NCBI RefSeq assembly: GCF_013315695.1
Contig: NZ_CP054353.1
Source of the DNA: Escherichia coli
Lineage (GTDB): Bacteria; Pseudomonadota; Gammaproteobacteria; Enterobacterales; Enterobacteriaceae
Length of the DNA stretch: 64,000 nucleotides
Reading direction: 5' to 3' (one strand)
This document shows positions 1-64,000 of the stretch, piece after piece (positions within the stretch are counted from its first letter, which is position 1; each line of letters opens with the position of its first letter). The notes beneath the pieces were generated by a model. That model saw only the letters and a list, made by a program, of their open reading frames with translations. It had not been told where the DNA came from and did no database searches. The translations under genes were made by a program, and so were the position numbers.

Positions 1-23655: not shown

Positions 23656-24404
23656 GTGCCATTGAAGTTAAGAACCTGGTGAAAAAATTCCACGGTCAGA
23701 CGGTGCTGCATGGTATCGACCTTGAGGTGAAGCCTGGCGAAGTAGTGGCTATTATCGGTCCGAGTGGTTCCGGCAAAACCACGTTGCTACGCAGCATAAA
23801 TCTGCTGGAACAACCGGAAGCGGGAACCATCACCGTTGGCGATATCACTATTGATACTGCACGTTCATTAAGTCAGCAAAAATCGCTGATTCGCCAGTTG
23901 CGTCAGCACGTCGGGTTTGTCTTCCAGAACTTTAATCTGTTTCCGCATCGTACGGTGCTGGAAAACATTATTGAAGGGCCGGTGATCGTCAAAGGCGAAC
24001 CGAAAGAAGAGGCCACGGCGCGCGCTCGCGAGCTGCTGGCGAAAGTTGGGCTGGCCGGTAAAGAAACCAGTTATCCACGTCGTTTGTCTGGCGGTCAACA
24101 GCAGCGCGTTGCGATTGCGCGTGCTCTGGCAATGCGTCCTGAAGTGATTTTGTTTGATGAGCCAACGTCGGCGCTGGATCCAGAGCTGGTGGGCGAAGTC
24201 CTGAACACCATTCGTCAGCTGGCGCAGGAAAAGCGCACGATGGTGATTGTGACGCACGAAATGAGCTTTGCCCGGGATGTTGCGGACCGGGCGATTTTTA
24301 TGGACCAGGGGCGGATAGTCGAGCAGGGGGTAGCAAAAGCGTTATTTGCTGATCCTCAGCAGCCTCGCACCCGCCAGTTCCTGGAGAAGTTTCTGCTGCA
24401 ATAA
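23652..24404 (+). CDS. tcyN: Cystine ABC transporter ATPase TcyN (YecC)
   Basis: 250 aa with Walker A GPSGSGKTT and LSGGQQQR signature. Confidence 0.9.
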   Translation: MSAIEVKNLVKKFHGQTVLHGIDLEVKPGEVVAIIGPSGSGKTTLLRSINLLEQPEAGTITVGDITIDTARSLSQQKSLIRQLRQHVGFVFQNFNLFPHRTVLENIIEGPVIVKGEPKEEATARARELLAKVGLAGKETSYPRRLSGGQQQRVAIARALAMRPEVILFDEPTSALDPELVGEVLNTIRQLAQEKRTMVIVTHEMSFARDVADRAIFMDQGRIVEQGVAKALFADPQQPRTRQFLEKFLLQ

Positions 24405-24633
24405 TAAGAAAAAATCAGCCCCGACGATTCACCAGTCGGGGCGGGACGCCATTTCAAACGTGATAAAACTGCTTAACAAATCAGCATAACTCATTAATAA
24501 CATAAGAGAATGCGATGGCTTGCAAAAGTAATTCATTGCCTGAATAATATAAATTATATATAAATCTTATTTATGTGATAGTTTGAATTATCATTATAAA
24601 TGATACTCACTCTCAGGGGCGTTGCGGTTTACT

Positions 24634-25356
24634 ATGCAGGATACGGATTTTTTCAGCTGGCTTCGCACGATGTTGTTGCGTTTTCAGAGGATGGAGGCCG
24701 CAGAAGAGGTCTACCATGAAATAGAGCTTCAGGCTCAGCAGCTGGAGTACGATTACTATTCGTTATGTGTTCGCCACCCGGTACCATTCACGCGACCTAA
24801 AGTGGCTTTCTATACCAATTACCCTGAGTCGTGGGTTAGTTATTATCAGGCAAAAAATTTTCTCGCAATTGATCCGGTGCTGAACCCTGAAAACTTTAGT
24901 CAGGGCCATTTAATGTGGAATGATGACTTATTCAGCGAAGCACAGCCGTTATGGGAAGCTGCGCGCGCACATGGTTTACGCCGCGGTGTCACTCAGTATT
25001 TAATGCTGCCAAATCGGGCGTTGGGCTTTTTGTCCTTTTCCCGTTGCAGCACGCGCGAAATACCCATTCTTAGTGATGAACTGCAATTAAAAATGCAGCT
25101 ACTGGTGCGCGAAAGTCTGATGGCTCTGATGCGTTTAAATGATGAAATAGTGATGACGCCAGAGATGAATTTCAGCAAGCGCGAAAAAGAAATTCTGAAA
25201 TGGACGGCGGAAGGTAAGACATCAGCAGAGATAGCGATGATTTTGTCAATCTCTGAGAATACGGTCAATTTCCATCAGAAAAACATGCAGAAAAAAATCA
25301 ATGCACCGAATAAGACGCAGGTTGCCTGTTACGCGGCCGCTACTGGCTTAATTTGA
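24634..25356 (+). CDS. sdiA: LuxR-type quorum-sensing regulator SdiA
   Basis: 240 aa from MQDTDFFSW. Confidence 0.95.
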   Translation: MQDTDFFSWLRTMLLRFQRMEAAEEVYHEIELQAQQLEYDYYSLCVRHPVPFTRPKVAFYTNYPESWVSYYQAKNFLAIDPVLNPENFSQGHLMWNDDLFSEAQPLWEAARAHGLRRGVTQYLMLPNRALGFLSFSRCSTREIPILSDELQLKMQLLVRESLMALMRLNDEIVMTPEMNFSKREKEILKWTAEGKTSAEIAMILSISENTVNFHQKNMQKKINAPNKTQVACYAAATGLI

Positions 25357-25423
25357 TCTCTTTTCTGTTCTGCGTGCCAGATGCAAAAACCGGCTGAAAG
25401 GCACGCTCTCAGCCGGTTTTATA

Positions 25424-25648
25424 TTACTGACGGTAGGCTTGTTTAATTTGCTTAACCGTTTTGGAAAATACTGCAGCCTGGGTTTCGTCTTCGATCAGCG
25501 CAAGCTGTTTTTCCATCTTTAACATCACGCGGCCCGCGTCAGCTTGTCCCATCGCCTGCAGCATCAGCGTCAGCATCGCTTTCAGGCAGGAGACTTCATT
25601 TGCCAGTTCTTGATTATTCTCGGCAGTAGAAAAATCAGGCGTACTCAT
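25424..25648 (-). CDS. yecF: Small protein YecF
   Basis: 74-aa ORF. Confidence 0.8.
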
Positions 25649-26106
25649 TTATTTTCCTCGTCATGTTGCAATGAAAATTTGCGGTGAAAAATGTTAAGGC
25701 GGCGGAGTATACCATAAGCTTTGCTAAAAATAGCAGTGGTTGTTTTTTGAGCGTGATATCAACAGTACTATAAAATACGTTAATATAATGACCAATAAAT
25801 ATTTTTATCATGAATGTTTTTTGCCCGTATTGTTCGGGTTAATTAATGTTACATATTCAGCGGGCTGATTTTCATTTTTGCTGAATAAAGTCAATTTTTG
25901 TCACATTTCATCGCCGGGCTTACTGTGAAACGATCCCGGAAGCCGTTGGTGACGGGCGTGACCATAACTGTGGACAATCGAATTGACAAAAACGAGAGAA
26001 AAATCGAATACCCACCATTTTTAACGTTTCAAAGTTGCAATAAAAACCGCTAATATACGAATGACTAACTATCAGTAGCGTTATCCCTATTTCTGGAGAT
26101 ATTCCT

Positions 26107-26763
26107 TTGATCAACGTTCTACTTGTTGATGACCACGAACTGGTGCGCGCAGGGATACGACGCATTCTGGAAGATATAAAGGGTATAAAAGTCGTCGGTG
26201 AGGCATCGTGCGGTGAAGACGCCGTTAAATGGTGCCGGGCAAATGCCGTTGACGTGGTGCTAATGGACATGAGTATGCCGGGCATTGGCGGTCTTGAGGC
26301 GACGCGTAAAATCGCGCGTTCCACAGCTGATGTCAAAATCATCATGCTTACCGTCCATACAGAAAACCCTTTACCAGCGAAAGTCATGCAGGCCGGAGCT
26401 GCGGGCTACCTCAGCAAAGGCGCGGCTCCGCAGGAAGTCGTGAGTGCGATTCGTTCTGTCTATTCAGGGCAGCGTTACATTGCTTCTGATATCGCTCAAC
26501 AAATGGCGTTAAGCCAGATCGAACCAGAAAAAACAGAAAGCCCATTTGCCAGTTTGTCTGAACGTGAATTGCAGATTATGCTGATGATCACCAAGGGCCA
26601 GAAGGTCAATGAGATCTCAGAACAGCTCAATCTCAGTCCGAAAACGGTGAACAGCTACCGCTATCGTATGTTCAGTAAACTAAACATTCATGGCGATGTT
26701 GAGCTGACTCACCTGGCAATTCGCCATGGTCTGTGTAATGCGGAGACATTATCAAGTCAGTGA
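26107..26763 (+). CDS. uvrY: Response regulator UvrY
   Basis: 218 aa, apparent TTG start, [19 protein letters not shown]. Confidence 0.95.
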
Positions 26764-28592
26764 GTGATCAGTTTGACGCAAAAGCGTTTTTAAAAACCGT
26801 AACCAGCCAGCCAGGCGTTTATCGCATGTACGATGCTGGTGGTACGGTTATCTATGTCGGCAAAGCGAAAGACCTGAAAAAACGGCTTTCCAGCTATTTC
26901 CGTAGCAACCTCGCTTCGCGCAAAACCGAAGCGCTGGTCGCCCAGATCCAGCAAATTGATGTAACGGTTACTCATACAGAAACCGAAGCGCTGTTACTGG
27001 AACACAACTACATCAAACTTTATCAGCCGCGTTACAACGTTTTGCTACGCGATGATAAATCATATCCTTTTATCTTCCTGAGTGGCGATACCCACCCGCG
27101 TCTGGCGATGCATCGTGGAGCGAAGCATGCCAAAGGTGAATATTTCGGCCCGTTCCCGAATGGCTATGCCGTACGTGAAACACTGGCGCTACTGCAAAAG
27201 ATTTTCCCCATTCGCCAGTGCGAAAACAGTGTTTATCGCAACCGCTCGCGTCCGTGTCTGCAATATCAGATAGGGCGCTGTCTGGGGCCGTGCGTTGAAG
27301 GACTGGTGAGTGAAGAAGAATACGCTCAGCAGGTCGAGTATGTGCGCCTGTTTTTGTCTGGCAAAGATGATCAGGTGCTTACGCAACTCATTAGTCGTAT
27401 GGAAACTGCCAGCCAGAATCTGGAGTTTGAAGAAGCGGCGCGGATTCGCGACCAAATTCAGGCGGTGCGACGTGTCACCGAAAAACAGTTTGTTTCCAAT
27501 ACCGGCGACGACCTTGACGTTATTGGAGTGGCGTTCGATGCGGGTATGGCTTGTGTCCACGTATTGTTCATTCGTCAGGGCAAAGTGCTCGGCAGCCGCA
27601 GCTATTTCCCGAAAGTGCCTGGCGGTACGGAACTGAGCGAGGTGGTGGAAACCTTCGTAGGTCAGTTCTATTTACAAGGCAGCCAGATGCGCACCTTACC
27701 TGGTGAGATCCTGCTCGATTTTAATCTTAGCGATAAAACGCTGCTCGCCGATTCCCTTTCAGAACTGGCGGGACGCAAGATTAATGTTCAAACCAAACCT
27801 CGTGGCGATAGAGCGCGTTATCTGAAACTCGCGCGTACCAATGCGGCGACGGCCTTAACCAGCAAACTTTCGCAGCAATCTACCGTTCACCAGCGGCTGA
27901 CCGCGCTTGCCAGCGTGTTGAAATTGCCGGAAGTGAAGCGGATGGAGTGCTTTGACATCAGCCATACCATGGGTGAACAAACCGTCGCTTCCTGTGTGGT
28001 GTTTGATGCTAACGGCCCGCTGCGTGCGGAGTATCGGCGCTATAACATTACTGGCATCACACCGGGCGATGATTATGCGGCGATGAATCAGGTGCTGCGT
28101 CGGCGTTATGGTAAAGCCATTGACGACAGTAAGATCCCGGATGTGATCCTTATCGACGGCGGCAAAGGCCAGCTTGCGCAGGCGAAAAATGTCTTCGCCG
28201 AACTGGATGTCTCATGGGATAAAAATCATCCGCTGCTACTTGGCGTTGCCAAAGGAGCAGATCGTAAGGCTGGGCTGGAAACGCTGTTCTTTGAGCCGGA
28301 AGGTGAGGGATTTAGTTTGCCGCCAGATTCTCCCGCGCTGCATGTTATCCAGCATATTCGCGATGAATCACACGATCACGCGATTGGCGGGCACCGTAAA
28401 AAACGGGCGAAGGTCAAAAATACCAGTTCCCTGGAAACCATTGAAGGCATCGGGCCAAAACGTCGGCAAATGTTGTTGAAATATATGGGTGGTTTGCAAG
28501 GTTTACGTAACGCCAGCGTTGAGGAAATTGCAAAAGTGCCGGGTATTTCGCAAGGTCTGGCAGAAAAGATCTTCTGGTCGTTGAAACATTGA
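26760..28592 (+). CDS. uvrC: Excinuclease ABC subunit C
   Basis: 610 aa, GTG start overlapping uvrY stop. Confidence 0.95.
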
Positions 28593-28648
28593 TGTCTCTG
28601 TAGCAACATAGGGGTAATCTTACTGACAACAGATAGTTACCCGTCATT

Positions 28649-29197
28649 ATGCAATTTAATATCCCTACGTTGCTTACACTGTTCCGTGTCATCCTTATCC
28701 CATTCTTTGTATTGGTCTTTTATCTGCCTGTCACCTGGTCGCCGTTTGCCGCCGCGCTCATTTTCTGCGTCGCGGCGGTGACTGACTGGTTCGATGGTTT
28801 TCTGGCACGCCGCTGGAATCAGAGTACCCGGTTTGGTGCTTTCCTTGACCCTGTCGCAGATAAAGTTCTCGTGGCTATCGCCATGGTGCTGGTAACCGAG
28901 CATTACCACAGCTGGTGGGTGACCTTACCGGCAGCAACGATGATCGCCCGTGAAATTATTATTTCTGCGCTACGCGAATGGATGGCGGAGTTGGGTAAAC
29001 GCAGTAGCGTGGCTGTCTCCTGGATTGGGAAAGTGAAAACCACTGCCCAGATGGTGGCGTTAGCTTGGCTGCTGTGGCGTCCGAACATTTGGGTTGAGTA
29101 CGCCGGTATTGCACTTTTCTTTGTGGCTGCGGTACTGACTCTGTGGTCAATGTTGCAATATTTGAGCGCTGCGCGTGCAGATTTGCTTGATCAGTGA
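28649..29197 (+). CDS. pgsA: CDP-diacylglycerol--glycerol-3-phosphate 3-phosphatidyltransferase
   Basis: 182 aa [25 protein letters not shown]. Confidence 0.95.
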
Positions 29198-29348
29198 TCG
29201 TTTCGGCGCAATTTTCAGCAAACGATCAAAAGTGGTGAAAAATATCGTTGACTCATCGCGCCAGGTAAGTAGAATGCAACGCATCGAACGGCGGCACTGA
29301 TTGCCAGACGATAATAAAATCAAGTGATTAACTGATTGCTTGATGAAT

Positions 29349-29424
<76 letters not shown>

Positions 29425-29478
29425 GTTTAAAAGACATCGGCGTCAAGCGGATGTCTGGCTGAAAGGCCTGAAGAATTT

Positions 29479-29552
29479 GGCGCGTTAACAAAGCGGTTAT
29501 GTAGCGGATTGCAAATCCGTCTAGTCCGGTTCGACTCCGGAACGCGCCTCCA
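29479..29552 (+). tRNA. cysT: tRNA-Cys (GCA)
   Basis: ggcgcgttaacaaagcggttatgtagcggattgcaaatccgtctagtccggttcgactccggaacgcgcctcca. Confidence 0.95.
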
Positions 29553-29564
29553 CTTTCTTCCCGA

Positions 29565-29651
29565 GCCCGGATGGTGGAATCGGTAGACACAAGGGATTTA
29601 AAATCCCTCGGCGTTCGCGCTGTGCGGGTTCAAGTCCCGCTCCGGGTACCA
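29565..29651 (+). tRNA. leuZ: tRNA-Leu (UAA)
   Basis: 87-nt class II tRNA gcccggatggtggaatcggtagacacaagggatttaaaatccc...ccgggtacca. Confidence 0.95.
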
Positions 29652-29693
29652 TGGGAAAGATAAGAATAAAATCAAAGCAATAAGCAGTGTCGT

Positions 29694-29718
29694 GAAACCA
29701 CCTTCGGGTGGTTTTTTT
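29694..29718 (+). terminator. Rho-independent terminator of the pgsA-tRNA transcript
   Basis: aaaccacc ttcg ggtggttt followed by tttt. Confidence 0.75.
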
Positions 29719-29846
29719 GTGCCTGCAACTTGTCGTTACACCCTCCTTAATTTTTAATCACCGGCAAAGCCACTCAAAAAGTATCTCTGATACGGACCGG
29801 CATGTAAGATAGGTGCTGGCGAGTTGAGATCCACAAGGAAAAGCGT

Positions 29847-30512
29847 ATGAAAACGGGACCGTTAAACGAAAGTGAGTTGGAATGGCTGGACGATATTCTG
29901 ACCAAATACAACACTGACCACGCCATTCTTGATGTGGCGGAGCTGGACGGTTTATTGACGGCGGTGTTGAGTTCTCCGCAAGAGATTGAACCGGCACAGT
30001 GGCTGGTTGCCGTGTGGGGTGGGGCTGACTATGTGCCGCGCTGGGCGTCAGAGAAAGAGATGACGCGCTTTATGAACCTGGCTTTTCAACATATGGCCGA
30101 TACCGCAGAGCGTCTGAACGAATTCCCGGAGCAGTTTGAGCCGTTATTCGGCTTGCGAGAAGTCGATGGCAGCGAGCTGACGATTGTTGAGGAGTGGTGC
30201 TTTGGCTATATGCGGGGCGTGGCACTTTCTGACTGGTCAACGTTGCCCGATTCGTTAAAACCAGCGCTGGAGGCGATTGCGCTGCACGGTACTGAGGAAA
30301 ACTTCGAGCGGGTAGAGAAGATGTCGCCAGAAGCGTTTGAAGAGAGCGTAGATGCTATTCGGCTGGCGGCGCTTGATTTACATGCATACTGGATGGCGCA
30401 TCCGCAGGAAAAAGCTGTTCAGCAACCGATCAAAGCAGAAGAGAAACCGGGGCGTAACGATCCTTGTCCGTGTGGCAGTGGTAAGAAATTTAAGCAGTGC
30501 TGCCTGCATTAA
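29847..30512 (+). CDS. yecA: SEC-C motif protein YecA (UPF0149)
   Basis: 221 aa with C-terminal [13 protein letters not shown] metal-binding motif. Confidence 0.85.
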
Positions 30513-30562
30513 GAGGTCACATTGGGTGTCAGCGTTAATTCTGGCACCCAATAAGAATCTAA

Positions 30563-31774
30563 TCACCCCACTTCTGGTAACAAGCCTGCCGCAATCAAAA
30601 ATTGCACGCCAATCACAGCAATACCACAGAGAAACACCACCACCAGCGCCGGACGACCACCTTTCACCCGGTAACCCGCCTGAGGATTGTGCTTCCTGCT
30701 TTGCCAGGTCAACAGCGAAGGGATAATCAATGCCAGTACCGCCAGTGCCACACCGGCGTAACCCAGCGCCATCACAAATCCTCGTGGATAAAACAGTGCA
30801 AACGCCAGTGGCGGCAGAAAGGTAATTGCACCAGTTTGCAATCGTCCACCAACGGTATTTGAACGCTGAAACAAATCTGCCAGATAATCAAATAAGCCTA
30901 ACGCTACGCCGAGGAAGGACGTGGCGAGGGCTAAATCAGCAAATAAATGCACTGCCAGCTCAACATGCGGAGAGGCCACCATTTCGCGTAACGCCTGTAA
31001 CAGCCCGTTTAATCCGGCATGATTAGCCAGCAATCCCATAAAGGTTGTTGAATCAATGCTGCCAAGGGTCGCCAGCTGCCAGAAAATATATGCCACCAGG
31101 GGGATCGCACTACCGATTATAAACACCCAGCGTAGCTTACGAATGTTGCCATCCATATAGCTGACAATACTCGGCACGCTACCGTGAAAACCAAACGACG
31201 TAAAAATCACCGGGATTGCAGACAGTGCCAGTCCCTGTTGCAACGGCAGGGTTAAAAGATTCACTTTGTGAATATGCGGTAGCAGCAATACCAGCATCAC
31301 CACCAAAAAAATAATTTTGGCGCTGAACAGAAAACGGTTAAATAAATCGACCAGCGAAGTTCCGACACAAACCACGCCACCGGCAACAAAAGTGAACAAC
31401 AGCACGCCAGCGGTTGCCGACATTGAAATACCTGTCCAGTCGCTGATGCTGGAGGCCAACAATTCACCGGCACCGCTGATGTATGCCGCAGTCAGAGCAT
31501 ACATTAAGAACATCATACTGAAGCCCGTCAGCCACTGACCGTAGCGTCCCAGATAGCGTTTTGCCAGCGTGCCCAGACCGGTATCTGCCGGGACATGCTG
31601 GTACACCTCCAGCAGTAATAGCGCCGTGTAGCACATCAATGCCCAAAGCCCAATTAACAAGATTAACGTGACGCTAAAACCAACACCTGCCGCAGCCAGC
31701 GGCATTGCCAGCATACCAGCGCCAATTGTGGTTCCCGCCACGATAAAAACACTTCCCAGAGTTCTGTTTTTCAC
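30563..31774 (-). CDS. tyrP: Tyrosine-specific transporter
   Basis: 403-aa membrane transporter. Confidence 0.95.
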
Positions 31775-31964
31775 GCTTTCTTCTGTCCTGACGATCTTTA
31801 TGAGTGATATCTGCGGCGCAGGTTAAGGCATAACGGCTGATTCGTCAAACCGACGTTACATATGTTGTAAATATAAATGTACAATAAAAAGCGTTCAGTT
31901 CTGCGCTGGCGCAAAGTCTTCATAAGCGGCAATCGCTACGCTAGGCTTTTTTTGAGGAGGAACG

Positions 31965-32204
31965 ATGGACTCTATTCACGGTCACGAAGTGTTAAATATG
32001 ATGATTGAATCAGGCGAGCAATATACGCATGCCAGTCTGGAAGCAGCAATTAAAGCGCGTTTTGGTGAACAGGCACGTTTTCACACCTGCTCGGCAGAAG
32101 GGATGACTGCGGGAGAGTTGGTGGCGTTTCTGGCAGCAAAAGGCAAATTTATACCTTCAGAAGAAGGTTTTTCAACCGATCAGAGTAAGATTTGCCGTCA
32201 CTGA
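31965..32204 (+). CDS. yecH: YecH
   Basis: 79-aa ORF. Confidence 0.8.
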   Translation: MDSIHGHEVLNMMIESGEQYTHASLEAAIKARFGEQARFHTCSAEGMTAGELVAFLAAKGKFIPSEEGFSTDQSKICRH

Positions 32205-32241
32205 TTTGAAACGGCGGCAGAAAACCTGCCGCCGGAGAGCA

Positions 32242-32739
32242 TTAGTTTTGTGTGTCGAGGGTAGAGAGTTCTTTGTCGATAAAATACAGACCTTCGCCGC
32301 TTTTGCCTGCAAGGCTTAATTTATCAATAATCGATTTGAACAGTTTCTCTTCTTCATGCTGCTCAGAAACATACCATTGCAGGAAATTAAATGTTGGGTA
32401 GTCCTGATTGGTCATTGCAGCATGAGCCAGTTCGTTAATTTTCTGCGTGATTAATTGTTCGTGTTTATAGGTTTCCTGGAATAATTCATCAAGTGAGGAA
32501 TATTCAGCAAACGGAGATTCAACGGTATTAATACGCGGTAAGTTGCCGGTATCAGTCAGGTAATCAAACAGACGCTGCATATGCGTCATCTCTTCCTGGG
32601 CGTGACGGCGCAGGAACGCGGCAGCACCTTCGAAGGTATGATAGCTGCACCAGGCGCTCATTTGCTGATAAAGCAGTGAAGAGTACAGTTCCAGGTTCAT
32701 CTGCTCATTAAGTTTTTCAATCATTTCTGGTTTCAGCAT
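32242..32739 (-). CDS. ftnA: Ferritin FtnA
   Basis: 165 aa from [21 protein letters not shown]. Confidence 0.95.
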
Positions 32740-32910
32740 GATAGTGCTCCACAAAGGTTATATTTGTTGCTGTAGCGTCACTATAATTTGTTATTTTATT
32801 ATTTGCAAAAGGTAAAATATAAATATCATTTATTAAAAATACGAATGGGAATAAAACGCATTACCGCTATTTATTTAATCAGCGAAGATCCCCCTCGCTG
32901 ATTAAAACGT

Positions 32911-33234
32911 TTAGAGAAAGACAGGGAAGGCGGAATGATGGCACTGATATGACAAAGTGAATTCCGTATTCAAACATAAGGAACCCGCAAAGAGGCTACA
33001 GTTGCCTACTGGCTGACCAAAGGGGATAGCGTGGGTATAGCCTGCCTGCTGGCATGCGCGATCGGCGATCCCGCGACTGACATAACGATCGGTACTGGCA
33101 TGCTGCAAAAAAGCCTGATCATAAACCAACCGAACAATACCTGTTGCCGCGTCAACTTCGCTCACATGGGCCTGGCGAGTAACCGTACATCCTGTCAGCG
33201 TTATTAAGGAAAGAGTCAGAATCAGAAGTCTCAT
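32911..33234 (-). CDS. yecR: Lipoprotein YecR
   Basis: 107 aa with lipobox LTGC. Confidence 0.8.
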   Translation of the reverse strand: MRLLILTLSLITLTGCTVTRQAHVSEVDAATGIVRLVYDQAFLQHASTDRYVSRGIADRACQQAGYTHAIPFGQPVGNCSLFAGSLCLNTEFTLSYQCHHSAFPVFL

Positions 33235-33497
33235 GGTCCAGCCAGAAGAGTAAAAGAAAGCAGTATTTTACGCGTTACAGCGCTGCGACAATGGCCGGAA
33301 AAGACGCCTGGCAGGCGCTATTTCTTGCCATCTGTATGTGTTAGAAATTGGGGGGGCTGCTTTTTGATTATCATTTTTATAACATTAAAGGGGTATTTAT
33401 GTGATTTACATCACATAAAGATTGATTTTTGTGATGGTTGTCATATTATAAACGTAAAGACAATAACACCTGTATAACAAATGGTCGGAGTACCGCG

Positions 33498-33584
33498 ATG
33501 AAACTGCGCAAGATCCTGAAAAGTATGTTCAATAACTATTGCAAGACGTTCAAAGACGTACCGCCAGGCAATATGTTCCGATAA
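33498..33584 (+). CDS. azuC: Small protein AzuC (28 aa) on dual-function RNA
   Basis: atgaaactgcgcaagatcctgaaaagtatgttcaataactattgcaagacgttcaaagacgtaccgccaggcaatatgttccgataa; below the ORF-track size cutoff. Confidence 0.7.
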   Translation: MKLRKILKSMFNNYCKTFKDVPPGNMFR

Positions 33585-33585
33585 C

Positions 33586-33612
33586 AAAAAACCTGCTCCG
33601 GCAGGTTTTTTT
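33586..33612 (+). terminator. Rho-independent terminator after azuC
   Basis: aaaaaacctgc tccg gcaggtttttt. Confidence 0.6.
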
Positions 33613-33698
33613 GTGTTCTGATGACGGTGGATGTGACTATCGCTGAAGATGTGAAGCCGCTACTATAACGGCTTTCAAAATGCTATCAGGAGTTTACG

Positions 33699-33950
33699 AT
33701 GTCCCAGCCGCTGAATGCCGATCAGGAACTGGTTTCTGATGTGGTTGCTTGCCAGTTGGTTATCAAACAAATTCTGGATGTTCTCGATGTGATCGCGCCC
33801 GTTGAAGTTCGCGAAAAAATGTCCAGCCAGCTGAAGAATATCGACTTTACTAACCATCCCGCCGCCGCAGACCCGGTCACCATGCGGGCAATCCAAAAAG
33901 CCATCGCGTTGATTGAACTCAAGTTTACCCCACAGGGCGAATCCCATTAA
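33699..33950 (+). CDS. yecJ: YecJ (DUF2766)
   Basis: 83-aa ORF. Confidence 0.8.
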
Positions 33951-34027
33951 AAAACCGCTGCTTCAAAAAAATGAGGCAGCGGTTTCTCAAAAACTTCATC
34001 GGCGCAATGCATTAGCGCCGATGATGA

Positions 34028-34531
34028 TCAATGTAGCTGATGCGACACGACATTCAGAACATGTTGGTCGGTCTGCACAGGACACATACCAGCAAGTTTC
34101 GCACTGCGCACTTCATCAAGAATGGTTTGCAGTAACAGGCCATCATGCTGCTGTTCTTTTTCCAGATCGCGCAGGAAATTGACGGTTGAATCATCATTCA
34201 GTTCTTTCGCTTCATCGGCTAACTGCGCCAGCGTGCTTGAACGTTGCTCGTATTCTTCCATCGTTTTTTGGAACAGTTCTTCCAGAGAGTTCAGTTTTTC
34301 ACCGGGAACATCAATGGCTTTAACGATGGGGGTAGCGCCGACACTCTTCATAAAGTTAAACATGCGCATCATTTGGGTCACATTACTCTGTGCCTGGGCG
34401 CGAAGGAAAGTGGCGGTGCCGTTCAGACTCTGTTCAGAACACCAGTTACTCAGGTGAAGGTAGAGATTGGATGCGTAAAACTCGCGGTTCATTTGAGAGT
34501 TGAGTTTGAGAAGCATTCCAGCGGTTGCCAT
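34028..34531 (-). CDS. ftnB: Ferritin-like protein FtnB
   Basis: 167-aa ORF. Confidence 0.9.
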
Positions 34532-35327
34532 ACCTAATATCCTTATATCCAGAAGTGGAGAGGTGCAAGATAAATCAAAACACCATAATTACTGTTTGCA
34601 GAATAATTCCTTTCTGCCGGTCCGAAATGTGATCGTGGAGTCAATTCTGACGATGATCTGAAATAAGAATAACGTCTGAACGGGTATAAGAAAATGCTTA
34701 AATCATCAAGTTTATATATTTTTACATTTCATTGATGAAATCAATGTAACTGTAATGAATTTTAATGATGGTGCTTTTTGTATCTTGTTGATATTAATCG
34801 ATGAATTTGAATTCATGATGAAGCAATGATTTTATAAAACGTTTTTTCATTTTTGCGATATAGCTCTCATTATACGTGTTCTGTTAATTAATGAGTACAG
34901 TGATAATTAATGGCGAAATGAATGACGCGCATTTTCCACATCTTTAAGTTGCGGTTATTACACCATTGCAAAAACTCAACGCCAGGTAATGAGGCCTATT
35001 GACTGGTTAAAAAGAAGACATCCCGCATGGGTACCAAAGACAACAAGGACTTCCAGGCTAATCTTATGGATTATTCTGCTGTGCACTCGATAATTTGTCT
35101 GACAAATTCGCTTTTCCTTATGTCTTTTCCCGCTAAATTTATGCACGTTCTCACTGTAATTCTGCGATGTGATATTGCTCTCCTATGGAGAATTAATTTC
35201 TCGCTAAAACTATGTCAACACAGTCACTTATCTTTTAGTTAAAAGGTAATGCTTTGTTTTCCGATTAATTTAACGAATGTCATTCGTTTTTGCCCTACAC
35301 AAAACGACACTAAAGCTGGAGAGAACC

Positions 35328-36317
35328 ATGCACAAATTTACTAAAGCCCTGGCAGCCATTGGTCTAGCAGCCGTTATGTCACAATCCGCTATGGCGGAGA
35401 ACCTGAAGCTCGGTTTCCTGGTGAAGCAACCGGAAGAGCCGTGGTTCCAGACCGAATGGAAGTTTGCCGATAAAGCCGGGAAGGATTTAGGGTTTGAAGT
35501 TATTAAGATTGCCGTGCCGGATGGCGAAAAAACATTGAACGCTATCGACAGCCTGGCTGCCAGTGGCGCGAAAGGTTTCGTTATTTGTACTCCGGACCCG
35601 AAACTCGGCTCTGCCATCGTGGCGAAAGCGCGTGGCTACGATATGAAAGTCATTGCCGTGGATGACCAGTTTGTTAACGCCAAAGGTAAGCCAATGGATA
35701 CCGTTCCGCTGGTGATGATGGCTGCGACCAAAATTGGCGAACGTCAGGGCCAGGAACTGTATAAAGAGATGCAGAAACGTGGCTGGGATGTCAAAGAAAG
35801 CGCGGTGATGGCGATTACCTCCAACGAACTGGATACGGCTCGTCGCCGTACTACGGGGTCTATGGATGCGCTGAAAGCTGCAGGATTCCCGGAAAAACAA
35901 ATTTATCAGGTACCTACCAAATCTAACGACATCCCGGGGGCATTTGACGCTGCCAACTCAATGCTGGTTCAACATCCGGAAGTTAAACATTGGCTGATTG
36001 TCGGTATGAACGACAGCACCGTGCTGGGCGGCGTACGCGCGACGGAAGGTCAGGGCTTTAAAGCGAGCGATATCATCGGTATCGGTATTAACGGTGTGGA
36101 TGCGGTGAGTGAACTGTCTAAGGCACAGGCAACCGGCTTCTACGGTTCCCTGCTGCCAAGCCCGGACGTACATGGTTATAAGTCCAGCGAAATGCTTTAC
36201 AACTGGGTTGCAAAAGGTGTTGAACCGACCAAATTCACCGAAGTTACCGACGTGGTGCTGATCACGCGTGACAACTTTAAAGAAGAACTGGAGAAAAAAG
36301 GTTTAGGCGGTAAGTAA
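35328..36317 (+). CDS. araF: L-arabinose ABC transporter periplasmic binding protein
   Basis: 329 aa with signal peptide MHKFTKALAAIGLAAVMSQSAMA. Confidence 0.95.
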   Translation: MHKFTKALAAIGLAAVMSQSAMAENLKLGFLVKQPEEPWFQTEWKFADKAGKDLGFEVIKIAVPDGEKTLNAIDSLAASGAKGFVICTPDPKLGSAIVAKARGYDMKVIAVDDQFVNAKGKPMDTVPLVMMAATKIGERQGQELYKEMQKRGWDVKESAVMAITSNELDTARRRTTGSMDALKAAGFPEKQIYQVPTKSNDIPGAFDAANSMLVQHPEVKHWLIVGMNDSTVLGGVRATEGQGFKASDIIGIGINGVDAVSELSKAQATGFYGSLLPSPDVHGYKSSEMLYNWVAKGVEPTKFTEVTDVVLITRDNFKEELEKKGLGGK

Positions 36318-36386
36318 TTTGCCGGAAAAATTCCCCTCTGCATGATGCAGAGGGGGTGTGAACGACCAGTGATTCACGGAGACGTT

Positions 36387-37901
36387 ATGCAACAGTCTAC
36401 CCCGTATCTCTCATTTCGCGGCATCGGTAAAACGTTTCCCGGCGTTAAGGCGCTGACGGATATTAGTTTTGACTGCTATGCCGGTCAGGTTCATGCGTTG
36501 ATGGGTGAAAATGGCGCAGGAAAATCAACTCTCTTAAAAATCCTCAGCGGAAACTATGCGCCAACCACGGGTTCTGTAGTGATTAATGGGCAGGAAATGT
36601 CCTTTTCCGACACGACCGCAGCACTTAACGCGGGGGTGGCGATTATTTACCAGGAACTGCATCTCGTGCCGGAAATGACCGTCGCGGAAAACATCTATCT
36701 CGGCCAGCTGCCGCATAAAGGCGGCATTGTGAATCGTTCATTGCTGAATTATGAGGCAGGTTTACAAATTAAACATCTTGGTATGGATATTGACCCGGAC
36801 ACGCCGCTGAAATATCTCTCCATTGGTCAGTGGCAGATGGTTGAAATCGCCAAAGCGCTGGCGCGTAACGCCAAAATTATCGCCTTTGATGAGCCAACCA
36901 GCTCCCTCTCTGCCCGCGAAATCGACAATCTTTTCCGCGTTATTCGTGAACTGCGAAAAGAGGGGCGGGTGATCTTATACGTTTCTCACCGTATGGAAGA
37001 AATATTTGCCCTCAGCGATGCCATCACCGTCTTTAAAGATGGGCGTTATGTCAAAACCTTTACCGATATGCAGCAGGTTGACCACGACGCACTGGTGCAG
37101 GCGATGGTCGGGCGAGACATTGGCGATATCTACGGCTGGCAACCGCGTAGTTATGGCGAGGAGCGGCTGCGTCTTGATGCTGTGAAAGCACCAGGCGTGC
37201 GTACGCCAATAAGTCTGGCGGTTCGCAGTGGAGAAATTGTCGGTCTGTTTGGTCTGGTCGGGGCAGGGCGTAGCGAATTAATGAAAGGCATGTTTGGCGG
37301 GACGCAAATCACCGCCGGTCAGGTTTATATCGACCAACAGCCGATCGATATTCGTAAACCGAGCCACGCCATTGCCGCAGGCATGATGCTCTGCCCGGAA
37401 GATCGCAAAGCGGAAGGCATTATTCCCGTGCACTCCGTTCGCGACAATATCAACATCAGTGCCAGACGCAAACATGTGCTCGGCGGTTGTGTAATCAACA
37501 ACGGTTGGGAAGAAAACAATGCCGATCACCACATTCGTTCGCTCAACATCAAAACGCCGGGCGCTGAGCAACTGATCATGAATCTCTCAGGCGGAAATCA
37601 GCAAAAAGCTATTCTGGGCCGCTGGTTATCGGAAGAGATGAAGGTCATTTTGCTGGATGAACCTACGCGTGGCATTGATGTTGGTGCTAAGCATGAAATT
37701 TACAACGTGATTTATGCGCTGGCGGCGCAGGGTGTGGCGGTGCTGTTTGCCTCCAGCGACTTACCTGAAGTCCTCGGCGTTGCCGACCGGATTGTGGTGA
37801 TGCGGGAAGGCGAAATCGCCGGTGAATTGTTACACGAGCAGGCAGATGAGCGTCAGGCACTGAGCCTTGCGATGCCTAAAGTCAGCCAGGCAGTTGCCTG
37901 A
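36387..37901 (+). CDS. araG: L-arabinose ABC transporter ATPase
   Basis: 504 aa with two ABC cassettes. Confidence 0.95.
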
Positions 37902-37915
37902 GTAAGGAGAGTATG

Positions 37916-41268
<3,353 letters not shown>

Positions 41269-41274
41269 GTGCGG

Positions 41275-41703
41275 TTAATCTCCCGTAAGTGGAACTAACA
41301 GCACATCGACCTCACTTGAGGTAATCACTCTTTTCGCCGAGCAGGATGCTCGCGAAAAGAAACTGTGATTGTGATTACCGCAAATCACCAAATCGAAATG
41401 ATGTTTGCGACAAACTTCCAGAATATGTTCGCTTAACTCACCGTAGGCAATAAACGTCTTGTCAACGGGATACCCCGCATCCTGAATTAACTTATCAAGA
41501 AAGCTTTGCGTTTCTTCCTGCATCACATTGCGTAAATCTTCAAGCATCGGCGCAGCTAATTGATTGTACATTTCCGGGTCGGAAGCGAGAGTAATTAAAC
41601 TGATGTGTCCCTTTACTGGCCTGGCGATAGATACCGCTTTTGCCAGCAGTTGCTGACTTTCCGGTGTAACCGCAACGGCGACAAGAATATTGCTATAGCT
41701 CAT
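41275..41703 (-). CDS. uspC: Universal stress protein C
   Basis: 142-aa ORF. Confidence 0.9.
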   Translation of the reverse strand: MSYSNILVAVAVTPESQQLLAKAVSIARPVKGHISLITLASDPEMYNQLAAPMLEDLRNVMQEETQSFLDKLIQDAGYPVDKTFIAYGELSEHILEVCRKHHFDLVICGNHNHSFFSRASCSAKRVITSSEVDVLLVPLTGD

Positions 41704-42482
41704 AACCTGTTCCTTATTCTGTGAACTTCAGGTGACATTAAAGCTTTACTCCTAATGGAGAAACGACGCAATCCCAACTCAGTTAAACAGGTAAATATTA
41801 GTCTGGTCATTAGTAAATACAATTAATTAATTGCTCTTGGTTATCATATGATTTCAACTGTATTTATAAGAAAATAATGTACTGATTTCCCATATTGAAC
41901 AAGTGGTTAATATATGTAAAACATTTTATTAATATTAGGTTGATTGTTGCCTTTCTTTGTAGTTAATTAGTTTGTTGTGCGGTAAGTGTTTGTTTAAAAA
42001 TGGCTTATCTGGTATTGCATTAAAGCGATTATTTATAGCAGATGATTATTTACGGTGAGTTATTTTAACTGTGCGCAACATCCCATTTCGATTATTCCTG
42101 TTTCATTTTTGCTTGCCAGTGTAGCGAAAAATTTTTTAACAGATTGAAATACACCCAAAACAAAAGTATGACTTATACATTTATGTTAAGTAATTGAGCG
42201 TTTTGCGTGATCTGCATCACACATTATTGAAAATCGCAGCCCCCCTCCGTTGTATGTGCGTGTAGTGACGAGTACAGTTGCGTCGATTTAGGAAAAATCT
42301 TAGATAAGTGTAAAGACTCCCTTCTATTTGTAAGGACTTATTAAACCAAAAAGGTGGGTCTGCTTATTGCAGCTTATCGCAACTATTCTAATGCTAATTA
42401 TTTTTTACCGGGGCTTCCCGGCGACATCACGGGGTGCGGTGTGACCGCATAAAAATAAAGTTGGTTATTCTGGGTGGGAATA
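41704..42482 (+). promoter_or_regulatory. flhDC promoter and long 5' leader region (AT-rich), no IS insertion
   Basis: About 780-bp AT-rich intergenic region upstream of flhD; searched for IS termini and found none. Confidence 0.6.
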
Positions 42483-42833
42483 ATGCATACCTCCGAGTTG
42501 CTGAAACACATTTATGACATCAACTTGTCATATTTACTACTTGCACAGCGTCTGATTGTTCAGGACAAAGCGTCCGCTATGTTTCGTCTCGGCATAAATG
42601 AAGAAATGGCGACAACGTTAGCGGCACTGACTCTTCCGCAAATGGTTAAGCTGGCAGAAACCAATCAACTGGTTTGTCACTTCCGTTTTGACAGCCACCA
42701 GACGATTACTCAGTTGACGCAAGATTCCCGCGTTGACGATCTCCAGCAAATTCATACCGGCATCATGCTCTCAACACGCTTGCTGAATGATGTTAATCAG
42801 CCTGAAGAAGCGCTGCGCAAGAAAAGGGCCTGA
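42483..42833 (+). CDS. flhD: Flagellar master regulator FlhD
   Basis: 116 aa from [25 protein letters not shown]. Confidence 0.95.
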
Positions 42834-42835
42834 TC

Positions 42836-43414
42836 ATGAGTGAAAAAAGCATTGTTCAGGAAGCGCGGGATATTCAGCTGGCAATGGAATTGATCACCCT
42901 GGGCGCTCGTTTGCAGATGCTAGAAAGCGAAACACAGTTAAGTCGCGGACGTCTGATAAAACTCTATAAAGAACTGCGCGGAAGCCCACCGCCGAAAGGC
43001 ATGCTGCCATTCTCAACCGACTGGTTTATGACCTGGGAACAAAATGTTCATGCTTCGATGTTCTGTAATGCATGGCAGTTTTTACTGAAAACTGGCTTGT
43101 GTAATGGCGTTGATGCGGTGATCAAAGCCTACCGTTTATACCTTGAACAGTGCCCGCAAGCAGAAGAAGGACCGCTGCTGGCATTAACCCGTGCCTGGAC
43201 ATTGGTGCGGTTTGTTGAAAGTGGATTACTGCAACTTTCCAGCTGCAACTGCTGCGGCGGCAATTTTATTACCCACGCTCACCAGCCTGTTGGCAGCTTT
43301 GCCTGCAGCTTATGTCAGCCGCCATCCCGGGCAGTAAAAAGACGTAAACTTTCCCAGAATCCTGCCGATATTATCCCACAACTGCTGGATGAACAGAGAG
43401 TACAGGCTGTTTAA
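42836..43414 (+). CDS. flhC: Flagellar master regulator FlhC
   Basis: 192 aa with zinc-binding cysteines. Confidence 0.95.
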
Positions 43415-43819
43415 CTGATACGGTGTGGCGAAACATTCCAGCAGCGGTAACGATGTACCGCTGCTTTTTTTTGCCCCTATCGCGTGTTAACGCCTGACGA
43501 CTGAACATCCTGTCATGGTCAACAGTGGAAGGATGATGTCGTGCTTATCTTATTAGGTTACCTGGTTGTTCTCGGTACAGTTTTCGGCGGTTATTTGATG
43601 ACCGGTGGAAGCCTTGGAGCACTCTATCAACCCGCTGAACTGGTGATTATTGCCGGTGCAGGGATTGGGTCGTTTATCGTCGGCAATAATGGCAAAGCGA
43701 TTAAAGGCACGCTGAAGGCGCTGCCGTTGCTGTTTCGTCGCTCCAAATACACCAAAGCAATGTATATGGATCTGCTGGCTCTGCTTTATCGGTTGATGGC
43801 GAAATCGCGGCAGATGGGG

Positions 43820-45245
43820 TAATGCCAGTCAGTTAAGCAACTGACTGGCTCTTTTTCGGGGCTGTGGGGTATTTCCAGGGCCTCTCCTTTACCACTCTCG
43901 GGAAGGCCCTTTCCCTTCTTGTCGGTAATTTCACAAGTTGTCCCATACTTGCAAGATCGCGCATCAGCTCCGGTATACGTCCCGGTGAAGCGCCCTGCAA
44001 TGTCATCAGCATTCTCATCACCATTCCGCATGATTCTGAGAAACTCAGTTGATTCGGCCAGTAACCTTTCAGATGTTCCGCCATTTTAATCATCTGATAT
44101 CTCACCAGATTATAAGCCAGTAAGACACCCCACAGCTCTTGCTCCACAAGCTCCGGTTTTTTACTTCTCAGCGTCAGCCTGCTCAGTTGCATCGTCTGTT
44201 TTATCTCCCTGTATCCCAGTTCGATTTCCCAGCGATGACTGTACAGATCCGCCATTTCTCCTCCGGGGAAGCGCATGGCGTCCGTCATCGACGTCAGCAG
44301 ATGGCAGACTTTTCCTTTGCGCGTCACGGTCAGCAGGCGGGCTGTCACTTCATTTCCCAGTCCCGGCCACTTTTTTCGTGCCTGCGGGCTGGTTTTCAGC
44401 TTCACCAGATGATCGCCTTTACCCAGTTTTCTGATCTCTTCATATTGCGCTCCCTTTCTGAGAGGTATCATCCAGTGGCGGTGTTCTCCCGCCAGGCTCC
44501 AGGCATTTAACAGTCCCAGTGAGTAATAACCTTTATCCATTAACGTCAGAGTGTTATCGCCGGTTTGTTCTATAAGTTGCTCAGCAAGCTCATTTTCGCT
44601 GTTCTTCATCGTGCCGAAGGCTGCAGCCGTCAGCAGATGGCTGGTCAGTTCCATCTGGCAGACCATTTTGACCTGCGGGTAGAGCGCCGGGTTCCCGGCA
44701 TGTGTCTGGCGGGGGAAGGCTGCATCGTTCTCTGGTGTATCCGGTGTGCGCCAGAACACACCATCGATGGCCAGCAGGGTCAGGCCGCACCAGTGCGGAT
44801 GCGGCGTGGCGTTATGCCAGAGCTGCGCTGTTTTCGTGAACACGCGGCGGACAGCCTCACTTCCCAGGCGCTGGCGGGCCTGAATAACGGCACTGGGGGC
44901 AACGAAGGGGCGATTGCCCGGCAGCATGATGTCCAGGCGATTCACAATCTGGTGAAGAGGTTCTTTACGCTCAAGCGCCATGCCAACAATACACCAGACC
45001 ATCATTTCGAGGGGAAGACGGCGCTTGCGTAGCGTTACAGTACCTGATTCGGCAAGGCAACGAGAGATGAGTTCGGGGTCGAGGTAATCCCCCAGAGAAG
45101 TCAGTGGGTTACGCAGAGAATCGTAACGGGATACCAGATCAAGAGCCTGTCCAATGTGCATAAAAAAATCCGGAAACAAGTGAGCGTTTCCGGATTCTTA
45201 CACAGCCACTGGATCGGTCAACTGATCCTTAACTGATCGGCATTA
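43820..45245 (-). mobile_element. IS4 insertion sequence (1426 bp) with 12-bp target-site duplication
   Basis: Imperfect terminal IRs taatgccagtcagttaag / taatgccgatcagttaag; flanked by direct repeats cggcagatgggg at 43808-43819 and 45246-45257. Confidence 0.9.
43833..45161 (-). CDS. insG: IS4 transposase (DDE, InsG)
   Basis: 442 aa from [28 protein letters not shown]. Confidence 0.9.
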
Positions 45246-45862
45246 CGGCAGATGGGGATGTTTTCGCTGGAACGCGATATTGAAAATCCCCGTGAGAGTG
45301 AGATCTTCGCCAGCTACCCACGCATCCTTGCGGATAGCGTCATGCTTGAATTTATCGTCGATTATCTGCGCCTGATTATCAGTGGTCACATGAACACCTT
45401 CGAAATCGAAGCTCTGATGGATGAAGAGATTGAGACGCACGAAAGCGAGGCAGAAGTCCCGGCGAACAGTCTGGCGCTGGTCGGGGACTCACTTCCGGCG
45501 TTTGGTATTGTTGCGGCTGTAATGGGGGTCGTTCACGCGTTAGGTTCAGCCGATCGTCCTGCCGCCGAGCTGGGGGCGCTTATCGCTCATGCGATGGTGG
45601 GGACTTTCCTCGGTATTTTATTGGCTTACGGATTTATTTCCCCATTAGCGAGTGTTTTACGTCAGAAAAGCGCCGAAACCAGCAAAATGATGCAGTGCGT
45701 CAAAGTCACTCTGCTTTCAAATCTGAACGGTTACGCACCGCCTATCGCCGTTGAGTTTGGTCGCAAAACGCTCTATTCCAGCGAACGTCCGTCGTTTATT
45801 GAGCTGGAAGAGCATGTGCGTGCGGTGAAAAATCCGCAACAACAGACGACAACCGAGGAAGC

Positions 45863-48758
<2,896 letters not shown>

Positions 48759-48778
48759 ATGAGTAAAAAGGTAACAAT

Positions 48779-49282
48779 ATGACCGGTATGACGAATGTAA
48801 CAAAGCTGGCCAGCGAGCCGTCAGGCCAGGAATTTCTGGTATTTACCCTTGGTGATGAAGAGTACGGTATTGATATTCTGAAAGTGCAGGAGATCCGTGG
48901 CTACGATCAGGTGACACGGATTGCGAACACGCCAGCGTTTATCAAAGGCGTCACGAATCTGCGCGGCGTTATTGTGCCGATTGTTGACTTACGAATTAAG
49001 TTCAGCCAGGTGGATGTGGACTATAACGACAACACGGTAGTTATCGTCCTGAATCTCGGACAGCGGGTGGTCGGCATCGTGGTTGACGGCGTCTCAGACG
49101 TGCTTTCATTGACGGCGGAGCAAATTCGTCCGGCACCGGAATTTGCCGTGACGCTTTCAACCGAATATCTCACAGGACTGGGCGCACTCGGCGACCGCAT
49201 GTTGATTCTGGTGAACATCGAAAAACTGCTGAACAGCGAAGAGATGGCGCTGTTAGATAGCGCGGCGTCAGAAGTGGCGTAA
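48779..49282 (+). CDS. cheW: Chemotaxis coupling protein CheW
   Basis: 167-aa ORF. Confidence 0.95.
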
Positions 49283-49310
49283 TTCTCCCGATTTCCTCAA
49301 TTGCAATGAA

Positions 49311-49337
49311 CCCGATGACCTGCGCATCGGGTTTTTT
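49311..49337 (+). terminator. Rho-independent terminator after cheW
   Basis: cccgatg acctgcg catcggg followed by tttttt. Confidence 0.6.
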
Positions 49338-49368
49338 ATTTCAGTTTCGCGGCGGGTGGCATCAGCAA

Positions 49369-49395
49369 TAAAGTTTCCCCCTTCCTTGCCGATAA
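49369..49395 (+). promoter_or_regulatory. Sigma-28 promoter of the tar-cheRBYZ operon
   Basis: taaagttt-N11-gccgataa, exact consensus. Confidence 0.75.
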
Positions 49396-49426
49396 CGAGA
49401 TCAACTTGTTTTCAGGAAGGTGCCTT

Positions 49427-51088
49427 ATGATTAACCGTATCCGCGTAGTCACGCTGTTGGTAATGGTGCTGGGGGTATTCGCACTGTTACAGCTTATTTC
49501 CGGCAGTCTGTTTTTTTCTTCCCTTCACCATAGCCAGAAGAGCTTTGTGGTTTCCAATAAATTACGGGAACAGCAGGGCGAGCTGACGTCAACATGGGAT
49601 TTAATGCTGCAAACGCGCATTAACCTGAGTCGTTCAGCGGTGCGGATGATGATGGATTCATCCAATCAGCAAAGTAATGCCAAAGTTGAATTGCTCGATA
49701 GTGCCAGGAAAACATTGGCCCAGGCCGCGACTCATTATAAAAAATTCAAAAGCATGGCACCGTTACCTGAAATGGTCGCTACCAGTCGTAATATTGATGA
49801 AAAATATAAAAACTATCACACAGCGTTAACTGAACTGATTGATTATCTTGATTATGGCAATACTGGAGCTTATTTCGCTCAGCCAACCCAGGGAATGCAA
49901 AATGCAATGGGCGAAGCGTTTGCTCAGTACGCCCTCAGCAGTGAAAAACTGTATCGCGATATCATCACTGACAACGCAGATGATTACCGATTTGCCCAGT
50001 GGCAACTGGCGGTTATCGCGCTGGTGGTGGTATTGATTCTGCTGGTGGCGTGGTACGGCATTCGCCGTATGTTGCTTACACCGCTGGCAAAAATTATTGC
50101 GCATATTCGCGAAATTGCCGGTGGTAACCTGGCGAATACCCTGACCATTGACGGGCGCAGTGAAATGGGCGACCTGGCGCAGAGTGTTTCACATATGCAA
50201 CGCTCTTTGACTGACACCGTCACTCATGTGCGCGAAGGTTCAGATGCCATCTATGCCGGTACCCGTGAAATTGCGGCGGGCAACACCGATCTTTCCTCCC
50301 GTACTGAACAGCAGGCATCCGCGCTGGAAGAAACTGCCGCCAGTATGGAGCAGCTCACCGCGACAGTGAAGCAAAACGCCGATAACGCCCGCCAGGCCTC
50401 GCAACTGGCGCAAAGTGCCTCCGACACCGCCCAGCACGGCGGCAAAGTGGTGGATGGCGTAGTGAAAACGATGCATGAGATCGCCGATAGTTCGAAGAAA
50501 ATTGCCGACATTATCAGCGTTATCGATGGTATTGCCTTCCAGACTAATATCCTCGCGCTGAATGCCGCTGTTGAAGCCGCGCGAGCGGGTGAACAGGGCC
50601 GTGGTTTTGCCGTGGTGGCGGGTGAAGTGCGTAATCTTGCCAGTCGCAGTGCACAGGCGGCAAAAGAGATCAAAGCCCTCATTGAAGACTCCGTCTCGCG
50701 CGTTGATACCGGTTCGGTGCTGGTCGAAAGCGCTGGGGAAACAATGAACAATATCGTCAATGCTGTCACTCGCGTGACTGACATTATGGGCGAGATTGCA
50801 TCAGCATCGGATGAACAGAGCCGTGGCATCGATCAAGTCGCATTGGCGGTTTCGGAAATGGATCGCGTCACGCAACAGAACGCATCGCTGGTGCAGGAAT
50901 CAGCTGCCGCCGCAGCTGCGCTGGAAGAACAGGCGAGTCGTTTAACGCAAGCGGTTTCCGCGTTCCGTCTGGCAGCCAGCCCACTCACCAATAAACCGCA
51001 AACACCATCCCGTCCTGCCAGTGAGCAACCACCGGCACAGCCACGACTGCGAATTGCTGAACAAGATCCAAACTGGGAAACATTTTGA
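49427..51088 (+). CDS. tar: Methyl-accepting chemotaxis protein II (aspartate receptor) Tar
   Basis: 553 aa from [23 protein letters not shown]-terminal NWETF pentapeptide. Confidence 0.95.
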
Positions 51089-51133
51089 CGAGTATTTACT
51101 AAAGCGGTCATTGCCGCCTGATGGGGAGCGTTG

Positions 51134-51360
51134 ATGTTTAATCGTATTCGAATTTCGACCACGCTGTTTTTAATTTTGATTCTCTGCGGGATCTTGCAGA
51201 TTGGCAGTAACGGCATGTCTTTTGGGCATTTCGCGACGATTTGCAACGACTGAATCAGGCCGACCATCTTTCGTCGCGTGTGGCGGTATTTACCCTTGAA
51301 GAACATGAAGTAGCACGACATGAGTCGGCGCAGTTACAAATTGCGCCAGTGGTATCCTGA
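51134..51360 (+). pseudogene. tap: tap (MCP IV, dipeptide receptor) remnant: N-terminal 30 codons, frameshift, and C-terminal ~30 codons joined by an internal deletion
   Basis: Begins MFNRIRISTTLFLILILCGILQIGSNGMSF then shifts frame; the 3' end encodes ...RVAVFTLEEHEVARHESAQLQIAPVVS* in another frame; expected gene is about 1.6 kb but only 227 bp is present. Confidence 0.75.
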
Positions 51361-51378
51361 AGTGATTGAGAAGGCGCT

Positions 51379-52239
51379 ATGACTTCATCTCTGCCCTGTG
51401 GGCAAACGTCTTTATTGTTACAGATGACCGAGCGCCTGGCGCTTTCCGACGCGCATTTTCGGCGGATAAGTCAATTGATCTATCAACGCGCCGGGATCGT
51501 TCTGGCTGACCATAAACGCGACATGGTTTACAACCGACTGGTTCGTCGTTTGCGTGCGCTGGGACTGGCGGATTTCGGTCATTACCTGAACTTGCTGGAA
51601 TCTAATCAGCACAGCGGTGAGTGGCAGGCGTTTATCAATTCGCTGACCACGAATCTGACGGCATTTTTCCGTGAGGCACACCATTTTCCTCTGCTCGCGG
51701 ATCACGCACGTCGCCGTTCTGGCGAGTATCGCGTATGGAGCGCGGCGGCTTCGACCGGCGAAGAGCCGTACAGCATTGCGATGACACTGGCTGACACATT
51801 GGGCACCGCGCCCGGACGCTGGAAAGTGTTTGCCAGCGACATTGACACCGAAGTGCTGGAAAAAGCCAGAAGCGGTATTTATCGCCATGAAGAGTTGAAA
51901 AATCTGACGCCGCAGCAACTGCAGCGGTACTTCATGCGAGGGACGGGACCGCATCAAGGGCTGGTACGCGTGCGTCAGGAATTGGCGAATTATGTTGATT
52001 TTGCCCCGCTGAATTTACTGGCGAAACAGTACACCGTGCCGGGGCCGTTTGATGCGATCTTCTGTCGTAACGTCATGATCTACTTCGATCAAACTACCCA
52101 GCAGGAGATTTTGCGCCGCTTTGTTCCGCTCCTTAAACCCGACGGATTGCTGTTTGCGGGTCACTCTGAAAACTTTAGCCACCTTGAGCGCCGCTTCACG
52201 CTGCGTGGTCAGACGGTGTATGCGCTAAGTAAGGATTAA
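51379..52239 (+). CDS. cheR: Chemotaxis methyltransferase CheR
   Basis: 286-aa ORF. Confidence 0.95.
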
Positions 52240-52241
52240 CG

Positions 52242-53695
<1,454 letters not shown>

Positions 53696-53705
53696 GGATG
53701 CGACT

Positions 53706-54350
53706 ATGATGCAACCATCAATCAAACCTGCTGACGAGCATTCAGCTGGCGATATCATTGCGCGCATCGGCAGCCTGACGCGTATGCTGCGCGACAGTTT
53801 GCGGGAACTGGGGCTGGATCAGGCCATTGCCGAAGCGGCGGAAGCCATCCCCGATGCGCGCGATCGTTTGTACTATGTTGTGCAGATGACCGCCCAGGCT
53901 GCGGAGCGGGCGCTGAACAGTGTTGAGGCGTCACAACCGCATCAGGATCAAATGGAGAAATCAGCAAAAGCGTTAACCCAACGTTGGGATGACTGGTTTG
54001 CCGATCCGATTGACCTTACCGACGCCCGTGAACTGGTAACAGACACGCGGCAATTTCTGGCAGATGTCCCCGCACATACCAGCTTTACTAACGCGCAATT
54101 GCTGGAAATCATGATGGCGCAGGATTTTCAGGATCTCACCGGACAGGTCATTAAGCGGATGATGGATGTCATTCAGGAGATCGAACGTCAGTTGCTGATG
54201 GTGCTGTTGGAAAACATCCCGGAACAGGAGTCGCGTCCAAAACGTGAAAACCAGAGTTTGCTTAATGGACCTCAGGTCGATACCAGCAAAGCCGGTGTGG
54301 TAGCCAGTCAGGATCAGGTGGACGATTTGTTGGATAGTCTTGGATTTTGA
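53706..54350 (+). CDS. cheZ: CheY-P phosphatase CheZ
   Basis: 214 aa from [18 protein letters not shown]. Confidence 0.95.
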
Positions 54351-54558
54351 TTTGTATTGCCTGATGTGACGTGGCCGCGTCACATCAGATCTTCAAGGTT
54401 GGATAAGGCGTTTACGCCGTACCCGACAAACATGTCACCATGCCTGATGTGCTGTGGCAAAAGCCCTAAATCCCGCCTGTTTTGCCCCTTACTCAAACCA
54501 TTGAACACTTTGCGCTCTGGCATCATTTACGCTTAATACTCTTTCCAGGATTGGCGAC

Positions 54559-55593
54559 GTGTCTGACGAGATCGACGACAAAACAGAAGCCCCCACACCT
54601 CACCGACTAGAAAAAGCGCGGGAAGAGGGGCAAATCCCGCGTTCCCGTGAACTGACTTCACTGCTGATTTTGCTGGTGGGCGTTAGTGTTATCTGGTTTG
54701 GCGGTGTGGCGCTGGCCCGTCGATTGTCGGGCATGCTCTCCGCAGGGCTGCATTTTGATCACAGTATTATCAATGACCCGAATCTGATCCTCGGGCAGAT
54801 TATTCTGCTGATCAGAGAAGCCATGCTGGCGCTGTTACCGCTGATTAGCGGCGTGGTGCTGGTGGCGATTATTTCTCCGGTTATGTTGGGGGGGCTGGTA
54901 TTTAGTGGAAAATCCTTGCAGCCGAAGTTTTCCAAACTCAACCCGCTACCGGGCATTAAACGGATGTTCTCGGCACAGACTGGCGCGGAGTTGCTTAAGG
55001 CAATTTTGAAAACCATCCTGGTTGGCAGCGTGACGGGGTTTTTTCTCTGGCATCACTGGCCGCAGATGATGCGCTTAATGGCCGAGTCTCCGATTACCGC
55101 CATGGGTAATGCGATGGATCTGGTAGGGCTATGCGCGCTGCTGGTGGTGCTTGGTGTCATTCCAATGGTGGGATTTGACGTCTTTTTCCAAATCTTCAGC
55201 CACCTGAAAAAGCTGCGAATGTCACGGCAGGATATTCGTGATGAGTTCAAACAAAGCGAAGGCGACCCCCATGTTAAAGGGCGGATCCGTCAGATGCAGC
55301 GAGCGGCCGCACGGCGTCGGATGATGGCCGATGTGCCGAAAGCGGATGTCATTGTCAATAACCCGACCCACTATTCGGTAGCGTTGCAGTATGACGAAAA
55401 CAAAATGAGCGCACCGAAAGTGGTCGCTAAAGGTGCAGGGCTGGTCGCGCTGCGCATTCGTGAAATTGGCGCTGAAAATAACGTCCCGACGCTTGAAGCG
55501 CCGCCGCTGGCGCGTGCGCTGTATCGACATGCGGAGATCGGTCAACAAATCCCGGGTCAACTGTACGCCGCGGTGGCGGAAGTGCTGGCCTGA
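54559..55593 (+). CDS. flhB: Flagellar export switch protein FlhB, terminated early by a TGA at 55591-55593 (344 aa instead of about 382)
   Basis: GTG start, (M)SDEIDDKTEAPTPHRLEKAREEGQIPR; after the TGA the same frame stays open for 37 more codons and ends at the TAA that overlaps the flhA ATG. Confidence 0.85.
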   Translation: MSDEIDDKTEAPTPHRLEKAREEGQIPRSRELTSLLILLVGVSVIWFGGVALARRLSGMLSAGLHFDHSIINDPNLILGQIILLIREAMLALLPLISGVVLVAIISPVMLGGLVFSGKSLQPKFSKLNPLPGIKRMFSAQTGAELLKAILKTILVGSVTGFFLWHHWPQMMRLMAESPITAMGNAMDLVGLCALLVVLGVIPMVGFDVFFQIFSHLKKLRMSRQDIRDEFKQSEGDPHVKGRIRQMQRAAARRRMMADVPKADVIVNNPTHYSVALQYDENKMSAPKVVAKGAGLVALRIREIGAENNVPTLEAPPLARALYRHAEIGQQIPGQLYAAVAEVLA

Positions 55594-55699
55594 GTCTGGC
55601 AACTGAAACGCTGGCGTCTGGCTGGTGGACAACGCCCTGTACAACCTACTCATCTTCCGGTGCCGGAAGCCCTGGATTTTATTAACGAGAAACCGACCC

Positions 55700-64000: not shown

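Follow-up and report, generated by a model that had tools for sequence, protein, structure and literature searches.

Does a short open reading frame followed at once by a strong intrinsic terminator represent a functional gene, or is it one of the many frames that arise by chance? This question was posed by the interval between yecR and yecJ in the window, the 64,000-nt stretch of Escherichia coli DNA that was analysed here. An initial annotation, made from the sequence alone, had proposed that this interval contains a 28-codon frame that matches the small membrane protein of the AzuCR dual-function RNA. In order to examine this proposal, the identity of the frame, the elements that surround it and its conservation were analysed.

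Identity and surroundings of the 28-codon frame

Reading and translation of the sequence placed the frame on the plus strand (33498..33584, 28 codons plus TAA), with an ATG at 33498-33500 and a TAA at 33582-33584, and returned the peptide MKLRKILKSMFNNYCKTFKDVPPGNMFR exactly as it had been described. The frame was indeed flanked by yecR (32911-33234, minus strand) and yecJ (33699-33950, plus strand). All 28 residues were identical to those of the AzuC protein of strain K-12 (b4663), and alignment to K-12 azuC, a check suggested by the initial annotation, detected a single codon change, which was synonymous. Comparison of MKLRKILKSMFNNYCKTFKDVPPGNMFR with the NCBIfam equivalog model NF033642 (stress_AzuC) gave a score of 75.9 bits, the cutoff being 30 (E = 1.3e-21), with AzuC residues 2-27 covering the entire 26-position profile. 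Pfam contained no family for this 28-aa protein. The order of the genes around the frame (glyW-cysT-leuZ, yecA, tyrP, yecH, ftnA, yecR, azuC, yecJ, ftnB, araF and araG) was the same as in K-12, for which RefSeq lists both azuC (CDS, b4663) and azuR (ncRNA, b4434, 1987843..1988001) at this position. The match to AzuC was thus upheld by the residues, the family model and the gene order. A 'stress response protein AzuC' (WP_010723106.1) was also found annotated at this locus in E. coli strains Trh52 and MSB1_4I; the 401 nt around azuC were 100% identical between Trh52 and the window, and MSB1_4I was near-identical to the window across the stretches that aligned.

The frame had been reported as missed by the list of open reading frames. 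It was absent from this list at the default minimum of 60 aa, but this absence was a mechanical artefact of the length threshold. At a minimum of 20 aa, the azuC frame appeared as a 48-aa ORF starting from a TTG at 33438; this TTG precedes the start of transcription at 33456 and hence cannot serve as the azuC start codon. As 59 ORFs of at least 20 aa overlapped the 3.5 kb around azuC, a length of 28 codons is unremarkable by itself. What raises this locus above the chance background is the identity that it shares with a characterised gene rather than the length of its ORF. Overall, these results indicated, with a probability that we put at about 0.97, that the feature is an intact E. coli azuC/azuR gene and that its transcript is the AzuCR (IsrB/IS092) dual-function RNA. 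This gene is already known, its product having been proposed as an sRNA in 2002, reported as a small protein in 2008 and characterised as a dual-function RNA in 2022 (PMC8915982); it has been characterised experimentally and annotated by RefSeq, and nothing in the analysis contradicted the identification.

The description of AzuC as a small membrane protein was correct with respect to membrane association but not if an integral membrane protein was meant, as both computation of the hydrophobic moment and the published work (PMC8915982) pointed to a peripheral, amphipathic protein. Residues 2-19 had a helical hydrophobic moment of 0.60, a value reached by 0.7% of shuffles. The computed net charge was +6 and the longest apolar run consisted of 2 residues, with no transmembrane segment. 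These computed features fit the published peripheral amphipathic helix at the inner membrane (PMC8915982) rather than a transmembrane protein. In K-12, both AzuC-SPA and untagged AzuC have been detected, the protein is located at the inner membrane, binding of ribosomes to azuC has been published, and GlpD co-purifies with AzuC, which raises GlpD dehydrogenase activity (PMC8915982). Given the identity of the two proteins and these published experiments, membrane association and the binding and activation of GlpD would be expected of AzuC in the window strain.

A further statement of the initial annotation was that azuC is conserved despite surrounding rearrangements. These rearrangements are real, but the nearest is 8.6 kb away and none touches azuC, so that conservation in spite of them is unremarkable. 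A blastn comparison of the whole window with K-12 (1.95-2.03 Mb) detected one collinear block of 97.5% identity at 19097-42185, which reaches 14 kb upstream and 8.6 kb downstream of azuC.

Several rearrangements were observed beyond this block. An IS1 element (9747-10521) stands in place of about 13 kb comprising yedL, yedN, intG and the genes fliE to fliR. It connects the rcsA side (K-12 ~2023592) directly to yedK (K-12 ~2010505), with flanks at 6077-9754 and 10701-18146. Of 5426 complete E. coli genomes, only 2 had this junction, and the annotation of MSB1_4I includes a fliR remnant of 90 nt. The motA gene is interrupted at about codon 91 by an insertion of 1426 bp (43820-45245) with a 12-bp target duplication, which is absent from MSB1_4I and carries, on the minus strand, a 448-aa ORF (counted from the first TTG) that we take to be an IS4 transposase. 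The motA insertion and the fli deletion predict a non-motile strain. At the start of the window, a P2-like prophage tail module (1-6076) truncates dgcQ and contains baseplate, tail fibre and tail-fibre assembly genes followed by a 'recombinase family protein'. Its segment 3755-5362 is inverted relative to MSB1_4I and looks like a Cin/Gin-type invertible tail-fibre switch in the other orientation, and internal repeats of ~92% identity are present at 2665-3585. At tap (51252-51266), ~1.36 kb is missing in comparison to K-12, and MSB1_4I has only a frameshifted 'Tar ligand binding domain' remnant. The genes yecT and yecV are missing, the interval that contains them (~770 bp in K-12) being replaced by ~40 bp at 58180-58220, and flhB is annotated with an internal stop in MSB1_4I. 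The centre of fliC (18147-19096) had no match to K-12 fliC, as expected for the hypervariable H-antigen domain; in MSB1_4I, the annotation of fliC reads 'FliC/FljB family flagellin'. Over the aligning stretches, the window and MSB1_4I (NZ_LR898874.1) were 99.6-100% identical, the exceptions being the motA insertion, the inversion within the prophage and a small gap at about 16.6 kb.

Promoter, transcript and terminator of azuC

A promoter scan of the plus strand detected a -35 hexamer, TTGATT (33422..33427), separated by 16 nt from a -10 hexamer, TATTAT (33444..33449), with 9 of 12 matches. Alignment to K-12, using the published +1 (1988001) and length of 164 nt (PMC8915982), mapped the AzuCR (AzuR/IsrB/IS092) transcript to 33456..33619 on the plus strand. 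The +1 equivalent at 33456 is the seventh base after the -10 hexamer, with 6 nt between them. As the RefSeq azuR feature of K-12 equates to 33456-33614 of the window, the length from the +1 equivalent is 159-164 nt. The ends of the transcript in the window strain are those predicted by this homology.

Two CRP-type sites were present in this promoter. Site I (TGTGA-TTTACA-TCACA, 33400..33415) lies upstream of the -35 hexamer, and its position relative to the -35 and -10 hexamers suggested that it corresponds to the 'predicted CRP binding sites' of the published map (Fig. 1A, PMC8915982). Site II (TGTGA-TGGTTG-TCATA, 33430..33445) overlaps the -10 hexamer, an arrangement that would fit repression by CRP; such repression of azuC has been reported (PMC8915982, citing Hemm et al. 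2010). Within the leader, a CACCTGT motif 25-31 nt upstream of the ATG (33467..33473, plus strand) occupies the position of the published pairing site for FnrS (PMC8915982), which represses azuC translation together with Hfq (PMC8915982). This motif was unchanged in K-12 and could form 6 Watson-Crick pairs and 1 G-U pair with the 5' end of FnrS (GCAGGUG, from the K-12 fnrS annotation). A Shine-Dalgarno sequence, GGAG (33487..33490, plus strand), is located 7 nt before the ATG.

Comparison of the 164-nt RNA with that of K-12 detected 161 identical positions and 3 differences, none of which affected the protein. These were a G-to-A change at +37 (33492), between the Shine-Dalgarno sequence and the AUG, an A-to-G change at +57 (33512), which alters the codon of Lys5 synonymously from AAA to AAG, and a C-to-U change at +162 (33617) in the 3' tail; no differences were present from +58 to +161. 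In the promoter, two bases differed within the CRP site I spacer and another two immediately before +1. From this comparison, azuC of the window strain would be expected to show no functional difference from that of K-12.

The strong intrinsic terminator that had been noted after the ORF was recovered by a terminator scan and by folding as an 11-pair stem, AAAAAACCTGC / TCCG / GCAGGTTTTTT + T (33586..33612, plus strand). Positions 33586-33596 pair with 33601-33611 around the TCCG loop, the T-run extends to 33612 (the seventh T), and the azuC stop codon is 1 nt from the stem. When folded alone (33580-33619), this element had an energy of -18.4 kcal/mol (z = -6.2), a value that was equalled in no case among 200 shuffles. 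The global fold of the 159-nt RNA was no more stable than those of shuffles (z = -1.2), and hence we make no claim of internal structure beyond the terminator. A search of Rfam identified no family at its gathering score and no match to an AzuCR/IsrB model, so that Rfam cannot be used to judge membership; the sub-threshold matches, to STnc370 (31.9 and 29.0 bits, gathering score 54), rsmX and istR, were driven by the terminator.

Conservation across species and alternative readings

A lack of conservation in closely related genomes had been named as evidence that would count against the azuC assignment. Using megablast with 401 nt (33300-33700), the region was detected in 5419 of 5426 complete E. 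coli genomes. RefSeq annotated azuC in 19 of 20 records sampled down the ranking, the twentieth being a 55-nt partial match without the feature.

More distant loci were sought with a degenerate DNA pattern of ~46 bits covering codons 1-24 and specifying residue classes only. This pattern had a single match in the window and none in shuffles, and ~0.01 chance matches were expected in the species-representative genomes that were scanned. The scan detected 65 further loci in about 25 named genera and several MAGs. These genera included Escherichia, Citrobacter, the Klebsiella oxytoca group, several Enterobacter isolates, Kosakonia, Leclercia, Phytobacter, Cedecea, Buttiauxella, Siccibacter, Franconibacter, Mangrovibacter and others and, more distantly, Sodalis, Acerihabitans and Dickeya. 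The ORF had 27 or 28 codons in all 65 loci, the position of the stop lying outside the pattern. A KDVPPG motif was invariant, the pattern itself requiring PPG and limiting K, D and V to residue classes. Y14, which was weakly restricted by the pattern, was a tyrosine in 65 of 65 loci, and at pattern-free positions C15 was present in 59 loci, T17 in 64 and M26 in 64. Variation was of a coding type, being found mostly at third codon positions, with a mean pS of 0.54, a mean pN of 0.09 and a pN/pS of 0.17, although pN, and with it the ratio, is biased downward because the pattern constrains the residue class at 18 of 24 codons.

The conservation of individual elements was examined by aligning positions -110 to +50 of 60 Enterobacteriaceae sequences and calculating mean column identities. 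The flanks had identities of 0.42-0.56. Values of 0.90 and 0.93 were obtained for the half-sites of CRP site I (spacer, 0.60), 0.96 for the -35 hexamer, 0.99 and 1.00 for the half-sites of CRP site II (spacer, 0.72), 0.99 for the -10 hexamer, 0.93 for the FnrS site, 0.97 for GGAG, 0.91 for the azuC CDS and 0.94 for the terminator. The regulatory half-sites were kept in 59 aligned Enterobacteriaceae loci; in the six distant loci, which were inspected by eye, the two CRP-type sites were kept except in Dickeya, which had one. The FnrS site was assessed within the Enterobacteriaceae and read CACCTGC, which is fully Watson-Crick paired, in 42 of 60 sequences, while the E. coli version (window and K-12), CACCTGT, pairs via a G-U at 33473.

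The terminator hairpin was 99.1% paired across 60 species. No covariation was detected among these 60 Enterobacteriaceae because the sequence of the stem was nearly invariant. In Sodalis, Acerihabitans and MAGs, the terminator contained GCTGC/GCAGC, a compensatory flip from C-G to G-C, and the terminator of Dickeya differed. The near invariance of AAAAAACCTGC...GCAGGTTTTTT across the 60 species, despite synonymous divergence (pS of about 0.54), is a constraint that exceeds the needs of pairing alone. Binding of ProQ or Hfq to the 3' hairpin, or bidirectional use of the terminator, may account for this additional constraint.

The genes adjoining azuC were also compared. The distance from yecR to azuC was ~300 nt in Escherichia and 1.2-5 kb elsewhere, many genera (loci L005, L008, L010, L013, L018, L019, L024 and others) having 2-5 kb of extra DNA in this interval. 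The yecJ gene (DUF2766) adjoined azuC widely, and other neighbours varied.

The proximity of yecJ raised the alternative that azuC is mainly a leader or upstream ORF of this gene, with the terminator acting as an attenuator and azuC translation modulating read-through. Among the 59 loci with enough DNA, 43 had yecJ on the same strand and no more than 300 nt from the azuC stop. The minimum gap between azuC and yecJ over all loci, terminator included, was 65 nt, and in two loci (L011 and L014) the short gap leaves no room for a separate yecJ promoter. The distance of 1 nt between stop codon and stem suggested, moreover, that the 5' arm of the hairpin would be covered by a ribosome that terminates at azuC; several species, however, have a further 11-14 nt at this point (19-21 nt in all). 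Most species also have a TACTAT hexamer ~30 nt upstream of the yecJ ATG (33661-33666 in the window), which is consistent with a promoter of its own, and the discrete ~164-nt RNA of K-12, with its trans-acting protein and RNA functions (PMC8915982), argues against a mere leader. We therefore consider a role primarily as a yecJ leader to be improbable. This alternative is compatible with the azuC/AzuCR identification rather than exclusive of it, and co-transcription of azuC and yecJ or a coupling through read-through is possible.

A second alternative was that the transcript is solely a non-coding sRNA (IsrB/IS092) and that the 28-codon ORF is fortuitous and untranslated. The transcript entered the literature as a candidate sRNA (PMC8915982), and short ORFs are as frequent by chance as the count of 59 in 3.5 kb indicated. 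An untranslated ORF is at odds, however, with the length of 27-28 codons kept in 65 of 65 loci from other species, with the third-position variation (pN/pS of 0.17), with the conservation of residues that the pattern left free and with the conserved Shine-Dalgarno sequence 7 nt upstream of the ATG. The substitution pattern was frame-dependent, the opposite of what this alternative predicts, and it is contradicted by the published detection of tagged and untagged AzuC and of ribosome binding (PMC8915982). It was accordingly rejected as highly improbable. A chance ORF beside the terminator of a neighbouring gene has a still smaller, near-negligible probability: the hairpin is symmetric, with an A-run before and a T-run after it and weak Rfam matches to STnc370 on both strands, and could terminate transcription on either strand, but the nearest upstream gene, yecR, is on the other strand, so that no plus-strand gene ends there, the closest upstream gene on the minus strand, ftnB, ends 416 nt away, promoter, ORF and terminator are conserved as a block across genera, and the identity to K-12 azuC/azuR together with the cross-species conservation contradicts this explanation.

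Pairing, control and relation to other dual-function RNAs

With the identification as azuC/AzuCR preferred, the published functions of the K-12 RNA were considered for the window strain. In K-12, AzuCR acts as a repressor of cadA, where it pairs close to the RBS, and of galE, where it pairs within the ORF; both pairings have been shown by compensatory mutations. The part of the RNA that pairs belongs to the azuC ORF, and each of the two processes, translation and pairing, hinders the other (PMC8915982). The cadA and galE genes of the window strain are located beyond the window. The base-pairing action of AzuCR needs the chaperone ProQ and not Hfq (PMC12612679), and the RNA's stability seems to depend on ProQ (PMC8915982).

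A windowed duplex calculation predicted a cadA-pairing region at 33536..33569 (plus strand), inside the azuC CDS. The best duplex joined AzuCR +81..+114 to K-12 cadA -16..+19, a stretch comprising the RBS and start codon, with an energy of -24.2 kcal/mol, a value that was not significant in comparison to shuffles (-20.2 ± 3.3) and is illustrative only. The predicted stretch was 100% identical to K-12 and agreed with the published account on proximity to the RBS and on location within the ORF (PMC8915982). Whole-length RNAduplex calculations with cadA and galE returned meaningless full-length duplexes. A putative duplex with galE, the best one predicted, involved AzuCR +37..+62 and would include the A-to-G change at +57; this synonymous change might conceivably touch the galE pairing stretch. 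A comparison by eye of third-position identities among the aligned loci detected no clear excess of synonymous-site conservation at the predicted cadA-pairing codons, a result that is compatible with a later acquisition, in certain lineages, of AzuR pairing with cadA and galE.

The identity of the locus to that of K-12, taken together with the published experiments, suggested the following mode of expression and action in the window strain. A sigma-70 promoter (-35 at 33422, -10 at 33444), overlapped by the two CRP-type sites, would drive synthesis of an RNA of ~164 nt (33456-33619). As an mRNA, this transcript would be translated from the ATG at 33498 to produce the 28-residue, highly basic and amphipathic AzuC protein. 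As AzuR, a stretch inside the ORF would base-pair with the cadA and galE mRNAs and cause their repression, and the two activities, translation of AzuC and pairing of AzuR, would compete. Transcription would be repressed by cAMP-CRP when no glucose is present, and under anaerobiosis FnrS would pair 25-31 nt upstream of the ATG and repress translation.

The closest relative of this system is K-12 AzuC/AzuCR itself, which has the same protein, promoter, CRP-type sites, FnrS site, Shine-Dalgarno sequence, terminator and position between yecR and yecJ. E. coli SgrS/SgrT resembles AzuCR in combining base pairing and a small protein in one small transcript linked to carbon metabolism (PMC8915982). 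SgrS differs, however, in that coding and pairing are assigned to distinct regions, both directed at one target pathway (PtsG), whereas AzuCR pairs through a region within its ORF and its two activities compete; the two RNAs have no sequence relationship. Spot 42/SpfP of E. coli and VcdRP of Vibrio cholerae are, like AzuCR, CRP-repressed dual-function RNAs, but their sequences, targets and partners are unrelated to those of AzuCR, the partner being CRP for SpfP and citrate synthase for VcdP.

Two readings of the comparative data go beyond published accounts. One is that AzuC and its control by CRP and FnrS are ancestral and that pairing with cadA and galE was added later in particular lineages; the other is that azuC translation modulates read-through into yecJ. 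Taken jointly, these readings are speculative and we regard them as doubtful. The recovery of azuC also carries a methodological lesson, in that a floor of 60 aa for ORFs overlooks functional small proteins, while a reader of the sequence alone recovered this gene correctly. For the biology of these RNAs, the data from the 65 loci on the CRP half-sites, the FnrS site and the linkage to yecJ could guide work on the evolution of dual-function RNAs.

Follow-up and report, generated by a model that had tools for sequence, protein, structure and literature searches.

A recurrent IS4 insertion site in motA, occupied in an Escherichia coli lineage with older flagellar lesions

Results and Discussion

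The motA gene in a 64-kb stretch of Escherichia coli DNA (the window, meaning the whole stretch analysed) is interrupted by a complete IS4. Judging from sequence comparisons, the site, at codons 90–93, is a recurrent IS4 hot spot that has been hit in at least six E. coli backgrounds and in both orientations. The insertion in the window is very probably an ordinary, neutral and phenotypically silent IS event, a third hit driven by the hot spot into a flagellar regulon that was already decaying. Literature searches for motA together with an IS4 hot spot found no description of one; the element itself is well known, and what is new, in a modest way, is the hot spot.

Anatomy of the insertion

The features of the locus, by window position, are as follows.

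43345–43371, plus strand: putative sigma-28-type promoter motif, TAAACTTT-N11-GCCGATAT, upstream of motA and intact (read from the sequence)
43541–43822, plus strand: motA 5' fragment, codons 1–93 and a TAA supplied by IS4 (TIGR03818 positions 1–93, 105 bits)
43808–43819, no strand: left copy of the target duplication, CGGCAGATGGGG, MotA codons R90-Q91-M92-G93 (single copy at the empty site of strain MSB1_4I)
43820–45245, minus strand: complete IS4, 1426 bp, transposase antisense to motA (the sole IS4 copy in the window)
43820–43837, no strand: IRR, the terminal repeat at the transposase 3' end (begins with TAA, in frame with motA)
43833–45161, minus strand: IS4 transposase coding sequence, 442 aa from ATG (NF033592)
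45228–45245, no strand: IRL, the terminal repeat at the transposase 5' end (16/18 match to the other end)
45246–45257, no strand: right copy of the target duplication, 12 bp (from the sequence)
45258–45866, plus strand: motA 3' fragment, codons 94–295 and stop (ORF list, excision, profile score)

The promoter assignment follows the sigma-28 consensus. An earlier note on this DNA had described a 1426-bp IS4 with an intact 442-aa transposase that splits motA after codon 93, and its coordinates are exact. The 12-mer abutting both ends of the element has just these two copies in the 64-kb window, on either strand, and a 12-bp match at fixed positions is expected by chance at about 6e-8. The terminal inverted repeats (TAATGCCAGTCAGTTAAG and TAATGCCGATCAGTTAAG) are 18 bp long with 16 matching positions. 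For comparison, the ends of the IS4 subgroup have a consensus of imperfect terminal inverted repeats that start with -AATR (PMC2266710). The 12-bp duplication was set against the published range for the subgroup, 10–13 bp, and lies within it. The transposase frame is open on the minus strand, either for 442 aa from ATG 45161 or for 448 aa from TTG 45179, the latter being the start chosen by PGAP; its score against NCBIfam model NF033592 (transpos_IS4_1) is 304.5 bits (cut-off 115), which together with the open 442-aa frame identifies a single-ORF transposase of the IS4 type. Over its full length the element is 100% identical to copies in many complete E. coli genomes that bear the annotation 'IS4-like element IS4 family transposase', and IS4 is present in 2686 of 5426 such genomes. 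Its size (∼1.4 kb) and identity, terminal repeats, transposase, target duplication length and target arms are thus all those of IS4. The intact ends and reading frame imply that this copy would be competent for transposition.

IS4, an active and well-known E. coli element with a DDE transposase, entered motA by simple transposition, as the earlier note had concluded from the direct repeat, and the perfect 12-bp duplication at both ends agrees with this. Repair of cuts staggered by 12 bp duplicated motA codons 90–93, and the in-frame TAA at the end of the element leaves a 93-residue MotA stub. The 5' fragment retains TM1-TM2 with R90; E98 and TM3-TM4 are missing from it. A 204-aa frame starts from the duplicated M92 at 45252, with no ribosome-binding site evident. 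Removal of 43820–45257 in silico, proposed at the outset as a check, restores an uninterrupted 295-aa MotA frame that scores 385.4 bits against TIGR03818 (positions 1–281 of 282; cut-off 303.8). Were both repeat copies kept, the frame would be 299 aa long, with RQMG duplicated. Alone, the two fragments reach 105.1 and 265.7 bits; since both are below the cut-off and only the excised frame exceeds it, the present locus is a motA pseudogene. The suggested comparison with sister strains also turned up the empty site, in E. coli MSB1_4I, which has no IS4 here, one copy of the 12-mer and an intact motA, and differs from the excised window by 3 SNPs over 24,743 bp.

Older lesions in the flagellar genes

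Two further lesions affect flagellar genes in the window.

9668–9751, minus strand: fliR remnant, last 27 codons (annotated as a fliR pseudogene in MSB1_4I)
9754–10521, minus strand: IS1, 768 bp, marking the junction left by a ∼15-kb deletion (comparison with MS 21-1)
55591–55593, plus strand: premature stop at flhB codon 345 of 382 (W345*), removing the C-terminal 38 residues (comparison with relatives)

The gene order at the first lesion is yedK, IS1, the last 27 codons of fliR, and rcsA. The close relative MS 21-1 has a full fliE–fliR cluster, and there ∼15 kb lie between the points that abut IS1 in the window. The deletion took an ompC-like porin gene, ybcM, ybcL, emrE and fliE–fliR, the flagellar genes lost relative to MS 21-1 being fliE, fliFGHIJK and fliLMNOPQ(R). 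No target duplication (an 8–9-bp repeat) is found around IS1 at the yedK/fliR junction; IS1 between stretches of non-contiguous chromosomal DNA, with no such repeat, is the arrangement that marks an IS1-mediated adjacent deletion.

Both lesions are rare, and both are found in the same two sisters of the window strain, MSB1_4I and OZ547117: the exact IS1–fliR junction in these alone among 5426 complete genomes, and the exact flhB stop allele in these alone among the 5385 complete genomes that have the region. Neither sister carries IS4 in motA, so the deletion and the stop are both older than the insertion. An assembly of the window's own clone (L034) has both the motA IS4 and the 344-aa FlhB.

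Judged from the 64-kb window (a second fliE–fliR copy may lie elsewhere in the genome), the fliE–fliR deletion is the decisive lesion for flagellar loss. When fliE–fliK was searched for in the sister genome, many B2-type genomes tied at ∼100% identity. The flhB stop weighs less. The FlhB stub covers positions 1–339 of the 348 in TIGR00328, and Salmonella FlhB truncations down to residues 1–350 still support motility, according to PMC7771051, which cites Inoue 2019 for this. FlhB 1–344 may therefore keep export activity, and W345* was rejected as sufficient proof by itself of a non-flagellate lineage, given that the Salmonella truncations to residue 350 are functional. All the remaining flagellar genes of the window, namely flhDC, fliA, fliC, fliD, motB, the che genes and flhA, are intact, which indicates that the decay is recent.

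The lineage was probably unable to build a basal body before IS4 arrived, and the hit in motA, with any polarity on motB-cheAW, would then be phenotypically silent. Lacking fliE–fliR and with a truncated flhB, the cell would form no hook-basal body; FlgM would stay inside, and genes dependent on sigma-28, the motA operon among them, would not be expressed. From this chain we infer both the silencing of the class 3 genes and the neutrality of the motA insertion. The significance for motility and chemotaxis that the earlier note implied is not borne out in this genome, as the deletion and the stop are older and are shared with sisters free of IS4.

It is improbable that IS4 here was a functional lesion, selected because it ended swimming and chemotaxis in a motile strain through loss of the stator and polarity on motB-cheAW. 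Such an insertion would have spread through an advantage of losing motility, for example by saving energy or by evading immunity in the gut. The truncation of motA after codon 93 and the predicted polarity fit this, as do the recurrence of the insertion in several lineages, which positive selection could also yield, the sampling of the window's clone in at least five independent datasets, and the intact flhB of other insertion-bearing lineages (L035, L036). However, the fliE–fliR deletion and the flhB stop were already present in the IS4-free sisters, and a cell with no MS ring, C ring and export gate has no motility left to lose. Under selection alone, moreover, IS insertions and other mutations would be spread over the gene, instead of one element recurring at identical phosphodiester bonds with an identical 12-bp duplication, and the motA site is the top-scoring IS4 target in the region.

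A neutral third hit is the better account. In genome annotation, motA is to be treated as a pseudogene and as the third lesion, after the IS1 deletion and the flhB stop, and a non-flagellate status should be entered for the strain irrespective of motA.

Recurrence at the same site

Public assemblies contain IS4 at the identical bonds of motA, with the identical 12-bp duplication, in both orientations. The exact 93-aa MotA stub is indexed in 151 blocks of these assemblies. Seven left-junction contigs end in IS4, five of them in the orientation of the window (L014–L017, L019) and two in the opposite one (L018, L020); right junctions, too, occur in both orientations with the same duplication. The left flanks, compared with the window by BLAST and MAFFT (1-bp indels make ungapped mismatch counts meaningless), show 3, 14, 77 and 87–92 differences per 3.3 kb, and the distant flanks differ among themselves by 16–51. 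The number of independent insertion events is estimated from this divergence. Two flanks, one from each orientation (L015 and L018), match ordinary E. coli genomes with an intact motA at 100% identity.

Several contigs do not enter these counts. The 93-aa product of L021 and L022 results from a contig end at codon 93, with no IS4 sequence, and these were not counted as insertions. Contigs L030–L032, L039 and L042 begin right at the junction and are uninformative on orientation. L023 and L024, considered as motA frameshifts, are scaffold gaps with 9-bp duplications at codons 74–77, indicating a different IS. The earlier note had missed this recurrence, as well as the older flagellar lesions.

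Among the 5426 complete RefSeq E. coli genomes, none has IS4 at this place in either orientation (the opposite one was sought with a synthetic junction query), so that each insertion event must be rare. As a sign that IS4 is active in this clade, two near relatives, OZ546925 and OZ546911, have 16 IS4-matching places each, against a median of 1.

The position and the 12-bp duplication are identical in all cases and E. coli recombines frequently, so a single insertion that spread between lineages by homologous recombination has to be considered. It is very unlikely. Recombination cannot interconvert the two orientations, which largely refutes the idea, and differences in the flanking DNA start as close as 19 bp (one SNP, in L015 and L019) and 335 bp upstream of the junction and 54 bp downstream. 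The IS4 site between adhE and tdk is likewise occupied in both orientations, with duplications of 12 and 11 bp. Repeated, independent insertion is thus preferred, and the occurrence of the same insertion at identical bonds in unrelated lineages makes motA::IS4 unsuitable as a marker of shared descent.

The IS4 target

IS4 chooses its targets by sequence, in the form A-run, 3–4 nt, a GC-rich core of 11–13 bp that becomes the duplication, 3–4 nt, T-run. The motA target reads gAAAtcg[CGGCAGATGGGG]atgTTTT. At the distinct sites of 17 further IS4 copies the same A-run, core and T-run recur, with duplications of 11–13 bp; besides motA, the pattern is seen at adhE-tdk, yihL-typA, pdxK-crr and aroA-ycaL. 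The spacing measured here is AAA-N18/19-TTT, while the published consensus is reported as AAA-N20-TTT.

A half-site weight matrix, built from only seven unrelated sites chosen regardless of their flanks, ranks the motA site first among 187,593 candidates (position by length) in a 62.5-kb region. One group of copies (H16–H45) had been ordered by how closely their flanks resemble the motA site, which makes the four fetched from it (L002–L005) a biased sample; when the model is rebuilt with these four omitted, motA is still first. That the target pattern is matched best at motA within the region explains why unrelated lineages are hit at one and the same position, whichever the orientation. Unlike most of the natural IS4 sites found, which are intergenic terminator-like hairpins, the motA site is within coding sequence and only weakly palindromic.

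A rule as strict as this can be used to predict where IS4 will strike, many natural sites being terminator-like hairpins with an A-run on one side and a T-run on the other. To our knowledge, target recognition in the IS4 subgroup is poorly characterised relative to Tn5 and Tn10, and the motA site is a convenient natural target for its study. A bolder proposal, to which we give little credence, is that MotA codons 90–93 are a species-wide, sequence-encoded landing pad for IS4, a natural switch by which the stator and the downstream chemotaxis genes are repeatedly turned off. Populations that carry IS4 would then repeatedly yield paralysed, non-chemotactic variants at a rate far exceeding that of point mutation, much as a contingency locus does, and the switch would in principle be reversible by precise excision across the 12-bp repeat. 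The present evidence supports recurrence and target specificity; the elevated rate, the reversibility and the selective role are hypothetical.

Transcription into and out of IS4

Each end of the element has a hairpin that would act on incoming transcripts.

43824–43849, to 43857 with its tail, plus strand: perfect 11-bp hairpin with a 4-nt loop, followed by TCTTTTTC; terminator-like (terminator scan, RNA fold)
45164–45199, minus strand: second terminator-like hairpin, with a U7 run, immediately before the transposase ATG (RNA fold)

The first lies 5 nt inside the element, at the end where transcription from motA enters, and is followed by UCUUUUU. Folding of the 71-nt window 43800–43870 that contains it gives −30.3 kcal/mol (z = −3.85), and the GC-containing hairpin with its U-run on the transcribed strand has the form of an intrinsic terminator, which is predicted here. 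For the second, the 96-nt window 45150–45245 (minus strand) gives −35.1 kcal/mol (z = −4.71). Just upstream of it is a promoter-like site, TTGACC-16-AAGAAT (45221–45194), that points inward to the transposase. With terminator-like hairpins for transcripts arriving from either end, IS4 appears to be insulated on both sides.

On the basis of these folds and of consensus scans, the terminal hairpin should stop transcription into motB-cheA-cheW, and a polar effect on these genes is plausible. The earlier suggestion of polarity thus holds as far as the predicted terminator goes, but in this genome the effect is probably without phenotype. The compensating outward promoter raised with it finds no counterpart, as a consensus scan detects no plus-strand promoter-like site at 45000–45260, the far end of IS4, and the sole site there is the inward one.

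In favour of a regulatory role for IS4, in which an outward promoter would keep motB-cheA-cheW expressed separately from motA, there are the mention of the possibility in the earlier note and the ability of some IS elements to create such promoters, outward or hybrid. Such a role is most improbable: besides the empty promoter scan, the motB start overlaps the motA stop codon, which suggests translational coupling of the two, and the downstream products would be useless to a cell with no basal body.

Support from independent assemblies

Last, misassembly classically arises at IS copies, but there is next to no likelihood that IS4 was wrongly placed inside motA, a chimera allowed for in the earlier note: nothing was found in favour of it, the 12-bp duplication sits perfectly at both ends and excises cleanly, and independent short-read or metagenome assemblies end in or read through each junction, both junctions being found in public assemblies of the window's own clone (L014 and L029, both ERZ27307367; L034, ERZ27238810; L028, SRR16681823; L038, SRR15832845; L040, ERZ28586735).

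Comparison with known systems

The element in motA is the same as IS4 of E. coli K-12 (insG; ISfinder IS4, IS4 family, IS4 subgroup), with the same 1426 bp, 18-bp imperfect repeats, single 442-aa DDE transposase and a duplication in the 11–13-bp range. It differs from known copies in location alone, none being in motA among the complete RefSeq E. coli genomes. Classical IS4 hot spots are said to lie in galT and in the pheST attenuator (work of 1979–1984 by Starlinger's group and by Mayaux et al.), and such targets are reportedly pseudo-palindromic. They resemble motA in that one exact site is used repeatedly, in either orientation, with an A-run and a T-run around the duplicated core.

Loss of flagella through IS elements has parallels. 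An IS1-associated deletion of fli genes is reported for E. coli B/BL21, and the flagellar genes of Shigella have decayed through IS activity. As in these, the flagellar regulon here has been lost stepwise by IS-mediated deletion and insertion, the steps being the IS1 deletion of fliE–fliR, the flhB stop and motA::IS4. The IS burden of Shigella is documented elsewhere (PMC7373316, PMC4445032). Unlike Shigella and BL21, the window strain is otherwise an ordinary commensal or ExPEC-like E. coli, and its other flagellar genes are intact.

In K-12, insertions of IS1 or IS5 upstream of flhDC reportedly raise motility. The flhD upstream region of the window (∼770 bp, 41704–42473) contains no IS. The two cases are alike in that IS elements act on the same chromosomal neighbourhood and phenotype; unlike the activating promoter insertions of K-12, motA::IS4 is a null allele of a structural gene.

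Insertion of IS4 in motA

IS4, an element long known, has split the flagellar stator gene motA by an ordinary insertion; the finding of the earlier note, made from the sequence only, is real and was described correctly. The features at this site are as follows.

43808-43819 and 45246-45257, direct repeat CGGCAGATGGGG, flanking IS4
43820-45245, IS4, 1426 bp, between both copies of CGGCAGATGGGG
45161 (start ATG), minus strand, IS4 transposase ORF, a single long frame of 442 aa
43824-43849, plus strand, terminator-like hairpin with U-run, motA-side end of IS4
45164-45199, minus strand, terminator-like hairpin with U7 run, other end of IS4, just ahead of the transposase ATG

The ends of the element are 18-bp inverted repeats that match at 16 of 18 positions, and the direct repeat has no copies beyond these two on either strand of the 64-kb window. 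The transposase (448 aa if the upstream TTG chosen by PGAP is taken) reaches 304.5 bits against the IS4 transposase model of NCBIfam (cut-off 115), and along its whole length the element shows 100% identity to IS4-annotated copies in many complete E. coli genomes, which bears out its description as a complete IS4 with an intact transposase. Of 5426 complete E. coli genomes, 2686 carry IS4, and the median copy number is one. Removal of 43820-45257 in silico recovers the uninterrupted 295-aa MotA frame that had been claimed. This frame passes TIGR03818, the MotA equivalog model, with 385.4 bits (cut-off 303.8), and the two fragments as encoded (105.1 and 265.7 bits) both fail it.

The 12-bp duplication corresponds exactly to MotA codons R90-Q91-M92-G93. 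Since both ends of IS4 start with TAATGCC, an in-frame TAA follows G93 in either orientation. R90 and E98, the pair of charged loop residues in contact with FliG, are parted by the insertion, and TM3 and TM4 are lost, so that the 93-residue stub is unable to form a stator.

The flanks are those of E. coli, and the closest complete genomes to the window are those of two sister strains, MSB1_4I (NZ_LR898874.1) and NZ_OZ547117.1, and IS4 is absent from motA in both. The gene is intact in MSB1_4I (295 codons, a single copy of the 12-mer), and 3 SNPs over 24,743 bp separate it from the excised window; one copy there and two here confirm a simple transposition with target duplication. An assembly artefact is ruled out, as independent public assemblies hold the same junctions. 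The left junction is found in contig L014 (ERZ27307367), with a flank identical or nearly so, and the right junction in L025/L034, L028, L029, L038 and L040, with 0–3 SNPs over 3–10 kb.

In the orientation seen in the window, the end of IS4 that a motA transcript enters has a perfect 11-bp hairpin, beginning 5 nt inside the element and followed by UCUUUUU. Both hairpins lie just inside the ends, each facing inward-reading transcription. They would shield the transposase from outside promoters, and because a comparable hairpin with a U7 run occurs at the other end, IS4 looks insulated, and hence polar, in either orientation. At the motB-proximal end no plus-strand promoter reading outward is predicted, and the start of motB overlaps the stop of motA. 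Polarity on motB, cheA and cheW, raised earlier as something that may occur, is on these predictions likely.

Other lesions of the flagellar regulon

Two further lesions lie in the window.

9668-10521, deletion junction, minus-strand order: yedK side, IS1, last 27 fliR codons, rcsA
9754-10521, minus strand, IS1, 768 bp, at the deletion junction
9668-9751, minus strand, fliR remnant (last 27 codons), beside IS1
8756-9379, rcsA, beyond the fliR remnant
55591-55593, plus strand, premature stop in flhB (54559-55707), codon 345 of 382, TGG to stop

At the same place the close relative MS 21-1 carries yedK, an ompC-like porin gene, ybcM, ybcL, emrE, fliE, fliFGHIJK, fliLMNOPQR and rcsA. By this gene order about 15 kb has been deleted, comprising the porin gene, ybcM, ybcL, emrE and fliE-fliR, and with it the MS-ring, C-ring, ATPase and export-gate genes. 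There is no target duplication around the IS1. The annotation of MSB1_4I at this locus matches the window, and the exact IS1-fliR junction occurs in 2 of 5426 complete genomes, MSB1_4I and OZ547117. Our view of the genome is that of the 64-kb window; relocation of the cluster to elsewhere in the genome is unlikely. IS1 lies next to fliR remnants in several other genomes too. Among the 5426 complete genomes, 122 give no match to a fliE-fliK query (L049:12237-19050), so complete loss of these genes is not rare in the species.

The flhB stop removes the proline-rich C-terminal tail, and the stub spans almost the whole TIGR00328 model. The exact allele is confined to MSB1_4I, where flhB is a PGAP pseudogene, and OZ547117 among the complete genomes examined. 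The effect of this stop alone is uncertain, because PMC7771051 describes Salmonella FlhB truncated to residue 350 as still functional. The 344-aa FlhB is also present on L034 (ERZ27238810), which is therefore the same clone as the window.

Since both sisters share the fliE-fliR deletion and the flhB stop and lack IS4 in motA, the IS1 deletion and the flhB stop came first and motA::IS4 later. In basal-body mutants FlgM is retained and sigma-28-dependent operons are then unexpressed. With fliE-fliR lost, class 3 genes including motAB-cheAW are predicted to have been silent before IS4 arrived. The insertion is for this reason best read as a presumably neutral, hot-spot-driven hit in a gene no longer mattering, and the presumed non-motility of this strain is not due to it. 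Private changes in MSB1_4I, MotA I109S (L001 6047, codon 109) and a FliD of 443 vs 468 aa (L048 20567-21898), fit relaxed selection after the deletion. The other genes for flagella and chemotaxis that the window contains are full length, so the decay is recent. That a single window records its three steps (IS1 deletion, flhB stop, motA::IS4) is of modest added value.

Other features of the window

The chemoreceptor gene tap is present only as a short frameshifted remnant (~51134-51285) between tar (49406-51088) and cheR (51379-52239), labelled a "Tar ligand binding domain" pseudogene in the sister genome. Contigs of other lineages have this 39-aa remnant called as well, so the deletion is old and widespread. 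A phage tail module (1-~7026; baseplate, tail-fibre and tail-fibre-assembly genes), with a recombinase/invertase gene alongside, runs up against a truncated dgcQ (yedQ, 6088-7026), as though this diguanylate cyclase gene had been entered by a prophage; the tail-fibre region resembles an invertible segment for host range. The following are unremarkable and sit where E. coli normally has them.

61270-61577, plus strand, MicL sRNA (Rfam)
8034-8120, plus strand, DsrA sRNA (Rfam)
49302-49379, minus strand, C0465 sRNA (Rfam)
29349-29648, plus strand, three clustered tRNAs (Gly, Cys and Leu by the annotation of the sister genome)

Recurrence and target choice of IS4

By exact-sequence look-up, the 93-aa MotA stub occurs in 151 blocks of public assemblies. 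Seven of the nine contigs returned pass into IS4 right after motA codon 93, five in the same orientation as the window and two reversed. Over the 3.3 kb upstream, these contigs differ from the window at 3, 14, 77 and 87–92 positions, and the distant ones from one another at 16–51, except for L016 and L017, which are near-identical (4 differences). The closest flank difference is 19 bp from the motA-IS4 junction. Right-junction contigs of both orientations carry the identical 12-bp duplication, with SNPs starting 54 bp downstream, and for two contigs (L015 and L018) the flanks match, at 100% identity, ordinary E. coli genomes whose motA is intact. Transfer of a single event between lineages by recombination cannot explain the difference in orientation. 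The two orientations and several allelic backgrounds point to six or more independent insertions at identical bonds, a count drawn from flank divergence, not from a tree. Each event is rare, as IS4 is found in motA, in either orientation, in none of 5426 complete RefSeq genomes. An IS4 search with a query including 200 bp of motA gave 16 matching places each in the near relatives OZ546925 and OZ546911, which suggests about 15 copies in each; from these numbers, IS4 looks active in this clade. In two metagenome scaffolds, L023 (~1976-1995) and L024 (~1288-1307), gaps at motA codons ~74-77 lie between 9-bp duplications (GTATATGGA and ATATGGATC). These indicate that in two other samples motA holds a different IS, one with 9-bp duplications, about 50 bp upstream of where IS4 sits.

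The empty target was reconstructed for 17 further IS4 copies. The layout that they share is an A-run, 3–4 nt, a GC-rich core of 11–13 bp that becomes the duplication, 3–4 nt and a T-run, and the motA site, gAAAtcg[CGGCAGATGGGG]atgTTTT, agrees with it. Scored with a half-site weight matrix from seven sites, picked regardless of flanks, the excised window offers 187,593 candidates, of which the motA position, taken with a duplication of 12 bp, ranks first; this rank is unchanged when four further sites are added. The runners-up are terminator-like sequences near azuC, at ~33305 and ~33594 (yecR-azuC and azuC-yecJ intergenic regions), predicted to be landing sites unoccupied at present; the azuC terminator AAAAAACCTGCTCCGGCAGGTTTTTTT is one of these matches.

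No published account of a motA hot spot was found in the searchable literature, and its recognition as a recurrent IS4 target is of modest added value. Many of the other IS4 sites are intergenic and resemble bidirectional terminator hairpins (yihL-typA, aroA-ycaL, adhE-tdk, pdxK-crr). Among these, adhE-tdk is a second example of an independently used hot spot: the copies in CE10 and IAI39 (L008/L009) and in SWHEFF_68 (L047) have opposite orientations, with 12- vs 11-bp duplications.

Follow-up and report, generated by a model that had tools for sequence, protein, structure and literature searches.

The 227-bp segment at positions 51134-51360 of the Escherichia coli DNA analysed here (a stretch of 64,000 nucleotides, referred to below as the window) is, with a probability of about 0.93, a non-functional relic of tap, the gene for the dipeptide/pyrimidine receptor (MCP IV), in the form found in phylogroup B2 and made by two lesions. 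In view of its distribution across genomes and of the published loss of Tap, it is the already known tap pseudogene allele that is fixed in phylogroup B2, a lineage making up roughly one in five complete E. coli genomes, and not a new event. The additions made here are descriptive and concern the in-frame size of the deletion, the 13/15 match of the repeat at its ends, the existence of two variant junctions, and the order in which the lesions probably arose.

The region corresponds to the E. coli cluster flhDC-motAB-cheAW-tar-(tap)-cheRBYZ-flhBAE, where the tar-tap-cheRBYZ transcription unit has tar as its upstream gene. On the plus strand, tar (49428..51088) is intact according to the list of open reading frames (ORFs), with 553 aa and the C-terminal NWETF, and the identical stretch in strain MS 21-1 is labelled tar by the annotation pipeline PGAP; cheR (51379..52239, plus strand) is likewise intact according to the ORF list and PGAP. 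The relic sits between the tar stop codon at 51088 and the cheR ATG at 51379, the operon position of Tap. An initial annotation had described a 227-bp tap remnant here, surrounded by intact tar, cheR, cheB, cheY, and cheZ. Base-level comparison confirms the remnant, and all of these neighbours are full length in the ORF list (tar 553 aa, cheR 286, cheB 349, cheY 129, cheZ 214). A scan of positions 50900-51500 found no promoter-like or terminator-like sites, and an Rfam scan of the stub returned no match. The ribosome-binding sequence of cheR, GAGAAGG (51368-51374, plus strand), is untouched because it lies downstream of the tap stop codon.

Alignment with the intact 1,602-bp tap of a K-12-like genome (L002, strain TUM1509) divides the relic into two arms. 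The left arm (51134-51259) is tap nt 1-127 less one T, the right arm (51252-51360) is tap nt 1494-1602 except for one SNP at 51329 (C vs T in K-12, Val to Ala), and tap nt 128-1493 are missing from the window. Relative to full-length tap, 1,374 bp (458 codons) are absent, and the arithmetic closes (1602 - 1374 - 1 = 227); the initial estimate of about 1.4 kb of missing coding sequence, including the ligand-binding, HAMP, and signalling domains, is thereby made exact. This alignment, which had been proposed as a check, yields an internal deletion and a separate 1-bp loss, with no colinearity between the window and full-length tap. The 1-bp loss falls in a run of four Ts at 51220-51223 (plus strand, placed by alignment), one T below the T5 of tap nt 87-91, as had been suspected. 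The 5′ remnant ORF (51134..51253, plus strand; sequence, ORF list, and alignment) starts at ATG 51134, encodes MFNRIRISTTLFLILILCGILQIGSNGMSF followed by GHFATICND, and ends at a TGA at 51251-51253. Its length of 39 codons is that first reported, and comprises the native start and 30 native Tap residues (signal-anchor/TM1) followed by nine out-of-frame residues. The 3′ remnant (51260..51360, plus strand; ORF list and alignment) contains codons 501-533 and the stop codon, out of frame with the start codon; the Tap C-terminus (...NQADHLSSRVAVFTLEEHEVARHESAQLQIAPVVS, then stop) is indeed readable, though in another frame, and 18 bp separate its end at 51360 from the cheR ATG. The 1,374-bp deletion by itself is in frame and would join Gln42 to Ala501, giving a 75-residue product. 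As the 458-codon deletion preserves the frame, the frameshift comes solely from the T run, and the change from T5 to T4 is the only cause of the frameshift and of the stop after 39 codons.

The two arms overlap by the 8-bp sequence GAATCAGG, which occurs in intact tap at nt 120-127 and 1494-1501 (codons 40-43 and 498-501). Slipped mispairing or annealing between short direct repeats is recognised by two copies of a repeat in the intact gene, of which the junction keeps one, and by a deleted length equal to the spacing of the copies, and this is the arrangement found: the spacing is 1,374 bp, and the arm overlap leaves a single copy of the perfect repeat at 51252..51259 (plus strand). The initial annotation had placed the junction at a heptamer, aatcagg (51253-51259), with copies near codon 45 and near the 3′ end of the gene; a short direct repeat in two copies is there, but it is the 8 bp at 51252-51259 and not 7, and its codons are those given above. 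GAATCAGG is in turn the perfect core of an imperfect 15-mer, GAATCAGG[T/C]CGA[G/C]CA, matching at 13/15 positions, of which intact tap carries GAATCAGGTCGAGCA as the left copy and GAATCAGGCCGACCA as the right copy. In the window, the 15-mer at 51252..51266 (plus strand; carrier comparison) is GAATCAGGCCGACCA, designated the R form of the imperfect repeat, and at its two variable positions it has the bases of the right-hand copy. The arms abut with their 8-bp overlap, and the alignment contains no foreign, IS, mobile-element, or filler DNA at the tap junction. A microhomology-mediated deletion, as originally suggested, is supported by the retention of one of two repeat copies without foreign DNA.

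Comparison with protein families gives no sign of a working receptor. The NCBIfam Tap equivalog NF007309 has 533 positions and a cut-off of 903 bits, and the matches of the two relic ORFs are confined to profile positions 1-33 and 496-533 (E about 1e-15 to 1e-16), with fragment scores of 58.7 bits (residues 1-33) and 57.8 bits vs that cut-off. Chance resemblance to Tap is not a concern. Functional Tap would be expected as an ORF of about 533 codons scoring above 903 bits; the longest in-frame product in the relic is 39 aa, and the periplasmic ligand-binding domain, TM2, HAMP, methylation helices, and signalling hairpin of functional Tap are absent. The sensing and signalling domains are deleted, and no receptor can be made. 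A product resembling Tls, a truncated Trg found in B2 strains (PMC12623472), would combine a translatable N-terminus with a cytoplasmic signalling fragment, and the relic has no signalling-domain sequence left.

The sequence suggests how the allele may have arisen and what it may entail. The T5 homopolymer at codons 29-31 would have lost one T by replication slippage, shifting the frame so that translation would end after 39 codons. In the other lesion, 1,374 bp would have been lost between the short direct repeats, either by slipped mispairing or by single-strand annealing, and the one repeat copy remaining at the junction is the signature of such a short-homology deletion. Transcription from the tar promoter would continue into cheRBYZ, and cheR would be translated from its own GAGAAGG sequence; transcription should still reach cheRBYZ because the stub is without a terminator-like site and cheR has a ribosome-binding site of its own. 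In E. coli with intact tap, Tap mediates taxis to dipeptides (via DppA) and to pyrimidines. Loss of Tap-mediated taxis is the expected phenotype of the relic.

A colinear arrangement of tar, stub, and cheR is shared by 1,058 of 5,426 complete E. coli genomes (identity 99.2-100%), and the other complete genomes with a match carry full-length tap. Many carriers match a 131-bp probe spanning the T run and the junction at 100% identity. PGAP labels the stub as a pseudogene, "frameshifted; incomplete". Carriers identified by name include Nissle 1917, UM146, SE15, ST131, LF82, NRG 857C, APEC O18, and the type strain DSM 30083, all of which we take to belong to phylogroup B2. Over 24 kb, the genomes closest to the window are MSB1_4I and MS 21-1 (99.9-100%), with LF82 and NRG 857C at 99.4%, and the flanks of the relic in the window are B2-type and identical to those of MSB1_4I and MS 21-1. 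Absence of Tap from such strains has been described before. The uropathogenic E. coli (UPEC) strain CFT073 encodes just tsr, tar, and aer, and UPEC strains have commonly lost Trg and Tap (PMC3559539). Similarly, Tap has been lost from B2 strains, in which a truncated trg encodes the functional regulator Tls (PMC12623472), and tap was absent in 36/66 bladder isolates (PMC7500147). Both PMC3559539 and PMC12623472 credit the loss of Tap to Lane et al. 2006 (J Bacteriol 188:5618) and Borziak et al. 2013; the two citing papers speak of Tap as "completely lost" and describe neither a 227-bp stub nor a repeat nor a pair of junction variants. Set against the published B2/UPEC loss, the window shows the same gene, lineage, and outcome, and nothing is biologically different; functional tap is missing from B2 strains, which retain tar, tsr, and aer.

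Other lesions lie near the cluster. In the window, motA is split after codon 93 by an IS4 element of 1,426 bp (43820-45245) that has terminal inverted repeats and is bordered by a 12-bp target duplication, CGGCAGATGGGG (43808-43819 and 45246-45257); its transposase ORF (43833-45179, minus strand) scores 304 bits on NF033592. The insertion is not in the closest genome, MSB1_4I, and apparently in no other complete genome, because a 24-kb query matched no complete E. coli genome colinearly at high identity. The flhB gene (54559-55707) has TGG changed to TGA at 55591-55593, codon 345 of 382 (W345*), a stop shared with MSB1_4I, where PGAP records an internal stop; flhB is intact in MS 21-1. This stop removes the C-terminal 38 residues, and its effect on flagellar export is uncertain because no more than those 38 residues is lost. 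The window strain is probably non-motile, and an assay of dipeptide taxis, which the initial annotation had suggested, would probably be uninformative in this strain because of motA::IS4 and the premature flhB stop. Further downstream, K-12, CD45, and HCM-22C-2 have a segment of about 730 bp containing yecT-yecV that is absent from the B2 genomes examined, including the window. There a 52-bp spacer (58171-58222 in the window) with the hairpin AAAAAAGCCGATGTCTGCAATGACATCGGCT takes its place between flhE and argS. The lineage thus differs in structure at a second site close to the chemotaxis genes.

Two forms of the tap junction are found in B2. The R form, that of the window, occurs in about 920 genomes and the L form in about 135, including SE15 and some ST131, these figures being approximate since the band counts take in a few short partial matches. 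The L form keeps the bases of the left copy, GAATCAGGTCGAGCA and then TCTT, which puts its crossover 3′ of the 15-mer and not inside the 8-mer; in strain AREA_R505 (L004, 1465-1691), for example, the junction reads GAATCAGGTCGAGCATCTT vs GAATCAGGCCGACCATCTT in the window. Mixed junctions, with a crossover between the two mismatches, do not exist among the carriers. T4 is found in both the R and the L forms; just 7 of the 1,058 deletion carriers lack it, and none of the 4,322 full-length tap genes of complete genomes contains it. Because re-creation of one form from the other by two point changes is improbable, the likeliest origin of the two forms is either two independent deletions in an already frameshifted tap or a single single-strand-annealing event in which a heteroduplex with two mismatches segregated. 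After the deletion, the second repeat copy is no longer there as a template. The frameshift probably preceded the deletion, because both B2 junction variants carry T4.

A metagenome scan yielded one contig that fits a frameshifted but undeleted tap, OLHG01000032.1 (L015, 814-1494). It has T4, an undeleted tap stretch of at least 681 nt, and a B2-type flank identical to that of the L-type B2 strain AREA_R505. Compared with the lineage of HCM-22C-2 (tap+), this contig has 10 differences at positions -606 to -30 and one over tap nt 1-681 (Fisher p = 0.06), and its affinity switches between -30 and +187 of tap, a stretch common to B2 and tap+ strains. It may be a genuine intermediate or an assembly chimera; the latter is suggested because the switch from B2-type to tap+ falls exactly across the shared stretch. 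As proof of a frameshift without deletion the contig was not accepted, and with a chimera possible it serves only as a hint.

The distribution of the deletion bears on whether the repeat might be a hotspot that fires repeatedly, even recently outside B2, which would make the window allele one of many such events. The two crossover products within B2 are in keeping with this, as are some of the carriers with T5. T5 is found in 7 deletion carriers, three of them B2 (FCI5, FCI23, FCI29) and four with non-B2 flanks (Z1323CEC0015, L016; EcN_Sk, L018; HH45, L021; HH97, L023), and for three of the latter four the nearest relatives by flank sequence have intact tap. However, comparisons over 20-40 kb showed these four assemblies to be chimeric or unreliable, and fresh recurrent deletions outside B2 were dropped as an explanation. 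EcN_Sk has K-12 SNPs over 40 kb on the large-scale structure of Nissle (no IS1 at flhD, no yecT/yecV, the B2-specific flhE-argS spacer, and the Nissle prophage junction). Z1323CEC0015 is 99.98% identical to CD45 in its SNPs, yet is B2-like at both large B2-specific indels and keeps the B2-specific flhE-argS spacer verbatim. HH45 and HH97, which come from one study, have the tap deletion, lack yecT-yecV, and carry noisy, unalignable filler at flhE-argS. All four most plausibly represent chimeric or mixed assemblies and not natural recurrences, which leaves just the two B2 variants in support of a hotspot, and the window allele itself lies in the B2-type flanks that it shares with MSB1_4I and MS 21-1; a repeatedly firing hotspot is accordingly considered unlikely. 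An origin of the deletion in sequencing or assembly error, or in a mutation private to this isolate, deserves hardly any weight: homopolymer lengths and collapsed repeats are common sources of error, and some public assemblies are demonstrably faulty at this locus, but the identical junction and T4 recur in more than 1,000 complete genomes that many laboratories sequenced independently and with many technologies, which refutes it. Virtually no probability attaches either to unequal crossing-over between the signalling domains of tar and tap, as in laboratory tar-tap fusions. These tandem paralogues do share about 630 bp at about 75% identity; however, tar is complete down to the NWETF of its own C-terminus, neither the tar-tap intergenic region nor the tap N-terminus is missing, and the alignment refutes such an exchange by placing both end points within tap at the 8-bp repeat.

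A different question is whether the stub might be kept for a function, for example as a 39-residue TM1 small membrane protein or through an effect on cheR spacing or translation level. Several observations would fit: the native tap start codon and upstream region are preserved, the stub has equal length in all 1,058 carriers, few SNPs occur in a small sample, and the trg "pseudogene" of B2 is a functional precedent (PMC12623472). However, the stub is without the cytoplasmic signalling fragment retained in Tls, 9/39 of its residues are frameshift junk, no RNA family or promoter-like site occurs in it, and the cheR ribosome-binding site lies outside it, while uniform length is expected from common descent alone. 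The SNP comparison, in which six B2 haplotypes show 1 SNP and 2 junction variants in the 227 bp of stub against 24-49 segregating third-codon positions per kb of flank, is low in power and biased, as it uses a tiny, non-random sample and flanks with recombination imports. Constraint on the stub was rejected as a conclusion from these diversity figures, the comparison being under-powered and biased, and no other result of the analysis speaks for a maintained function. On balance a retained function would be very improbable, and we attach equally little credence to a scenario that links the stub to the two junction forms, in which an ancestral frameshift was followed by at least two independent removals at the imperfect repeat (R and L) and the stub has since been conserved. 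If that scenario were true, it would mean selection for removing the frameshifted body or for keeping the stub, and in the latter case the target could be a TM1 mini-peptide or the tar-cheR spacing, parallel to the path from the B2 trg relic to Tls. The preferred reading remains a non-functional B2 relic produced by the T loss and the 1,374-bp deletion.

Z1323CEC0015, EcN_Sk, HH45, and HH97 are RefSeq "complete genomes" in which the SNPs of one lineage sit on a structure that does not fit them. In the three B2 carriers with T5, FCI5, FCI23, and FCI29 (L011-L013, from one study; position about 1551), the fifth T restores a 75-codon in-frame mini-ORF, and FCI5 shows no other difference from Nissle 1917 over 2.8 kb. 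Here T5 is either a homopolymer polishing error or real back-slippage, and these three genomes were left out of the argument. Chimeric RefSeq records, and maybe a metagenome contig, can imitate recurrent mutation or evolutionary intermediates, and caution is needed with both.

The relic can be set beside other known systems. The classic hotspots of spontaneous deletion between short direct repeats in lacI were reportedly those of Farabaugh, Albertini, and Miller. Like the lacI hotspot deletions, the tap deletion ends in short, partly imperfect repeats, keeps one copy, and has nothing inserted, and alternative crossover positions in its imperfect repeat give different junctions. Unlike those hotspots, which were selected in the laboratory, the tap deletion is fixed in a natural lineage. 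In Salmonella enterica, the mocha/meche cluster is functional with cheR directly after tar, and no tap relic is expected there; unlike in that species, the tap relic described here proves secondary loss. Tls is likewise a chemoreceptor truncated in the same lineage and was long annotated as a pseudogene, and it combines a retained part of the cytoplasmic signalling domain with a new peptide at the N-terminus and has a demonstrated regulatory function (PMC12623472). Unlike Tls, the tap stub has just TM1 and the last 33 codons, in different frames.

Overall, the tap relic is a textbook case of pseudogene decay, with an in-frame 1,374-bp deletion, a separate slip in a T run, and two junction variants. 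Loss of Tap is a recognised trait of B2 and extraintestinal pathogenic E. coli (ExPEC), and the relic has little import beyond correct annotation. The stub is nonetheless a convenient lineage marker, and could serve as a phylogenetic character within B2.
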